In this document: piece by piece, positions 1 to 64,000 of the stretch
Position numbering within the stretch: the first letter of the stretch is position 1
How the letters are laid out: each line of letters opens with the position of its first letter
Source of the DNA: Treponema sp.
GTDB taxonomy: Bacteria; Spirochaetota; Spirochaetia; Treponematales; Treponemataceae
Assembly: GCA_045615645.1 (NCBI GenBank)
Contig: JAZLFF010000082.1
Location: 45,588-109,587 of the forward strand
DNA length: 64,000 nt
Direction: 5' to 3'
Notes under the pieces: model-generated
What the model was told of the DNA's origin: nothing
What the model saw: only the letters and a program-made list of their open reading frames with translations
Databases searched by the model: none
Program-made: the position numbers and the translations under genes

Positions 1-176
1 GCCTAGACTTAATCTATACAAGCAAAAATATTACGGAAATTGCAATTGAAAACGGTTTTAATACAGTTCAATATTTTTCAAAGATTTTTAAAACTTACAT
101 GAACTGTACACCAAAAAAGTACCAAAAAGAAGGACGAAACATTATTATTCCGTCCTCCATGGCAACAGTTATGTAA
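1..176 (+). CDS. AraC-family transcriptional regulator, C-terminal fragment (5' end outside window)
   Basis: Frame 3 reads LDLIYTSKNITEIAIENGFNTVQYFSKIFKTYMNCTPKKY, the AraC second HTH signature; stop TAA 174-176. Confidence 0.85.
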   Translation, partial: LDLIYTSKNITEIAIENGFNTVQYFSKIFKTYMNCTPKKYQKEGRNIIIPSSMATVM

Positions 177-184
177 GTTTTTTT

Positions 185-1642
185 CTATTCAAACTTAAAC
201 TTCTGCAATTGAACTGTACCACCACCGCGATAAGTCAAATACAAAGCACTAACCCCATTCGGAATTTTTACGTTACAAGACTGTTCTTCCCAGAAGTTTG
301 CAGATTCTCCTTTAAGCACTCCAACAACAGGCCCATCCCAAGCTGTACGAACTTCAAAAGAACCGTAACTATAACCACGCACCGTAAGTGTAAGTTTTTT
401 TACGTCCTTAAAATCAAAATATTTATAACCGATTGTAGCACCGTCAGAAATATCAGCAATGTAACCAAATTCCTGATCTCCATCGCGGCCATCCTGTACA
501 ACTTTCGGACATCCGCCCATTCCAACGTACGGCATTGGACGTTCCGCTTTAAAAAGATTACATGCAATATACGCTCTGTATTCCCCTTTACCTTCCAAAG
601 GACCACCGTTCAAACCACAAGAAGTAATTTCTACCTGAGGAATAGATCCGTCTGGTTTTATGCTGATTTTTTCCGCACACCCCTGACGACTGTACCAAGT
701 ATTGTTCGTATGGCGGTGATAAAAGATATAATATTCACCATTTATCAACTCAAATCCACCATGATTATTTGCTCCGTATGCAGCAGGCATGTCAGCAGGT
801 TTATACGAACTGATATGTAAATCACAATTGCTTACAATTACTCCGCCATAAACAAAATTTTCACGCGGATTTTTACTTGTAGCATAGCAAAGTTCGTGCA
901 TTACGGCAGACGAAAATACAAAATAATATGTATCGCCTACTTTTCGAATGGAAGGGGCTTCAAAAAATTCGTGTCCCTTATAAGCACTCCAATTCTCAAT
1001 ATTTTTTAATGGATATGGGCAACCGGTATTCACTTCATCAGCTGATTTTATACCACTGTATTCATCACCAGGAGCAATAACTACAGGTTCTTCTATAATT
1101 GTAAGCATATCTTCAGCAAGTGTTACAGCCATAGCACCAATTCTGTCTTTCATATGATTTCCACAGAATCCGGTATACAAATAAGTTTTTTTACCTTCTG
1201 TAATTACAGCAGGATCAAACTGAGGCATATCTCCTTTTTTGTCACCATAACGAGTTCCGTCTTCATATTTTACATAACCGTAAAATTCATACTTTCCTGC
1301 AGGACTGTCACAAACTGCAACAGAAACAAATCCGACCTTGTCAAAAACGTAATAAAGATAATAACGACCATCCGGACCTTGCGTAACGTCAGGTGCATAT
1401 AAAACCATTCTGCCATCCTGCACCGGATCCTGATCTTTTTTGTAAATTACACCTTCATAACGCCAGTCAGTTAAATCTGTAACAGGAGCTGAATAGCAGA
1501 CATAATCACCAACACAAAAAACGCAGCCATTATATTCATCATGTGAACCATAAACATAAACTCTGTCACCAAATACATGAGGTTCTCCGTCTGGTACATA
1601 TTCCCATGACGGCATATACGGATTAAAACACTGTTTTTTCAT
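185..1642 (-). CDS. GH43 beta-xylosidase/alpha-arabinofuranosidase with C-terminal CBM6-like domain
   Basis: PDGEPHVF, YAPDV, FDPAV, FFEAPS and NNHGG GH43 motifs; YKYFDF-type C-terminal module; no signal peptide. Confidence 0.9.
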   Translation of the reverse strand: MKKQCFNPYMPSWEYVPDGEPHVFGDRVYVYGSHDEYNGCVFCVGDYVCYSAPVTDLTDWRYEGVIYKKDQDPVQDGRMVLYAPDVTQGPDGRYYLYYVFDKVGFVSVAVCDSPAGKYEFYGYVKYEDGTRYGDKKGDMPQFDPAVITEGKKTYLYTGFCGNHMKDRIGAMAVTLAEDMLTIIEEPVVIAPGDEYSGIKSADEVNTGCPYPLKNIENWSAYKGHEFFEAPSIRKVGDTYYFVFSSAVMHELCYATSKNPRENFVYGGVIVSNCDLHISSYKPADMPAAYGANNHGGFELINGEYYIFYHRHTNNTWYSRQGCAEKISIKPDGSIPQVEITSCGLNGGPLEGKGEYRAYIACNLFKAERPMPYVGMGGCPKVVQDGRDGDQEFGYIADISDGATIGYKYFDFKDVKKLTLTVRGYSYGSFEVRTAWDGPVVGVLKGESANFWEEQSCNVKIPNGVSALYLTYRGGGTVQLQKFKFE

Positions 1643-2499
1643 TAAAAGATTTCTCCAATAAATTTTTCAAATCCAGGATTAATAATTGCTGCATTATGTC
1701 CAGCGCCAATTACTTCAAACCATGTATGTTCAACTTTATTTGTTTCAAATATTTTGTGATAACTTTTTGGGAACTGGCCAACAACATCATCAACTGTGCC
1801 ACAGCAGACCTGAAGGTATATAAGCGGATTTTTTCCTTCGAACGTCAAATCACTTTCCTTAAATTGACCAACATGTTCCATTTGATAATCTCTTGCTGGA
1901 ACAAGTCCTGGAGCTGGCGCAAACGCACCAATGTAGCCAAATAAATCAGAACGCTGCAAACCTATTGCCAGTGATTCTCTACCGCCCATAGAAAATCCGC
2001 AGACAGCAGTATTTTCTCTTCCTTCCATAATTGAAAAATGTGCTTTTACCCAAGGCATTAAGTCTTGTGTCAAATCGTAAACAAAGTTATCGTAACACTC
2101 TACAGCTTCAGGATTAAAACCTGGCTGCATGCTTGTACTTTTTCTTGCGAACATATCCGGAAAAACTACAATTATATCTTTACCTTCAGCAGCAGCTTTG
2201 GCAGTAAATTCTCTAACTTGAACTTCCGGGTCTCCTGAAATTGAGTATTCATTTCCAAAAATTCCGTGTAAAAAATAAATTACCTTATATTGCTTATTTT
2301 CATCGTAATCAAATGGAAGTAATACGTTTACACCACGGTCCATTCCGCAAAATTCCGATTTGTAAGTAAAATGACATACATTCCCTACTTCCAATTTCTG
2401 TTTTTTTTCTTCCATGTTTTGCTCCTTTTTTACATCAGCATTTGAAGCACATCCTGCAAAAACACAACATGCCAACACTGCAAGTACAATTTTTTTCAT
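1642..2499 (-). CDS. CE1-type carbohydrate esterase (acetyl xylan/feruloyl esterase-like), lipoprotein
   Basis: YFLHGI, GFSMGG nucleophile elbow, CGTVD and GAGH; lipobox FAGC. Confidence 0.85.
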   Translation of the reverse strand: MKKIVLAVLACCVFAGCASNADVKKEQNMEEKKQKLEVGNVCHFTYKSEFCGMDRGVNVLLPFDYDENKQYKVIYFLHGIFGNEYSISGDPEVQVREFTAKAAAEGKDIIVVFPDMFARKSTSMQPGFNPEAVECYDNFVYDLTQDLMPWVKAHFSIMEGRENTAVCGFSMGGRESLAIGLQRSDLFGYIGAFAPAPGLVPARDYQMEHVGQFKESDLTFEGKNPLIYLQVCCGTVDDVVGQFPKSYHKIFETNKVEHTWFEVIGAGHNAAIINPGFEKFIGEIF

Positions 2500-2604
2500 T
2501 ATAACTCCTTATTCGTAAATATTACTAAGCGTTTTCCCTTATTTTTTCTCTTTTTTAAAAGTTAACCGTTTTACTAAAATGTAATTTAACGTTATACTGA
2601 AAAT

Positions 2605-4077
2605 ATGAAAAAAACAAGATTTTTATTTGGGGGAATTTTCTTAATGTTAACAACAGCTTCTTATTCGGCAGAGCTTACAGAACTTCAAAAAAACGTTGCT
2701 TCTAAAGCATATAAACTTACAACCGAAAACAATCCTGCAATAGTCCATAAATTGAGTGCAGATCCTGCGGTTCTAGTTTATAACGATACTGTTTACATGT
2801 ACGCAACAAATGACGCACAGCAGGCTGAAATCACTTTGGGTAAAGAAGATAATGCCTACAACAGAATAAATACTTTGAATGTATTTTCTTCAAAAGACTT
2901 AGTAAACTGGACAGATTGCGGCGAAATAAAAGTTGCCGGTCGTGGACCTAACGGAGGAGCTGCAAAATGGGCAAATAACTCTTGGGCTCCTGCAATTTGT
3001 ACTGCAAAAGTTGATGATAAAGACAAATTCTTTCTTTATTTTGCAGACAGTGCAAACGGAATTGGCGTACTTACAGCTGATTCTCCACTTGGACCGTTTA
3101 CTGATCCTCTCGGACATGCGTTAATTTCTAGAAGCACACCAAATACTCAAGGAGTTTACTGGCTTTTTGACCCTGCAGTTTTAGTTGATGATGACGGAAC
3201 TGGTTACTTGTATTACGGCGGTGGTGTTCAAAATGATTCTGCTCATCCAAAATCTGGAAGATGTGTTCAGCTTGGAAAAGATTTTATTTCTATTATTGGA
3301 ACTCCAGTAGAAATTGACGCACCTTGGCTTTTTGAAGATTCTGGTATTAACAAAATTGGTGACACATATTATTACACTTATTGCGCTAACTGGAATGACC
3401 GTAAAGGCGCAAAAGGAGATGTTCCACCTACTGCAACAATTGCCTACATGACGTCAAAAAATCCGCTTGGACCATTTACTTACCAGGGCTATACATTAAA
3501 GAATCCTGGAGAATATTTTGGAAACTGGGGAAATAATCATCACTGGATTTTTAAATTCAACGGAAAACTATATATTGCTTACCATGCACAAACTGTAGAA
3601 AAACTTATTGGTTTTGAAAAAGGCGGTTACCGTTCACTTTATATTACGGAATTTGCAATTAATGCAGACGGAAGCTGGCCAATTCAAAATGCAAAAAAAG
3701 CTGGCGTTGAGCAGGTTGGACATTTTAATCCTTTCGAAACAATTCCTGCTGCAACAATGCATTCTTCAAAAAATGTTGCTGTAAGTAAAACGCAGAGTCT
3801 TGTGCCGGTTGCAGATAATGCTTATGTTTGTATTAAAGGTGTTGATTTGAAAAAAGCAAAAACACTTGTAATTAATGCGAACGGTGGTAAGGAAGGTGGG
3901 GTTCTTACGCTTAAAAGCGAACAGTTTGCCCATGGACCGGTTCTTGCAGAAATAAATATTAAGGAAGGGGAAAATCATATTGAAACTTCTTTAACATTTA
4001 ACGAAGATAATGCAATTTTTGATATTTTCTTTGTATTCAAAGGTAACTTTGAACTTGTAAATTGGCAGATGAAATAA
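2605..4077 (+). CDS. Secreted GH43 arabinoxylan arabinofuranohydrolase (XynD-like) with CBM6-like C-terminus
   Basis: Signal peptide; SADPAVLVY, SWAPA, WLFDPAVLVDDDG, FEDSGINKIG and GNNHH motifs. Confidence 0.88.
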   Translation: MKKTRFLFGGIFLMLTTASYSAELTELQKNVASKAYKLTTENNPAIVHKLSADPAVLVYNDTVYMYATNDAQQAEITLGKEDNAYNRINTLNVFSSKDLVNWTDCGEIKVAGRGPNGGAAKWANNSWAPAICTAKVDDKDKFFLYFADSANGIGVLTADSPLGPFTDPLGHALISRSTPNTQGVYWLFDPAVLVDDDGTGYLYYGGGVQNDSAHPKSGRCVQLGKDFISIIGTPVEIDAPWLFEDSGINKIGDTYYYTYCANWNDRKGAKGDVPPTATIAYMTSKNPLGPFTYQGYTLKNPGEYFGNWGNNHHWIFKFNGKLYIAYHAQTVEKLIGFEKGGYRSLYITEFAINADGSWPIQNAKKAGVEQVGHFNPFETIPAATMHSSKNVAVSKTQSLVPVADNAYVCIKGVDLKKAKTLVINANGGKEGGVLTLKSEQFAHGPVLAEINIKEGENHIETSLTFNEDNAIFDIFFVFKGNFELVNWQMK

Positions 4078-4103
4078 TTTTTCACTATTTCTCCGACTTT
4101 TTT

Positions 4104-4140
4104 AAGACCTTTTGTACGTTGTGCAAGGGGTCTTTTTTTT
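4104..4140 (+). terminator. Intrinsic terminator after GH43
   Basis: Stem aagaccttttgtac / gtgcaaggggtctt followed by a T run. Confidence 0.8.
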
Positions 4141-4155
4141 ATGCTTTAGGATTTT

Positions 4156-4183
4156 AGTCACACGGAAGGGGGTGTGGGAGGCT
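4156..4183 (+). repeat. Dispersed repeat family D, copy 1
   Basis: agtcacacggaagggggtgtgggaggct; near-identical inverted copy at 8569-8598. Confidence 0.7.
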
Positions 4184-4260
4184 GTGCTAACGCTAACGCC
4201 GCTTATTCCTTATCTAACAAAGTTAGCACATAACCTCCAGTGTCCACATCATCTAAAAAA

Positions 4261-4301
4261 ATCTGCGTGAATCCCTTACAATCTACGTCATTTGCGTTAA
4301 A
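4261..4301. repeat. Degenerate family B (ACGCAGAT-type) arm
   Basis: atctgcgtgaatcccttacaatctacgtcatttgcgttaaa aligns without gaps to the reverse complement of 44509-44549. Confidence 0.55.
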
Positions 4302-4350
4302 CCCAAAATGGACCACGTTTTCACCCCAAAAATAGACCACTTTTTCGCCC
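4302..4350. repeat. Short direct repeats AAAATGGACCAC / AAAATAGACCAC, possible IS21-like end remnant
   Basis: Two copies about 24 bp apart; no transposase nearby. Confidence 0.35.
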
Positions 4351-4431
4351 TCAAATAGGTAAATGTATCTGCAAGTTTTTCTAATAATTATTTTTCTTTT
4401 TCCGACAAAATAAGTAGAGGTTTGAAAAAAA

Positions 4432-4809
4432 ATGACTAGTTCAATTGGAAATTTGAATGCTTATTCTTACAGTTCTTCTTTCGCAAATGGTGGAATGGGA
4501 AAACTTTATGTTCCTGTTAGTAAAACTGCATTACTTTATTCAAACTTCGAACACGTTACAGGTATTACAGCTAAAGAAGGTCAGCAAGGAGTTTCAATTA
4601 CAAAAATCAGAATATTAAACTCTCTTATAGAAAGACTTTCCGCAATAAAAAATGAGCCTAAAGAATCTATCACAGACATAAGTGATGATCAGGCTCAAAC
4701 TTTAATTGAAAATTATCAAAAACAAATACAGGCTGCAGTAAAACAAACTCCTTACCTACTTTCAGGAGCTCAACCACAGCCTGGCGACTTATTTGCAATA
4801 GACGCTTAA
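4432..4809 (+). CDS. Hypothetical protein
   Basis: 125 aa ORF with an AGAGG RBS-like site upstream; no recognised motif. Confidence 0.65.
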   Translation: MTSSIGNLNAYSYSSSFANGGMGKLYVPVSKTALLYSNFEHVTGITAKEGQQGVSITKIRILNSLIERLSAIKNEPKESITDISDDQAQTLIENYQKQIQAAVKQTPYLLSGAQPQPGDLFAIDA

Positions 4810-6128
4810 CTCCACAAAAACCACAGCAATCCAGCCGCAGCAGCAGTAGTTATAATTGTAAACGGCGCTCCAATTTTTAAGAACCCTTTAAAAGTAATTG
4901 GATGTTCTTCTTTTTTTAAGATTCCCATTGCAACTACATTTGCTGAAGCTCCAAACGGAGTTAAGTTTCCTCCAAGACAAGAGCCAACTAAAAGTGCAAA
5001 CATAAACAATTCTTTTTGAATTCCCATATTTTGAGCAAGCCCGCCTGCAACCGGAAGCATAACAATAATGTAAGGAACATTATCTACAAATCCGGAAATT
5101 AATACTGAGAATACAAGAATCAATATAAATCCTGCAAGTTTATTTCCTTTTGTTATTACCCCAAGCCATTTTGCAAAATCAGACAAAATGCCAGTTTCGC
5201 TGATTGCTCCAACTACAATGAAAATTCCAATTAAAAATGCAATAGTTTCCCAATCAAGTCCTTTTACAAGCTCCCAAGCATCCTTTGTACTTTTCTTCTG
5301 ATTTTTTATGTACCAAAGCAAACCAATTAAACCAAGCGCAAAAACAAAGCAGCCAGAACCGTATCCCAATTCTGTACTTAAAAAGGAAATTCCGGCAAGA
5401 CCAAAAATCATTATAAGTAAAAGCCACAATGGAAAATATGAAATAACCGGTTCTTTTTCAACAATTGCTTTTTCACGTACTCGACCAAATATACAATAGA
5501 AGAAAATACATCCGGCAATCATTCCCATTTGAACAATAAAGAAGATTGATAAACGTCCTTGATGAACAAAGAAATCATTAAAATTGTAACCTGCATAACT
5601 AGCAAAAATCATACTAGGAGGATCACCAACTAGTGTTGCAGTTCCTTCCAAATTAGACATTACTGCAAGACCAATCATAAACGGAACAGGATCCAAATCC
5701 AGTTTTTTAGACAAAGCCAAAGCAATTGGTGCCATTACAAGAACTGTAGCAACATTTTCTACAAAAATCGAAATAATTCCAGTCATTGCAAGAATAAGTA
5801 CAACTGCAATTCCAGTATTTGGAGAATGTTCTACAATAACATCCGCAATTCGAGCAGGAACTTTTGAATAGATAAAAAGTGCAGCAATAACCATACTGCC
5901 GACATAAATCATCAAAATATTCCAGTTTATTAATTCAAAGAAAATATGATAAAAAAGCGCACCAGCAGAGTCTGTATTTTCAAAAACGCGACCTGCAAAC
6001 ACAAAACCAAGTACAACTGTAACAAGAGCCGCTACAGTCGTCATCAGAACTTTCTTGTCCTGAAAAAGTATAACCAGAAGGTACATAATCAGGGCAAGCG
6101 CAAGAATAATCCATTTAATTTCAAACAT
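4806..6128 (-). CDS. ArsB/NhaD/SLC13 (ion transporter superfamily) permease
   Basis: Multiple TM segments; ENVAT, GTATLVGDPP, VDNVP and LGGNLTPFGASAN motifs. Confidence 0.88.
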   Translation of the reverse strand: MFEIKWIILALALIMYLLVILFQDKKVLMTTVAALVTVVLGFVFAGRVFENTDSAGALFYHIFFELINWNILMIYVGSMVIAALFIYSKVPARIADVIVEHSPNTGIAVVLILAMTGIISIFVENVATVLVMAPIALALSKKLDLDPVPFMIGLAVMSNLEGTATLVGDPPSMIFASYAGYNFNDFFVHQGRLSIFFIVQMGMIAGCIFFYCIFGRVREKAIVEKEPVISYFPLWLLLIMIFGLAGISFLSTELGYGSGCFVFALGLIGLLWYIKNQKKSTKDAWELVKGLDWETIAFLIGIFIVVGAISETGILSDFAKWLGVITKGNKLAGFILILVFSVLISGFVDNVPYIIVMLPVAGGLAQNMGIQKELFMFALLVGSCLGGNLTPFGASANVVAMGILKKEEHPITFKGFLKIGAPFTIITTAAAAGLLWFLWS

Positions 6129-6149
6129 ATTAACAAGATAATATTTGAG

Positions 6150-8231
6150 TTATTTCAAGTCAAGGATAATTTCCGCAGTTTTTGTAGCACCAAGCTTTGC
6201 AGAAAGAAGAGACGGAGAACTGTCACCAATAGTAATTTTATACTTACCACTTTCAATTACACTGTCACCGTTTTCATTAATTGTCTCAAAAGCGTTCTTT
6301 GGAAGGATAAAATCAACTTGTGCTGACTCCCCTGCTTTAACAAACACTTTTTTAAAAGCTCGAAGTGAACAAATTGGCTCTGTATCCTTTCGGTTTTCTT
6401 TGGAAACATAAACCTGCACAACTTCAGCAGCATCAACAGAACCGGTATTAGTAACTTTTGTACTGATTTTACAATTATCTTTTTCAAAAGTTGCAGTTGC
6501 ATTATCAATCTGCCAGGTAGTATATGAAAGGCCAAATCCAAACGGATACAAAGGTTCTTTTTCGATATAACGATAAGTTCTGTTTTTCATGCTGTAATCT
6601 TCAAAATCTGGTAAATCAGCCGTAGAAGTTGGGAATGTAACTGGCAAATGTGCACTTGGAACTGCATCTCCAAAAATTACATCTGCAACAGCATTTCCAC
6701 CTTCTTCTCCAGGGTACCATGCAAACAAAACCGCATCGGCAATGTCGCGAGGGAAAGAAATTGCCGCACCGCCAGTTAATACAAGAACAACTGGAGTACC
6801 TCTGTCATGTACAGCCTGAAGATAATCCAACTGATGTTTTGGAAGTTCAATTGTATCGCGGTCACCTTTTAATGTTTCTACAGAGTCGCCTTCTTCACCT
6901 TCCATCATACAATCTAATCCAAAGCAGGCAATTACAACGTCCGCACTTTCAGCCATTCCGACAGTCCATCCGCGTTGTTTACTGTCATTGTACATACCAA
7001 CTCCTGGATGGAAATCTAGAGTAATTTCCGGTCGTTCTGCAACTTTTCCTGCAATACCTTCCAAAATTGTTACAAGTCGCGGATTTAATCCGTAATAATT
7101 TCCAAGTAAAGCGTTAATATTTGCAGCCGCAGGTCCCATTACAAGCACTTTGTGAATGCCACTTCCGGATTTTAACGGCAAAAGGTTATTTTTATTTTTA
7201 AGAAGAACAATGGAATCTTGAGCAACTTTACGTGCAAGAGAACGGTGTTCAGCAGAATCTACATCTTTTTTTCCAAGATTTGCCCATTTTGATTTTTCCC
7301 AACTGTCAAACATTCCAAGTTTAGCTTTGGTCATTAAAAGACGGAACAACGATTCGTTAATTTTTTCTTCGGAGAGTAAACCTTGACGAACTGCATCAAT
7401 TGCTGCATGGTATGTACAACCGCAGTTCAAATCACAAGTATTGTTTATTGCAAGAGCAGCTGATTCTGCCGGCGTATTTGTTACTTTGTGATTTTCGTGG
7501 AAATCTTTTACGGCCCAACAATCACTTACAACGTGGCCTTTAAATCCCCATTTTTTACGGAGGATATCAACTAAAAGGAATTTACTTCCGTTACAAGGTT
7601 CATCATATAAACGTTGGTAAGCTCCCATTACGGATTCTACTCCTTCATCTACAAGAGCTTTAAAAGCTGGGAGGTAAGTTTCCCACAAATCTTTTTTTGA
7701 AGGTTTTACATTTGCGGTATGACGAGTGGATTCTGGTCCTGAATGTACGGCAAAATGTTTTGCACAGGCAGCAAGTTTCAGATTTTCCGGATCATCACCT
7801 TGTAAACCATGAACGGCAGCAATTCCCATTTGTGAAGTTAAATGCGGATCTTCACCAAAAGTTTCTTGACCGCGTCCCCATCGTGGATCACGAAAAATGT
7901 TGATGTTTGGAGTCCAGAATGTAAGACCGCGGTACTGACTGTTGTCGTTTACCTTTTGAGCTTCGTTATACTTTGCACGAGCTTCATCCGAAATGGCAGT
8001 ATATTCTTTTTCTGCAAGCTCAGTATCAAAAGTTGCAGCAAGTCCAATTGTTTGTGGAAATACAGTTGCAGTTCCGTTTCTGGCAACTCCATGAAGACAT
8101 TCACTCCACCAGTTGTATTCTTTGATTCCAAGTCTTTCAACTGCATGGCTTTCGTGAAGCATAAGTCCAACTTTTTCTTCAAGTGTCATTTCGTTAATAA
8201 GTGCATTTATTTCGTTAATTCTGTCGTCCAT
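6150..8231 (-). CDS. GH3 beta-xylosidase/beta-glucosidase with Fn3-like C-terminus
   Basis: WWSECLHG, RDPRWGRGQETFGEDP, AKHFAVH, VVSDC nucleophile, YPFGFGLSY; start at 8231 preferred (AAGGA RBS), ORF track start 8264. Confidence 0.93.
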   Translation of the reverse strand: MDDRINEINALINEMTLEEKVGLMLHESHAVERLGIKEYNWWSECLHGVARNGTATVFPQTIGLAATFDTELAEKEYTAISDEARAKYNEAQKVNDNSQYRGLTFWTPNINIFRDPRWGRGQETFGEDPHLTSQMGIAAVHGLQGDDPENLKLAACAKHFAVHSGPESTRHTANVKPSKKDLWETYLPAFKALVDEGVESVMGAYQRLYDEPCNGSKFLLVDILRKKWGFKGHVVSDCWAVKDFHENHKVTNTPAESAALAINNTCDLNCGCTYHAAIDAVRQGLLSEEKINESLFRLLMTKAKLGMFDSWEKSKWANLGKKDVDSAEHRSLARKVAQDSIVLLKNKNNLLPLKSGSGIHKVLVMGPAAANINALLGNYYGLNPRLVTILEGIAGKVAERPEITLDFHPGVGMYNDSKQRGWTVGMAESADVVIACFGLDCMMEGEEGDSVETLKGDRDTIELPKHQLDYLQAVHDRGTPVVLVLTGGAAISFPRDIADAVLFAWYPGEEGGNAVADVIFGDAVPSAHLPVTFPTSTADLPDFEDYSMKNRTYRYIEKEPLYPFGFGLSYTTWQIDNATATFEKDNCKISTKVTNTGSVDAAEVVQVYVSKENRKDTEPICSLRAFKKVFVKAGESAQVDFILPKNAFETINENGDSVIESGKYKITIGDSSPSLLSAKLGATKTAEIILDLK

Positions 8232-8568
8232 TATTTTACCATCCTTTATTTTATAATATGGCATATTTGTACAGAAAACAATTTCAAAATCTCTGAAAAA
8301 ATTGTACGTTTTGAATGGTGAAAACGTAGACTATTTTGGGTTTAACTTAGATTTCGCAGATTGGAAGTGGTTGCCACACAGACTCTTTTGTATGGGAGGT
8401 TTGCGCTACGCCACGCTTCTAACGAAGCTATGGGGAAGCTGTTTGAATTCCTTTTATTTATTTTTTTTATTATTTACAAAATAAAAACTTCATTAAAAAC
8501 TGTTGAATCCGTAGGATTCAGCAAATCCGTGTAGCAACATTTTCCTTCCCAAGCAACCAGCCTTAAAT

Positions 8569-8598
8569 AGCCTCCCACACGCTCCTTTCCGTGTGACT
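8569..8598 (-). repeat. Dispersed repeat family D, copy 2
   Basis: Reverse complement agtcacacggaaaggagcgtgtgggaggct. Confidence 0.7.
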
Positions 8599-8667
8599 TA
8601 CATTTCACTTTAAAGTAACCGCTATCTTGTTCATTTTCTTTTTGTTTTTTGTTACACTGTTTTCATT

Positions 8668-10323
8668 ATGATTAAAGAACTATCAGTTACCGTTCAAAGC
8701 AATGAAGAAAAGAATCAAAAATTAATTAATTCACTTATAATCAAAGAAATAAAAAAACAAATTCCTTCCCATGAATTACAAAAACTTAACAATTGGCAGA
8801 ATCAAATCACTTCTGTTTTTATAAAAAAATCTATTGATGCACGACATGGACAATTAAAAATCCATTTGCGATATAAAGTTTACATTGGAGAAAAACCGGA
8901 AGCTTCAGAAAATGGAGCACTTCCAAACTGGAAAAAAATCTCCAAAGACGCCCCATCAGCTATTATTATTGGCTCAGGCCCAGCAGGACTTTTTGGAGCA
9001 CTGAAGTTACTTGAAAAAGGAATAAAACCAATAATTATTGAACGCGGAGTAGAAACTTCCCAGCGCAGAAAAGATATTGCACTTATAAGCACACAAAACA
9101 ATGTAAACGAAAACTCAAATTATTGCTTTGGCGAAGGCGGAGCCGGCACTTTTTCTGATGGAAAATTATACACTCGCAGTAATAAACGTGGCGATATTAG
9201 TCAAATTTTACGGATTTTTGTACATTTTGGCGCAGATCCAAAAATTCTTACAGATGCACATCCTCACATTGGAACCGACAGACTTCCAAAAGTTATAAAC
9301 AATATGCGCGCTATGATTATAGAATATGGCGGAGAATTTCATTTTGGTGAAAAAGTAGTTGATTTGGTAATAAACGGCAACAATGCGGAAAAAGCGGGTG
9401 GAGTTTTATGCCGTGGTGTCGTAACTGAAAAAGTTGGGTCGGAAGAGCGGACGACGTACGAAGCCGGCGCAGTTTTGATGGCAACCGGTCATTCTGCTAC
9501 CGACATTTATACAATGCTCGCGAAAGTGGCGCCGGCTTGCCTCGAAGCAAAAACCTTCGCTGCTGGAGTTCGAGTAGAGCATCCTCGTATTCTTATAGAC
9601 GCAATTCAATACCACGGAAAACTCGACAACAATTTAGGCGCCGCTGAATACCGAGTAACAACACAGGTAAATGAACGCGGAGTTTATTCATTCTGCATGT
9701 GCCCCGGAGGATTTGTAGTTCCATCTGCTTCAGGCCCGGATGAAATAGTAGTAAACGGAATGTCAACCGCAGCAAGAAATTCTAAATGGTCAAATGCCGC
9801 TATTGTAGTAGAAATAAGACCAGAAGATATTCCTCAACAATTTCAACAGCAGGCAAATACTCTTGGATGCCCTCAACTGGCAGGACTTCTCTTCCGAACA
9901 GAAATGGAACAGTTAGCAAAGAAAAACGGAAATGGACAGGCAGCACCAGCTCAGCGACTTAAAGATTTTTTGGATAATAAAATTTCAAAGGATTTGCCTC
10001 CAAGCAGTTATACACCTGGTCTTGTTTCTTCAAACTTAAACAAGTGGATGCCAAAGCATATTACAGAAAGACTTCAGCAGGGTTTTAAAGATATTAATAA
10101 AAACATGAAAGGCTTTATATGTGATGATGCTCTTATGATTGCTATAGAAACTAGAACAAGTACACCAGTTCGTATTACACGAAATAAAGAAACTTTTGAA
10201 TGTACTGGAATTTTAAATCTATATCCTGCAGGTGAAGGAAGCGGATATTCCGGTGGAATTGTTTCAAGTGCAATGGACGGCGAAAACGCTTGTATTGCAA
10301 TGGCAAAAAAAATGGTCGTCTGA
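8668..10323 (+). CDS. Uncharacterised NAD(P)/FAD-dependent oxidoreductase
   Basis: IIGSGPAG, FGEGGAGTFSDGKL, HPHIGTD, SFCMCPGG, GEGSGYSGGI motifs. Confidence 0.88.
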   Translation: MIKELSVTVQSNEEKNQKLINSLIIKEIKKQIPSHELQKLNNWQNQITSVFIKKSIDARHGQLKIHLRYKVYIGEKPEASENGALPNWKKISKDAPSAIIIGSGPAGLFGALKLLEKGIKPIIIERGVETSQRRKDIALISTQNNVNENSNYCFGEGGAGTFSDGKLYTRSNKRGDISQILRIFVHFGADPKILTDAHPHIGTDRLPKVINNMRAMIIEYGGEFHFGEKVVDLVINGNNAEKAGGVLCRGVVTEKVGSEERTTYEAGAVLMATGHSATDIYTMLAKVAPACLEAKTFAAGVRVEHPRILIDAIQYHGKLDNNLGAAEYRVTTQVNERGVYSFCMCPGGFVVPSASGPDEIVVNGMSTAARNSKWSNAAIVVEIRPEDIPQQFQQQANTLGCPQLAGLLFRTEMEQLAKKNGNGQAAPAQRLKDFLDNKISKDLPPSSYTPGLVSSNLNKWMPKHITERLQQGFKDINKNMKGFICDDALMIAIETRTSTPVRITRNKETFECTGILNLYPAGEGSGYSGGIVSSAMDGENACIAMAKKMVV

Positions 10324-10555
10324 AACAATCAGACGACCACTCTCACCAATCTTTTTTGTAATAAATAAACTCTCTAGAACCTATCTCTTGTCCAATGTCC
10401 CGATGTGGTTATATATCAAAACAAATACTCTAATAGATTACTTTTTTATTTTATATATAAAACCATCTGTTGTCAACTTGTTTTTATATCAAAACAACAA
10501 TAATTTTATAGAGTATTTTACCTATCTTTTATTGTTTTATATAAAATTATCAATT

Positions 10556-11278
10556 TTAGAGTATAGATTTTAAGAATTGTTGTAATCTTTCACACTTTGG
10601 ATTTTGGAAAATATCTTCCGGAGAACCTTCTTCCGCAATATATCCACCATCCATAAAAAGAACACGATCAGCAACTTCACGGGCAAATCCCATTTCATGA
10701 GTAACAACAACCATTGTCATTCCCTCTTTTGCCAAATCCTTCATTACTTCAAGAACTTCACCTACCATTTCAGGATCAAGTGCTGAAGTTGGCTCATCAA
10801 ACAACATTACATCTGGATGCATTGCAAGCGATCGTACAATTGCAATACGCTGCTTTTGTCCGCCACTCAAAGTAGAAGGATATGCATTTGCTTTATCTGC
10901 AAGACCAATTCTTTCCAAAAGCTGCATAGCTTCAGACTGTGCCTCTTCTTCTGTTTTTAGTTTTAAAGTTATTGGAGCAAGTGTAATATTTTCCATAACT
11001 GTTAAATGAGGAAACAGATTAAAATGCTGAAAAACCATTCCCATTTTCTGACGGTAAACATCAAGATTTGTTTTTGGATCTGTAATATCAACCCCTTCAA
11101 AAGTGATTTTTCCGCCGTCCGGATTTTCAAGTCTATTTAAACAACGAAGAAATGTACTTTTTCCAGAACCTGAAGGTCCAATAATTACAATTTTTTCGCC
11201 TTTCTCAATTTTAATTGAAACGTCTTTGATGACATGCAAATCACCAAAACTAATTTTTAGATGTTCTACTTCTATCAC
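10556..11278 (-). CDS. Polar amino-acid ABC transporter ATP-binding protein (GlnQ/ArtP-like)
   Basis: [32 protein letters not shown]. Confidence 0.95.
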
Positions 11279-11951
11279 TGCGTGCCATCCTTTTTTCTAA
11301 TAATCCGAATAATTTTGTTAAACCGACTGTTAAAATTAAATAAATAATTGCACAGGTTAATAATGGAATCCATGCATTATATGTTGCATTACGAATCATA
11401 TCGCCAGCTTTTGTTAAATCGCGAACGGCAATAAAACTAGCAACTGAAGTTTCTTTTATTAAAACAATAAATTCACTTGTATAAGTTGGTAAAACTGCCT
11501 TTACAGCCTGTGGCAAAACAATCTTAAACAAAGTCTGCCATTTGCTTAATCCTAAAGAACGTCCAGCTTCTGTCTGGCCAACATCAACACCTTGAATACC
11601 AGCACGGAAAATTTCAGTACAATAAGCACCGGAGTTCAAACCGTAAGAAATAATTGCAACCGCAAGTTTTGGTAACCTTAATGGAGCAAAAACAACAAAG
11701 TAAAAAATCATCAACTGAGTTGCTAAAGGTAAACCGCGCAAAACTGTCGTATATACATTTGCAAAACCACGTAAAAACTTGCTGTCAGAAATTTTCATTA
11801 ATGCAAGAATACATCCTAATACGGTTCCTATTAAAATTGCACAAGCCGCAATCAGTAATGTTATGCCTAATCCCTGAAAGATAAGTACATAACTTTGCCC
11901 GGCTATCATTGTGTCATAAAAAGACTGACCTAATCTGGCAAAAAAAGACAT
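11250..11951 (-). CDS. Polar amino-acid ABC transporter permease
   Basis: [32 protein letters not shown] loop, LIKETS. Confidence 0.93.
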
Positions 11952-11967
11952 ATACTTTCCTTAAAAC

Positions 11968-12005
11968 AAAAAAAATAAGACCGATAGAGTTAGTCTACCG
12001 GTCTC
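11968..12005 (-). terminator. Terminator-like hairpin between binding-protein and permease genes
   Basis: Stem agaccggtag / ctatcggtct followed by a U run on the minus strand. Confidence 0.6.
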
Positions 12006-12033
12006 TCTCTAGATTATAATTATATAGTATAAA

Positions 12034-12813
12034 TTACTTTCTAACAATAATAACTTGTTCTGAAGCAAAATATGGAACAGAAAAATCTACATTCTTTTTT
12101 CTTTCTTCAGTTACTGACATACCTGCAGCAATAAAGTCAATTTTTCCTGCCTGAAGAGCTGGAATTAAACTGTCGAATGCCATGTCTACAACTTCAAGTT
12201 TAGAATCAGCTGTAGCAGCGATTTTTTCACCCATTGTAATATCAAATCCGACAATATTTTTTCCTTCTACATATTCAAATGGAGGGAAAGCAGCATTTGT
12301 ACCAAGTTTAATAGTTGTTGTAGCTTTTGAAGCTTGAATTTCTGGAATAACGATTTTTCCATCAACTGGCATGAATGCATTTACCAAAGCTTCGTATTCA
12401 CCATTTGTTTTCATTGTTTCAATTGTATCGTTAATTAAATTTACAAGTTCTGTATTTCCTTTTTTTATTGCAATTGCATATTCTTCCTTATTATCTGTAA
12501 AATATTTATCGCGAATAATTACTAAGTCTGGATTACGTTCTACAATTGCTTTAGCTGGAAGTTCATCAAGAACAACTGCATCAATAGCACCATTTTTCAA
12601 ATCAAGTGCAGCGTCAATACCTGTTTTGAATGATGAAAGGATTACACCTTCTACATTTTCCTGAACATAAAGTTCTCCAGTTGTACCTGCCTGTACACCA
12701 ATCTTTTTTCCAGGAAGATCATTTACTCCAGTAATTACAACTTTTGATTTTGAACATCCTGCTAAAAAAGTAACTGCTAAAAGAACAGCACAAATAACGT
12801 TCTTTTTTTTCAT
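12034..12813 (-). CDS. Amino-acid ABC substrate-binding lipoprotein (family 3), circularly permuted; probably arginine
   Basis: Lipobox LAGC; DLPGKKIGVQAGTTG half precedes the GTNAAFPPFEY...TEERKKNVDFS half; ARG boxes upstream. Confidence 0.88.
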   Translation of the reverse strand: MKKKNVICAVLLAVTFLAGCSKSKVVITGVNDLPGKKIGVQAGTTGELYVQENVEGVILSSFKTGIDAALDLKNGAIDAVVLDELPAKAIVERNPDLVIIRDKYFTDNKEEYAIAIKKGNTELVNLINDTIETMKTNGEYEALVNAFMPVDGKIVIPEIQASKATTTIKLGTNAAFPPFEYVEGKNIVGFDITMGEKIAATADSKLEVVDMAFDSLIPALQAGKIDFIAAGMSVTEERKKNVDFSVPYFASEQVIIVRK

Positions 12814-12842
12814 AATACTTCACCTCTGTAAAAGTTTTGAAT

Positions 12843-12880
12843 TATGTATAATTATACAGAATTTTGTATAATTATGCAAT
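12843..12880 (-). promoter_or_regulatory. Tandem ArgR boxes overlapping a sigma70 promoter
   Basis: 18-mers tatgtataattatacaga (12843-12860) and tttgtataattatgcaat (12863-12880); minus strand TTGCAT-17 nt-TATAAT with extended TG. Confidence 0.75.
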
Positions 12881-12886
12881 ATCAAT

Positions 12887-13888
12887 TTATTCAAAGACAC
12901 AGCAATCATATCCGTTACTGCGTAATTTGTCGGCAATGGTTCCATTTTTATCTTCATCAACGATTACTAAAAAATAAGTTGTTCCACTGGCACGAGTTTC
13001 GGAAATTATGTATGCCGGAAATCCTTTTGTTTTTAATTCTTCTGTTAAGAGTTTTGCATTGTTTTCTGTGCGAAAAAGTCCAAGTTGCCATTTTGCAATT
13101 TTTGACTCTTCTGTTTTCTCTTCAACGGTAATTTTTTTACCGGCTTTTGGGGAAGTATCTTCAGTGCTTGCAAAAGTTCCGACGCCCTGTTCAATTTCAC
13201 CTGACTTTGGAACGAAAAACCAGAATGGGGTTGGTAAAAGTTGAGCATCACCTTTAACTATTGCGGCCTCTATTGAGTTCGGAAAGTTTTTTGTTATTTG
13301 ATTTGAGTAAGTTTTATCGCCAGTTACATACCATAATGTTAGAAAAATTGCAGGATGAACGGATTTCATCGAATCAACTTTTGCATAAGCTTGTAAAAGT
13401 ACAATTGGTTCTTGTAAATCGTCTACGGTTTCGGCTTTACACAAAGCGCTCCACTGTGAATAGAGTTTTATGTATGATTGAATTGTTTCGTTTTTGGAAT
13501 TGCGGACGGCAGAATTGAGATAACTGTCGGCAGTGGTAAAATCGCCGGAACTTAGTGCACAACGGACGGCATCTAATACCAATTGTTCATTTGATTTTTT
13601 TGGCATACCTTCTGCATCTCCGGCTGCAATTCCTGCGGCTGTAGCATAGGATTTTTGAGCTTCGTTATATAAAGCTGACTGTTCTTGAAGGGAAGCTAAA
13701 AAAATGTAGGCTGCACGTTTTTCGGCTGGCACTGTCATTTTTGCTATTTGAGTTTTTAGATACTCTGCTGATTCTGTAATATTTTCTTTTTTTGCTGATT
13801 CTGTGGTTACAAACTTTGCAGTTAATTCCTGTGCAAAAAGAGAAACCGATAAAACAACGGTAAAAAGTGCTGCGATTATTTTTTTCAT
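12887..13888 (-). CDS. Secreted protein with TPR-like helices and C-terminal SPOR domain
   Basis: Signal peptide; C-terminal WQLGLFRTENNAKLLTEELKTKGF SPOR motif. Confidence 0.8.
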   Translation of the reverse strand: MKKIIAALFTVVLSVSLFAQELTAKFVTTESAKKENITESAEYLKTQIAKMTVPAEKRAAYIFLASLQEQSALYNEAQKSYATAAGIAAGDAEGMPKKSNEQLVLDAVRCALSSGDFTTADSYLNSAVRNSKNETIQSYIKLYSQWSALCKAETVDDLQEPIVLLQAYAKVDSMKSVHPAIFLTLWYVTGDKTYSNQITKNFPNSIEAAIVKGDAQLLPTPFWFFVPKSGEIEQGVGTFASTEDTSPKAGKKITVEEKTEESKIAKWQLGLFRTENNAKLLTEELKTKGFPAYIISETRASGTTYFLVIVDEDKNGTIADKLRSNGYDCCVFE

Positions 13889-13905
13889 TTTGAAAATTCC
13901 CCTGC

Positions 13906-14130
13906 TTATTCTTTATCGGACGATTTTGCAGAGTGCTTAATTTTTGCGGCTGTAATAAATAAAACTGCAACTATTATTCCAGCTGCAAATGCTGTAAACA
14001 CAAGCACCGAGACTGGAAGGTTTTCGAAAGTTTTGAAAAACCACAATGTGCATACATTTGAAAGATTATATCCAACAAATAAGGCCAGAAAAATTACAAT
14101 AAGAAGGATAAAAATCAACTTAATTACCAT
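13906..14130 (-). CDS. Small membrane protein, LapA/DUF1049-like
   Basis: 74 aa, two TM segments, LALFVGYN...LPVSVLVF pattern; start overlaps the miaB stop. Confidence 0.6.
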   Translation of the reverse strand: MVIKLIFILLIVIFLALFVGYNLSNVCTLWFFKTFENLPVSVLVFTAFAAGIIVAVLFITAAKIKHSAKSSDKE

Positions 14131-15569
14131 TATTTACCTCTCACAAACTCGCCTCGGAATGTATTTGTCGCAGAACTTCGTTCTGCTTCCCGAGTTTGTT
14201 GCACAAACTCGCCTCGGAATGTATTTCCTTTCAAACTTACAATTTGTATCAGCACAAAGGAACCGATGAGGTTTGGGGTTGCCTTGAAAGCAATTTTTTC
14301 GTGTTGTTCTGTCTGACCTAAAAGTTCTTCCTTATTATCACGACTGACTGATTCTACTAAAACTTTTACGGTTTGTCCTACCCGCTTGCTCATTTGTTCG
14401 TGCGTATGCTCGAGTTGCAAATCAATTATTTTTTGAAGACGCTCTTTTCGAGTTTTTTCAGGAATCTGCTCCATTTTTGCAGCCGGAGTTCCTTCTCGCG
14501 GATTATAGAAGTACATCATTGCAGATTCGTATTTTACCTGATTCATAAGGTCCAGAGTCTGTTCAACATCTTCTTCAGTTTCGCCTGGAAATCCCATCAT
14601 TAAATCAGTTGTAAGAGAAACATCCGGAATGCGGCTTTTAATCTTTTCTACAAGTTCCAGATACTGTTCGCGAGTATAACGACGATTCATTGCCTTAAGC
14701 ACAGGATTTGCTCCGTTTTGAACAGGAAGGTGTATGTGATGGCAGAGAACTTTTTCACGGGCAATAACATCAATTACATCATCGGTAAAATCCTTTGGAT
14801 GTGATGACATAAAGCGAACCCATTCTATACCGGAATTTGTGTCTCGAAGATGGTCGGCAATTATTTGTAAAAGTTGTGCAAAATTAACTGAATTGGAATT
14901 GTAACTATTAACGTTCTGCCCAATTAAGGTGATTTCTTTTACGCCAAGTTTGTTCAGAGTATCGAGTTCGCAAAGAATTTCAGAAACTGGACGGCTACAT
15001 TCTCGACCACGAACATACGGAACTATACAGTAAGTACAAAAATTATTGCAGCCGTGCATAATTGGGACAAAAGTTGAAAAAGCGCCCGGTTCGGCAGAAA
15101 GTGGGGCAAAAACATATGGACTGCTGTTGTCGATTGGGAAGGGTTCGTTTCCGCGTTCAACTGCATCGATTATTTCGCCAAAATGGTGTTTTGAAAAAGT
15201 TCCGACTGCGTAATCTACAAATGGGAATTGTTTTTTGAAGTTTGGAAGGAGGCGCTCTGTAAGGCAGCCTGTTACTACAACTGTAAGCGGGCGCGGACCG
15301 TCTTTTACATATTCCACGGCTTCGTCTAAAAGTTTTGTTTTAGCTCCGAGTTTTTTTGCGCGTACAGCTTTGAGACCATTAATCCATCCGAGGCGGCCTT
15401 CAATACGTTCATCGGCCGACTTACGAATTGTACAGGTATTTACAATCATCATATCAGCGACCTGTGGAGATTTTGCTTGTGTCCATCCACGCGAAATTAA
15501 AAGTTGTTCCATTGCAGCTGATTCGGCAATGTTCATCTCACATCCGTAAGTTTCAAAAAAGTACGTCAT
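14130..15569 (-). CDS. miaB: tRNA-2-methylthio-N6-dimethylallyladenosine synthase
   Basis: TYGCEMN, NTCTIR, VTGC, radical-SAM GCNNFCTYC, C-terminal TRAM domain. Confidence 0.93.
   Translation of the reverse strand: MTYFFETYGCEMNIAESAAMEQLLISRGWTQAKSPQVADMMIVNTCTIRKSADERIEGRLGWINGLKAVRAKKLGAKTKLLDEAVEYVKDGPRPLTVVVTGCLTERLLPNFKKQFPFVDYAVGTFSKHHFGEIIDAVERGNEPFPIDNSSPYVFAPLSAEPGAFSTFVPIMHGCNNFCTYCIVPYVRGRECSRPVSEILCELDTLNKLGVKEITLIGQNVNSYNSNSVNFAQLLQIIADHLRDTNSGIEWVRFMSSHPKDFTDDVIDVIAREKVLCHHIHLPVQNGANPVLKAMNRRYTREQYLELVEKIKSRIPDVSLTTDLMMGFPGETEEDVEQTLDLMNQVKYESAMMYFYNPREGTPAAKMEQIPEKTRKERLQKIIDLQLEHTHEQMSKRVGQTVKVLVESVSRDNKEELLGQTEQHEKIAFKATPNLIGSFVLIQIVSLKGNTFRGEFVQQTREAERSSATNTFRGEFVRGK
14142..14226. 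repeat. 25-bp direct repeat enclosing a palindromic insert at the miaB 3' end
   Basis: cacaaactcgcctcggaatgtattt at 14142-14166 and 14202-14226; internal hairpin gcagaac-ttc-gttctgc. Confidence 0.85.
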
Positions 15570-15604
15570 ACTTAAAGTATAATGAAAAAGTACCTAAAAA
15601 AACA

Positions 15605-15722
15605 GAGGTCCGTCCCCTTTTTCACATTTTTATGAAATTGAGGTCCGTCCCCTTTTTCACATTTTCATGAAAAAGGGGACGGACCTATTTTTCATATTTT
15701 TGTGAAATTAGGGACGGACCTC
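15605..15722. repeat. REP/BIME-like array, family A cluster 1
   Basis: Two GAGGTCCGTCCCC and two inverted GGGACGGACCT motifs at 35-36 bp period, separated by TTTCACATTTTTATGAAA-type cores. Confidence 0.9.
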
Positions 15723-15752
15723 TTCCCAAATTATTCAATATTCTTAAAAATT

Positions 15753-15779
15753 ATCCCCTGCATCCCCTGCACCCCTGTT
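15753..15779. repeat. 9-bp tandem repeat ATCCCCTGC
   Basis: atcccctgc atcccctgc acccctgtt. Confidence 0.6.
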
Positions 15780-15812
15780 TCCATTTCTGCATGCTTTCAT
15801 TATAATTTTAAT

Positions 15813-16592
15813 ATGCGCGACATTCAGAACGAAGAAGACACTCGCAAAATCCCACTGCAGAAAGTTGGAGTTCGAGGCGTAAAATACCCCGTAAGTGTCC
15901 TTGATAAAAACAAAAAAACTCAAACAACAACGGCCACAGTCGACCTGTTCGTAAACTTGCCTCACAATTTTAAAGGCACACATATGTCTCGCTTTATTCA
16001 AGTTTTTCACAAATATCATTCCGACATTTCAATGCAACACTTTTTAGATATGCTCGAAGAAATGCGGGAAAAACTGCACGCAGAACAAGCCTTTGGCACA
16101 ATAAAGTTTCCATATTTTATAGAAAAAAAAGCGCCAGTTTCCGCAGCAGCCGGAATTATGGAATACGAATGTTCTTACGAAGGTGAAGTCTGTGAAAACA
16201 GCCGTAAGTTTTTCGTAACAATCGAAGTACCAATCACAACCCTCTGCCCCTGCAGTAAAGCAATCAGCGAATACGGAGCTCACAATCAACGTGGCAAAGT
16301 CCGTGTAAAACTTTTATACTCCGATTTTTTCTGGATTGAAGATGTAATCCAAATGATAGAAGAATCCGCTTCTTCACAACTCTATTCAGCTCTCAAACGG
16401 CAGGATGAAAAATTTGTTACAGAACATGCCTACGAAAATCCACGTTTCGTAGAAGATGTAGTCCGCGAAGTTTATCTCGGTCTCAAAAAAATAGGATTCA
16501 AATGGTTTAGTGTAGAAGCAGAAAATGAAGAAAGTATTCACTACCACAACGCTTATGCCTACACAGAATTTTCATCATCTGATATAATCTAA
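15813..16592 (+). CDS. folE2: GTP cyclohydrolase I, FolE2 type
   Basis: KGTHMSRF, TTLCPCSK, GAHNQR, ENPRFVED, EESIHYHNA; start at ATG 15813. Confidence 0.93.
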   Translation: MRDIQNEEDTRKIPLQKVGVRGVKYPVSVLDKNKKTQTTTATVDLFVNLPHNFKGTHMSRFIQVFHKYHSDISMQHFLDMLEEMREKLHAEQAFGTIKFPYFIEKKAPVSAAAGIMEYECSYEGEVCENSRKFFVTIEVPITTLCPCSKAISEYGAHNQRGKVRVKLLYSDFFWIEDVIQMIEESASSQLYSALKRQDEKFVTEHAYENPRFVEDVVREVYLGLKKIGFKWFSVEAENEESIHYHNAYAYTEFSSSDII

Positions 16593-16594
16593 TT

Positions 16595-17260
16595 ATGATT
16601 ACAATTTTTGAAACAACTGATAAATATCCTTTACAAAAAATAGGCAAAATGGCAGGTGTCTGCTGGAACAGTCCAGTTGATGACCCAGAAAAAAATATTA
16701 AGCGTGCAAAAGAATGTATTACAAGTGGTCACGGCCGTGTTTTAGAATACGTAGACATTGAACTTTGCATTGAACAATATTCTGCACGAGCAATCCGCGA
16801 ATATTACACACATATCGGTGGTGGACCAACAAGACTGCAGGAAAGTACACGCTACGTAAATTGTGAAAACTTTGCATATTATCTGCCAGTAACAGCGCAA
16901 AAATCAGAAGAAGCAAAAAAGACATATGAAGCTACTATGGATTTTATCCGCCAGCAATACGGAAAATTACTTGATGCCGGCGTTTCAAAAGAAGATGCAG
17001 CAAATATTCTACCGCTGGGAATGATGACAAAAATCGTAGACAAGCGAAATCTTCGTAATATGATAAATCTTATGAATCAACGACTTTGTACACGCGCTTA
17101 CGTAGAAATCCGCACAATGGCAAATGAAATTAAAACCGCCTTATCAAACTATTCCGACGAATGGAAATGGATTTGTGAAAATCTTTTTGTACCAAAATGT
17201 GATGTTTCCGGCTATTGTATAGAAAAAAAATGTTGTGGTCGTAAACCTGCAAAACAATAA
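16595..17260 (+). CDS. thyX: FAD-dependent thymidylate synthase, variant motif
   Basis: SGHGRVLEY, QESTRYV, KEDAANILP, NLRN, RLCTRAYVEIR, C-terminal Cys cluster. Confidence 0.85.
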   Translation: MITIFETTDKYPLQKIGKMAGVCWNSPVDDPEKNIKRAKECITSGHGRVLEYVDIELCIEQYSARAIREYYTHIGGGPTRLQESTRYVNCENFAYYLPVTAQKSEEAKKTYEATMDFIRQQYGKLLDAGVSKEDAANILPLGMMTKIVDKRNLRNMINLMNQRLCTRAYVEIRTMANEIKTALSNYSDEWKWICENLFVPKCDVSGYCIEKKCCGRKPAKQ

Positions 17261-17265
17261 TCACA

Positions 17266-18144
17266 TTACTTTTTTAAAGCTGCGTTTGTGGCTTCAAGAG
17301 TATTGTTCATCAGCATTGCAATAGTCATAGGACCAACTCCGCCTGGAACAGGTGTAATATACGAAGCCTTTTCCTTGCATTCCTCAAAATCGCAATCACC
17401 AATCAGGCGGAATCCACTCTTTTTTGAAGCATCGTGTATTCTGTTTACGCCAACATCAATAATTACAGCACCATCCTTAATCATGTCTCCAGTTAAAGTA
17501 TGAGGCTGACCGCTTGCAACAACAATAATGTCAGCTTGTTTTGTAATTTCAGAAAGATTTTTAGTACCAGTATGACACATTGTCACCGTACAGTTTACCG
17601 ATTTTTGAACTAGCAGAATTGAAACTGGTTTTCCAACAATATTTGAGCGGCCAATTACAACCGCATGCTTTCCATTTGTTTTTATTCCTGATTTCTGTAG
17701 CAAAACTATAATGCCATGAGGAGTACAAGGCAAAAATCCAGGACGCCCAATCATCATATTACCAACATTTACAGGATGAAAACCGTCCACATCTTTTGCA
17801 GGACTTATTGCCATAATTACTTTTTCTTCACTGATATGCTTTGGCAATGGCAATTGAACCAAAATTCCATGAACAGAATCATCAGCATTCAATTCATCTA
17901 TCAATTTCAAAAGTTCTTCTTCTGTTGTTGATTCACTCAAATGAACGGAACGATCAACCATACCTACTTCGGCAAGTGCTTTCTGTTTACCAGTAACATA
18001 ACTTACAGATGCAGGATTATCTCCAACCAAAATAACAGCTAAACAAGGAGCAATACCTTTTGCCTTTAATTCTGCAACTTTTTGCGCAACTTCACCTCTA
18101 ACATCCGCAGCAATTTGTTTTCCGTCAATAATTTGTGCACTCAT
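17266..18144 (-). CDS. folD: Methylenetetrahydrofolate dehydrogenase/cyclohydrolase
   Basis: [46 protein letters not shown]. Confidence 0.96.
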
Positions 18145-18172
18145 GTAACTTTCCTTCATCATTTACGTTTTA

Positions 18173-18201
18173 TTGATAAACAGTTTTAAATACTGTATAT
18201 T
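18173..18201 (+). promoter_or_regulatory. Putative sigma70 promoter
   Basis: TTGATA-17 nt-TATATT with TG extension. Confidence 0.5.
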
Positions 18202-18234
18202 TATAGAATATCTTAAAAAAAAATACGGTGCAAT

Positions 18235-18810
18235 ATGAAAAAACTTCTTTCAATTTTTTTAATTTTATGTCTTTGTTCTACAGCTCTTTTCGCAGCAGAA
18301 GGAGGAGATGAATACGACGACGGTTACGTTTACAAAATGAACGGTGCCGGTGACCGCATTTTCAAAATGGAACTTGGTGGTGTTATTCCACTTAACTTCA
18401 ATAAACAATTAAATCCAGGTTTTTGTGCATCTCTCGGCTTTTTGCAATTTGTTTCTGATAATATTGCACTTGGAGGAAACCTTACACTTACAACAAATCT
18501 TACAGTTGGTGAAAAAACCTTCATCTCCATTCCAATCACATTTTCTGTAATGTATCAACCAACTATTGAAAGCTTTGAGTTTCCGCTTCAATTCGACATA
18601 GGATTTGCCACACACACAATGACAAGCCTTACATATTTTCCAGCCTTTACCCTCAAAGGTTCTGCCGGCGCTTTTTACAGAATTTCAGAATCATGGTCTG
18701 CTGGTATTTCCGGATGTTATACTTGGACTCCAGAATGGTTTAAAGATTCATCCAGAAACTTTAACGGAATGTTTACAAATATTGGCATAAACTTAAGATT
18801 CCACTTCTAA
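18235..18810 (+). CDS. TP0733-family (OmpW-like) outer-membrane beta-barrel
   Basis: Signal peptide, amphipathic beta strands, FEFPL, terminal RFHF; adjacent to folD. Confidence 0.75.
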   Translation: MKKLLSIFLILCLCSTALFAAEGGDEYDDGYVYKMNGAGDRIFKMELGGVIPLNFNKQLNPGFCASLGFLQFVSDNIALGGNLTLTTNLTVGEKTFISIPITFSVMYQPTIESFEFPLQFDIGFATHTMTSLTYFPAFTLKGSAGAFYRISESWSAGISGCYTWTPEWFKDSSRNFNGMFTNIGINLRFHF

Positions 18811-18836
18811 GACTAAAAGGTATTACAGGATTATTT

Positions 18837-20096
18837 ATGAAAAAAACATCATTTTTTTTAATTGCTTCTATTTTATTCTCCATTTTTTTTACAGGTTGTT
18901 TCAGCCCTGTTTATTATTTTATCAAAAACGACGTAACACCTTTGGATGGAACTGTAAACGGTACAATCCGAAATATCACCCGATATACCGTTGATGGAAA
19001 AGAATTCCTTGTTGTTGTTTCAGATAAAGGTCTTGAATATAAATCCGTAAATGATTTACAGCACGGAGCTTGGAAACTTTATCCGGATTCTGCCCTTCCA
19101 ATTAAGGAAAAACATCATTACGATTACAGTAATCTTTCAGAACACACTGGAGAACAACTTCTTGTAACTCATGCAGATTCAGACACACTTTATCTAGTTT
19201 CTGCTGAATATAAAAACGATTTGGATGAAGGAACTTCATATCCGTCAAAAATTCATATTTATGCAAAAAAAATGGCTCTCGCAGAAAATGGTGAATGGAG
19301 TTCAAACGGAGAATGGAAATCAATTTTAGAAGATGGCTCTGGAATTAATTATACTCCTATTTACAAAGACGGTTCCTTTTATTTCTCTGCATTTGCACTT
19401 TTTTCTTCAAACTCTATTCAAAATGCGCATCGAAAAGTTTACCTTCGTACAGGAAATACTGAAGCATTTGATAAAAATTACAGGGCAATTAAATATTATG
19501 AACTTTCAGGCTTAAACTCACCTGTAGAAATTTCAGTTACACCAGTTGATTCTGGCGAAAAGAACTTAAATTGTGCAAATTCTGCTGTTTACTTTAATAA
19601 TCAGGTAATGTTCTTCAATTCTATTGCCGTAACAACAAACGAAACTGCAACAAATGATGCAACTGTTGTTTATTACGGAGAACAGAAAAGAATCTATTAT
19701 AAGTCCATAAATGATTCAGTTTTTACAGAATGTGAATTTTCTACTGGGCAATACCCTTCTACCCTTTGCGTCTGCAAAGACTCGCTGATTATTGGCCGTG
19801 CAAACTATAGCTCAAGCAGCAACTCTGCAAATGGCGGCGTTGTAAAAACTTCCTTAAATGAAAACGGCATTCCAGGAAAAGAGCTTGTTGCTTTTACAAC
19901 AAACATTGAAACTCAACTTCAAAACTCTTACTTTATTCTTACAATGATAAACACAAATCCTTCTCAAACTGAAACTGAAAGTGCACTTTACGCTTCTGTA
20001 GCATTCTTAGGAACAGGCGCTTCCTCTTCTGCAAAATTTGACGAAGTTGGTTTATGGTCTTACTATAAAGACAGAGGAAACTGGAACCGCGAATAG
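18837..20096 (+). CDS. Hypothetical lipoprotein (beta-rich)
   Basis: Lipobox FTGC; C-terminus GLWSYY...WNRE. Confidence 0.7.
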   Translation: MKKTSFFLIASILFSIFFTGCFSPVYYFIKNDVTPLDGTVNGTIRNITRYTVDGKEFLVVVSDKGLEYKSVNDLQHGAWKLYPDSALPIKEKHHYDYSNLSEHTGEQLLVTHADSDTLYLVSAEYKNDLDEGTSYPSKIHIYAKKMALAENGEWSSNGEWKSILEDGSGINYTPIYKDGSFYFSAFALFSSNSIQNAHRKVYLRTGNTEAFDKNYRAIKYYELSGLNSPVEISVTPVDSGEKNLNCANSAVYFNNQVMFFNSIAVTTNETATNDATVVYYGEQKRIYYKSINDSVFTECEFSTGQYPSTLCVCKDSLIIGRANYSSSSNSANGGVVKTSLNENGIPGKELVAFTTNIETQLQNSYFILTMINTNPSQTETESALYASVAFLGTGASSSAKFDEVGLWSYYKDRGNWNRE

Positions 20097-20118
20097 TTTT
20101 TTTTCATTCGGAGAGTAA

Positions 20119-22749
20119 ATGGGTGATTCATTATTTGAACAGGTAAAAATTTCAACTGAACCTCTTGCTGCCCGCATGCGCCCACGAAACCTTGATGAAT
20201 ATATCGGACAAGACCACATTGTTGGAAAAGGCCGACTTCTTAGACGTGCAATTGCCGCCGATCAATTAACTTCCGTCATTTTTTACGGTCCTCCAGGAAG
20301 TGGTAAAACTACTCTAGCACGCGTCATCGCAAATCATACAAAATCAAATTTTATAACTTTGAACGCTGTTCTTACCGGTGTTGCAGATATCCGCGAAGCT
20401 ATAAAACAAGCCGACGATTTTAAAACCCTTTACAGCCGCCGCACAATTTTGTTTGTAGATGAAGTTCACCGCTGGAATAAAAGTCAACAGGATGCTCTTC
20501 TTCCATGGGTCGAAAACGGAACTATCATTTTAATTGGTGCTACAACGGAAAATCCTTTTTTTGAAGTAAATAAAGCTCTGGTAAGTCGTTCGCGAGTTTT
20601 CCAACTTAAGCCACTTACTACTGACGATCTAAAAAAAGCCGCAACAATGGCCATTTCTGATGTTGAACGCGGTTACGGTCACTGGACAGTCGAATTTGAA
20701 GAAGGCGCTCTTGAACACTTGATTGAAACTGCAAACGGAGATGCCCGCTCGCTTTTAAACGCTCTTGAACTTGCAATCGAAACTACTCCTGAACAATGGA
20801 AGCCAATGGCTCAACCGCCAATTCCTTCATACGGAACAAAAATCTACATAAGTAAAGAATGTGCCGAAGAATCTATTCAAAAAAAAGTAGTTCTTTACGA
20901 CCGCGACGGAGATTATCATTACGACATAATATCTGCATTTATAAAAAGTTTGCGCGGACGTGATCCTGATGCCGCCTGCTATTGGCTTGCACGTATGGTA
21001 ACTGCCGGTGAAGATCCGCATTTTATTTTCCGCCGTATGTTGATTTCAGCCTGCGAAGATACGGGATTAGCAGATCCGCACGCAATTTCTGTTGTAGAAA
21101 GTTGCGCACAGGCTTTCGATCGGGTTGGTATGCCCGAAGGCCGATATTTTTTAGCACATGCAGCACTTTATCTTTCTACAGCGCCTAAATCTAACAGCAG
21201 TATGGCATTTTTTGATGCTCTTGCAGCTGTAGAAAAAGAAGATGCGGAAGTTCCTAATCACCTCAGAGATTCGAGCCGCGATGCAGAAGGTTTTGGACAT
21301 GGAGCCGGATACCTTTATCCGCACGCTTACCGTGACCACTGGGTTGCTCAGCAATATCTTCCTGACACGCTTATGGGCCGAGTATTTTATACTCCAAGCT
21401 TACAAGGTTACGAAGGCACAATCAGAAATGAAGTTTTGAGTCGCAGAGAACTTCAAATTGCTCAAATATTGGAAAAAGAAGCTTCAGGTGATTCCGGTCT
21501 TTCAAGTGATGCTCTTGCTACAGCGCCCGCAGAAACCGGTTCAATCAATTTACTAAATCCTCTCGCGCCAGGCCGTTCAGCTACTGCAAAATCTTGTGCA
21601 AATGGTGACAGAGCTCTCGCCGGTGACTGGGCAAAATCTGAGTTTGGAGCAAATCCAATCAGCGAATGGTGGGTAAACGAACATTTTAAGAGTGGTGATT
21701 TGAAAAAGGCTGAAAATCTTACTTTCAGTCCAAAAGATAACGCTAAGGAAATTGCACTTGACCGTGCTGACCGTTTCTGGCGACAACGTTTAGATTCCAA
21801 TCGAGCCGAAGTTCTTTTACAGATTCGCGACACAATGATTTCTATGGCTGACCTTGTTCGCCATCACCGCAGTTTAATTTGGAATGCTGATTCCGGACTT
21901 TTACTTTGGGAAGTTGCGCGCAAGGAACCTGAAGGTGTTACCTGCGGAGTTTGCCGTTCAGAACAAGGAAAACAAATTCTAGAACAGTACGGTCGAACTC
22001 TTGGTGATTTAGATCGTCCAATTTTACAAAACCGTGCTTCAAATCTTTCGGGCGACTTTATGACTCAAAAAGAGTTTTATAATATTCTTGTAAAATTTCA
22101 ATACAAAGGAACAATTTTTGACAGGCTTTTCTTTACAGACCCGTTTGCTTCGGAAACTTCTATTATTGCACTGGCAGATTGTCTTCAAGGGGTTCTAAAA
22201 CCTCAGCAGGAAATTTCTGACGTTGAAAGTGAAGATTTTACAGAAACGGAACGAACCGCTGGTACAGAAAAAGAAGAATCTTTTGCTTATGAATGTCCTC
22301 TGGCAGACGGCTGGAAAACAATCATCTCTCAAAAAATTCCGTCAAAAGGACAGCATATAAGCGAAATTATTCGTACGCAAATATTAACTTCCGAAGCGGT
22401 AGGTTCATTTAAAGAAGCTTTAGACAAAATGAAAGATGCTGAAGAAGAATTTTTTGGAGACCGCGACAATCCTTTATTCAGCTGGGACGGGCTTTTTATT
22501 GCAAACACTTTCCGTAAACGCGGCTTTACTGTAAAAACTTCAACTATGGAAATTACCGAAAAACGCCGTATTACACCTGCCGACATAGAAAAATGGTTCA
22601 ACGCCGAAAAATCTGCATACGGTTCAAAAATGATTCAAGCGGTCGGCAAAACTGAACTTCAAAAGCTTATAAATCTTATGCTTGCCGCCTGTGAAAAAAA
22701 TATTTTCAGTTGGAAAAGTGAAATCACGTTCCTTACAATTTCATTGTAA
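20119..22749 (+). CDS. rarA: Replication-associated recombination protein A (MgsA/RarA) with long C-terminal extension
   Basis: [46 protein letters not shown]...QQYLP. Confidence 0.9.
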
Positions 22750-22757
22750 AACGTACC

Positions 22758-24488
22758 TTAATTTCTTATTGCGTCAATATTTGCACGACCACCAGGAACG
22801 AACGGAAGAACATTTTCTTCACTATCTATTGAACAGCGGACAAAGCATGGTTTATTTGCACGTTTTGTATCGAATGCTTTTTTGTACCATTCTGGGTCAG
22901 AATCGGCATCAATTGCTTCAATTCCAAAACCACGGGCAATGTTCAATAAATCTGGAACCCGCTCAAAAACTGAGGCACTGTAATTTTTTTCAAAAAGATA
23001 TTTCTGCTGCTGGTAAACCATACCAAGTGTAGCATTCTGGAATACAATGATTGTAACTGGAAGATATAATGCTGCTAAAGTTGCAAGTTCCTGAATGTTC
23101 ATCATAATTGAGCCGTCACCACTAAAGCAAACTACTCGTTTTTCAGGATTTGCCAAAGAAGCACCAATTGCAGCTGGAAGACCAAAACCCATTGTTCCTA
23201 GGGAACCGGAAGTTAGGAAGGTTCGAGGTTTTTCAACTGGATAATACTGAGCGGCCCACATCTGGTGCTGGCCTACGTCAGTTGTAGCAATCAAATCATC
23301 AGATGAAAGACCACATTCTTTTGCATAGTTTGGAATATTTGCAATTACTTCGCGAGGATTTGCAAGCTTTTCACCATTTGGGCGTCCAAGAGTAATTGAA
23401 TCATTCTCTTTTTTGATTTTATTGATTTTTTTGAGCCAAGAATCATCAGCTTTAATTTTCTTTTCATTAACAACTTGTGAAAGCGCACCCATAACACTTT
23501 CTACATCTGCAACAATTGAAATTGCACTGTCCAAAAGTTTATCAATTTCTGCAGCATCAATATCAATATGAACAATTTTTGCTTCAGGACAGAATGCAGA
23601 AACTACACCGGTCGCGCGGTCATCAAATCGAACCCCTGCAGCAATTACTAAATCGGCTTCATGCATAGCAACATTTGCCGCATAACTTCCGTGCATTCCA
23701 ACCATTCCAATAAAGTTTTCACTAGATTTAGGAATACATCCAATTCCCATCAAACTTACAACAACAGGAAGACTGTAAGCTTTTACAAGAGATTCAATCT
23801 GTTTTGCTGCTTCCGGAGAATTACATCCACCACCACAAAACAAAACCGGCTTTTTACATTTTCCGAGTAAATCAGCAATTAAACCAATTTTTTCTACAAA
23901 TTCTTGCGTATCTGCATGAAAGCGAACACCACCGCACGCCCCTGCTCCACACTTCTTTGCCTTTAATTCATCTGCTGAAATTTCTATTGTTGCAAGTTGA
24001 ATATCTTTTGGCACATCAAGCAAAACTGGCCCCGGACGTCCGTTAACACTGATTTCAAATGCCTGATGAACGTTGTCTGCAAGTTCATTTATATCTTTCA
24101 CCATTACGGAATGTTTTGTAATTGGGAAGGAAAGTCCAAAGGTATCTGCTTCCTGAAAAGCATCTGTACCAATTTGTGTTGTATTTACCTGCCCTGTAAT
24201 TGCAATAATTGGAACAGAATCTGCGCGGGCATCGGCAATAGCTGTCAAAAGATTCATTGCTCCAGGGCCGCTTGTTGCCATACAAACTGCAGGATTTCCA
24301 TTTGTTCTGGTCATTCCCTGGGCAATAAATCCGGCAGCCTGTTCCTGGCGCACGAGCACGTGACGGAATGAAGATTTGTTTAATTCATCATATAAAGGCA
24401 AGATCATTCCTCCTGGAAGTCCTGCAACAGTCTTGATTCCGTACGCTTCTAAAATCTTTACAATAATTTGTGCACCAGTAAGTTTCAT
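22758..24488 (-). CDS. ilvB: Acetolactate synthase large subunit
   Basis: TSGPGA, GTDAFQEAD, DVGQHQMWAAQ, LGTMGFGLP, GDGS TPP motif; start 24488 has a GAGG RBS. Confidence 0.93.
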   Translation of the reverse strand: MKLTGAQIIVKILEAYGIKTVAGLPGGMILPLYDELNKSSFRHVLVRQEQAAGFIAQGMTRTNGNPAVCMATSGPGAMNLLTAIADARADSVPIIAITGQVNTTQIGTDAFQEADTFGLSFPITKHSVMVKDINELADNVHQAFEISVNGRPGPVLLDVPKDIQLATIEISADELKAKKCGAGACGGVRFHADTQEFVEKIGLIADLLGKCKKPVLFCGGGCNSPEAAKQIESLVKAYSLPVVVSLMGIGCIPKSSENFIGMVGMHGSYAANVAMHEADLVIAAGVRFDDRATGVVSAFCPEAKIVHIDIDAAEIDKLLDSAISIVADVESVMGALSQVVNEKKIKADDSWLKKINKIKKENDSITLGRPNGEKLANPREVIANIPNYAKECGLSSDDLIATTDVGQHQMWAAQYYPVEKPRTFLTSGSLGTMGFGLPAAIGASLANPEKRVVCFSGDGSIMMNIQELATLAALYLPVTIIVFQNATLGMVYQQQKYLFEKNYSASVFERVPDLLNIARGFGIEAIDADSDPEWYKKAFDTKRANKPCFVRCSIDSEENVLPFVPGGRANIDAIRN

Positions 24489-24542
24489 TTTATACCTCTT
24501 GGCGTAGTTTATCATATTTTTGATGATGAGTCATTAGGAAGG

Positions 24543-24570
24543 GAGAATTGATAATTGAGAATTGAGAATT
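24543..24570. repeat. Heptamer array, family C
   Basis: gagaatt gataatt gagaatt gagaatt. Confidence 0.7.
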
Positions 24571-24580
24571 TTGGGGAAAT

Positions 24581-24662
24581 GAGGTCGGGGTCTTTTTTCA
24601 TAAAAATGTGAAAAAGGGGACGGACCTGTATTTCATAAAAATGTGAAAAAGGGGACGGACCT
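24581..24662. repeat. REP/BIME-like array, family A cluster 2
   Basis: tttcataaaaatgtgaaaaaggggacggacct twice, plus a degenerate left arm. Confidence 0.9.
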
Positions 24663-24702
24663 ATGTAAGGCCTCTGACGGCTTTTGTTACATTTAATATT
24701 TA

Positions 24703-24720
24703 TTGTTATATTTTTAACAG
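24703..24720. promoter_or_regulatory. Candidate Rex operator
   Basis: TTGTTATATTTTTAACAG, two mismatches to TTGTTAAnnnnTTAACAA, upstream of rex. Confidence 0.5.
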
Positions 24721-24816
24721 TAATCTTGATTTTTAACTAAAATTCATCTAAATTCAGATAAAACATATGAGTTTTTCTGCAAACTTAATTGAACGAGAAC
24801 TCTCGGAGAACGTATA

Positions 24817-25446
24817 ATGGGAAGTACAAAAGCAATTCCGGAAGTAACCAGAAAAAGAATGGTTCAGTTGCTTCAGATTTTGAAAGCCTGGCCAGATGAC
24901 AAAATCACTTCAGTTGCAATAAGCGAAGCCACAGGTTGGAAAGATTCACTTATAAGGCATGATTTGTGGTTGCTCGGAACTGATTCTAAGGGAGTTTCAA
25001 ACGGGTACAATGTTGGCGAGTTGCAGGATGCAATAAGTCAGGTACTCGGGATTGGAAGTCAATTAAGAATCAAGAATGAAGAATTAAGAAATTGCTGTAT
25101 TGTTGGGTTGGGGCGCCTTGGAGCGGCTTTGCTTGATGATGAAGTTACAACAGGTTCTTCATTCAAAATAAAGGCTGGTTTTGACCAAAACTTGTACCGA
25201 GTTGAAGTTTTGCGTTCTACTTTTCCGCTTTATCCGGCAAATGAAATGAACTGGATTATTAAACAGGAAAAAATTGAATACGCAATTCTTACGGTAAAGT
25301 CAAAAGATGCACAAACAATGTGCGACCGCTTAGTCAAAGCCGGAATAAAAGGAATTGTTAATATGACAGACGTTGTATTAAAAGTTCCAGAAGGCGTAAA
25401 AGTAGAAAATCTTTCTATTCTAAACGCATTAAACTTAGTTATCTAA
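24817..25446 (+). CDS. rex: Redox-sensing transcriptional repressor Rex (divergent)
   Basis: N-terminal wHTH (IPEVTRKR, IRHDL, GYNV), VGLGRLGAAL Rossmann motif, GFD, AILTV, GIKGIVN. Confidence 0.85.
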   Translation: MGSTKAIPEVTRKRMVQLLQILKAWPDDKITSVAISEATGWKDSLIRHDLWLLGTDSKGVSNGYNVGELQDAISQVLGIGSQLRIKNEELRNCCIVGLGRLGAALLDDEVTTGSSFKIKAGFDQNLYRVEVLRSTFPLYPANEMNWIIKQEKIEYAILTVKSKDAQTMCDRLVKAGIKGIVNMTDVVLKVPEGVKVENLSILNALNLVI

Positions 25447-25451
25447 GAGTC

Positions 25452-25523
25452 TCTCGCAGATAACGCAGATAAACGCTGATTTTTATTTTTTTTAATCTGC
25501 GTAAATCAGCGGAATCTGCGAGA
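25452..25523. repeat. Family B palindromic element
   Basis: tctcgcagat-aacgcagat-aaacgctgat ... atctgcgtaa-atcagcgga-atctgcgaga. Confidence 0.85.
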
Positions 25524-25550
25524 AACCAAAAAAAAACGAGGAGATAAATT

Positions 25551-26681
25551 ATGAGTCGTGTATACAACTTTTCAGCTGGTCCATCTTGTTTGCCAGAAGA
25601 AGTTTTAAAAGAATGTGCAGCAGAAATGCTCGAATATGGAACAACAGGTCAGTCTGTTATGGAAATGAGCCACCGTTCAAAGGCTTATGAACCAATCATT
25701 CAGGATGCAGAAGCAATGGTTCGCAAACTTATGAACGTTCCAGATAACTACAAAATCCTTTTTGTACAGGGTGGTGGTTCTACACAGTTTGCTATGGTTG
25801 CTGAAAACCTTGGTATTCACAATAAAAAAGCTGCTTACATCCGCACAGGTGTTTGGGCTAAAAAAGCTGCTGCAGAAGCTAAAAAACTTGGTATTAAAGT
25901 TGATGAAATTGCTTCTTCAGAAGACAAAGGTTTCTCTTACATTCCAAAAGTAGAAAAAATTGAAGGTGACTATGATTATGCTTACATCTGTTTCAACAAC
26001 ACAATTATGGGTACACACTACGAATACATTCCAGACACAGGAAATATCCCATTGGTAGCTGATATTTCTTCTTGTGTTCTTTCTGAACCACTCGACGTAA
26101 GCAAGTTTGGTCTTTTGTTTGCAGGTGCTCAGAAAAACTTGGCTCCAGCCGGAGTTACACTTGTTATTATCCGCGAAGATTTGATTTGCGAACCAGAACA
26201 GTGCTTGCCAGGAACACCAACCATGCTCTGCTACAAAACACATGCAGACAACGGTTCTATGTACAACACTCCTCCATGTTACACAATCTACGTTTTGGAC
26301 AAAGTTCTCCATTGGGTAGAAAAGAATGGCGGTGCAGAAGGAATGCTTAAACGCAACAAGGAAAAGGCAGATTACCTTTACAACTTCCTTGATTCATCTG
26401 ATTTCTTCCGCGCAACTGCAGAAAAAGGAAGCCGCTCTTTGATGAACGTTCCATTCCTTACAAAATACTCAGTTCCAGGAGCTACAGACGAAGCTGTTCT
26501 TGCTAAAGAAAAAGAAATTAACGACAAGTTCGTAAAAGAAGCTGCTGCAGCCGGCCTTGTAAACTTAAAAGGTCACCGCTTGGTAGGTGGTATGCGCGCA
26601 TCAATCTACAATGCAATGAGCCTCGACGGTGTTAAAGCATTGGTAGAATTCATGAAGAAATTCGCTAAGGAAAACGCTTAA
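25551..26681 (+). CDS. serC: Phosphoserine aminotransferase
   Basis: NFSAGP, EMSHR, AGAQKN (PLP lysine), YNTPP, GHRLVGGMRASIYNA. Confidence 0.96.
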   Translation: MSRVYNFSAGPSCLPEEVLKECAAEMLEYGTTGQSVMEMSHRSKAYEPIIQDAEAMVRKLMNVPDNYKILFVQGGGSTQFAMVAENLGIHNKKAAYIRTGVWAKKAAAEAKKLGIKVDEIASSEDKGFSYIPKVEKIEGDYDYAYICFNNTIMGTHYEYIPDTGNIPLVADISSCVLSEPLDVSKFGLLFAGAQKNLAPAGVTLVIIREDLICEPEQCLPGTPTMLCYKTHADNGSMYNTPPCYTIYVLDKVLHWVEKNGGAEGMLKRNKEKADYLYNFLDSSDFFRATAEKGSRSLMNVPFLTKYSVPGATDEAVLAKEKEINDKFVKEAAAAGLVNLKGHRLVGGMRASIYNAMSLDGVKALVEFMKKFAKENA

Positions 26682-26695
26682 AGGAGGAAAAAGCT

Positions 26696-26727
26696 AAACA
26701 AACTTTTCTGAGGAAAAGTTTGTTTTT
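26696..26727 (+). terminator. Hairpin between serC and serA
   Basis: aaacaaacttttc-tgag-gaaaagtttgttt, 13-bp perfect stem. Confidence 0.55.
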
Positions 26728-26747
26728 AACGCTTTTGCTATAAGATT

Positions 26748-27926
26748 ATGTTTAAAATTCAGACTTTAAATAAAATTGCTGCTTGTGGTCTTAATCAGTT
26801 GGACCGCGATAATTATGAAATTGCTACAGACATCAACAATCCTGATGCAATTATGGTTCGTTCTGCAGATATGCACGAAATGCATCTCAGCGACAATGTA
26901 AAGGCTGTAGCTCGTGCAGGTGCTGGCGTAAACAATATTCCTATTCCTGAACTTACAGAAAAAGGTGTTGTTGTTTTCAATACTCCAGGTGCTAACGCAA
27001 ACGCTGTAAAAGAATTAGTAATCATGAACCTTTTACTTTCAAGCCGTCCTGCAATTTATGCAAATGCATGGGCAAACGGTTTGGCTGGTAAAGGTGATGA
27101 AATCCCAGATTTAGCTGAAAAAGGTAAATCACAGTTTGTTGGACCAGAAATTCAGGGAAAAACACTTGGTGTAATTGGTCTTGGTGCAATTGGCGCAATG
27201 GTTGCAAACACAGCTATTAAACTTGGCATGAACGTTATTGGTTACGATCCATTCCTTTCTATTAATGCTGCATGGAATCTTGATCACAAAGTTCAGCACT
27301 CAGAAACTTTGGAAGGAATCTACAAGAACGCAGACTACATTTCTATTCACGTTCCACAGACAAACGATACAAAAGGCATGATTAATGCTTCAACATTAAA
27401 ACAGATGAAAGACGGCGTTCGCATTTTGAACATTGCCCGCGGTGGTCTTGTAAACAATGCAGATATGATTGCTGCCGTAGATTCAGGAAAAGTTGCCTGT
27501 TTTATAACAGACTTTGCTGCAGAAGAATTGCTCAACCACAAAAACATCATCTGTCTTCCACACTTAGGTGCTTCAACTCCAGAAGCAGAAGACAACTGTG
27601 CAATTATGGCAGCCGCTCAGCTTAAAGACTTCCTCGAAAACGGAAACATTGTAAACTCTGTAAACTTCCCAAAAACAGTTACAGATAATCCAATTCCAAC
27701 TGGCGGAACACGTCTTTGCATCAGCCACAAAAATATTCCTGATACAATCTCTAAGTTCACAAAGATTTTAGGCGATGCAAAATTGAACATTGCTTCTTTC
27801 TTAAACCAGGCCCGCGGAGACGTAGCTTACAACATTATCGATGTAGACGGAAAAGTTGGTGATGATATCATTGCTAAACTCGCTGCATGCGATACAGTAA
27901 ATCGCGTACGTCCAATCTACAATTAA
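26748..27926 (+). CDS. serA: D-3-phosphoglycerate dehydrogenase with ACT domain
   Basis: RAGAGVNN, NTPGAN, GLGAIG, PHLGAST, C-terminal ACT domain. Confidence 0.93.
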   Translation: MFKIQTLNKIAACGLNQLDRDNYEIATDINNPDAIMVRSADMHEMHLSDNVKAVARAGAGVNNIPIPELTEKGVVVFNTPGANANAVKELVIMNLLLSSRPAIYANAWANGLAGKGDEIPDLAEKGKSQFVGPEIQGKTLGVIGLGAIGAMVANTAIKLGMNVIGYDPFLSINAAWNLDHKVQHSETLEGIYKNADYISIHVPQTNDTKGMINASTLKQMKDGVRILNIARGGLVNNADMIAAVDSGKVACFITDFAAEELLNHKNIICLPHLGASTPEAEDNCAIMAAAQLKDFLENGNIVNSVNFPKTVTDNPIPTGGTRLCISHKNIPDTISKFTKILGDAKLNIASFLNQARGDVAYNIIDVDGKVGDDIIAKLAACDTVNRVRPIYN

Positions 27927-27955
27927 TTCTCTAACAGAGCTTAAGAGTCTAAAGA

Positions 27956-28025
27956 AAAAAAACAGGATAGAAAAGATGTTCAGAATATACTAATATCCTC
28001 CTCATCCCACTCATCCTGTTTTTTT
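27956..28025 (+). terminator. Inverted repeat after serA (terminator or family-B-like element)
   Basis: aaaaaaacaggat ... atcctgttttttt with degenerate 9-mer repeats inside. Confidence 0.5.
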
Positions 28026-28168
28026 ATTTTAAATCCCCTTTCCTTCCCCTTTCACTTTAACCTTTCCTCTTTCAACTTTTCTTCCTTCTCCATTCTGTGT
28101 CCATCCGTGTCTAATCCCTCCTCCCATTCAACCAACCTCCCCCCCCTCCATTTTCTTTTCCAAAAAAA

Positions 28169-28197
28169 TTGCGTATAAAATGATTTGGGTATAAAAT
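28169..28197 (+). promoter_or_regulatory. Putative sigma70 promoter
   Basis: TTGCGT-17 nt-TAAAAT, 8 nt upstream of ATG 28206. Confidence 0.55.
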
Positions 28198-28205
28198 AAT
28201 ATTAA

Positions 28206-28700
28206 ATGAAAGTAAATAGTAAAGAAGAAGCATTAGAAAAGATATTACATTCCTTTGAAAAATATTATTCAATTAAAAAAGAAAATGTAACACCACCTTT
28301 CGTTGCGGAAGCTGATTTCATTTCTCATAACGAACAATATTTTTTAGTAAAAGCAGCAAAAATCGCAAACATTGATTCTAATGAATATGTTTATTTTGCA
28401 CTCACCTCATCACTTACAATGGAAAACTTTCTTCAATATGACAACACAGCATGGACAACAGGACTTTCACGCGTAAAACCGTACAGCGGTCACCGCAATT
28501 CAGATGTTACATTAATAATTATTGCCGACTCAATTGATGAACAGGTAAAATCCATCATCAAAAAAACAAAACACTCAAAATCCTACAAATTCAGTTTCTG
28601 GGGATGGAGTAACTACAAATTGGTTTCTATGGAGCTTAATACAAATCAACTCTTTTCAAACAGATTAGGGAAAGATTTGAAAAAGCTTTTTAGCAAATAA
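28206..28700 (+). CDS. Conserved hypothetical protein
   Basis: 164 aa ORF with a promoter directly upstream. Confidence 0.7.
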   Translation: MKVNSKEEALEKILHSFEKYYSIKKENVTPPFVAEADFISHNEQYFLVKAAKIANIDSNEYVYFALTSSLTMENFLQYDNTAWTTGLSRVKPYSGHRNSDVTLIIIADSIDEQVKSIIKKTKHSKSYKFSFWGWSNYKLVSMELNTNQLFSNRLGKDLKKLFSK

Positions 28701-28729
28701 TGTTTTTCTGTTAGGAGGAAAAATAAAAA

Positions 28730-30442
28730 ATGACAGCTTTATTAATTATTATTGCTGCAATCGTTTTGCTCTTCATCGGATACGTTACATACGGTTCATG
28801 GCTTGCAAAACAGTGGGGAATTGACCCTGCTAAAAAAACACCTGCTATCGAAATGGAAGATGGTGTAGACTATTGTGCTGCAAAACCTGCAGTATTAATG
28901 GGACATCACTTCTCTTCAATTGCCGGCGCTGGTCCAATCAACGGTCCTATCCAGGCTGCTGTTTTCGGTTGGGTTCCTGTATTCCTTTGGTGTGTAATCG
29001 GAGGTATCTTCTTTGGTGGACTTCAGGACTTTGGTTCTTTGTTCGCTTCTATCCGTCACGAAGGTAAATCTGTTGGTGAAATCATCAAAGATTCTATGGG
29101 TACAAGAGCTAAAAAGCTTTTCATCATATTTGCATTACTCGTTTTGATTTTGGTAATTGCTTCATTCGTAAACGTAGTTGCAGGTACATTCTTTACAGCT
29201 GCAGGCAGTGCAAAAATGTTCGGATTTGTTGGCGCTCCAACAAACAACCAGACAACTGCTATGATTTCTGTATTGTTCATTGTATTGGCAATCATCTACG
29301 GTCTTATGACAAACAAAGGCGGAATGAAGACTCTTCCAGCTACAATCATTGGTATTGTTGGAATTGTTTTAATCATCTTCATCGGTCTTAAATGTGGTTT
29401 CGCAATGAGCCGCACAGCATGGATTATCTTCATTGGTGTATACATTGCTGTTGCTTCTTTAATTCCAGTTTGGATTATGCTCCAGCCTCGTGACTATCTT
29501 TCATCATTCTTGCTTTATGCAATGATGTTAGTTGCTATCTGTGGTATTATTGGATGTGCTTTCACAGGAAATGCTTCATTCTCTATTCCAGCATTCACAG
29601 GATGGAAAACAAACCTCGGAACTATGTTCCCTGCATTGTTCATTACAGTTGCATGTGGTGCTTGTTCTGGTTTCCACTCATTAATTTCTACTGGTACATC
29701 TTCTAAACAGCTTGATAACGAATCTCATGCTAAAGCTATCGGTTATGGTTCTATGTTGATTGAATCTGCACTTGGTATCATTTCTTTGATTGCTGTTGGT
29801 ATGGTATTTGATAAATATAAGGCTGGCGGATTTGGTTCTCCATCTGCAGCATTTGGTGGTGGTATTGCTATTATGTTCGGTCCAGAAGGATCTGGCACAT
29901 ACAATACAATCAACGCTTTGCTTACATTGGCAGTTTCTGTATTCGCTTTAACATCTTTGGATACAGGTACTCGTTTGAGCCGCTTTATGTTTGCTGAATT
30001 GTTCTTGAAAGACGGTGAAACTACATGGAAAGAAGCTACAGGCGTACGCAAGGTACTCGCTCACCCATTATTCGGTACATGTTTAATGGTATTGATTGGT
30101 TGTATCCTTGGTGGACTTTCTCTTTCTCAAATTTGGGGATTATTCGGTGCTGCTAACCAGTTGCTCGCTGGTATTGCTTTGATGGCTGTTGCTGCATGGC
30201 TTGGTGAAGTTGGAAAGAATAACAAGATGTTCTTTATCCCAATGATTTTCATGCTTGCTGCTACATTGACATCACTTGTTCTTACAATCCTCAACAAGAT
30301 TAAAGCAATGGCTGCAGGTGCTGCTGGTGCAATGGCTTGGGGTAACTGGTTCCAGTTAATCTTTGCTGCTGCAATGACAGTATTAGCAGTTATTCTTGTT
30401 ATTGAAGGTATTAAAACTTTCTCTAAACAGGCTAAGAAATAA
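28730..30442 (+). CDS. cstA: Carbon starvation protein A family transporter
   Basis: GHHFSSIAGAGPINGP, ACGACSGFHSL, ALTSLDT, WGLFGAANQLLA. Confidence 0.93.
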   Translation: MTALLIIIAAIVLLFIGYVTYGSWLAKQWGIDPAKKTPAIEMEDGVDYCAAKPAVLMGHHFSSIAGAGPINGPIQAAVFGWVPVFLWCVIGGIFFGGLQDFGSLFASIRHEGKSVGEIIKDSMGTRAKKLFIIFALLVLILVIASFVNVVAGTFFTAAGSAKMFGFVGAPTNNQTTAMISVLFIVLAIIYGLMTNKGGMKTLPATIIGIVGIVLIIFIGLKCGFAMSRTAWIIFIGVYIAVASLIPVWIMLQPRDYLSSFLLYAMMLVAICGIIGCAFTGNASFSIPAFTGWKTNLGTMFPALFITVACGACSGFHSLISTGTSSKQLDNESHAKAIGYGSMLIESALGIISLIAVGMVFDKYKAGGFGSPSAAFGGGIAIMFGPEGSGTYNTINALLTLAVSVFALTSLDTGTRLSRFMFAELFLKDGETTWKEATGVRKVLAHPLFGTCLMVLIGCILGGLSLSQIWGLFGAANQLLAGIALMAVAAWLGEVGKNNKMFFIPMIFMLAATLTSLVLTILNKIKAMAAGAAGAMAWGNWFQLIFAAAMTVLAVILVIEGIKTFSKQAKK

Positions 30443-30481
30443 TAAATATGCTGAATCATTTTCAGCATGACTAACATGTCA

Positions 30482-30514
30482 CCCCGGGCCACTACTGACC
30501 TGGGGCTTTTTTTT
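30482..30514 (+). terminator. Intrinsic terminator after cstA
   Basis: ccccgggcca / tgacctgggg stem followed by a T run. Confidence 0.8.
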
Positions 30515-30576
30515 CTTGCAAATTTTTCACAGTAGGATGATAATTAAATTACTATGATACATAGTAGGAGTCTTAT

Positions 30577-32825
30577 ATAAAACAACTGAAATGTATTATA
30601 AAAAGTTTTATTTTATTAAGTTTGATTGTTAGTTTATCTAGTTGCGAAATGATTTCTGGCATGTTCAACAAAGATGATGGTGATAGTGGAAAAGATGTTG
30701 ACAGAACAAAGGTTGGCAATACTAAACAATTTTTAAGATTCAGACCAGACGGTGCCAGCGCTCTTGGTGTTGTAGACAAAGAAGAAGATCCATATGCTTC
30801 GGCACGAAATGCTTCAGCACGGAATGCTGCAACAAATGAGTTTATTCTTAAAATTACTGAAGCAGGTTCTATGGAAAGCTTTTTGTCACTTCCAGAGGGA
30901 ACTCAAGGTGAGCTTGCAGATATTCCTATGATTGCCCAATCTCCAGACCCAGAAACAAAATGTTTCTTTGTTATCCTTAATGGATATTCCTGGTTAACTA
31001 CTCCAGTAACAAGAACCGATGAAGATGGAAATGACTGGGAAGAAAATGTACCTTTAAAAATCTGACCTCTTTTGTGTGTATTTGATGATGGTAGTTACAG
31101 CGATATTCTCCCAGACCCTGAAATAGATAATGTAATGAGAGAATAGGTTGCTGAAGGTCCAGAAAACACAATGACATTTGATAAACAAGGAAACTTGTAT
31201 TATGTAATTAATGAAAGAGATTCAAAATCAAATGTTACTGTAATTTATAAGTATGACCCAAATACAAATACTTCTACACAGTTAACTTCAAAAATTGGAG
31301 ATATGTGGTATACCAAACTTCAGGTAAGTGCAGATGGTTCATGTTTTTTTGCAAACGCACAACGTAATGGTGGTGCACACTATGTTCGTGCTATTCCAGT
31401 TAATGACCCAGAAAATTCTATTGACCTTTGGTACGATTCTATAGGTAGTTCTTGTCTAAAAGACTGGGTTTACGATGATGATGCAGAATGTTTCTATTAT
31501 TCAAGCAATGGAGCTGTACACAAAATTCCAAAAGTAAATGGAACTTTCTCTAAAGCAAATGATGTTGTTATGTTTAGTGGTACTGGAATATGGTTTATTG
31601 ATGACAAGGATAATGGTTTATTTAATGCATCAACTGAGTCTATAGACACTTTTACTCTAAATGATAGTTGTAAAAATATGCCTGTCGGAAGAAATCTTAA
31701 GGTATATAAAGAAGATGATAGCACAGGAGAACTTGAGGACACAGGAACCATAGCATATCCAAAAGAAGTAACTTATTTGTTTAGAAATATTACTTCAGAA
31801 GAAAAGGAAATTCAGCCACAGGAGATTTATAATTACATTATAAATAATGCTTTTTCTTCTTTAGAAAAGCCTGAAGAAATTGCATATTTTATTGATAAAG
31901 GTACAGAAGGCGCACCTGATTATGTCTTTAAACCTGGTTTGGATGAAAAATATTATTTAAACTTTAAGAAATTTGAAAACGACAAGGTTTTTGGAAAAAT
32001 TGCTGAAATTACAAAAGACAAAAAAGATGTAGAAGCTATAAAGGCCATTTTTGACAATAATCTTGAAAACTTGTTTGGTTCTTTGATATATTCTGAAGGA
32101 AATAATTCTATTTACAAGAATGCTGGTTAATCAAGTGTCGAATGGTATGAAAGAAACTTTTATGCAGATGTTCTTTACAGTATAGGCACAGATAAGTCTA
32201 TTGAAGAAGATTTATTTATCCATTCAGATATAAAAACAGACTGTTTTGCAACTTCTGGTTTTAGTGGACTGGGATATATTAATCTGTATACAAAAAATTC
32301 GGGAATTGTATATACCTGGAAGGATGCTTACAAGAATGGCGATTCTTTAGATGCAAAAAAAGTTCTTGAAAAGCTTTCTTCTTTATGTAGACAGGATGAA
32401 ATTGACTTTAAATTAACAGCATTCAAAGGTTTAAAACATAACTATTATGATTTTAATCCTTTATATACAGAAAAGACAAAGGTGAACGTATCACTTTGGA
32501 AGGTTCACCAAAATTACATATTTTAAGCACTGTAAGTGCAGACAACGGTGTATACTTCCTTAATGGCATTGATGATGGACGAGGTGGCGAATCTGGTAAA
32601 CACAACATTTTGTTCTACGATGTAAAAGAGGATGAACTAAGAAACCTTTTTGAAAACGTTGGTAACGACCTTGAAGTTTTCTCTTTCTCTGGTAGAAAAA
32701 ATGCTTTGTACTTCAGTGCAGCAAAAGGATTTAACAGTATCAATGGAAAAATTGATACTCAAACCGGAAACTATGAAGTGTTAAGTTCAGGTCAAAAGCT
32801 TAGCCAGATTATTGTTGTAGAATAA
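30577..32825 (+). pseudogene. Disrupted large lipoprotein gene
   Basis: AGGAG RBS then ATA in place of ATG; lipobox LSSC; in-frame TGA 31063, TAG 31144, TAA 32128; frame switch near 32480. Confidence 0.8.
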
Positions 32826-32839
32826 CATAATTTAGCTTT

Positions 32840-33592
32840 TTAAAATTCTAAAGTTCCGATTACTGTTGTATCATCATCATCAGAATCGGAACTTTTTTTA
32901 ATTTTTTTACTTTTCTTAAAACGAGGACTTTCGGCATCAATTTCCGCAATACGTTCAGCCTTATTTAATAATCCGCCCTCTGAAGTTCCAGAAGATTTTC
33001 TAGCAGCTTTAGCTTTCGGAGAAGCAAGAAACGCAAACAAACTTCCACAAAGTCCACCAGCAATTCCAATAAAAATTCCAACTACCCCATTAGGATTTTT
33101 CACAAAAATCTCGCGCACAATAAACAAAATAAAAACAAGTACAAAACTGCTAGGTATTTTCTTTTTAGAAAACGACAAAAACGAATTCAAAAAAATCATC
33201 ATAAAGACAATTGGAGTACAACCAACAATACTGTTTTTACAAAAGCAAGCATTCAAAACACCGGAAAACAGCGCCGACACCAGCATCATCAATCCGATAA
33301 TAACAGAACCGTACCTTTCTTCCATAGACGGCCCCAAAAGTAAAATAAAAATCAAATTAGTAATTAATACTTCCCAAGAAACCGCACTAAACGAATACAT
33401 TACTAACCGCACATAAGACAAAACCTTATTCGGCACAAACAGAAAATCTCCACCAGCCGCAGGAGAACTCATAAACAAAGCGGTCCACTTACCTTTAACA
33501 ACGAACGAATCGAGTACAAATAATAAAATGGAAATCATTGAAAAAGTAACTGTAACCGGAGCATCAATATCAATATTAATCTTCTTTTTCAT
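32840..33592 (-). CDS. Rhomboid-fold membrane protein lacking catalytic Ser/His
   Basis: NLIFILLLGPSMEERYG rhomboid pattern; GCTP in place of GASG; TM6 has no His; TGATG overlap with upstream gene. Confidence 0.75.
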   Translation of the reverse strand: MKKKINIDIDAPVTVTFSMISILLFVLDSFVVKGKWTALFMSSPAAGGDFLFVPNKVLSYVRLVMYSFSAVSWEVLITNLIFILLLGPSMEERYGSVIIGLMMLVSALFSGVLNACFCKNSIVGCTPIVFMMIFLNSFLSFSKKKIPSSFVLVFILFIVREIFVKNPNGVVGIFIGIAGGLCGSLFAFLASPKAKAARKSSGTSEGGLLNKAERIAEIDAESPRFKKSKKIKKSSDSDDDDTTVIGTLEF

Positions 33593-34113
33593 CACACACC
33601 AATCTCTATTTCATTACAAAGAGCTTCATACAAAATAGCTTTATCTTTGTTTGCATCACGTACAGTTTTTGTAAGACGTTTTGCAAGAACGAGTAAAGCT
33701 CTGTATCCCAAAACTGGTTCTTTCTCGCACAATTCCAGAAAAGTTTTTCCCGAAAGAGCAAGCGCAGAACATTCCGTTTTTGCAGTAACAGTTGCAGAAC
33801 GAGTATCATTACTAATAATTGCCATTTCACCAAAGAAAACGTTCATTTCGGAATTAAGCGTTGCAAGAGCAATTACATCACCCGCCGGCGTCTGTCGTGT
33901 AATTAAAACCTCACCAGAATACAAAATGTAAAAAACATCTCCAGTTTCGCCTTCTTTAATAATTGCTTCTCCAGCCTTAAATTTTTCAACAGAAAGACAA
34001 TTATACACTGTTTTCAAAATGCGCTTATCTTCTTCTCCTTCAGGATTAAAAGCTTCAAAAATCGGAATCTTAACTAATTTTGGTAAAACCTGTTCAAATG
34101 TATCCATTATCAT
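33592..34113 (-). CDS. Stand-alone cyclic-nucleotide-binding domain protein
   Basis: IIKEGETGDVFYILYSGEV and FFGEMAI...RSATVTA phosphate-binding cassette; no HTH; start may be 34107. Confidence 0.9.
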   Translation of the reverse strand: MIMDTFEQVLPKLVKIPIFEAFNPEGEEDKRILKTVYNCLSVEKFKAGEAIIKEGETGDVFYILYSGEVLITRQTPAGDVIALATLNSEMNVFFGEMAIISNDTRSATVTAKTECSALALSGKTFLELCEKEPVLGYRALLVLAKRLTKTVRDANKDKAILYEALCNEIEIGV

Positions 34114-34121
34114 CCTCCGGA

Positions 34122-35324
34122 TTATGCCTTTATCTGCTTACCACGAACATAAATTGCTTTAGAGTTCTTAGGAACAATAAAATCGTTTGGCGGCGTAAAC
34201 ATTGGTTCGTTACTAATCATCGTTTTTACCTTTTGAAGTCCGCCAATAATATCGTTCATATTCGGATTTTTCTGTGCCTCGCGGATAGCTTCCTTCCTAC
34301 GCAAGTGAAAATTTCCTGAATTAAGTAAAAGGCCTACAAGAATACCGTTCTGTTTTCGGATATTCCAGAAATGATCTTTCAATTCCTTATAACTTTTACC
34401 AATAAATTCATCAGGGATTTCACCAATCAAAATGCCAGAATCAGCTTCATCACTGATTAACGACCTAATAACGTTACTATAGCCCATTCCGCTGGAAGCT
34501 GTTGCTAAAAGACTTCGTTCGTATTCCTGCGTCAAAATTATTTCATCGCAGTGTGCCATTTTTAAATGCTTTTCAAACTTTTCGCTGATTAATTCCGCAG
34601 CAACGTAAATACCACGATTCATGCTTTCCATTGTAAGAACGGCAAGGACAGTTCGTGAATCAATTTCGAGATTTGAATATTTCTTAGACTTATCAGAAAT
34701 AATTAAAGCACGTGAAGCTGTTTTTATAAACGCACGGTTTAATGTAGTTTCGTCAGTAAAATCACCGGCAACAAAGTTTAAATCCTTATACTTTTTCTGA
34801 GCTCTTAACTGTTCCATTTGCTCAGGTGCTTCATTAATTAAAACAATCATATCTGTAGATATATCCGGATTAGATATAAGTACATTTTCCAAAATATTTT
34901 CAAAGCCCGGTCTCCAACCGCAAAGTAAAAAATGTCCCTGCATAGTATTCAACTTCTTTAACCCCTTATCATTTTTCATTTGAACATCAACAAACCAAGA
35001 TGCAATTTTCGCTGTAATACAACTAAAAAGCACCAACCCCGTCATAAGCATTGTCCATCCAGCAATTCGTCCAGGAAGAGATTCGCAGACAAACTCAAAA
35101 TAGTTTGCAAAAACGGCAACGCACATAAACCAGAACGTATCGAACTTAGTAACAATTCCACTTCCAGTTTTTGTTTCTGCGTTATAAACAACAATACACG
35201 CAATAAAAATCAGGACAACAATTCCAAGGCACAAAAGTACAAGCGGATCGCTTAAAGTAAGCCGAAGCCGTTTGAAAATCGAAACCTTCTTTCTGTCCTT
35301 TTTATCATTTTTTTTCGTTTCCAT
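34122..35324 (-). CDS. 2TM channel-like protein with RCK/TrkA domain, non-canonical filter (subunit B)
   Basis: TM1-pore helix-TM2 (DTFW...PGR), HFLLCGW, GDFTDETTL RCK; FANYFE at the filter position. Confidence 0.85.
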   Translation of the reverse strand: METKKNDKKDRKKVSIFKRLRLTLSDPLVLLCLGIVVLIFIACIVVYNAETKTGSGIVTKFDTFWFMCVAVFANYFEFVCESLPGRIAGWTMLMTGLVLFSCITAKIASWFVDVQMKNDKGLKKLNTMQGHFLLCGWRPGFENILENVLISNPDISTDMIVLINEAPEQMEQLRAQKKYKDLNFVAGDFTDETTLNRAFIKTASRALIISDKSKKYSNLEIDSRTVLAVLTMESMNRGIYVAAELISEKFEKHLKMAHCDEIILTQEYERSLLATASSGMGYSNVIRSLISDEADSGILIGEIPDEFIGKSYKELKDHFWNIRKQNGILVGLLLNSGNFHLRRKEAIREAQKNPNMNDIIGGLQKVKTMISNEPMFTPPNDFIVPKNSKAIYVRGKQIKA

Positions 35325-35346
35325 GATAAACCAGCTCTAAACCTCA

Positions 35347-36438
35347 TTAGTGATTTGCACAAATCAAAATAGATTTAGCATTTTTTGGAATTATAAAATC
35401 ATCAGACGGAGTTAATAATGTCTCATGATTTTCATCCAGCAGTAAACCGACCAAAACTTCATCTTTTTCTGTAAAGAAACGGTCTAATAAAGTTTTGTAA
35501 GATTTTCCAATATAAGCCATAGGAATTTCATCAATAATAATACCAGATTCTGCATCATCAGAAATAAGTGACTTAATTACGTTGCTATAGCCTTTTCCAC
35601 TTGAAGCAGTTGCTAAAAGACTGTGTTCATATTCCTGGGTAAGCAAAACTTCATCACAATGTGCAAGTTGCAAATGTTCTTCAAACTTTTTATCTATAAT
35701 TTCTGCCGCAACATATACATCCGGATTTATATTCTTCATTGTAAGGACAGCCAGAACAGTCTGCGAATCAGTTTCCATTTCTGAACGAGTTTTTGACGCA
35801 TCCGAAATAACGAGAACACGTTTTGCTTTTTCTATGAATGCTCGCTTTAATGTTTCTGCATCAGCAAAATCACCGGCTACATAATTTATATCCTTAAACT
35901 GAAGCTCAGAACGAAGCTGTTCCATTTGCTCGGCAGGAGCTTCATTTACCATTACAATTTGATCTGTAGAAATATCAGGATTAGACTGCATAACAGCTTC
36001 CAGAATCTTATCAAAACCTGTTCTCCATCCGCAAATAATAAAATGATCTTTCATACCTCTTAGTTTTTTTAACCCCTTATTTCCTTTCATTAACATATTC
36101 ATGAATCCAGAAGTGACTCTACCAGTTACAAAACTGAATATAATCATTCCAAAAAGCAGTAACACAAGTGATGCAAATCGTCCTGGAATGGATTTTACGT
36201 AATAGTCAAAATATGCAGCGGAAACTGCAACAATTGTATGCCAGACTGTATCAAACCATCCGACAATTCCACTATCAGTTCTACCACCAGATTCTGTTTC
36301 GTGAACTACATAAGTTGCCACCGTAATTGCAATAACAACGACTATTCCAACGTATGTAAATGGATTTGAAAAAAGCCTTTTTAGCTTTCGATGATATCTA
36401 CTTACTTTCTCATTTTCCGATTTTACTTTCTTAGTCAT
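35347..36438 (-). CDS. 2TM channel-like protein with RCK/TrkA domain, non-canonical filter (subunit A)
   Basis: DTVW...PGR pore region, HFIICGW, GDFADAETL RCK; SAAYFD at the filter position; paralogue of the neighbouring gene. Confidence 0.85.
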   Translation of the reverse strand: MTKKVKSENEKVSRYHRKLKRLFSNPFTYVGIVVVIAITVATYVVHETESGGRTDSGIVGWFDTVWHTIVAVSAAYFDYYVKSIPGRFASLVLLLFGMIIFSFVTGRVTSGFMNMLMKGNKGLKKLRGMKDHFIICGWRTGFDKILEAVMQSNPDISTDQIVMVNEAPAEQMEQLRSELQFKDINYVAGDFADAETLKRAFIEKAKRVLVISDASKTRSEMETDSQTVLAVLTMKNINPDVYVAAEIIDKKFEEHLQLAHCDEVLLTQEYEHSLLATASSGKGYSNVIKSLISDDAESGIIIDEIPMAYIGKSYKTLLDRFFTEKDEVLVGLLLDENHETLLTPSDDFIIPKNAKSILICANH

Positions 36439-36499
36439 ATATAAAATTATATCATAAAGTTAGTAGAGTTTATAGAGAAAATATACGCAACATGAAATA

Positions 36500-36583
36500 G
36501 AGGTCCGTCCCCTTTTTCACATTTTTATGAAATTGGGGACGGTTCTCTGTTTCACAAAAATATGAAATTGGGGACGGACCTCT
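36500..36583. repeat. REP/BIME-like array, family A cluster 3
   Basis: gaggtccgtcccc...ggggacggttct...ggggacggacctc. Confidence 0.9.
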
Positions 36584-36637
36584 GAATAACAAAATAGTTA
36601 AATTCTTGCTATACAAAGAATTAACATTTCAGACTAT

Positions 36638-36722
36638 TAGAGGTCCGTCCCTCTTTTCACATTTTCATGAAAAACAGGTCCGTCCCCTTTTTCACATTTT
36701 CATGAAAAAGGGGACGGACCTC
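36638..36722. repeat. REP/BIME-like array, family A cluster 4
   Basis: gaggtccgtccc...aggtccgtcccc...ggggacggacctc. Confidence 0.9.
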
Positions 36723-36811
36723 CATTTCACTTTCACTATCTCAAAATATGTAAGCATGGGTAAAACAACATTCCACTTTAATCTTTTTATAATAACCTTT
36801 ATAATATAAGT

Positions 36812-37123
36812 ATGAGCGATGTAAATAATCAGTCAGAAAATAACGCAAATCCTTTTGTTGCAGATGCAGGATTTGAACTGCCACCTACAAAAAATGTAGT
36901 GTTTTACAACGATGACTTTACAACTATGGATTTTGTTATTGATGTCCTTGTTTCTATTTTTAATAAATCTCACGAAGAAGCAGAAAAACTTATGAGACAG
37001 GTTCATGAATCAGGTTCTTCTGTAGTTGGTACATACACATACGACATTGCAGTTTCTCGCACAAACCTTACAATTCAAGTTGCTCGAAAAAAAGGTTTTC
37101 CATTGAGGGTAGAAGTTGAGTAA
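36812..37123 (+). CDS. clpS: Clp protease adaptor
   Basis: VVFYNDDFTTMDFV, VHESG, GFPLR. Confidence 0.93.
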   Translation: MSDVNNQSENNANPFVADAGFELPPTKNVVFYNDDFTTMDFVIDVLVSIFNKSHEEAEKLMRQVHESGSSVVGTYTYDIAVSRTNLTIQVARKKGFPLRVEVE

Positions 37124-39455
37124 TCCAGAAAAGCCAAAGCAGATTGTCAAACAAATGAAAATCAGTCCAGAACTCACAAAAATACTGTCAGAATCCCTGC
37201 TCAGTGCAAAACAATCGCACCATCAGTTTTTTACACCAGAACATGTTTTAGCTTCGGCACTTAAAGAAGATTTCGTAACCGATTTGTTAACAAAAAGTGG
37301 TGCTAATTCAAAACATTTGCGCGACGACCTTTACTCTTACCTTACTTCACAAATGCCAGTCATTTCGGAACAGGCAAATCCGGAATTTTATACAGGCCCT
37401 TCAGAGTCTGCAGGCTTCCAGGCAATGATGAACCGTGCCGTTTTCCACTGCGTTTCTGCCGAATCAGACACAATAGACATTACCGACATTCTAATCAGCA
37501 TGGTTGAAGAAAGCAGAAACTACTGTTCATATTTTTTAAAAACTAACGGCGTAGACAAACTAAAACTAATGGAAAATATTTCTCTCACCCGCCCTTCCCG
37601 CAAAAAAAACTCCAACGCTCAGCAATCCCCTGCAAACGGAATAGACACCATGATGGGTTCAAACAATGCCGGCGGACTTAAACGCTTTACCGTAAACATG
37701 ACCGAACAGGCAAAAAAGAATATGTTCGATACACTTGTTGGCCGAGAAGAAGAAATTGAGCGAACAATTCAAGTTTTGTGCCGCCGTTCAAAAAATAATC
37801 CGCTGCATGTTGGCGATGCAGGAGTTGGAAAAACTGCCATTACACAAGGACTTGCACAGCGAATTGTTGCAGGGCAAGTTCCAGACATTCTAAAAGATTA
37901 TACAATTTATTCTCTGGATATTGGACTTTTGCTTGCAGGTTCCAAATTCCGTGGCGATTTTGAGGAAAGACTTCATTCAGTAATCAATGAACTTAAAGAA
38001 AAAAAACGCGCCATTTTGTTTATTGATGAAATTCATATGATTATGGGCGCTGGTACAAACGGAAATTCTCAAATTGATGCAGCAAATCTTTTAAAACCAG
38101 TTCTTGCAAGTGGTGAAGTTCGCTTTATAGGTTCAACCACTTTCGAAGAATATTCTAAAAACTTTGAAAAAGACCGCGCACTTGCAAGACGTTTCCAAAA
38201 AATTGATATTCTCGAACCAACCGTTAGCGAATCCGTAAAAATACTTAAAGGTATTCTGCCAAAATACGAACAGTATCACAATGTACGCTACACTTCCACA
38301 GCAGTAGAAGAGGCCGTTCGACTTTCTGCACAATATCTTCCGGATCGTCGCCTTCCAGACAAAGCAATTGATATAATTGATGAAGCAGGCGCTTACATGC
38401 ACATAGCAAGAACCGGCGGATTTTTAGGAACAGTTGGAGTTGGAGGAAAAAAATCAACTCCATTAGTAACTCCATCCGTTATTAAAACCGTAACAGCAAA
38501 AATTGCAAAACTTCCAATAGACACAGTTGCAGGTTCCGAAAAAACTGCCTTGCGCGAAATTGAAGAAAACCTGCGCTTAGACATTTTTGGTCAGGAAAAA
38601 GCAATTATTACACTTGGAAAAGCAGTAAAACGCGCACGAGCAGGATTTCGAAATCCAGATCGTCCAGAAGCCTGCTATTTATTTGTAGGTCCTACAGGTT
38701 GTGGAAAAACTGAACTTGCAAAAACTCTCGCAAAACTTCTAAAAGAACCGTTACTCCGTTACGATATGAGCGAATATCAGGAAAAACATACAGTTAGCCG
38801 TCTTGTAGGTTCACCTCCAGGTTACGTTGGTTTTGAAGAAGGCGGACAACTTACCAAAGATATTCGAAAAACACCGAATGCCGTAATTTTGTTCGACGAA
38901 ATTGAAAAAGCACACGAAGACATTTACAACGTTTTACTGCAAGTTATGGATTATGGTCAGTTAACTGATAATCAAGGACGAAAAGCGGATTTCCGAAACT
39001 GCATAATCATTATGACAAGTAACGCAGGCGCACGCGATTTGGAAAAACCTGGCATTGGTTTTGGCTCTGAATACGAAGATGATCTTGACGCAGCTCTTTC
39101 TGAAGCCGTAAACCGTGAATTCCCTCCAGAATTCCGCAATCGTTTGGACGCCGTTGTTCCATTTAATTACCTAGATTCTCAAGTTGCAAAAAAAGTTTGC
39201 CGTAAAGAAGTTGCTCGCTTGTCAGAACGTATGAAAGCTAAAAAAGTTGAACTTACTGTTACTGAAAAATGTATCGATTTGCTTACAACTTTAGGGTATT
39301 CAAAAGAATTTGGAGCTCGAAACATTGCGCGTACAGTCGAAGACAAAATTGCCAATCAACTTGTAGATGAAGTTTTATTTGGCAAACTGGAAAAAGGCGG
39401 AAAAGTTACAGCTAATGCTTCAAAAGAGAAGATAACTTTTACATATGGAAAGTAA
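37116..39455 (+). CDS. clpA: ATP-dependent Clp protease ATP-binding subunit
   Basis: Two AAA modules (GDAGVGKT, GPTGCGKT), RRLPDKAID, follows clpS; start could be ATG 37155. Confidence 0.92.
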   Translation: MSNPEKPKQIVKQMKISPELTKILSESLLSAKQSHHQFFTPEHVLASALKEDFVTDLLTKSGANSKHLRDDLYSYLTSQMPVISEQANPEFYTGPSESAGFQAMMNRAVFHCVSAESDTIDITDILISMVEESRNYCSYFLKTNGVDKLKLMENISLTRPSRKKNSNAQQSPANGIDTMMGSNNAGGLKRFTVNMTEQAKKNMFDTLVGREEEIERTIQVLCRRSKNNPLHVGDAGVGKTAITQGLAQRIVAGQVPDILKDYTIYSLDIGLLLAGSKFRGDFEERLHSVINELKEKKRAILFIDEIHMIMGAGTNGNSQIDAANLLKPVLASGEVRFIGSTTFEEYSKNFEKDRALARRFQKIDILEPTVSESVKILKGILPKYEQYHNVRYTSTAVEEAVRLSAQYLPDRRLPDKAIDIIDEAGAYMHIARTGGFLGTVGVGGKKSTPLVTPSVIKTVTAKIAKLPIDTVAGSEKTALREIEENLRLDIFGQEKAIITLGKAVKRARAGFRNPDRPEACYLFVGPTGCGKTELAKTLAKLLKEPLLRYDMSEYQEKHTVSRLVGSPPGYVGFEEGGQLTKDIRKTPNAVILFDEIEKAHEDIYNVLLQVMDYGQLTDNQGRKADFRNCIIIMTSNAGARDLEKPGIGFGSEYEDDLDAALSEAVNREFPPEFRNRLDAVVPFNYLDSQVAKKVCRKEVARLSERMKAKKVELTVTEKCIDLLTTLGYSKEFGARNIARTVEDKIANQLVDEVLFGKLEKGGKVTANASKEKITFTYGK

Positions 39456-40413
39456 AAATCAGAAAAAATTATTCATAACCTTTGTTATTATTTTCGCTTT
39501 ACTAACTTTTGCCACAATTTCTATTTCAATTTATCACTTTATGACAACTTCCAAGCAATTGTTGTCCCGTTCACGTACAGCCGACCACGACACCCGCAAC
39601 TATCACATAATTGTTACCGGCCGCTACGAAAATCAACTTTTCATGCAACGCGTTTTTGAAGGAGCAAACCGTTACAGCGATTATTATAACTCCGTTGTTG
39701 AACTTTACGTTCCAGGTTCACAGGCGGAAGATGTACCTGTTCAGGAATTACTAGATTATGTAAGTTATGTAAACGCAGACGGAGTAATTTTGTTTAATGA
39801 ATCTTCCGACAGTCAACTGATTATTCCCCGCCGAACTGACGACACCATTATTCCGCTTGTAACAACTGGTCAATATAATGCAAACCTGCCGCAAATTTCT
39901 TACATTGGAACAAGCTACTGGGAACTTGGTAAAAAAATAAGTGATGAAGTTGCATTTTATCTTCACGGCAACGGAAATGCAGTAATTATCAGCAATGACA
40001 TTTCATCAACCTCCAACTATTCTAACCTTTTAAACAGTCTTCAGGACGGATTAAAACTGCACAAATCAATTCACTATTCAATTCTTAAAAACAATCTTGA
40101 TGAACGAACAATTGAAAATACGAATATATTCATTTGCCTTTCAGAGGAAGATACAATTAAGGTTGCGCAAACTTTGCAGGAATTAATCCCCCAGAATAAA
40201 ATTGGACTATTGGGTTTTGGTACAAACGAAACCTGCCAACTTTACCTGGACAAAGGAATTGTAAGCGAACTGATTGAAGTTGATCCTGAAAAAATTGGAG
40301 AAACTGCAATTAAGGAACTTTTTGAATATAGAAACAAAGGTTATGCAAACAGTTACATTGCAGCCGATGTTCAGATTTTAGGAGGTGACCATGAGCCTAA
40401 TCACCTTCATTAA
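39445..40413 (+). CDS. Membrane-anchored periplasmic sugar-binding sensor protein (XylFII-like)
   Basis: N-terminal TM, type I periplasmic binding fold pattern (ADGVIL, SYIGT), immediately upstream of a LytS-type kinase. Confidence 0.7.
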   Translation: MESKNQKKLFITFVIIFALLTFATISISIYHFMTTSKQLLSRSRTADHDTRNYHIIVTGRYENQLFMQRVFEGANRYSDYYNSVVELYVPGSQAEDVPVQELLDYVSYVNADGVILFNESSDSQLIIPRRTDDTIIPLVTTGQYNANLPQISYIGTSYWELGKKISDEVAFYLHGNGNAVIISNDISSTSNYSNLLNSLQDGLKLHKSIHYSILKNNLDERTIENTNIFICLSEEDTIKVAQTLQELIPQNKIGLLGFGTNETCQLYLDKGIVSELIEVDPEKIGETAIKELFEYRNKGYANSYIAADVQILGGDHEPNHLH

Positions 40414-41884
40414 AAACAAATCCCTTCGCTGGCGAATTATGATTTGCGTTCTTATTGCCCTTGCCGTTATGATAATTATTCTTTTTTCAACTATGCGGCT
40501 TGATCTTCTTGCAATTGAAAACATTGGTGACTCGTATAAATCAAACTCCGAAATGAATTACCTTTCGCAGCAGCTTGCAAACACAGAAAAAGCGATGGAA
40601 ACTTACGTAAACTATCACACTTTTGAAAGTATTGACTCTTATTTTACCTGCCGCAACAAAGTCGAAGAATTTTCTTCCAAAATGCAGTCAAATCCTTCAA
40701 AAAACGAACTGCTCCAAAAAGAGTACATTGTTTATCAACTTACAAATTCTTTTATTGCGTGTTCAAATAAAGCAATTACTGCACGCCGCGCCAACAGTAC
40801 GGATGTTACTTTCTACTACAAAAAAACTTTGGATTGTTACAATCTTCTGTTAACTCAGATTATTGAATTAAATAAACTCCTGCTTTTGCAAAATGCCAAC
40901 GAATATACTCAGAGCCACAACCGGATTTTAGTTAACACACGTTTAAGTTTTGTTTTTTTTATTATCCTGGCCTTTTCAATTTTTATGCTTCTTTATTTAA
41001 CTATTACTTCGCTTACAAAACCGCTTGCAGAAATTTCAGATGTTGCGCACCGTATTTCTAAACGTGATTTTGATGTTCCATTGTTCAATAAAACAAGTAA
41101 TGATGAAATTGGAAACATTTGCCGCGCATTTGACCGTATGATTATTAGTATCCGTGAATATATTGATACAATTTGGGAAAAAGCACGGACGGAAGCAGAA
41201 CTTAAGGAAAAGGAAATTGAAATGCAGGCGCTTTATTCCGATGCTCAGCTTAAGGCGTTACAAAATCAGATAAATCCGCACTTTTTGTTTAATACGCTCA
41301 ATACCGGAGCTCAACTTGCAATGATGGAAGGGGCTGATAAAACCTGCTACTTTATTGAACAGGTTGCCGACTTTTTCCGCTATAACATTCAGCAAAACAA
41401 AAAAACTGCTACAATTGATGAAGAACTTGGCCTTATAGATAACTTTGTTTACATTATGAAGGTTCGCTTTGGAAACCGCCTTGAATTTACAAAAAACATT
41501 CCAGACCATTCGTTCAATGAACAAATTCCAGTAATGACGCTTCAACCGCTAGTAGAAAACTGCATTAAATACGGTTTAAAAAACTCAAAAGGTGAAGTTA
41601 CCCTTTCAATTGTTGAAGAATCAAAAATGATTGTAATCAGCATTACAGATAACGGTTGCGGCATTTCGGATGAAATCAAAAACAATATTTTCGAAGCCGT
41701 TGCAAAGGAAGAAACCAGCCTTACAAATTCTCAAAACAACGCGCTTAAACAAAACGGAACAGGAATAATCAACGTATTTACAAGGCTTAAACTTTATTTC
41801 CACCGTGAAGATATTTTTGATATTACTTGCGGAAATGACGGAATTGGTACAAAATTCATTATTAGGATTCCACACAATGTATAA
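40391..41884 (+). CDS. LytS/YesM-family sensor histidine kinase
   Basis: Two TM, HAMP (DEIG), LQNQINPHFLFNTLN, LQPLVENCIKYG, DNGCG. Confidence 0.92.
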   Translation: MSLITFIKNKSLRWRIMICVLIALAVMIIILFSTMRLDLLAIENIGDSYKSNSEMNYLSQQLANTEKAMETYVNYHTFESIDSYFTCRNKVEEFSSKMQSNPSKNELLQKEYIVYQLTNSFIACSNKAITARRANSTDVTFYYKKTLDCYNLLLTQIIELNKLLLLQNANEYTQSHNRILVNTRLSFVFFIILAFSIFMLLYLTITSLTKPLAEISDVAHRISKRDFDVPLFNKTSNDEIGNICRAFDRMIISIREYIDTIWEKARTEAELKEKEIEMQALYSDAQLKALQNQINPHFLFNTLNTGAQLAMMEGADKTCYFIEQVADFFRYNIQQNKKTATIDEELGLIDNFVYIMKVRFGNRLEFTKNIPDHSFNEQIPVMTLQPLVENCIKYGLKNSKGEVTLSIVEESKMIVISITDNGCGISDEIKNNIFEAVAKEETSLTNSQNNALKQNGTGIINVFTRLKLYFHREDIFDITCGNDGIGTKFIIRIPHNV

Positions 41885-43430
41885 TATTTTATTAACCGAC
41901 GACGAACAAATTGTAATTGACTCTATCAAATTTATTATTGATAAAAACTTTGCAGGGCAAGTTACCGTACATACTGCCCTTTCTGGCACCGAAGCGCTTG
42001 AAATTGCAACTAAAGAAAACATTGATATTATTTTTATGGATATAAACATGCCGGGATTAAACGGACTGGAAACTGTTAGTTGCATTACCAAACTAAAACC
42101 GGAAGTTGTAATAATTATTTTGAGTGCATTCGACCGCTTTCAATACGCACAGGAAGCAATGAATCTTGGAGTTTTTAAATATATTACAAAACCCGTAAAC
42201 CGAAACATAATAATCCAAACTATAAGAAGCGCAATGAACAGCGTAGACAACAACCGAGGTAAATTAAACGCTGATCAGGAACTTCACAAAAAGCTTGATT
42301 TAGCCTCTCCACTTATAGAAAGCGATTTTATCTATGCATGTATTTTTAATAACGACAGCAGTTTTGACCTTTCTGCTTACCTAGATTATTTTAATATTTC
42401 CGGATATCCGTGCTGCTTCTGTTGCTTTGAATTTCCAAACATAAATCCTGAAACTCAGTTTAAAACTTATCAGTACATTCGAACAATTATAAAAGAAGCT
42501 CAAAATTGTCTGGTAAGTTCCTTTATGATGAACCGAATTGCCGTTTTGTTTCCAATTTTGAGCCAATCCACAGAACCAGAACCTGTTCACGAGCTGATAA
42601 ATGCTATTTATTCTACGCTTTCGTTTAAAATTGGAGCAGGAATTCGTGCCGGTGTTAGCAGCATTACAACCGACATTCTTACTTTAAAACGTTCGTACAA
42701 CGAAGCAGTAATGGCTTTAAATAAAACCCCTGCAAACGGCGGCATTTATTTTACCGGCCGTAATACTTCCATTGTGCCAGAAACCGCAGACGACACTGGC
42801 ACTTACCGTAATCAACTTTTAATGCGTTTACGAGCTGGCGATTCCAGCAGTGTAAAATCCCTCTTCGAATTATACTCGGCACAAATTATTGCAACTGAAA
42901 AAGACTTAAACAAAATTAAAAACTCATTTTTCGAATTAATTGTCACTGCCCGAAATATTACCTGCGAAATAAATCCGGAATTTCAAAACCAAGCCTTTTC
43001 CGATGCGTTCTCCATTTTCAGCACACAAACCGACATTGCTTCACTTAAAGAATATGTTTCAAAAACTCTTTTGGAATACCTTGGAGTTATTCTTTCCGTA
43101 CACGAACACAAAGAAAATCCAATTATCAAAAAAGTTTGCGATTACATTTACAAAAATACAAAATCCGACATTTCACTTGAACAAATGGCCGAATACGTAA
43201 ACGTCAGCTCTTTTTACCTGAGTAAACTTTTTAAAGAAGATAAAGGCGTTACATTCATTAACTTCCTTAATGATACACGGTTAGAAAAATCTCGCGAACT
43301 TTTACAAAATCCTGAACTTTCAATTAAGGAAATTACAGCGGAAGTCGGTTACAACGATCAGAATTATTTTTCACGAATTTTCAGAAACAAATATGGTGTA
43401 ACGCCAACAGAATTCAGGAGTGGTTTATGA
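41877..43430 (+). CDS. YesN-type response regulator (REC + AraC HTH)
   Basis: LTDDE, MDINMPG, KP; C-terminal YLSKLFK and VGYNDQNYFSRIFR; ATG 41877. Confidence 0.92.
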   Translation: MYNILLTDDEQIVIDSIKFIIDKNFAGQVTVHTALSGTEALEIATKENIDIIFMDINMPGLNGLETVSCITKLKPEVVIIILSAFDRFQYAQEAMNLGVFKYITKPVNRNIIIQTIRSAMNSVDNNRGKLNADQELHKKLDLASPLIESDFIYACIFNNDSSFDLSAYLDYFNISGYPCCFCCFEFPNINPETQFKTYQYIRTIIKEAQNCLVSSFMMNRIAVLFPILSQSTEPEPVHELINAIYSTLSFKIGAGIRAGVSSITTDILTLKRSYNEAVMALNKTPANGGIYFTGRNTSIVPETADDTGTYRNQLLMRLRAGDSSSVKSLFELYSAQIIATEKDLNKIKNSFFELIVTARNITCEINPEFQNQAFSDAFSIFSTQTDIASLKEYVSKTLLEYLGVILSVHEHKENPIIKKVCDYIYKNTKSDISLEQMAEYVNVSSFYLSKLFKEDKGVTFINFLNDTRLEKSRELLQNPELSIKEITAEVGYNDQNYFSRIFRNKYGVTPTEFRSGL

Positions 43431-44473
43431 AAAAGTTGATTTTTAATCTTCCAGTGATTATTGCATTTTGTATGCTGATTACTGGTTGCAAAAAAGTTTC
43501 AACTGTAAAAGGTTCGACGGATACTAACCTGCAAACGGAAGGTGTTCATAAAACTACAATTGGCTTTTCCATTGACACACTGGCCATTGAACGATGGCAG
43601 CGCGACCTTGACGTTTTTATGAATAAAGCAAAGGAACTTGGCGCAAACGTAATTGTTCAAAATGCAGGAAATAATCTTGAAGAACAGAATCGGCAGCTTA
43701 CTTATCTTTTGGATCGCAACGTTGATGTAATTGTAGTTCTTGCAAAAAAAGCGGATGGAGTTTCTGAATCAATTCAAAAAATTAAAAGCAAAGGGATTCC
43801 CGTTATTGCTTACGACCGCCTTATTCTTGATGCAAACATTGATTTGTACATTACAATAAACAGTGAAATGGTTGGTGAACTAATGGGTCGCAGACTTCAG
43901 CAGCATGCACATGGCTTCAATTGGTATTGCATTCTTGGCGCTGAAGAAGATTACAATATGTCTCTAATTCAGTCAGGACTTGCAAAAGCTTTGTACGGAA
44001 CTCCTTACAAAATTGCACACACTTTTTATGCTGACGGCTGGAACTACGATCTTGCTTATAACGAAATGGTTCGTTTAATTTCAAATGAAGAAATTCCCGA
44101 CGCAATTATTTGCGGAAACGACGCCGTTGCCGACAGTGTAATTTCAGCTCTTTCTACTTATTACACTGGTCCGCACATTCCAATTTGTGGACAAGATGCC
44201 GACATTGCCGCCTGCCAAAACATTATAAATGGTAAACAGGATTTTACAATTTACAAACCAATAACAAAGCTTGCCGAAACCGCAGCTGAACTTGCTGTTA
44301 GTATGGCAAACGGAGAAGATTCTAAAAAACTAACAAACGGCACAACAATTAATAATAACTACAGTGATATTCCGGTTTTGTGGCTCGAACCGGAGCTTGT
44401 TGACACTTCAAACTTGGATAGCGTGATTATTGATTCTGGGTTCCATTCTTATAACGAGGTTTATAAAAATTAG
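43427..44473 (+). CDS. XylF-like sugar-binding lipoprotein
   Basis: Lipobox ITGC; IGFSID...ERWQRD, AYDRLI, GQDAD. Confidence 0.85.
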   Translation: MKKLIFNLPVIIAFCMLITGCKKVSTVKGSTDTNLQTEGVHKTTIGFSIDTLAIERWQRDLDVFMNKAKELGANVIVQNAGNNLEEQNRQLTYLLDRNVDVIVVLAKKADGVSESIQKIKSKGIPVIAYDRLILDANIDLYITINSEMVGELMGRRLQQHAHGFNWYCILGAEEDYNMSLIQSGLAKALYGTPYKIAHTFYADGWNYDLAYNEMVRLISNEEIPDAIICGNDAVADSVISALSTYYTGPHIPICGQDADIAACQNIINGKQDFTIYKPITKLAETAAELAVSMANGEDSKKLTNGTTINNNYSDIPVLWLEPELVDTSNLDSVIIDSGFHSYNEVYKN

Positions 44474-44508
44474 AGTTAGTTTCCAAAAGTGGAAGATTAA
44501 CTACGGGT

Positions 44509-44577
44509 TTTAACGCAGATTACGCAGATGGATGGGCATTTACGCAGATGCCCGCACGGGAGATGTGAGCATCTGCG
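44509..44577. repeat. Family B element between convergent genes
   Basis: tttaacgcagattacgcagat...tacgcagatgc...gcatctgcg. Confidence 0.75.
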
Positions 44578-44590
44578 GAAGTGATTGTGT

Positions 44591-47215
44591 TTATTCGGTA
44601 AAAGTAAAACTATCTGATGTCAATATTTCTAACTCATAAGCACAACCATATAAATTACAATTTTTTATGATATTATTTTCTACTGTGGTATCCTCAGTAA
44701 TCCAATATCTATTAAATAATTTTAATCTATATGTACCCTCTTCTTTGTCAGGAAACAAAGTCTGTAATGAAACTGGAGTTGAAGTTTCAGAGGTAGAAAT
44801 AATGTTATTGTTTATACCATCTGTTATTTGAAGTATATCTTCCAAATTGTAACTCATATCTTCTTTGTAATATTTTTCTAGTTCTAATTCAAAATCTAAA
44901 TAAACACCAGTATCCCTTATAGGAAAATTTTCATTTCGTAAATATGTGTCAACCTCTTCAAAACTATACAGTTTTCCTTCAACATCCTTTATTTCAATAC
45001 GAATACCATTGTTGGTAATTTCTATTTCTTCAGAAACATATTTTTTTGTTTCTCCAATAAATGATAATTCATCAGGGGCATATTCAAACTCCATTCCAGA
45101 TTCAATAGAAAATTCTTTTGTATATTCAATACAACTGTCGTCGCCATTTTTATATGCAACACATCCAAGAACACTTGTTGATTTAAATGGATATTCAATA
45201 TAACCTTCCGCTTGAGCTTCAGTATCATTCGAATCTATATTTTTTCTAAATTCACATTTGTCACCAGTTATTCTTAAAGAGTTAACCTCATATTTATTTG
45301 GATCCGGATTTTTATATTCTAGCTTTACAGCCTTATTGACTTCATCCCATGACATTGTAATACTTGATAAAAGAATAAGTTCATCAAAATTAATAGTAAC
45401 GTTATCTTCCAGTGTGAATAAATCAACAGAATATTGAATATTATCTATATAAAATGAATACTTACAAGTAAGATAACATTCTTTATCTTTAAGATCTTGT
45501 AATTTAGTAATATCACTAATGCTTAACCATATATTATCATAATAAATAGAAACGTCACCACTTCCATAAAATTCTTCAGATTGCCATTCGGCATTTTCAT
45601 CACGGTAATTAATATTAAATAAATAAATTAGCCCATATTGGTCTATAGTATAATCAATTCCGAGAAATTCTTTCATTTGCTCCATTTTATTCCAAATAAA
45701 ATCTGTTGTGTTAAAACCTTTAATTTCAAGACTTCCAGAAGTATCATCTCCTCGATATACCGCTATAGCATCTTCTTGCATTGTGGTATGTATACTTGAG
45801 TCAGCAACAACTGTTCCTAAATCTACATAATAGTTACTTTCTGCATCCTCTTTTATTTCTCCTGTTTCATCACACGGATCGTCGCAATAATAATAAACGG
45901 AACAACTATATTCTTGATCTTTTACTGGCTCAAAGAAATAGCAAGTACGTTCATTATCGTTCCAATTAAAACATAAAACTTTATCAGAAACTATTTCACT
46001 TTCAGAATCTGTTACAACAAATCTTACAAAAGGTAAACTTTCAATTTTTTTAGCTGTCATTATAATTCCGTTGGAAGTTTTATTGGAATAAGCAGTTGCA
46101 ATTTTGTTAATTTCCAAATTTACAAAACCTCTTTTTTGTGATTGAATTTGGTCACCGTGATAAATACACTTGTAATCAAAACCGTTTTCAATTTTTAAGA
46201 TTTCCATTGTTGTGTAAGATTCTTCTGTAAGCGCTAACGCAAAAGTAAGTTCCATTACGTAAAGGCCTTCATCCAAATTATCAATTTTTATTGTCCATAT
46301 TTTATTCAATGAGATATCATACCACCAATTTATTTCTTGAAGACTTATTTTGTCAGACTTTGTAGTAGAATAAAACTTTTCTGCATCCTCAGGAGACAAT
46401 GTTTCAATTGGATCATTATCTTTATTATTAAGATAATCATTCAGTTTATATAAACTTGCAGTTACAATAAGAATATCATCTTCTTTCATTACTCGGTTTT
46501 CATCAAAAGCAAACGAATATTCTAATGTACTAACTGTATTTGTATATTCAGGATTTTTTTGAAGATGTACAGGAATAATGTCATTATCTCTATTTACTAA
46601 CTGATTAGTCATATTACTAAAATAAACAGGAATTTTATTATTTGTCTTTATTGAATTATAAACAAACTGATAATAAACTTCAAATATTTGAGTATCACCT
46701 GCAGGTTCTTCAATTACCCCCATAGAATCTCCAGATGCACCTACGGAACCTCCACTTGCTCCGTCGCCAACGGCACCACCACTAGCGCCTTCACCAGAAG
46801 AACCACCACTTGTACCTTCACCTGCATCACCTTCAGTAGTCATAGTAAAATAATCTATAACTTCATTTTGAAACTCTTCAATTTCAGAATCGGTAAAATA
46901 GAAAATGTCAATGTCAAAATTATACTGATCAACAGGAATTGCAGGACACAATACTATTGACCCTGAATAAACTACTTTATTTGTCTGCGAATTAGTTATT
47001 GTTAAATATTCTATTAAGTTTTGTTCTGGTGCAGTTACCATTCTGGAATTACTGTTAGTCCCAAAAATATTTTGAAAATATTCATCTTCAAAAACAAAAT
47101 TAATTTTGACTTTTTGTTGTTCTTCCATTACTACACCATTCGAACAAGATGCAAAAAACAAAGTAAATAAACTTAAAAATAAAACAACTAATTTATAATT
47201 TTTTCTAGTCTTCAT
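44591..47215 (-). CDS. Large acidic hypothetical lipoprotein with Gly/Ser repeat
   Basis: Lipobox FASC; 874 aa; GEGTSGGSS/GEGASGGAV/GDGASGGSV repeats near 46724-46835. Confidence 0.75.
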   Translation of the reverse strand: MKTRKNYKLVVLFLSLFTLFFASCSNGVVMEEQQKVKINFVFEDEYFQNIFGTNSNSRMVTAPEQNLIEYLTITNSQTNKVVYSGSIVLCPAIPVDQYNFDIDIFYFTDSEIEEFQNEVIDYFTMTTEGDAGEGTSGGSSGEGASGGAVGDGASGGSVGASGDSMGVIEEPAGDTQIFEVYYQFVYNSIKTNNKIPVYFSNMTNQLVNRDNDIIPVHLQKNPEYTNTVSTLEYSFAFDENRVMKEDDILIVTASLYKLNDYLNNKDNDPIETLSPEDAEKFYSTTKSDKISLQEINWWYDISLNKIWTIKIDNLDEGLYVMELTFALALTEESYTTMEILKIENGFDYKCIYHGDQIQSQKRGFVNLEINKIATAYSNKTSNGIIMTAKKIESLPFVRFVVTDSESEIVSDKVLCFNWNDNERTCYFFEPVKDQEYSCSVYYYCDDPCDETGEIKEDAESNYYVDLGTVVADSSIHTTMQEDAIAVYRGDDTSGSLEIKGFNTTDFIWNKMEQMKEFLGIDYTIDQYGLIYLFNINYRDENAEWQSEEFYGSGDVSIYYDNIWLSISDITKLQDLKDKECYLTCKYSFYIDNIQYSVDLFTLEDNVTINFDELILLSSITMSWDEVNKAVKLEYKNPDPNKYEVNSLRITGDKCEFRKNIDSNDTEAQAEGYIEYPFKSTSVLGCVAYKNGDDSCIEYTKEFSIESGMEFEYAPDELSFIGETKKYVSEEIEITNNGIRIEIKDVEGKLYSFEEVDTYLRNENFPIRDTGVYLDFELELEKYYKEDMSYNLEDILQITDGINNNIISTSETSTPVSLQTLFPDKEEGTYRLKLFNRYWITEDTTVENNIIKNCNLYGCAYELEILTSDSFTFTE

Positions 47216-47220
47216 AATTT

Positions 47221-49968
47221 TTACCTCTCTTCAGAAAATGAATATCCATCAAAATAAAAGTTTACAAAACCTTCATGTATAAAAGTTGGGTCTTTCGGAT
47301 CGGTTACTATACAGACAACACTGTTAACACCAATTTTTAGGTTATGTTCAGGATTAATAAATATTTGAGTTCTTCTATAATCATATGTTGCTTCAGGATT
47401 ATTTGGTTCTGCATTATACAACTCGCCATTCAAATACCAATGGTAAGAAAATTCCGATTTTCTTTCAGTATTTTCAGCATCATAAAAAGAAATATCTATA
47501 TAACAATAACCAAGCCTTGAATCATAAAAATGTAAACTGCATTTATTGTCTAATTCTGAAAGCACACCATAGTCTTTATAAAAACTAACAGTTTCTTGAA
47601 CAATTTGTTTTGGTTTATATGCAGTATCACTTGTAGCTATTTCCTTTGTGTAAAAATAACCAGTATCCGGATTATTACCTTGTAACAAGAACTCGTATCT
47701 CATTGTAAGATGAATAACAGGATTCATAGCCAGTTGTGAATTTATATAATCACTTTCTATATACCAAACCCCTTCGTCTAAAATATTTACACTTCCGCTT
47801 GAAACAATGCTATACATTGGTACTTTTAAAAGATCAGTAATATTAGATTGTAAATTTATACCTATTCCTGAACACCAGAAAGTTCCAGCACGCCAATCTT
47901 TATATCCGGAAATTAAAGTAAATGCTAAATTACTATACTTATAATCAATTTTTTGTCCAAATAATGTTGTTATATCACTTCTAAGAACTTCAGAATTTTT
48001 TAATTTAAGATTATATGAATTTGTATCATAAGATAATTGCATTGTATCGTAAGTTGAATAATCAAGAGGACCTATACCACCACCGGCAAGAACGAAAGTT
48101 TGTTCAGAATAAAATGTTTCGCTGCCATCAGGATTTTCCAAATGATAAACTATTTCAAAACACATTTCTTGGTCTTTATTACAGAATGGATAATCAAATT
48201 CAATTTTTCTTTCTGCATTAAGATAATCTTTATTAAAGCTGTAACCTGTTTTACTATAAAGTTCAACAACGTCAAAATTACCACCACAGAAGGTTTCACC
48301 ATCCAAAGCATTTATTACAACATGAACACCATTATTACAAGCCGAGAGTGCCATGTGTTTTGTAGCCGCAGTTTCTTTAATAAACGGATTTCTATCCACA
48401 ATTTGAATTGATGTATCTGTAAAAATAAGAGGTTTGTCTAAAAAATCAGGGTTATAATAAAAATTAATCATAAAATGATTTAAATCTGTTGATACTATAT
48501 TACTTGGTATTACAAAGTCGAAGAAAGCTTCAAGTTTTCCGTTTTCATCAACAGTTGCTGTATATGTTTTTGTATCAAATTGGATCCATGTTGTAGTATT
48601 ATCTGCAATTTGACCATTCATTACAAAGCTTTTACCAGCAAATTCTTTATTACTACCAGTAAAGAGAATTTTCAAATGCGAATTTGGTTCAGGAATGCTA
48701 CTAATATTTGGGAAATATATACTAGCTGGAGCTTCTGTTCTATAGTTATAACCATAATCTTTTGTTTTATTACCATTTGCGTCCAAGCCCCACTCATTTT
48801 TCGTAAATTTTAAATCATAATCAAGATAATACTCACGGTCTTTAGTATTTTCTGCAGCAGGAATTGACAAAACTACAGTATTAGTTGCATCTCCTTTTTC
48901 TATCCAGCCATTAAAAATCTGTAACCAAAGGTAATTTGGATCATAATACCTGTAACTCCAAATGTCTGATTCCGTTACAAGTGTATAATCCGTACCTTTA
49001 ACTCTTTTTTCTAAGTGTTTTAATCCACCGTAATTATAAGTAATGGTTATAACTTCAAAGTTAGCATTTGTATTTACAGTAAGTTCTTGCAAATCAATAA
49101 TTACTTCTTTGTCTAAATCCTTAGGGAAATAAGAAAGTCCTATATTATAATCCAATTCCGGATTTAAATCGTATGGAACAACAAAATCAAAAATAACTGT
49201 ACACGGAGTATCCTTTTGCCAACTTACCTTTTTCTGGTCTTTATAAACAAGGGTCCAATTATATTCTTTATTTTCATCGAAATTACGAGCATAATGTAAA
49301 TCCAGTAATCCTTCAAAATCTGTATCTGGAACAAAAGTCGCTTTCCATTCAATTTTGGCATCTTTTTTGAAATTCTTAATTTCCTCTTCTGGAAGTGGTA
49401 ATCCTAAATAATAATTATATTCCTGTTCGTCATTAAAAATATTTTTTACAAAAGTACGGTAATCTTTCGGTTCTTCTGGCTCTTCAGGTTCCTCAGGCTC
49501 TTCCGGCTCCTCAGGCTCTTCCGGCTCCTCGGGTTCTTCCGTTTCCGGATTTTCTTCAGATTCATAAGGAATGGCCTTTAAGATTATTTTTGCAGTTGTG
49601 TGTTGACCGGCAACAATTACAGCCGTTGTACTTCCTTCATAAAGAGGCTTTTCAAATTGCGTATCTTCAATTGAATAACCACTTATCTGAATTTCGTAAA
49701 CTCCAGGATTTAATGTAAAGGTTACACTCTCTGAACTTTGCTTTTGCTCTGATTGAACTTCAACATTATCAGATAATACTGAAATATTAAAAACTAAAGT
49801 TGAAGAATCGGTAACGCTGTTTCCCTCTCCAGCACGAGCCGAATTTGAAACAGGAAGGCTTGGTAACGACAATGAAAGATATCCATTATTCGAAAAAAAG
49901 CCTGCCTGACAAGATAAAAATACAAACGAAATTATCAAACTAAATAATAAACTTTTTAAGACTCTCAT
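47221..49968 (-). CDS. Large hypothetical lipoprotein with (EEP)8 linker
   Basis: GAGG RBS, lipobox FLSC, SARA motif, beta-rich N-terminal domain, EEP repeats. Confidence 0.75.
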   Translation of the reverse strand: MRVLKSLLFSLIISFVFLSCQAGFFSNNGYLSLSLPSLPVSNSARAGEGNSVTDSSTLVFNISVLSDNVEVQSEQKQSSESVTFTLNPGVYEIQISGYSIEDTQFEKPLYEGSTTAVIVAGQHTTAKIILKAIPYESEENPETEEPEEPEEPEEPEEPEEPEEPEEPKDYRTFVKNIFNDEQEYNYYLGLPLPEEEIKNFKKDAKIEWKATFVPDTDFEGLLDLHYARNFDENKEYNWTLVYKDQKKVSWQKDTPCTVIFDFVVPYDLNPELDYNIGLSYFPKDLDKEVIIDLQELTVNTNANFEVITITYNYGGLKHLEKRVKGTDYTLVTESDIWSYRYYDPNYLWLQIFNGWIEKGDATNTVVLSIPAAENTKDREYYLDYDLKFTKNEWGLDANGNKTKDYGYNYRTEAPASIYFPNISSIPEPNSHLKILFTGSNKEFAGKSFVMNGQIADNTTTWIQFDTKTYTATVDENGKLEAFFDFVIPSNIVSTDLNHFMINFYYNPDFLDKPLIFTDTSIQIVDRNPFIKETAATKHMALSACNNGVHVVINALDGETFCGGNFDVVELYSKTGYSFNKDYLNAERKIEFDYPFCNKDQEMCFEIVYHLENPDGSETFYSEQTFVLAGGGIGPLDYSTYDTMQLSYDTNSYNLKLKNSEVLRSDITTLFGQKIDYKYSNLAFTLISGYKDWRAGTFWCSGIGINLQSNITDLLKVPMYSIVSSGSVNILDEGVWYIESDYINSQLAMNPVIHLTMRYEFLLQGNNPDTGYFYTKEIATSDTAYKPKQIVQETVSFYKDYGVLSELDNKCSLHFYDSRLGYCYIDISFYDAENTERKSEFSYHWYLNGELYNAEPNNPEATYDYRRTQIFINPEHNLKIGVNSVVCIVTDPKDPTFIHEGFVNFYFDGYSFSEER
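49468..49539 (-). repeat. 9-bp coding tandem repeat encoding (EEP)8
   Basis: Eight synonymously varied GAR-GAR-CCN units. Confidence 0.9.
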
Positions 49969-50057
49969 AAAAACCTCATATTAAAATTATAACATATCTA
50001 TTTACGCAAATATAGAAGATATTTTCGAAATTTCATAATTTTCTTCTTATATGCGTT

Positions 50058-50099
50058 AAAAAAAACTGACACAAGGAGGACATGAAACCTTGTGCCAGT
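50058..50099 (-). terminator. Intrinsic terminator after the sugar ABC operon
   Basis: actggcacaagg / ccttgtgtcagt stem followed by a U run on the minus strand. Confidence 0.75.
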
Positions 50100-50151
50100 A
50101 AAGTTCATAATAGGAGGTTTGAAAAAATCAAAACATTTATAATTGCGAACT

Positions 50152-51396
50152 TTATTTTGTTGTTTTCTTCTTCTTGGACATTACATCAAATATAACTGCC
50201 AGGAGCAGAACAAGACCCTTAACTGCACGCTGCCAGTTCATATCAACTCCAAGAATAGACATACCATTGTTAAGAACACCCATAAAGATGGCACCGACAA
50301 CTGCACCTGCAACTGTACCAGTTCCACCATAAGCCGAAGCACCACCAATGAAACAAGAAGCAATAGCATCCATTTCATAGTTTTGACCTGCTGTTGGCTG
50401 GGCTGAATTAAGACGTGCTACACAAACAAGGGCTGCAACAGCTGCAATAAATCCCATATTTGTATAAGCAAAGAACATTACTTTATTTGTATCTACACCA
50501 GAAAGACGAGCTGCCTTTTCGTTACCACCAATTGCGTACAAGTAACGGCCAGGAACTGTGTTTTGTGTAAAGTAAGCATAAATTGCAATGATTACTGCAA
50601 GTAAAATCAATATTACTGGAAGACCACGGTCACGAGCAAGGAACTGTCCAATCAAGATTATTACAATTGAAAGAACAACAAGTCTGCCAATAAATGAACT
50701 CATAGAAGGAACTGCATATCCATTCTTAATCTTTGTACGGCGTCCAAAAATTTCTGCAATAATAAACGCAACTACACAAAGAAGAACAAGAACCATTGTT
50801 ATAAAGAAGGTTACTTTATCTACTGAAGTGCCAAAAATATCAATAAAGCCATATTTATCAAGCATTTCATCAGATACATGTGGAATAAAACTTTCAAATA
50901 AATTCAAATATTTCTGAGGGAATGGAGCAATTGGACGACCATCCAAAACGATTGTTGCAACACCGCGCCACAAAAGCATACCTGCAAGAGTTGTAATGAA
51001 CGGCGGAATGTGAACATACGCAATAAATGCACCATGGAAAGCTCCAATCATTGTACCAATAATAAGACAAGCAATAATTGCAAGCCAGATTGGCCAATGC
51101 CAGTTTACAATGAACACACCTGCAAGCGCACCAACAAGGGCAACTACAGAACCAACAGACAAATCGATGTTACCACCAGTAAGAATACAAAGGAGCATAC
51201 CTGTTGCAAGAATTACAACGTAAGCATTCTGACGGATGATGTTTGTAATATTTGCAGGAGCAAACAAAGAACCGTGTCCGCCTGCCTTAATTAAAATTTC
51301 GAACAAAATCATAACACCAACAAGTACAAAGAGCATGGTGTTACTTTTTAAGATAGATACAATATCAAATGAACTTCTTTTTTTTGTATTTGCCAT
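50152..51396 (-). CDS. gguB: Multiple-monosaccharide ABC permease (GguB/MmsB/XylH-like)
   Basis: GNIDLSVGS, IPPFITTLAGML, GRYLYAIGGNEKAARLSG, YEMDAIA. Confidence 0.88.
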   Translation of the reverse strand: MANTKKRSSFDIVSILKSNTMLFVLVGVMILFEILIKAGGHGSLFAPANITNIIRQNAYVVILATGMLLCILTGGNIDLSVGSVVALVGALAGVFIVNWHWPIWLAIIACLIIGTMIGAFHGAFIAYVHIPPFITTLAGMLLWRGVATIVLDGRPIAPFPQKYLNLFESFIPHVSDEMLDKYGFIDIFGTSVDKVTFFITMVLVLLCVVAFIIAEIFGRRTKIKNGYAVPSMSSFIGRLVVLSIVIILIGQFLARDRGLPVILILLAVIIAIYAYFTQNTVPGRYLYAIGGNEKAARLSGVDTNKVMFFAYTNMGFIAAVAALVCVARLNSAQPTAGQNYEMDAIASCFIGGASAYGGTGTVAGAVVGAIFMGVLNNGMSILGVDMNWQRAVKGLVLLLAVIFDVMSKKKKTTK

Positions 51397-51401
51397 TTTT
51401 A

Positions 51402-52949
51402 TTATTCTCCTATAGTAGAGTTTTTACCTGAGTTTATAATTTCAGTCATGATTTTTTCCTGAGTAGCATCTTTGCCGCTCATTTCTGTAATCATTTTTCC
51501 TTCATTCATTACATAAATACGATCACACATACCAAGAATTTCTGGCATTTCAGAAGAAATCATAATTACCGATTTTCCTTCTGCTACCATTTTGTTGATA
51601 ATGCAGTAAATTTCGTATTTTGCACCAACATCAATACCGCGAGTAGGTTCATCAAGAATAAGAATATCTGGTTCAGCAAAGAGCCATTTTCCAAGAAGAA
51701 CCTTCTGCATGTTTCCACCAGAAAGATTTCCTACATCTTCCATAACAGATGCACATTTTGTATGCATTTCTTTTGCCATTTCTTCTGAATAAGCGCGTTC
51801 CTTATCAAAATCAATAACGTAGTTTTTAGAAATCTTTTCAGGTTTAGCTGCTGTTGTATTTTTACAAATTGATTCAGTAAGAATAAGTCCATTTCCTTTA
51901 CGGTCTTCAGTAACGTAAGCAAGTCCTGCTTTAATTGCGGATTTTACGGTAGGGAACTGAATTTCTTTTCCGTTCATAAAGATTTGTCCACTGATATTTG
52001 TACCATATGATTTACCGAAAATACTCATTGCGAGCTCTGTTCTTCCGGCACCCATAAGTCCTGAAATACCAAGAACTTCACCTTTTCTAAGATTGAAATT
52101 TATGTGATCACATACTTTAATACCATCAAAAACCGGATGATCAACACACCAGTCTTTTACTTCAAAACAAACTTCACCAACGTGAGATTCGCGTTTAGGG
52201 AAGCGGTCAGAAATACTTCGTCCAACCATTGCCGAAATAATAGTATCTTCTGTGAAATTGTCTTTCGTTTTGTCTAATGAAGTAATTGAAGCACCATCAC
52301 GAATAACAGTGATTTTATCTGCAACATAAGAAACTTCATTTAATTTATGTGAAATGATAATAGAAGTCATTCCCTGTTTTTTGAATTCAAGGAGCAAATC
52401 CAAAAGATGCTTAGCTTCTGTATCATTTAATGAGGCTGTCGGTTCATCAAGAATAAGAAGTTTTACATTCTTTCCAAGAGCTTTAGCAATTTCTACAAGT
52501 TGCTGTTTTCCAACGCCAATATCTTTGATTAAAGTTTTAGATGAATCTTTAAGTCCTACCATACGAAGCAGATCGTCAGCTTTATCATATGTTTCAGACC
52601 AGTTGATTTTTGCTTTACTTCCTCTTTCGTTACCGAGGAACATATTTTCACCAATTGAAAGTAAAGGAACAAGTGCGAGTTCCTGGTGAATAATTACAAT
52701 ACCTTTTGCTTCACTATCGCGAATTGTCTGGAACTGGCAAATTTCATCATTATAGATAATATCACCATCATATGTTCCATACGGGTAAATACCACTGAGA
52801 ACGTTCATCAAAGTTGATTTTCCGGCACCATTTTCACCACAAATTGCGTGAATTTCACCTTCTTCTACAACCAGATTTACATTATCAAGAGCTTTTACAC
52901 CCGGAAAAACTTTTGTAATATTTTTCATTTCCAATAATGTTTTAGCCAT
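51402..52949 (-). CDS. gguA: Multiple-monosaccharide ABC ATP-binding protein (GguA/MmsA/XylG-like)
   Basis: GENGAGKST, tandem NBDs, LSGGN, DEPTRGIDVGAK. Confidence 0.9.
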   Translation of the reverse strand: MAKTLLEMKNITKVFPGVKALDNVNLVVEEGEIHAICGENGAGKSTLMNVLSGIYPYGTYDGDIIYNDEICQFQTIRDSEAKGIVIIHQELALVPLLSIGENMFLGNERGSKAKINWSETYDKADDLLRMVGLKDSSKTLIKDIGVGKQQLVEIAKALGKNVKLLILDEPTASLNDTEAKHLLDLLLEFKKQGMTSIIISHKLNEVSYVADKITVIRDGASITSLDKTKDNFTEDTIISAMVGRSISDRFPKRESHVGEVCFEVKDWCVDHPVFDGIKVCDHINFNLRKGEVLGISGLMGAGRTELAMSIFGKSYGTNISGQIFMNGKEIQFPTVKSAIKAGLAYVTEDRKGNGLILTESICKNTTAAKPEKISKNYVIDFDKERAYSEEMAKEMHTKCASVMEDVGNLSGGNMQKVLLGKWLFAEPDILILDEPTRGIDVGAKYEIYCIINKMVAEGKSVIMISSEMPEILGMCDRIYVMNEGKMITEMSGKDATQEKIMTEIINSGKNSTIGE

Positions 52950-52967
52950 TTGGAACCCCTGATTTTT

Positions 52968-53066
52968 AATTAAGAATTAAGAATGATGAATTAAGAATCC
53001 TTTAGTTTTTAAGAGCTAAGAACTGGTATTATCCAATTCTTAACTCTTAATTCTTAACTCACAATT
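52968..53066. repeat. Family C inverted heptamer arrays
   Basis: Left arm aattaag-aattaag-aatgatg-aattaag; right arm is the reverse complement of aattgtg-agttaag-aattaag-agttaag. Confidence 0.8.
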
Positions 53067-53074
53067 GAATTAGA

Positions 53075-54142
53075 CTATTTCAAGTCAGCTTCTGTGTAGT
53101 ATCCTGAATCGATCAACAATTCTTTGTAGTTGTCGATTGAACCGTAAACTGGTTCACAAAGGAATGAAGGAATAACTCCAGTTCCGTTGTCGTATGTTTT
53201 GTTATCATTGATTGGTGGTTCTGAACCTTTCATGATAGCGTCTACCATTTCTACTACTTTAGAAGCAAGTGTACGTGTATCCTTGAAGATAGACATAGAC
53301 TGTGTTCCAGCGAGCATGTTCTTAACTGCTACAATATCGCAGTCCTGACCTGTGATGAATGGGAAGTTATCAGCTGTATAACCTGCAGAAATAAGAGCGT
53401 TTGTTACACCGTTAGCTGTAGAGTCGTTAGAACAGTAAACTGCATCGAGTTTTGTTCCTTTTGGAGAATATCCGTTAGATGTGATAAGGTTTTCCATACG
53501 TTTCTGAGCTTCTTCTGTAGACCAGTTCAATGTTGCACACTGAGCTTTTGCTGTCTGTCCAGATGGACATACGATTACACCTTTGTTGAGATATGGAGTA
53601 AGAACATCCATAGCACCACCGAAGAAGAAGTTAATATTGTTGTCACCTGGGTCACCTGTGAAGAATTCCATATAAACTGGATCATCAGCACCACGTGTCT
53701 TGAGACCTAATTTTTCTACAAGGTAGTCACCCTGAATTGTACCAACTTTGTAGTTATCAAATGTTGCATAATAAGATACTGCGTTTGTATTCATAATCAA
53801 GCGGTCATAAGCAATAACTTTGATGTTCTTTTTCTTAGCTGTTTCAAGAGCGTTAGAAAGTGAAGAACCATCGATAGCAGCGATTACGAGAACTTTACAT
53901 CCTCCAGTAATCATGTTTTCGATCTGAGATACCTGTGTTGGAATATCATTTGCAGCATACTGTAAGTCTACAGTGTAACCTGCTTTTTCCAACTGAGATT
54001 TCATGTTTGAACCATCCTGATTCCATCTCTGTAAGTCTTTTGTAGGCATTGAAACACCAACTTTTGTTGATGAAGCTCCTTTGCTACAACTTACAAGACC
54101 CAATGTGAGTGCTGCCAACACTACTGCCATAAGTTTTTTCAT
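53075..54142 (-). CDS. chvE: ChvE-type sugar-binding lipoprotein
   Basis: Lipobox LVSC, VSMPTKDLQRWNQDG, YYATFDN, TGQD, IFKDTR; AGGAG RBS before ATG 54142. Confidence 0.88.
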   Translation of the reverse strand: MKKLMAVVLAALTLGLVSCSKGASSTKVGVSMPTKDLQRWNQDGSNMKSQLEKAGYTVDLQYAANDIPTQVSQIENMITGGCKVLVIAAIDGSSLSNALETAKKKNIKVIAYDRLIMNTNAVSYYATFDNYKVGTIQGDYLVEKLGLKTRGADDPVYMEFFTGDPGDNNINFFFGGAMDVLTPYLNKGVIVCPSGQTAKAQCATLNWSTEEAQKRMENLITSNGYSPKGTKLDAVYCSNDSTANGVTNALISAGYTADNFPFITGQDCDIVAVKNMLAGTQSMSIFKDTRTLASKVVEMVDAIMKGSEPPINDNKTYDNGTGVIPSFLCEPVYGSIDNYKELLIDSGYYTEADLK

Positions 54143-54384
54143 AATAAAACTCCTATTTTTTTTATGAAGAGGCACACAACCCCTTTACAATAAAGAGTAT
54201 AGAATGAAAACCCCTTTATGAATTATCAATCATCTACACATTTTTGTTATTTTCTGTTTTCTTACATTTTTAGCACAATAATCTTTAAAAAGTATTAGCA
54301 AATTATTGTTGTAAAAATTGTGCTAATAAATACTACCAAACGCTTCACTTCCCTTTGATTTTTATTTGAGCTATAATACCAGTT

Positions 54385-55239
54385 ATGACAATAAACGAAT
54401 TATCCAACGAAATATACAAAAAATACGGAACTGTAACACGTGCACGTAACTGCTTTTTATATACTAAAAAAGGCGTACGACTCACAGACTTGTTTTTAGA
54501 AAATGGACGAGCCATTTTAGGATGGGAAGGCGGCAATGCTTTTACACACCTCAAAAATGTACTAAGTCGCGGACAAGTTGGAAGTTTCACCTGTGAAGAC
54601 TCAAGCCGAGTTGCAAAAGCAGTTTCAGAATTATTGTCATCAGACCGCCAGATATTTTATTTTTCCAACAAAAAAGATGCCCTAAAAGCCGCATTAGAAA
54701 TATCACCTGTAAATACTTCTACTTATAAACCGTGGAGTCCCGCAAATCAGGACTGGAGCACAATCGACTGTGTAATTCTTGAACCTCCCCTCCCATGGAC
54801 ACAAACCGTCTACATTCTGGCCGCTAAACTTACAACGCCCACACCGCTAAGCATAGCAACCCCTGCCGGCATAGCAGTTTCCGCCCCAATCGCAAACGCA
54901 GGTCTTCCCGGCCTCCAAACTCCAGCGACCGCCATCAATTTACCGTTCGCTATGGAAGCTGCCATTGCCCGCGCAATTTACAACCTCATACAAGCCCTTC
55001 AAACTCGCGAAGAAAAAAACTGGTTCCTTTACGACACCGTTCTTACAAAATACTTTGAACGCAAAGGCCCTTACCTTACTCCAAAAATGCCGGAAAAAAA
55101 CTACACCGACTTTGTCCTCCATTGCCTGAACCTTGGAATTGTAATAAATCCTGATTATAACAGCTTTTCAATTGTACCTTTTGGTGCCGACAAAGGTGTA
55201 TTTACAAAATTAAAAAACTCACCTTTTATCTGGAAATAG
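54385..55239 (+). CDS. Hypothetical protein, degenerate class-III aminotransferase-like fold
   Basis: RARNCFLYTKKG...AILG and CVILEP segments; no PLP-lysine motif seen. Confidence 0.55.
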   Translation: MTINELSNEIYKKYGTVTRARNCFLYTKKGVRLTDLFLENGRAILGWEGGNAFTHLKNVLSRGQVGSFTCEDSSRVAKAVSELLSSDRQIFYFSNKKDALKAALEISPVNTSTYKPWSPANQDWSTIDCVILEPPLPWTQTVYILAAKLTTPTPLSIATPAGIAVSAPIANAGLPGLQTPATAINLPFAMEAAIARAIYNLIQALQTREEKNWFLYDTVLTKYFERKGPYLTPKMPEKNYTDFVLHCLNLGIVINPDYNSFSIVPFGADKGVFTKLKNSPFIWK

Positions 55240-55252
55240 TCGAAAATCAACT

Positions 55253-55540
55253 ATGAATTCAGAAATTTTATTTTTCATCATTAAAATTGTCGTTGGAGGA
55301 ATTGTATCCTTCATTGCAATTATGCTTATGTCAAAAACTCGCGATGCCGCCTGGATGACTTTAGTTGTAGGATTCCTCCTTTCGTATGCAGCACTTGTTT
55401 ACGAACTGCTAATAAAACTTGGAGTATTCACACAAAAAAATCTTACAGCTTTTGGCATTCCGCTCATTTCCTTGCTGTTCGCAATTATTCCAAGTTTATT
55501 TTACATTGCAGCCTTTATAATCAAAATATCGAGGAAATAA
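55253..55540 (+). CDS. Small membrane protein
   Basis: 95 aa, three hydrophobic segments. Confidence 0.7.
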   Translation: MNSEILFFIIKIVVGGIVSFIAIMLMSKTRDAAWMTLVVGFLLSYAALVYELLIKLGVFTQKNLTAFGIPLISLLFAIIPSLFYIAAFIIKISRK

Positions 55541-55993
55541 ATGACAGAAATTGATGAATACTGGAATAAATTTATTGAAGAAACTGGTCGCAGCCAGGAA
55601 GACAAATGTGCCGGAGACTTATGTTTTGAAGCAAAAGGATTTGTCGGCGACGAACTTATAGCGCTCGTCTTAGGAGGTCAAAAATCAGCTTTTTTTTCAA
55701 GCTGGGCAACCTACTCAATCGATCAGGAACCGCTCCCTGTATCCGGTGAATTATACGTTGTACTTGATCGCTCAAATACTCCTCGTTGTATAATTGAAAC
55801 GGAAAGTGTAAATGTTATTCCTTTCAATGAAGTTACTTGGCAAATGGCACAAAAGGAAGGCGAAGACGAAAACTTGGAACAATGGCGCGAACGTAAACGT
55901 GAATACCTTGAAGACGAAGGGGCAATTCTCGGATTTGAGTTTACACCTGATATTAAATTAGTTTTTCAGACTTTCAAAGTAATTTACAAATAA
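55541..55993 (+). CDS. ASCH-domain protein
   Basis: DELIALVLGGQKSA, PRCIIET, KEGED...LEQWR. Confidence 0.85.
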   Translation: MTEIDEYWNKFIEETGRSQEDKCAGDLCFEAKGFVGDELIALVLGGQKSAFFSSWATYSIDQEPLPVSGELYVVLDRSNTPRCIIETESVNVIPFNEVTWQMAQKEGEDENLEQWRERKREYLEDEGAILGFEFTPDIKLVFQTFKVIYK

Positions 55994-56040
55994 TCACCTG
56001 CGCTACCGCTAAAGCGGAGTTTTTATAGGAGTTTAAGAAT

Positions 56041-56451
56041 ATGGAAAAAAATGACAAAACAATTGGAACTTGGGTTTTACAAATAGCTTTAGGGCTTCTT
56101 TTTATTGTTGGAGGTATTTGGACATTGCAAGGTTCCCGCAGCGATGAAATTGCAGCCGCAGTTTATTCAATTTTCGATAACGATGTTGCAAATGTTGTCT
56201 GCATCGTTTACGGAATTATAGAAATTGTTGCCGGAGTTTTTCTTTTACTCAGACTTTTTGTGTACTTAAATACAAACCTCGATTCACTTTTAATGATAAT
56301 CATCATGATTTGTTGGATTGTTGCAATTGTCGTAATTGATTTTCTTGGAAACAACAGTCTTTTCCACAATTTTGACAAAGGTTTTCTTTCGTTTTTAAAT
56401 AAGTTTGCAAAACATTTACTCATTTTAGGAGCAATCATTAAGGTAAAATAA
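56041..56451 (+). CDS. Hypothetical membrane protein
   Basis: AGGAG RBS; three to four TM segments. Confidence 0.7.
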   Translation: MEKNDKTIGTWVLQIALGLLFIVGGIWTLQGSRSDEIAAAVYSIFDNDVANVVCIVYGIIEIVAGVFLLLRLFVYLNTNLDSLLMIIIMICWIVAIVVIDFLGNNSLFHNFDKGFLSFLNKFAKHLLILGAIIKVK

Positions 56452-56452
56452 C

Positions 56453-57031
56453 ATGAAGAAAACACTTACATTATTTTTCTGTTCAATATTTTTATTTTGT
56501 TCACTTTGTGCAGAGGAAAGACTGATTTCCCTTTCCGTCGGATTATGCTCTGGAGTTCCATTTTACAGTTCGCAAAACACAAACGATACTCTTTCCAATT
56601 TTTCAGATGCAAACAACCGCGTTATTTTGGGTACAACTGCAAACATAAACTTAAATATCGACCCAACATTAACTTTTTTCTGTGGTACCGATTTTCTAGC
56701 TGATTTTAACTGGAACTCTGTTCAAAAATTTAATATGTTAAGTCTTGATTTTTCCACTGGTTTAAAAGTTTATCCAGGACTCGGCGGATTTGATCTTGGT
56801 TTAGCATACGTTCTTGGCTACCGAGCAGATTATCTTGGTCCTAAAAAAGGAAAAGCCAGACGAACTTCAACGCCATGGGGCAACGGCTACAAAATCTTTA
56901 TGGAATACAATTTCGCACACGAAGGTTCTTCAAGATTTTTACCAACTATAGGTCTTTGCTGGAAACGTATGCCACGTGGAAACAATTCATTTGATAATCA
57001 ACTTACAGCTTACGCTTGCCTTAATATATAA
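56453..57031 (+). CDS. Putative small outer-membrane beta-barrel protein
   Basis: Signal peptide and alternating amphipathic strands. Confidence 0.55.
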   Translation: MKKTLTLFFCSIFLFCSLCAEERLISLSVGLCSGVPFYSSQNTNDTLSNFSDANNRVILGTTANINLNIDPTLTFFCGTDFLADFNWNSVQKFNMLSLDFSTGLKVYPGLGGFDLGLAYVLGYRADYLGPKKGKARRTSTPWGNGYKIFMEYNFAHEGSSRFLPTIGLCWKRMPRGNNSFDNQLTAYACLNI

Positions 57032-57060
57032 AAAAAGGACATCTCGTTTGAGATGTCCTT
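57030..57060 (-). terminator. Terminator after rny, possibly bidirectional
   Basis: aaggacatctc-gttt-gagatgtcctt perfect stem with A run on the left. Confidence 0.85.
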
Positions 57061-57094
57061 CCCCCTAATTTATAACAAGTTTATTAAACATACA

Positions 57095-58636
57095 CTAACG
57101 TGCATATTCAACAATACGAGTTTCCCTTATCATTGTAAGACGAATACGTCCAGGATAGCGTAAATCAGATTCAATCTGTTTAGCAATACTTCTAGCCAAT
57201 TCCTTTACTTCGCCATCTGGAATCTTTTCATTATTAACCAAAATACGAAGTTCACGACCAGCTTGAATAGCATAAGCTTTTTCTACACCATTAAATCCTT
57301 CTGCAATTGCTTCAAGATTTTCAAGACGTTTAACGTAGTTATCAATTGTTTCGCGGCGTGCACCAGGACGAGCAGCAGAAATTGCATCTGCAATCTGAAC
57401 AATTACAGCTTCAATTGTTTCTGCCTGAATGTCATTATGGTGAGCGGCAATTGCATTAATAACTTTTGCATCTTCGCCCATTTTACGAGCCATTTCTGCA
57501 CCAACTTCTGCATGGTTCTGATCACTATCGTTTTCAGCACCTTTACCAATATCGTGTAAAATTGCGGCGCGTTTTGCAAGTTCACGGTCAGCACCAATTT
57601 CTGCAGCAATCATTGAAGCAGCATTTGCAACTTCTTTTGAATGTGTAAGAACGTTCTGACCATAACTTGTTCTGAAATAAAGGCGTCCAAGAGCACGAAC
57701 ACCATCTGTATTCATATTGTGAATTCCAAGATCGAACAAAGCCTTTTCGCCTTCTTCGTAAATCTTGTTTTGAATTTCGTGTGTAACTTTTTGAACAATT
57801 TCTTCAATTCTGGCCGGATGAATACGTCCATCAGAAATTAATCGTTCCAAAGATTCCTTTGCAATTTCCTTGCGGACAGGGTCAAAGCAGGAAATAACAA
57901 CAGCTTCAGGAGTATCATCAATAATAATATCAACTCCAGTCATTGTTTCCAAAGTTCTAATGTTACGACCTTCACGACCAATAATGCGACCTTTCATTTC
58001 ATCACTAGGAAGAGAAACAGTTGTAACAGTTACATCACTAGTTGTTTCAGGTGCAATTCTCTGAATAGTTGTAATTAAAATATCTTTGGCTTTCTTTTCT
58101 GCAGTAAGCTGAGCTTCCTGTTCAATCTTATTAATTAATGCCTGAGCGTCGTGACGAGCTTCGTTTTCAAGATTTTTAATAATAAGATCTTTTGCTTCCT
58201 GTGCAGATAAACCTGAAATTTTTTCAAGTTGCTCACGATACTCTACTTCCTGTTTAGAAAGTGCTTCTTCTCGTTTTGCAATTGCAGTTTTTTCTTCTGC
58301 AAGTTCTTTTTCATTTTTTTCAAATTCAGCAGCACGTTGATCAAGTAATTCTTCTTTTTTATTTACTCTTGCTTCAAAACGCTGTACTTCAGCTCGACGC
58401 TCTCTGTTCTCTCGTTCCTGTTGATTTCTTTCCCGAATGAGCTCATCTTTTGCATTTAACAAAATTTCTTTTTTCTGTGCTTCGGCTTCTCTTATAGCAT
58501 CCTGTTTTACACGTTCAGCTTTTTGTTCAGAAGCAGATAATTGAAATCTGGCATAAATCCAGCGAATAATCCATCCAAGAACAATTCCAACAATAGGGAG
58601 AACAATGTACAATACAATGTTCATTCTTTTCTCCAT
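57095..58636 (-). CDS. rny: Ribonuclease Y
   Basis: N-terminal TM, coiled coil, KH motif KGRIIGREGRNIR, HD motif LHDIGK, ADAISAARPGAR; start could be 58624. Confidence 0.97.
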   Translation of the reverse strand: MEKRMNIVLYIVLPIVGIVLGWIIRWIYARFQLSASEQKAERVKQDAIREAEAQKKEILLNAKDELIRERNQQERENRERRAEVQRFEARVNKKEELLDQRAAEFEKNEKELAEEKTAIAKREEALSKQEVEYREQLEKISGLSAQEAKDLIIKNLENEARHDAQALINKIEQEAQLTAEKKAKDILITTIQRIAPETTSDVTVTTVSLPSDEMKGRIIGREGRNIRTLETMTGVDIIIDDTPEAVVISCFDPVRKEIAKESLERLISDGRIHPARIEEIVQKVTHEIQNKIYEEGEKALFDLGIHNMNTDGVRALGRLYFRTSYGQNVLTHSKEVANAASMIAAEIGADRELAKRAAILHDIGKGAENDSDQNHAEVGAEMARKMGEDAKVINAIAAHHNDIQAETIEAVIVQIADAISAARPGARRETIDNYVKRLENLEAIAEGFNGVEKAYAIQAGRELRILVNNEKIPDGEVKELARSIAKQIESDLRYPGRIRLTMIRETRIVEYAR

Positions 58637-58663
58637 TAAAAAAATTAGAATAGTTCAGCCTTA

Positions 58664-58692
58664 ATAATACCGTAAGATTGGTTGGATGTCAA
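58664..58692 (-). promoter_or_regulatory. sigma70 promoter of rny
   Basis: TTGACA-17 nt-TATTAT. Confidence 0.75.
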
Positions 58693-58748
58693 ATTATGAT
58701 TTACCGTTTTCAACTGTTTTTAACAGTTTCTTACTGTTTTTAGCATTT

Positions 58749-59621
58749 CTACATAGAGAAATCTTCACCAAGATAAATTTTTCTGGCAACTTCGCTCGCA
58801 AGAATTTCATCTTTGGAACCTTGAGTCATAATTGTTCCCTGATTTATAATAATGGCACGGTCAGTAATCTCCAAAGTATCGCGAACGTTATGGTCCGTAA
58901 TAAGAATACCAATTCCGCGTTTGGCAAGAAGTCGAATCATGCTTTTAATATCGGCAACGGCAATCGGGTCAATTCCGGCGAATGGTTCATCGAGCAAAAG
59001 AAACTTTGGTTCCATGGCAAGAGAACGGGCAATTTCAGTTCTGCGGCGTTCACCTCCAGACAAAGTATAAGCCTTTTGTTTACGAATGCGTTCAATTGCA
59101 AATTCATCAATAAGAGATTCCAAACGTTCCTTTTTCTGTTCTTTTGTCAAATCGCGGCGAGTTTCCAAAATGGACCAGATATTTTCTTCAACTGTAAACT
59201 TTCTAAAAACTGAAGGCTCCTGCGGAAGATACGAAATACCTAGTCTTGCACGCTTATACATTGGAAGGCCCGTTATACACTGATCATCCAGAAAAACATC
59301 CCCTTGTGTAGGTTTATAAAATCCTACAACCATGTAGAAAGTTGTAGTTTTACCAGCACCGTTTGGCCCCAAAAGTCCCAAAACCTCGCCCACCTGCATT
59401 GAAAATTCTACACCACGAACTACCTTTTTATGTCCAAACTGTTTATATAAACTGGAAACCCTGAGAATATGATTCTTCTGCTCTGTAACGTTATTTTCAG
59501 TTGTATTATTTTCAGTTGCGTTATTTTCCGTTGCGTTATTTTCCGTTGCATTATTTTCAATATTTTCAGTTGTGTTAATTTCAGTTGTGTTTATTTCCGT
59601 ATTTTCAACTTGTTCTTCCAT
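58749..59621 (-). CDS. lptB: Lpt ABC transporter ATP-binding protein with repetitive N-terminal extension
   Basis: GPNGAGKTT, YLPQEPS, LSGGERRR, DEPFAGIDP, TDHNVR. Confidence 0.94.
   Translation of the reverse strand: MEEQVENTEINTTEINTTENIENNATENNATENNATENNTTENNVTEQKNHILRVSSLYKQFGHKKVVRGVEFSMQVGEVLGLLGPNGAGKTTTFYMVVGFYKPTQGDVFLDDQCITGLPMYKRARLGISYLPQEPSVFRKFTVEENIWSILETRRDLTKEQKKERLESLIDEFAIERIRKQKAYTLSGGERRRTEIARSLAMEPKFLLLDEPFAGIDPIAVADIKSMIRLLAKRGIGILITDHNVRDTLEITDRAIIINQGTIMTQGSKDEILASEVARKIYLGEDFSM
59481..59610 (-). repeat. 15-bp coding tandem repeats (TENNA/TEINT)
   Basis: ttattttccgttgcg-type units in the lptB 5' end. Confidence 0.85.
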
Positions 59622-59623
59622 AA

Positions 59624-60463
59624 TTATGCCCCTTCAGAAACATTTTCAGCTGCAGTTTCAGTCTTTTCATCAGTTTCGATTTCCGGATTTTCACCTTCCA
59701 TCTTATCACCTTTTACTTCAACAGCCATTTCTTCTCCGGATTTATCCTCACCCCCTTGAACTGCATTTTCATTTTCTGCAGGAGTAACTTCCATCGGTGG
59801 TGTATTATCAGCTGGCACTTCTTCAATATTTGAAGACGGAGTTTCTTCTTTTTTACTATCTGTAACAGTTCCTTTTACATTTCCACCAAGAGTAATATCC
59901 TGAGTATCCATATCAAGAGTAATGTGCTGAGCGCGGAAAACATCTTCCTTTTGTTTAACTTGAGCGTTTCCTGAAATTTCGAGCAACTGTTCTTTTTTAT
60001 GATAAACTGCGTAAGAACCAGAACAAACATTATCTTTTTGTGTAAGGTTGATTTTTATCTGCAAAATGGCAATATCAGTATCTTGATTATATTCAATAAT
60101 TTGAGCCTGCGCTGTAACATCATTTTCTGTATCTTTAAGGTTTACATTTCCCTGCAGCGTTGCAATTCTTGTTTCACGGTCATACGAAAGTTCATCGCAG
60201 GTAAAATCCATATGAGTTTCAAGATTTTTTCCGTTTACTTTACCACGCGCAAGAATATTACGGTAATCATCTCCAGAAAGTTCAATTAAATCTGCTTGAA
60301 TTTCCATAGAATCAGTTTTTATATATGCATTACCAGAAAGACTTGTAGTTGATGCAGAATTTCCAGTTTGACCAGACATACTGTTTGCAGAAAAGATAAT
60401 TTTTTCAGCAAACGCACAATTTACAGAGAAAACAAAAATTAAACAGAACAATAACTTTTTCAT
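59624..60463 (-). CDS. lptA: LptA/OstA-family protein with acidic C-terminal tail
   Basis: Signal peptide, beta-jellyroll-type repeats (LSGNA, LQGNV, ISGNA); lies between lptC and lptB. Confidence 0.8.
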   Translation of the reverse strand: MKKLLFCLIFVFSVNCAFAEKIIFSANSMSGQTGNSASTTSLSGNAYIKTDSMEIQADLIELSGDDYRNILARGKVNGKNLETHMDFTCDELSYDRETRIATLQGNVNLKDTENDVTAQAQIIEYNQDTDIAILQIKINLTQKDNVCSGSYAVYHKKEQLLEISGNAQVKQKEDVFRAQHITLDMDTQDITLGGNVKGTVTDSKKEETPSSNIEEVPADNTPPMEVTPAENENAVQGGEDKSGEEMAVEVKGDKMEGENPEIETDEKTETAAENVSEGA

Positions 60464-60990
60464 TTAGCGTCAATATCTCCAGAAACAGAACCAGTAAATA
60501 CAAACTGCTTACTTATACCACTTGCTGAAAAGCCACTTCCAAACATTACAGTATCATCCGTTTCAATTCTAACCATATTACCACGGCCACTTGTAAGCTG
60601 CTCATTTTTTGCATTCCATTTTAACACATCTGCAAAAAATCGAGTTTTATCGTCTATATTAAATAAAGAAATATCATCGTACAATTCGTAAATTTCTTTA
60701 TCTGTATCGGTAAATAGATAACCACAGGAACCTGTTGTACGAAGCTGGCCATTTTTATTATAAGCGCTAAACTCTACATTTTTTGCAAAAGTTTCGGAAG
60801 AACCTTTGTATTGTTCGAGCGCATCCGCTTTTATTTCAACAGTAATTTTCCGGTCTTCGTAACGAGTTATTGTAGTATCCTGAAAAACAAACTCAGGAAT
60901 TTTTTCATCAACTTCGAGAGTATCAGTATATTTTAAGGAACAGGAAGAGAAGATTATAAATGTAGAAAATAAAATTAAAACTTTTTTCAA
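60460..60990 (-). CDS. lptC: LptC-family protein
   Basis: Lipobox FSSC, LKWNAK...GSGFSA pattern, synteny with lptA and lptB. Confidence 0.78.
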   Translation of the reverse strand: MKKVLILFSTFIIFSSCSLKYTDTLEVDEKIPEFVFQDTTITRYEDRKITVEIKADALEQYKGSSETFAKNVEFSAYNKNGQLRTTGSCGYLFTDTDKEIYELYDDISLFNIDDKTRFFADVLKWNAKNEQLTSGRGNMVRIETDDTVMFGSGFSASGISKQFVFTGSVSGDIDAK

Positions 60991-62574
60991 TTAATTTTCC
61001 TTTCGACTGATTTTTCCGTTCACAGTTTTTGGAAGTTCGTCTACAAACTCAATAATTCGCGGAGCTTTATACAAAGCCGTTTGACTTTTGACAAAAGAAA
61101 TCAACTTTTCTTTTAATTCTGCACTCGCCGTAAAGCCATTTGCAAGAACAACAAAAGCTTTTACCACTTGTCCTCGCAGCGAATCAGCCACCCCTGCAAC
61201 CCGGCACTCTTCTACAGCTTCGTTCTGTAAAAGAACACTTTCAACTTCAAACGGACTGATTCTAAAACCAGCTGACTTTATTATGTCATCTTTTCGCCCA
61301 ATAAACCAGATGTAACCGTCACAATCGCGGCGAACAATATCTCCAGTATGGTAAAATCCGTCCAAAGTTTTTAATGCACAAACCTTTCCATTTTCATAAT
61401 AACCGGTAAATAATCCGATTGGATAATCGTGCACATCAATTACAAATTCTCCGCATTCATTAGCCGCACATTCACTGCCAGAATCCGTAATGATTTTACT
61501 ATTATAACACCAAGAAGGCTTTCCAATCGACCCCATACGCACCTGTGAATCACAAAAATTTGCAGCAAGCAGCGTAGTTTCAGTCTGTCCATAACCTTCG
61601 CGAACTTCTAATCCGGTTTTTTCATAAACTGATTTTGCAATTTCAACTGGCAACGGTTCTCCGGCCGAACAAATATTTTTAAGTGACGACAAATCATACT
61701 TAGAAAAATTAAGTTTTGCCAGATAACGGTAAATTGTAGGTGGTGCACAAAATGTAGTAATTTTATACTTTTCTATTTTTTGCAGGATTTTTTCCGGACT
61801 AAAGGATTTTCTGTCATAAACAAAAACAGCGCTTCCACAAATCCACTGTCCGTATATTTTACCCCAACTCGCTTTTCCCCAACCAAGTTCTGCCATAGTA
61901 TAGTGAAGTCCGCCGTCTACAACCTGCAGCCAGTATTTTGCTGTAACAATATGTGCAAGTGGATACAAGTAATTATGCACTACAAGTTTTGGTAAACCAG
62001 ATGTACCTGACGTAAAATACATTATCATTGGATCAAGGTTATTTGTAGTTGGAGGGATAAAATCCGTGGAATATTTTTCTATTTCCTGATTAAACGAAAC
62101 CCATTCTGAACGATTTTGAGCAACTGTAACAAAAGTTTTTACACTCGGAATTTGAGACCGGCATTTTTCAATTTCTTGCAACAGCTTTTCATTTTCGCTG
62201 GCAACAAGCATTTTTGCGCCACACAAATTTATGCGATATTCAAAATCTTTGTGTAAAAGTTGTTCTGCAACAGGAACTGCAATTGCTCCAATTCGGTGAA
62301 GTGCAAGTATGAAAAACCAGTATTCGTAACGACGGCGCAAAATCAGCATAACTTTGTCGCCTTTTTGAATGCCGTGAGCTTGTAAAAAGTTTGCAACCTG
62401 AAGTGAGCGTCTGGAAATGTCGGCAAATGTAAAACGGATTTCCTGTTCGTTATCGTTACACCAGACTAGCGCAAGTTTTTGAGGTTCTTCTGCAGCATAA
62501 CGGTCAACTATGTCGTATGCAAAGTTGAATGCGGGAGGAATATTTTGCAATGAAAACTCACGGGATAAATCCAT
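60991..62574 (-). CDS. AMP-binding acyl-CoA synthetase (medium-chain/acetyl-CoA synthetase-like)
   Basis: YFTSGTSGLPK, GYGQTE, YHTGD, GRKDD, PKTVNGKI. Confidence 0.9.
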   Translation of the reverse strand: MDLSREFSLQNIPPAFNFAYDIVDRYAAEEPQKLALVWCNDNEQEIRFTFADISRRSLQVANFLQAHGIQKGDKVMLILRRRYEYWFFILALHRIGAIAVPVAEQLLHKDFEYRINLCGAKMLVASENEKLLQEIEKCRSQIPSVKTFVTVAQNRSEWVSFNQEIEKYSTDFIPPTTNNLDPMIMYFTSGTSGLPKLVVHNYLYPLAHIVTAKYWLQVVDGGLHYTMAELGWGKASWGKIYGQWICGSAVFVYDRKSFSPEKILQKIEKYKITTFCAPPTIYRYLAKLNFSKYDLSSLKNICSAGEPLPVEIAKSVYEKTGLEVREGYGQTETTLLAANFCDSQVRMGSIGKPSWCYNSKIITDSGSECAANECGEFVIDVHDYPIGLFTGYYENGKVCALKTLDGFYHTGDIVRRDCDGYIWFIGRKDDIIKSAGFRISPFEVESVLLQNEAVEECRVAGVADSLRGQVVKAFVVLANGFTASAELKEKLISFVKSQTALYKAPRIIEFVDELPKTVNGKISRKEN

Positions 62575-62640
62575 AAGGATATTCTATATCAACTTATGTA
62601 AATAATAAACCTGTTGCAGGCATGCACGTAACTTCTCAGT

Positions 62641-63321
62641 TTAAAAATCCGGCACTTCTTTAAGCTTATCGTATTTTCCGTCGTAGGAATGTGAGTTTGG
62701 CCGAATGCCCAAAATACGTTCATTTTCGGCGGTAAGCTGGAGCTTTATCATTTCTTTAAAAACGTTCATAAGAGGTTCCGGATCCAGCGTTTTATCTACC
62801 ATGTTGGCCGACTGCATTTCTTTAATCAAATAATAACAACACTCAATTGTAGAAATATATTCAGGCTTTGGCTCCCGTTTAAATGTAAAAATTGAACGAT
62901 AATCACCGGAAAATGAAAAACGTGGAAGTTGAAGTAAAAACGGATTGTGGTCAATCATCTTTTTAGAACAAAACCAGGTAGCATCCAAGATAATTACCAA
63001 AAGTGTTTTACCTTTTAAAACATCAGAAAAACCTTCTTTGCCAGCTGTCCACGCATCTTGCCCCGGATACATCATTACCGGAAAATACTGTGGGTCGTTC
63101 AAAAGTTTTTGCAAACGTTCATTTTTCGCAAAATCTAATCCAACAATTATTTCGGAGTTTTTAAGTGTAATGTGTGCAAGATTTCCAGTTCCAGTACGTT
63201 GCCTTTTAAACTCTTTTGGATGCATTAAAAAAACAAATTTAATACCAGGGTCAATTTCGTGAGTATATTTGCACAAACAGGCAGATAGAGGTTTATAACA
63301 TTTGTAACAACGGTCGCTCAT
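62641..63321 (-). CDS. DTW-domain tRNA-uridine aminocarboxypropyltransferase (TapT/YfiP-like)
   Basis: N-terminal CxxC...CxC, HPKE, TG, LDATW, STIE. Confidence 0.87.
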   Translation of the reverse strand: MSDRCYKCYKPLSACLCKYTHEIDPGIKFVFLMHPKEFKRQRTGTGNLAHITLKNSEIIVGLDFAKNERLQKLLNDPQYFPVMMYPGQDAWTAGKEGFSDVLKGKTLLVIILDATWFCSKKMIDHNPFLLQLPRFSFSGDYRSIFTFKREPKPEYISTIECCYYLIKEMQSANMVDKTLDPEPLMNVFKEMIKLQLTAENERILGIRPNSHSYDGKYDKLKEVPDF

Positions 63322-63355
63322 AATATTGAGTCAATTATCCTTAGGTCATTAGATT

Positions 63356-64000
63356 TTAGGAAAGGGTAATCTTTTGAACTTCAGCCTGAGTGTTGGCATT
63401 GGTTAAAGTTAGTGTACCTTTTTCTTTATTTGTTGTTACATTGTACTGACCTTTGAAGCCCTCTACAACTGCAAATCCCTTTGAATCAGTTTGAACTTCA
63501 CCTTCCGAACTCCATTCTTCCTTAATTAAGTGTTTTAGCATACCAAACGCAGGTTTCTCAGTTCCATCTTTATGCAAAATTCCACTTGGCGCATTAAGCC
63601 ACATACCGTCGGTAAAATCCCAACCTGTAATAGCTTTTACCAGCGGATGGTTTTCGAAAATTGTTCTATACCATTCTTCAAGTTGATTTTTCTGCTGTTC
63701 TTCAAGTTCCGGAGTAGAAGCACCATCATCGTAATGCCAATCGTTTAAATCGGTTATTTCAGGCGGAACCTTTGGTCCTGAAACTATTGTATTTTCAGTA
63801 AAGTGGATTGGTAGTTTAAACTGTTCAAATCGTTCCAGAACTTCCTCAATTTTCTCTTTTCCCCAATAGCCTTGATGCTGATGAGATTGTAAACCAATTG
63901 CTGTAATTGGAACTCCGGCATCAAGACAACCTTCCAAAAGTTCCGCATACTTTGGAGACATATTAAAATCGTTTATAAGGAAAGTTCCATCCGGATTAAA
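63356..64000 (-). CDS. GH10 endo-1,4-beta-xylanase-like protein, C-terminal part (5' end outside window)
   Basis: Frame stays open to the window edge (FNPDGTFLINDFN); IGLQSH, LPIHFTE nucleophile, KPAF. Confidence 0.85.
   Translation of the reverse strand, partial: FNPDGTFLINDFNMSPKYAELLEGCLDAGVPITAIGLQSHQHQGYWGKEKIEEVLERFEQFKLPIHFTENTIVSGPKVPPEITDLNDWHYDDGASTPELEEQQKNQLEEWYRTIFENHPLVKAITGWDFTDGMWLNAPSGILHKDGTEKPAFGMLKHLIKEEWSSEGEVQTDSKGFAVVEGFKGQYNVTTNKEKGTLTLTNANTQAEVQKITLS

Follow-up and report, generated by a model that had tools for sequence, protein, structure and literature searches.

The four-gene locus at positions 32840-36438 (minus strand) of the window is probably a composite, in which a chanA-chanB-CNB core with a derived selectivity filter is followed by a passenger rhomboid gene. 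The window is the whole stretch of DNA analysed (64,000 nucleotides). As read from sequence, the functional core is chanA-chanB-CNB, derived from a widespread two-gene module that encodes an MthK-like 2TM/RCK channel and a CNB protein of ~170 aa. Its likely putative function is that of a cNMP-regulated cation channel with altered selectivity and a detachable sensor. The rhomboid-like gene, rho, has clpS as its ancestral neighbour and lies outside the conserved module. The proposal of the initial annotation that all four genes belong to one conserved system is not sustained, rho being unlinked in relatives.

The source genome is that of a gut Treponema. The four ORFs are co-oriented on the minus strand and uninterrupted, and their spacings agree with those initially annotated. 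chanA (35347-36438; 363 aa) encodes a channel paralogue with a 2TM pore and an RCK domain, and was assigned from its ORF, Pfam, the pore alignment and the tree. chanB (34122-35324; 400 aa) encodes the ancestral-type channel of the module and was assigned from its ORF, Pfam, AlphaFold2 and Foldseek. The third gene (33592-34113; 173 aa) encodes a stand-alone CNB-domain protein, identified by Pfam and a family alignment. rho (32840-33595; 251 aa) encodes a rhomboid-like pseudoprotease, identified by Pfam, residue comparison and synteny. The ORF calls give a gap of 22 nt between chanA and chanB and of 8 nt between chanB and the CNB gene, whose translation probably begins at the ATG at 34107, preceded by GGAGG. 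The CNB stop codon shares bases with the rho start codon in GTGTGATGA: 1 nt for an ATG start, 4 nt for a GTG start.

An extended -10 motif, TGATATAAT (36446-36454, minus strand; consensus match alone), is present where it had been annotated and ends 7 nt ahead of the chanA ATG, a position that suggests a leaderless-type chanA start. The same layout is found in the near relative L173, where TGGTATAAT stands at an equal distance from the start; a generic promoter scan of the region returned 11 sites for 14.2 expected, which is not above chance. The spacer between chanA and clpS is filled by a cluster of REP-like palindromic repeat arms (36498-36729, strand "."; core GGGACGGACC); 109 copies of the core are found genome-wide. 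These arms are absent from the corresponding L173 spacer, which is 77 nt long. The terminator-like matches returned upstream of chanA by a generic terminator scan are these same palindromes. Beyond them lies clpS-clpA (36812-39455, plus strand), the ancestral divergent neighbours of rho. In a public RNA-library run (X3), contigs cover part of each of the four genes, contigs being unable to reveal transcripts, starts or levels. The longest of them (32876-33619) has a higher depth and covers rho and 24 nt of the CNB gene; it was counted as not bridging the junction.

Both channels match Slo-like_RCK (PF22614; E 4e-15 and 1.5e-12) and TrkA_N (PF02254; E 3e-10 and 1e-7), and a C-terminal RCK domain is thus found in each. 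A weak match of chanA to Castor_Poll_mid (E 0.03) is below the cut-off. The AlphaFold2 model of chanB (pLDDT 90) has helices at residues 27-50, 60-73 and 83-119. This model, Foldseek and phmmer against the PDB together identify a 2TM pore with a pore helix and a KcsA/MthK-type fold: the best Foldseek matches of chanB are all MthK (TM 0.73-0.75 by target), and phmmer retrieves MthK at E 3e-7 and also KcsA. The likeness to MthK, the Ca2+-gated 2TM K+ channel of Methanothermobacter, includes the N-terminal helix, TM1, the pore helix, TM2 and a single RCK with N- and C-lobes, as well as the channel motif HF(L/I)(L/I)CGW, which resembles HVVICGW of MthK. The channels of the module differ from MthK in being always accompanied by a downstream gene for a separate CNB protein; in chanA and chanB the K+ signature is moreover replaced, and chanB has an extra 34-aa helical hairpin in the C-lobe (residues 337-370). 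Around the Ca2+ triad of MthK (D184, E210, E212), the pairwise alignment is ambiguous owing to an 8-residue insertion. The internal Met that would start a soluble RCK partner is not conserved in canonical family members.

The hairpin is typical of the C-lobe of the family; it is kept in chanB and missing from chanA, as found by pairwise comparison of the two. In the channel tree, A and B are sister sub-clades. The tandem A/B pair is found in a sub-clade of the degenerate-filter clade, in which A and B always co-occur.

The pore alignment places SAAYFD (chanA, 36205-36222) and FANYFE (chanB, 35094-35111) where relatives have TVGYGD. Both filters are one residue shorter than TVGYGD, and the K+ signature T-[VI]-G-[YF]-G is absent from both, in line with the initial reading that the two paralogues have lost the K+ filter. 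Pfam Ion_trans_2 has no match anywhere in the genome. The change is a property of one Treponema clade, in which TVGYGD has become A-[GNA]Y[FY][DE], by loss of one position and replacement of the second glycine by an aromatic residue; of the 120 nearest clusters at 90% identity, 119 have the motif A[GNA]YF[ED][FY]. According to the pore alignment and the tree, the degenerate-filter channels form a single clade, whose sister group consists of congeneric channels with the canonical TVGYGD. Genomes of the G026 type have a canonical-filter paralogue alongside a degenerate one. Strong conservation is seen throughout the TM domain, including the pore helix and the glycine of the inner helix, and also in the acidic residue that follows the filter. 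With a residue missing and an aromatic side chain in place of the second glycine, the remodelled product has probably ceased to be K+-selective.

The proposed history of the channel genes is as follows. The K+ signature would have been remodelled once, in one Treponema clade; a tandem duplication after this remodelling would have produced A and B; A would then have lost the helical hairpin typical of the family.

The CNB protein matches Pfam cNMP_binding (E 3e-21), and its phosphate-binding cassette, FGEMAIISNDTRSATV (33793-33834), is intact. In an alignment of 52 CNB family members (A4), no variation is seen at G95, R105 and A107, and at least 90% have E96; the intact cNMP pocket (FGE...RSA) noted initially is thereby confirmed. 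The CNB profile matches the CNB domains of PKA/PKG, MloK1 and SthK (E about 1e-20 for MloK1 and SthK). The protein carries no output domain, its C-terminus having just a conserved helix motif. The genome encodes seven class III cyclase domains, as against three CNB proteins.

The association of channel and CNB genes is very strict. The channel-to-CNB gene order is found in 29 of 29 channel loci from relatives within the order. A cross-phylum survey, whose pattern was taken from the canonical subset (A2) and contained TVGYGD, so that it is biased toward canonical filters, recovered 80 loci from about ten phyla, 77 of them with the pair; the other three end at a contig edge. The CNB gene lies on the same strand, directly 3' of the channel gene, with a gap of a few bases or an overlap, and encodes a protein of 160-190 aa. 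It is a separate ORF in every locus: no PF00027 is found in the 120 best channel matches, and no fused or longer channel form was found, which is weak evidence. Neither a rhomboid nor any other conserved neighbour besides channel and CNB was found in the module loci. The module is held by 108 of the 201 sampled genomes of the genus, and elsewhere occurs in other genomic contexts.

Rough dN/dS values (dS, about 0.9-2, is near saturation) against L173 and L175 are 0.08 for chanB, 0.10-0.11 for the CNB gene, 0.15-0.20 for chanA and 0.19 for rho, with 0.14 for clpA and 0.23-0.25 for clpS as controls. At the sequence level, the four genes appear to be under purifying selection, with values like those of clpA and clpS; the relaxed selection that would have pointed to decay of the channel genes is not seen.

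The product of rho matches Pfam Rhomboid (PF01694; E 1.2e-9, above the cut-off). The position of GlpG S201 is occupied by T127 (33215-33217) in a GCTP motif, for GASG in more distant orthologues. The protein contains no histidine, so that GlpG H254 is lost, for AH[IV]AGG in the same orthologues; N154 of the oxyanion site is retained. The best PDB match is the S201T mutant of GlpG. The absence of the catalytic dyad, initially annotated, is therefore borne out, and by these residues the product is read as a true pseudoprotease. It descends from active orthologues inside the genus. In full-text literature, subscription journals lying outside the coverage, no description of bacterial rhomboid pseudoproteases of this kind was found; a review treats pseudoproteases almost entirely as eukaryotic (PMC12615303). 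The protein resembles iRhoms and Derlins in having a rhomboid domain that lacks the Ser-His dyad and is yet under selection. It differs from them in being bacterial and small, in lacking the iRhom homology domain, and in its origin from active orthologues in a single genus, where it occupies a conserved position next to clpS-clpA.

The reading in which all four products belong to a single membrane signalling complex, where the rhomboid pseudoprotease would serve a heteromeric cNMP-regulated channel as its scaffold or accessory subunit, is very unlikely. It is favoured by the overlap of the CNB stop with the rho start, by L173, in which the four genes have the same order with a gap of 36 nt and a strong RBS, by the purifying selection on rho and by the scaffold role of eukaryotic pseudo-rhomboids (PMC12615303). 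It is contradicted by the gene neighbourhoods: no rhomboid-like ORF is found in the 1.5-10 kb of DNA on each side of the module in ~110 loci, and rho is near the module in 0 of ~85 other sampled genomes of the genus in which both genes were located. The ancestral and still usual partner of rho is clpS-clpA, with which it lies back-to-back in the nine nearest relatives. The order clpS-module-rho is common only to the window and L173; in L175 the module adjoins clpS with no rho behind it, and homology to L173 stops at the CNB stop. Pseudo-rhomboids also occur without any channel (G005, G018, G007 and G001), and mismatched pairings exist: a pseudo-rhomboid with a canonical-filter channel (G011) and an active rhomboid with a degenerate-filter channel (G036). 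The idea that pseudo-rhomboid and degenerate filter evolved together was rejected on the same grounds, the two traits separating in these six genomes. The accessory-subunit role initially assigned to the pseudo-rhomboid thus finds no support in the survey, in which only the CNB gene stays linked to the channel. In the composite reading, the module would have inserted between clpS and rho in this lineage, and as a result of this insertion rho would now be read behind the module. The overlap and the four-gene order in the diverged L173 nevertheless make a lineage-specific functional tie to rho possible.

Other readings concern the core itself. That A and B are non-conducting pseudo-channels, serving as membrane-anchored RCK/CNB signalling scaffolds or sensors, is unlikely. 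In its favour, both glycines that permit the backbone geometry of the K+ filter are affected, through loss of one residue and the change of the second glycine to F/Y, and the pore is no longer recognised by Ion_trans_2; against this stand the conservation of the pore and TM domain described above, and chanB having the lowest dN/dS of the locus. CASTOR/POLLUX and NaK have non-K+ filters and yet conduct, a precedent among RCK channels. A non-selective or divalent-permeable cation channel is more likely than a dead pore. It is distinctly improbable that the CNB protein acts as a soluble receptor of cNMP on targets other than the channel, the two being linked by nothing more than a common operon. 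No fused channel-CNB protein is found among the 120 best matches or among longer proteins, and a complex prediction for chanB residues 100-400 (A3) with the CNB protein (A4) scored 0.01 for a mark of 0.32, the predictor giving no call. However, an ordered pair across about ten phyla, with tiny gaps or overlaps and no third partner, is a classic sign of interacting products, and the protein has no output domain. The strict synteny could instead reflect co-regulation alone. A Pycsar- or CBASS-like anti-phage module, in which cyclic nucleotides would trigger a membrane effector to dissipate the membrane potential, is extremely improbable, and this reading was rejected. The PycTIR and effector models of PADLOC align with the CNB protein over their CNB part (E 3e-13), but this is a generic likeness of CNB domains, at a level similar to the CRP match. 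Cyclase genes are not found next to the module in any locus, none of the defence models is matched by the channels, and the module, present in about half of the genus genomes sampled, is under purifying selection and is not scattered in defence islands.

The preferred reading, a cNMP-regulated cation channel, has partial counterparts among known systems. RCK channels sense ions or nucleotides via the RCK ring itself. To our knowledge, the sensor of characterised cyclic-nucleotide-gated channels is always a fused domain. MloK1, SthK and LliK share with the module a K+-channel-type pore and a CNB domain with an intact phosphate-binding cassette; there, a C-linker joins the CNB domain covalently to a 6TM channel, whereas here the channel is of the 2TM + RCK type and the CNB is a separate polypeptide. 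CASTOR/POLLUX/DMI1 and NaK have a K+-channel pore fold with a filter that departs from TVGYG, and CASTOR/POLLUX also have an RCK; the filters have no sequence relationship with those described here, and the likeness would be a functional analogy. No description of a split channel/CNB module was found in full-text literature, the coverage of which does not extend to subscription journals.

In the proposed mechanism, the CNB protein would be a detachable sensor subunit that docks on the cytoplasmic RCK assembly of the channel and would couple cAMP/cGMP, produced by the seven class III cyclase domains of the genome, to pore gating. Binding of the CNB protein to the channel, gating by cNMP, altered selectivity and co-assembly of A and B are inferred from sequence; co-assembly of A and B is probable. 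The initial suggestion of a heteromeric cNMP-regulated channel or sensor is thus retained in part: the conserved channel-CNB unit and the constant co-occurrence of A and B fit it, and the rhomboid as a subunit does not. A more specific version is speculative and rather doubtful: A and B would form an obligate heterotetramer that conducts cations besides or instead of K+ via a short, glycine-poor filter, and that is gated by cAMP/cGMP through docking of the CNB protein on the hairpin-bearing B only.

Two further points arise from the locus. A bacterial rhomboid pseudoprotease derived from active orthologues within one genus is a side result. The locus also calls for caution in method: operon-like tight spacing in a single genome can be an accident of insertion.

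That a 2TM/RCK channel is invariably accompanied by a separate CNB-only protein across about ten phyla suggests a detachable sensor subunit, and the pair may represent a third design for cyclic-nucleotide-regulated channels. A filter rewritten only once and long retained makes what it now selects a directly testable question, and the tandem paralogue pair does the same for the question of which subunit binds the sensor. If the specific heterotetramer version is true, the locus would define a new class of channels with a trans-acting cyclic-nucleotide sensor and would constitute a natural experiment in the rebuilding of a K+ filter.

Four co-oriented genes occupy the minus strand of the window as uninterrupted ORFs: chanA (35347-36438, 363 aa) and chanB (34122-35324, 400 aa), encoding two RCK channel paralogues; the gene of a stand-alone cNMP-binding (CNB) protein (33592-34113, 173 aa); and the rhomboid-like gene rho (32840-33595, 251 aa). 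Spacers of 22 nt and 8 nt separate the first three genes, and the stop of the CNB gene overlaps the start of rho (GTGTGATGA), which bears out the layout given in the initial annotation. Both channels match Slo-like_RCK and TrkA_N, the CNB protein cNMP_binding and Rho Rhomboid (Pfam, above curated cut-offs); in NCBIfam, Kch, CRP and GlpG are matched only weakly, below threshold. The extended -10 reported at 36446-36454 (TGATATAAT) is present, 7 nt upstream of the chanA ATG, and TGGTATAAT is found at the same distance from the chanA ATG of the related locus L173 (4880-4899); promoter-like sites around the four genes are not above chance in a generic scan of the region. No Shine-Dalgarno is visible before the chanA ATG (36438-36454), and the -10 geometry common to the window and L173 suggests a leaderless-type chanA mRNA. 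The chanA-clpS spacer (373 nt) is filled by five arms of a REP-like palindromic repeat family (core GGGACGGACC, 109 copies in the genome; arms such as AGGTCCGTCCCCTTTTTCA; 36498-36729, 15607-15711 and 24617-24652); the L173 spacer (77 nt) is repeat-free. The source assembly comprises 87 contigs and is 89% complete. Near homologues are named Treponema sp. MAGs, and near-identical pieces of the window are found in runs labelled gut metagenome.

The search for each of the four proteins covered 36 genomes of the same genus and 24 of other families of the order, 60 relatives in all. The channel is patchier than rho (32 and 56 of 61 genomes, respectively). Wherever the channel occurs in the order, the CNB gene lies directly downstream, also in the other families, though channel identity there is 25-30%. 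A broader pattern search, based on canonical family members and covering one genome per GTDB species, returned 80 loci from Spirochaetota, Desulfobacterota (Syntrophales), Calditrichota, Kryptonia, Chloroflexota, Cloacimonadota, Acidobacteriota (Vicinamibacteria), Bacteroidota, Poribacteria and others. In 77 of them the next ORF after the channel is a CNB ORF of 160-190 aa, overlapping the channel ORF or separated from it by a few bases; the remaining three loci are cut off by a contig edge. Clustering of all ORFs flanking the 80 loci revealed no third conserved neighbour (next-largest cluster, 19/80) and no rhomboid. In a genus-wide draw, the CNB orthologue is found in 108 of 200 genomes. The whole module (channel gene plus downstream CNB gene) is tandemly duplicated, as channel-CNB-channel-CNB, in eight other genus genomes (G026:C153 (L079), G198:C64, G137:C4, G109:C49, G099:C102, G117:C7, G092:C135, G196:C91).

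The pore alignment confirms that both paralogues lack the K+ filter. The canonical T-[TAS]-V-G-Y-G-D is kept in distant members, in genomes G013 and G011 and in the second copy of G026; all remaining genus members carry A-[G/N/A]-Y-[F/Y]-[D/E], except the first copy of G026, which is still more degenerate (T-GVVRF). The altered filter has lost one canonical residue, and an aromatic residue stands in place of the second glycine. In a tree rooted with the other families, all proteins with a degenerate filter fall into one clade, whose sister group is the canonical genus members. Among the 120 nearest clusters (90% identity), 119 have A[GNA]YF[ED][FY]; the odd one is an N-terminal truncation. The remainder of the pore is conserved (pore helix, acidic residue after the filter, PGR motif, inner-helix glycine). 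The rebuilt filter would probably alter selectivity, not abolish conduction. The Pfam K+ pore model Ion_trans_2 has no match in the source genome, which has one TrkH-type K+ transporter. The duplicate modules of G026, one with TSVGYGD and the other with a degenerate filter, are a natural comparison pair.

An AlphaFold2 model of ChanB (52-sequence alignment; pLDDT 90) has an N-terminal helix, TM1, a pore helix and TM2, followed by an RCK domain of two lobes (N and C); its best PDB match, by fold and by sequence, is MthK. A and B are sister clades; single-channel genomes have the B type, and A always occurs with an adjacent B (G000, the source genome; G009, G010, G021, G014, L173, L175, L176). 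ChanA lacks a 34-aa stretch kept throughout the family (ChanB 337-370, two helices in the predicted model). A and B probably co-assemble. Nei-Gojobori dN/dS against L173 and L175 gives 0.08 for chanB, 0.10-0.11 for CNB, 0.15-0.20 for chanA and 0.19 for rho (controls: clpA, 0.14; clpS, 0.23-0.25), rough figures since dS is near saturation (~0.9 to 2); none of the genes looks decayed, and selection on the channels does not appear relaxed.

The cNMP pocket is intact, as initially described: the phosphate-binding cassette is kept across the CNB family, with G95, R105 and A107 invariant. The family also has a conserved C-terminal helix motif and no output domain, and its profile matches the CNB domains of PKA/PKG, MloK1 and SthK. 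Seven class III cyclase domains but only three CNB-domain proteins are encoded in the source genome (contigs C79, C86, C30, C50, C33, C17; C16, C82), so that the small CNB protein is one of few cNMP receptors. It would act as a detachable sensor subunit, binding the RCK assembly and coupling the gate to the level of cAMP or cGMP. A reading of the locus as a defence system was discarded.

Loss of the rhomboid catalytic dyad is confirmed: relative to GlpG, N154 is kept, H150 and H254 are lost, T127 (in the motif GCTP) takes the place of S201, and the protein contains no histidine. HxxxN, GASG and AH[IV]AGG are kept in more distant orthologues, some at the same clpS-linked locus, and lost in the nine nearest relatives and three others; Rho is thus a genuine bacterial pseudoprotease that arose inside the genus from a catalytically active ancestor. 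This genus-internal clade, derived from active orthologues, has a conserved locus back-to-back with clpS-clpA (loci L002-L030), which hints that Rho may have a role in membrane-protein quality control. The state of Rho does not track that of the channel or filter, since the pseudo form occurs without a channel (G005, G018, G007, G001) or with a canonical filter (G011), and G036 combines an active rhomboid and a degenerate-filter channel. In an RNA-library run, one contig with adapter-like loose ends (32876-33619) covers rho and 24 nt of the CNB 3' end, at higher depth than contigs on the upstream genes; rho may have a start of its own, which contigs cannot prove. Three successive ORFs in different frames (30622-32825, plus strand; 147, 319 and 109 aa), convergent to rho, look like pieces of one larger gene that could be frameshifted or misassembled.

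The initial annotation had proposed a cNMP-regulated channel with a pseudoprotease accessory subunit. The channel and CNB protein stand, as a conserved pair; the rhomboid does not, being unlinked in relatives. No CNB or channel gene lies within 1.5 kb of rho in 29 fetched rho loci; its partner is clpS-clpA, back-to-back in seven relatives with larger flanks and, short loci included, in all nine nearest relatives. The clpS-linked position also occurs in some relatives with an active rhomboid. Relatives with clpS-linked rho carry the module elsewhere, on different contigs and in different surroundings; four of them have it beside genes whose source-genome orthologues sit on contig C17, which is without the module. 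Genus-wide, rho is present in 183/200 genomes and near the CNB orthologue in none of ~85 with both located; in G153 and G223 the two share one large contig, 1.4 and 1.7 Mb apart.

The closest relatives by channel sequence (L173, L175, L176-L178) are from metagenome assemblies. L173 has the order of the window, clpA-clpS and divergent chanA-chanB-CNB-rho, with a CNB-rho gap of 36 nt and a strong RBS. L175 (GCA_024402615.1) has clpS and divergent chanA-chanB-CNB but no rho; the gene after CNB is convergent and encodes a 2-hydroxyacid dehydrogenase. Homology of L175 to L173 (80% nt) ends exactly at the CNB stop; the neighbourhood is thus not kept even within its own lineage. In L176-L178, chanA-chanB-CNB is flanked by genes for an Asp-Al_Ex transporter and a HerA-like ATPase. 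The simplest history would be that the module inserted, in one lineage, between the ancestral neighbours clpS and rho, and that rho came to lie downstream of it by accident.

No description of a split channel/CNB module was found in full-text literature. The locus in the window is a variant of this module, and what is new here is its remodelled filter and tandem A/B paralogues.

Follow-up and report, generated by a model that had tools for sequence, protein, structure and literature searches.

A shortened, glycine-free pore loop in a pair of Treponema genes for putative RCK-gated channels

Background

Few residues in biology are as conserved as the two glycines of the K+ channel filter, and their substitution in laboratory channels degrades selectivity or removes it. 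In NaK and the CNG/HCN-type channels, which belong to the same superfamily, changes of the signature leave fewer ion sites and no K+ selectivity; their filters (TVGDG, TIGE, CIGYG) retain at least one glycine, unlike the loops described here, and to our knowledge none of them carries an aromatic residue in the place of the outer glycine.

MthK, the Ca2+-gated K+ channel of Methanothermobacter (PDB 1LNQ, 3RBZ, 6OLY), is closest in sequence and fold to the two genes described here, named A and B, which share with it a two-TM pore domain, a pore helix, a linker, one RCK domain per subunit, the hinge glycine and a CGW at the start of the RCK domain. The MthK filter reads TVGYGD, whereas the loop of A and B is one residue shorter and glycine-free, the Ca2+ triad is only partly conserved, and the locus holds two paralogous subunit genes as well as a separate gene for a cNMP-binding protein. 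The bacterial cyclic-nucleotide-regulated K+ channels MloK1 and SthK resemble the A/B locus in combining a K+-channel-type pore with a cyclic-nucleotide-binding domain, but in these the domain is fused to a six-TM channel with a canonical filter, whereas the A/B locus encodes it as a 173-aa protein of its own, beside a putative two-TM RCK channel.

The plant nuclear channels CASTOR/POLLUX/DMI1 are, like A and B, RCK-regulated pore-loop proteins in which TVGYG is absent, and they conduct ions; CASTOR is Ca2+-selective and the Asp of its filter is essential (PMC6697748). They differ in the filter AD-S/A-GNHA, in having four TM segments and two tandem RCK domains, and in being eukaryotic (PMC6697748). 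A and B have another loop, two TM segments and one RCK domain, a close sequence kinship between the pores is not evident, and the weak Castor_Poll_mid match in the C-lobe of A (E 0.033) is below the cut-off. The literature search returned nothing relevant on the filter motifs reported below or on RCK or cNMP channels of Treponema and other spirochaetes.

Results

Gene pair and domain architecture

The window is a stretch of 64,000 nucleotides from a Treponema sp. contig (JAZLFF010000082.1). Its minus strand carries gene A (35347..36438, 363 aa) and gene B (34122..35324, 400 aa), which are paralogues with 50% identity, the start codon of B lying 22 bp past the stop codon of A. Each product comprises M1, pore helix, loop, M2 and one RCK domain. 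In A these are M1 at residues 26-49, the pore helix at 61-74, the loop at 75-83 and M2 at 84-118, with the same boundaries for the three helices and the loop in the AF2 model, and the model of B (pLDDT 86, pTM 0.70) has helices at 27-50, 60-73 and 83-119, with the loop at 74-82. The pore-helix architecture, the absence of which the sequence-only reading had named as an argument against itself, is thus predicted for both proteins, and Foldseek matches full-length MthK; the best matches of A are MthK, Slo1, Slo2.2 and GsuK, with E values of 3e-16 and weaker.

The RCK domain lies directly behind the inner helix and is recognised by PF22614 (3.9e-15 in A, 1.5e-12 in B) as well as by PF02254; the Pfam matches of gene A are Slo-like_RCK (3.9e-15) and TrkA_N (2.9e-10). 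In A the domain spans residues 129-363 (35350..36054, minus strand), and it is recognised both by Pfam and by a phmmer search of the PDB, in which it matches the Kch RCK, MthK and BK. No match to Ion_trans_2 (PF07885) was found in either A or B by the Pfam search, while canonical relatives of the two do match this family. A and B are best explained as two paralogous subunits of a tetrameric pore-loop channel that resembles MthK and is gated by RCK domains.

The hinge glycine (G97 in A, G96 in B), the GR motif, the filter Tyr and the linker Gly122 are invariant in canonical and variant members. At the MthK-type Ca2+ site, the equivalent of E210 (E246 in A) is invariant, the equivalent of D184 is Glu in A and Asn in B and is not conserved, and the equivalent of E212 is Ile. 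The RCK domains open with C-G-W-[RK]-x-G rather than with G-x-G-x-x-G; public annotation uses the label 'NAD-binding protein'. Each subunit has one RCK domain, and an MthK-type ring would need four other RCK domains. Both A and B have a Met aligned with M107 of MthK, but the family as a whole does not conserve it, and no claim is made of an MthK-like internal start giving a soluble RCK protein.

Pore loop

The pore helix and loop of A occupy residues 61-83 (36190..36258, minus strand), with the motif SAAYFD at 36205-36222, and those of B residues 60-82 (35079..35147, minus strand), with the motif FANYFE at 35094-35111. Both motifs, first noticed in the sequence-only reading, are exact on the minus-strand translation and lie inside the A and B ORFs. 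Further points of that reading hold as well, namely the common pattern A-V-x-A-x-Y-F-[DE], the absence of both filter glycines, the retention of the Tyr and the acidic residue (invariant across the family) and a Trp-to-Arg span of 22 residues (W66-R87 in A, W65-R86 in B) versus 23 in KcsA. This span fits the one-residue gap in the alignments: phmmer aligns S-A-A-Y-F-D of A on T-V-G-Y-G-D of MthK with a one-residue gap just ahead, and in the MAFFT alignment with canonical Treponema orthologues the loop of A and B is one residue shorter. The sequence matches to MthK and BK, which are full-length, put the motif on TVGYGD. The signature T-[VI]-G-[YF]-G is present in neither protein.

Evolutionary origin of the loop and of gene A

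Distant orthologues with 35-47% identity and the same gene order keep TT[VI]GYGD and a loop longer by one residue, from which it follows that the variant is derived. These canonical Treponema orthologues (e.g. loci L014, L015, L020, L030) resemble B in family, RCK domain, helix hairpin and the cNMP-binding gene next to them, but differ from A and B in being single-copy and in keeping TT[VI]GYGD-I-T-P. Among the best 150 of 1723 library representatives, nearly all of those with a pore read T[VTIC]GYGD. Intermediate states are extant as TAGYFD and FAGYFD, and one glycine is retained in unpaired variants and in some paired B genes (TAGYFD, FAGYFD, MAGYFD, FAGYFE).

In the tree, the variant clade (64 rows, support 97) falls among the canonical TT[VI]GYGD orthologues, which share its gene order, and so descends from canonical K+ channels; the A clade (42 rows, support 100) in turn branches from within variant B. 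When the pore columns are left out, the free tree requires the filter state to change twice; since one common origin of the variant is nonetheless not rejected (p-AU 0.39), neither convergence nor reversal is claimed. By these comparisons the variant filter is a derived, clade-specific state in one Treponema sublineage. Tree and alignments together show a remodelling of the ancestral K+ filter TT[VI]GYGD in that sublineage, with the loop shortened by one residue and with changes equivalent, in KcsA numbering, to Val76 to Ala and Gly79 to Phe/Tyr, and later Gly77 to Ala/Asn; they likewise show A as a later duplicate of a variant B-type gene.

A second difference between the paralogues is a helix hairpin in the RCK C-lobe of B (residues about 335-372; 34209..34322, minus strand), which is absent from A, appears as a gap in the A/B alignment and is modelled by AF2 as helices 339-351 and 356-367. 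The extra helical insert of B had been read correctly as a segment near the C-terminus (about 38 residues) with no counterpart in A, but it was not gained: many of its residues are invariant across variant and canonical orthologues, so the hairpin is ancestral and its absence from the C-lobe of A is evidently a loss.

Conservation of the loop and pairing of the genes

The motif x-A-[AGN]-Y-[FY]-[DE] occurs in 119 of the 120 homologues listed, that is, in all 119 with a readable pore; where named, all are from Treponema/Spirochaetaceae. In all A-type homologues the motif is [SVI]AAY[FY]D. Such recurrence lies far beyond chance. Pore helix, loop, M2 with the hinge glycine and the M2-RCK linker form the most constrained part of both A and B; among paired loci pN is 0.04-0.19 in the pore versus 0.12-0.30 in the rest of the protein, with dS saturated, and only in the comparison of paired with unpaired B does the pore reach or exceed the rest. 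These values show the new loop to have been fixed by purifying selection.

The proposal that the loop is a conserved alternative filter and not a product of random decay is thereby borne out, the motif being near-invariant in more than 100 homologue clusters and the pore more constrained than the rest. Of the two observations that the sequence-only reading had set against itself here, one was made, as the orthologues at 35-47% identity keep TT[VI]GYGD, and the other was not, as the loop does not vary randomly. Because of its strong conservation, the SAAYFD/FANYFE loop is considered a working alternative pore. Decay of redundant channel genes with pseudogenisation under way, which would account for the lost canonical signature and for a pore unseen by Pfam Ion_trans_2, is hardly credible and already contradicted by the conservation data, given reading frames intact in dozens of genomes, the near-invariant motif, a pN that is much lower than the saturated pS and reaches its minimum in the pore, and, as a weak hint, the RNA-library contigs described below.

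Gene A was seen only beside B, in nine genomes and four further contigs. In all ten pairs compared, A has ...Y[FY]D-x-x-x-[KM] and B has ...YFE-x-x-C-E, the paired B genes always reading FA[NG]YFE...CE. At the pore mouth this pattern shows A as having kept the ancestral Asp and Lys, with both residues changed to Glu in paired B. The D/K in A versus E/E in B around the pore mouth suggests a heteromer, and gene order together with the charge pattern suggests that A and B may co-assemble into a heteromeric pore. The pore pN that equals or exceeds the rest between paired and unpaired B is a further hint of this kind.

Gene neighbourhood

The stop codon of B is followed after 8 bp by a gene for a stand-alone cyclic-nucleotide-binding protein (33592..34113, minus strand; 173 aa; Pfam cNMP_binding 3.3e-21). 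Wherever a locus reaches far enough, such a gene directly follows the B-type gene, and 17 of 19 orthologues have an intact FGE...RSA phosphate-binding cassette. The own genome has seven class III cyclase domains, and one relative carries a CHASE2-cyclase gene that stops 3 bp ahead of B. The complex prediction for the RCK region of B (118-400) with the cNMP-binding protein gave a score of 0.02, which is no answer and carries no weight either way. A rhomboid-like gene (32840..33595, minus strand; Pfam Rhomboid 1.2e-9) overlaps the cNMP-binding gene by 4 bp; no homologue of it was found in any related locus, and for this reason it is regarded as a local neighbour only and rejected as a member of the system.

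RNA-library contigs with at least 99% identity lie over 150 bp of B as well as over the genes for the cNMP-binding and rhomboid-like proteins; they give a weak hint only, as contig data can show neither transcription nor its absence, so that the lack of such a contig over A is meaningless.

In three of the five unpaired variant loci, a gene for a CitMHS-superfamily transporter follows the B and cNMP-binding genes, with gaps from 2-3 bp to about 85 bp; two of these three neighbours are without detectable orthology. None was found in the paired or canonical loci examined or in the other two unpaired loci, and the homologue in this window is 27 kb away. Transporters of this type are therefore only partly supported as obligate partners. 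The own genome (89%-complete) also has a TrkH-type K+ system, whereas a search with PF07885 found no canonical K+ channel there.

Discussion

Our best guess, to which we give about an even chance, is that A and B form a gated channel in which K+ is no longer selected in the canonical way. A and B would co-assemble into one heteromeric pore, which would still gate, since conservation extends to the hinge glycine, the linker between M2 and RCK and the RCK domain itself. Canonical K+ selection would be lost because the glycines for the four-site carbonyl filter are missing, leaving a probably non-selective or otherwise retuned cation path, and control would come through the RCK domains and the small cNMP-binding protein that is always encoded next to B. 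Selectivity is lost in BK, GIRK2 and Shaker when filter glycines are mutated, whereas KcsA G77A, as cited in the same source, was reported to remain K+-selective in flux assays (PMC11251424), so the loss of glycine alone is no proof that selectivity is lost. Against our best guess also count the single RCK domain per subunit, the only partial retention of the MthK Ca2+ ligands and the possibility that four Phe/Tyr side chains at the position of the outer glycine block the pathway rather than widen it.

That last point leads to the strongest alternative, possible but on the whole not likely, in which the aromatic glycine-free loop closes the pore permanently and A and B act as membrane-anchored RCK/cNMP signalling scaffolds or as transporter regulators. 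TrkA/KtrA-type RCK proteins regulate TrkH/KtrB in an analogous way. With no glycine left, bulky Phe/Tyr in the outer-glycine position, a CitMHS-superfamily gene behind the B and cNMP-binding genes in three of five unpaired variant loci and a TrkH-type system that makes K+ uptake independent of the A and B genes, such a role is conceivable; however, a mere anchor hardly explains why the pore helix, loop, M2, hinge glycine and M2-RCK linker are the most constrained parts, and the transporter neighbour is missing from the paired loci and two of the five unpaired ones, with the homologue in the window 27 kb away.

Rather unlikely is a far-reaching form of the channel proposal, according to which A and B would be an obligate heteromeric prokaryotic channel with a new type of filter, glycine-free, aromatic and shortened, for Na+, Ca2+, NH4+ or organic cations, controlled in trans by the cNMP-binding subunit docked on the hairpin of B.

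It is quite improbable that the shortened, unconventional filter still selects K+, much as the P-loops of KtrB/TrkH/HKT do with one glycine. The one glycine left in unpaired variants and some paired B genes, the invariant signature Tyr and acidic residue, KcsA G77A, reported as selective in flux assays (PMC11251424), and the PF07885 channel not found in the own 89%-complete genome would agree with it. A-type subunits and the B of this window, however, lack glycine altogether, the loop is short by one residue, which makes four stacked carbonyl sites impossible in the canonical register, and equivalent glycine substitutions abolish selectivity in BK, GIRK2 and Shaker (PMC11251424).

The Treponema lineage described here has replaced both filter glycines and shortened the loop, and strong selection has since preserved the outcome in many gut Treponema, with canonical orthologues and intermediates still extant. 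The natural stepwise series from TTVGYGD through TAGYFD and FAGYFD to SAAYFD/FANYFE may serve to learn how a K+ filter converts and what a glycine-free loop does. A probable heteromeric pore-loop channel is unusual for bacteria, as is a cyclic-nucleotide sensor that would be a separately encoded partner of an RCK channel. For the biology of Treponema, the locus represents a candidate cNMP-linked membrane conductance, differing between host-associated lineages.

Gene organization and predicted fold

Genes A (35347-36438, minus strand, 363 aa) and B (34122-35324, minus strand, 400 aa) are adjacent paralogues, with B starting 22 bp past the stop codon of A, and are closely packed with two further minus-strand genes: a cNMP_binding (Pfam) gene lying 8 bp beyond B (33592-34113, 173 aa) and a Rhomboid-family gene (32840-33595, 251 aa, Pfam E 1.2e-9), which overlaps the former by 4 bp. 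The A and B proteins share 50% identity over their full length, apart from a block of about 38 residues exclusive to B. None of the related channel loci compared has an equivalent of the rhomboid-like gene, which is a local neighbour; its product carries GCTP at the expected catalytic GxSG position, lacks a His in the final conserved TM segment (IGIAGG), and judging by these motifs is probably a pseudoprotease.

A dispersed intergenic repeat with the core GAGGTCCGTCCCC (11 copies versus 0 expected) is located at 36500-36722, as well as at 15605-15722 and 24616-24663. Its copies have a 35-bp spacing, occur in both orientations and make up long hairpins, one of which has a 20-bp stem (36676-36721) immediately upstream of gene A. 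Metagenome contigs break or rearrange at this repeat.

On translation, the motifs SAAYFD in A (36205-36222) and FANYFE in B (35094-35111) are exactly as the sequence-only reading had placed them. Both proteins contain Slo-like_RCK and TrkA_N domains, with no Pfam match to Ion_trans_2, and a phmmer search of PDB sequences matched full-length MthK, aligning S-A-A-Y-F-D with T-V-G-Y-G-D directly after a gap of one residue. In AlphaFold models built on family alignments, M1 leads into a pore helix, a loop of nine residues and a long M2, with an RCK fold beyond, in both A (helices 26-49, 61-74 and 84-118; mean pLDDT 79) and B (helices 27-50, 60-73 and 83-119; mean pLDDT 86, pTM 0.70). The top Foldseek match was full-length MthK (E 3e-16), with Slo2.2, Slo1 and GsuK next, so the models bear out the pore-helix architecture. 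A and B share the descent and fold of MthK-type K+ channels but fail the test of the defining filter signature; neither "potassium channel" nor the label "NAD-binding protein" of public records should be used as their annotation.

Conservation of the variant loop

A search over 5.8 billion protein clusters yielded 338 homologues, and all those bearing a name come from Treponema or Spirochaetaceae MAGs. Among the 120 homologues listed, the shortened loop x-A-[AGN]-Y-[FY]-[DE] is present in 119 of 119 readable pores, the remaining one being a pore-less fragment; the A-type motif in this list is [SVI]AAY[FY]D and the B-type motif is [FML]A[AG]Y[FY]D or FA[NG]YFE. In codon comparisons of the window with six related loci, synonymous change is saturated (pS about 0.5-0.85), and pN is 0.04-0.19 in the pore helix, loop and M2 versus 0.12-0.30 elsewhere in the protein, for A and B alike. 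The near-uniform motif and the lowest pN being in the pore uphold the earlier proposal of a conserved alternative filter rather than random decay. Residues invariant throughout the family, canonical members included, are the filter Tyr, the GR that follows the loop, the hinge Gly of the inner helix (G97 in A, G96 in B) and the linker Gly122.

A few orthologues look broken (L019:5494-6727, L022:5185-5898 and matches in genomes G145 and G009), their reading frames being split in two by a frameshift, truncated or interrupted by a TAG; these may be pseudogenes or assembly errors.

Origin of the variant filter

A homologue was present in 52 of 151 sampled genomes of the window's taxonomic family, and about 30 loci were fetched for comparison, these counts being samples of genomes rather than all genomes. 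Orthologues at 35-47% identity, recognized as such by the tree and the common downstream gene, retain TT[VI]GYGD with I-T-P next to it, and their stretch from the pore-helix Trp to Asp has one residue more. Two single-copy genes of the window's own genus code for TAGYFD and FAGYFD, plausible intermediates between the canonical and the variant loop.

In the maximum-likelihood tree the variant clade (64 rows, SH-aLRT 97) lies inside canonical Treponema orthologues, and the A clade (42 rows, support 100) lies inside variant B. When the pore columns are left out, the free topology requires two filter-state changes, but the data do not reject one origin for all 65 variant rows (p-AU 0.39). Based on this nesting, the canonical orthologues and the TAGYFD and FAGYFD genes, the most likely order of events would be shortening of the canonical loop with replacement of Gly79 by Phe and of Val76 by Ala (KcsA numbering), duplication of variant B, and loss of the last glycine. 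The helical block of B had been read as an extra insert; it is present in B and absent from A, but it is ancestral and was lost by A. In the model it forms two helices (339-351 and 356-367) arranged as a hairpin within the RCK C-lobe, and many of its residues are invariant across variant and canonical orthologues.

Two 527-aa relatives (L018:5418-7001 and L032:5530-7113; P0123) combine a full 6-TM Ion_trans module, canonical TVGYGD and RCK; they have the same downstream CNB gene and, in the tree, occupy a long branch beside the variant clade.

Exhaustive profile-free searching of 1.84 billion representatives with B gave 1723 matches; among the best 150, nearly every pore-bearing protein has T[VTIC]GYGD, and the variant motif is confined to Treponema-clade representatives. 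Other degenerate loops were found in a few unrelated lineages. Four RCK-bearing relatives outside Treponema (P0126, P0177, P0211 and P0270) have quite different degenerate pore loops, one of them largely deleted, so the superfamily has lost its filter on several occasions.

Pairing of A and B

A-type genes were seen only directly upstream of a B-type gene (in nine family-scan genomes and four contigs from deeper A subclades), and no solitary one was found among the genomes and contigs searched. In 10/10 pairs the pore mouth of A has the state of unpaired B, namely ...Y[FY]D with Lys three positions later (replaced by Met in one lineage), and paired B has ...YFE, Glu at the Lys position and a distinctive FMCVAV pore helix. 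Pore pN equals or exceeds that of the rest of the protein solely between paired and unpaired B, which indicates a burst of pore change at duplication. The changed pore mouth in B and the lost hairpin in A point to subfunctionalisation, which together with the fixed adjacency and complementary charges points to a putative A-B heteromer.

Neighbouring genes

In every complete locus examined, canonical or variant and across about ten genera, the next gene downstream of the B-type gene encodes a cNMP-binding protein of 162-190 aa. Of 19 orthologues, 17 retain an intact phosphate-binding cassette FGE...RSA, which is degenerate in one canonical lineage. In the latter (L014:6940-7512 and L033:6606-7148, complete 2.8-Mb genomes) FGK...HGS replaces it, and the protein may have lost its binding of cyclic nucleotide. 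Seven class III cyclase domains are encoded in the window's genome, and in a related locus a 900-aa CHASE2 and class III cyclase gene (L047:1296-3998) ends 3 bp ahead of variant channel gene B; cyclase, channel, CNB and transporter genes form a string in this lineage.

A CitMHS-superfamily transporter gene comes next after the cNMP gene in three of five unpaired variant loci. These CitMHS/ArsB-superfamily genes (L045:5702-6826, L047:5703-7037 and L024:3781-5127) lie directly past it; no orthology is detectable between two of the three. The window's own homologue (4806-6128, minus strand), 27 kb away, is 65% identical to the L047 protein.

Possible function of the pore

Both glycines of a K+ filter are required for four backbone-carbonyl rings to face the pore, inner-glycine substitutions in BK, GIRK2 and Shaker abolish selectivity, and the G77A change lowers conduction of KcsA about 30-fold (PMC11251424). 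Lack of the signature need not stop an RCK protein from being a true channel of other selectivity, an example being Ca2+-selective CASTOR, which depends on a filter Asp (PMC6697748). The variant loop, one residue short, reads Ala, Ala/Asn/Gly, Tyr, Phe/Tyr and an invariant acidic residue, and conservation extends to the gating hinge, the linker and the RCK domain. A and B would form a gated, RCK-bearing pore with non-canonical, probably non-K+-selective cation permeation, a reading held with belief and doubt about evenly balanced. A non-conducting pore serving as an RCK/cNMP scaffold or transporter regulator is rather doubtful, its regulator form being kept in play by the transporter gene following the cNMP gene. 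It is quite improbable that K+ selectivity is kept by an unconventional route. Decay of redundant channel genes, contradicted by the uniform motif and a pN that is low and lowest in the pore, deserves hardly any credence; RNA-library contigs matching part of B, the cNMP-binding gene and the rhomboid-like gene at 99% identity or more add a weak hint against it. The window's genome (89% assembled content) has no canonical Ion_trans_2 channel and encodes a TrkH-type K+ system, hence K+ uptake is independent of A/B.

No mention of the motif or the channel family was found in the literature searched. Degenerate filters recur in bacterial RCK channels, judging by the other lineages observed. What is distinctive here is the complete loss of both glycines combined with loop shortening, the strong fixation of the variant loop, the traceable intermediates of the filter change, and the paired subunits with a separate CNB partner.
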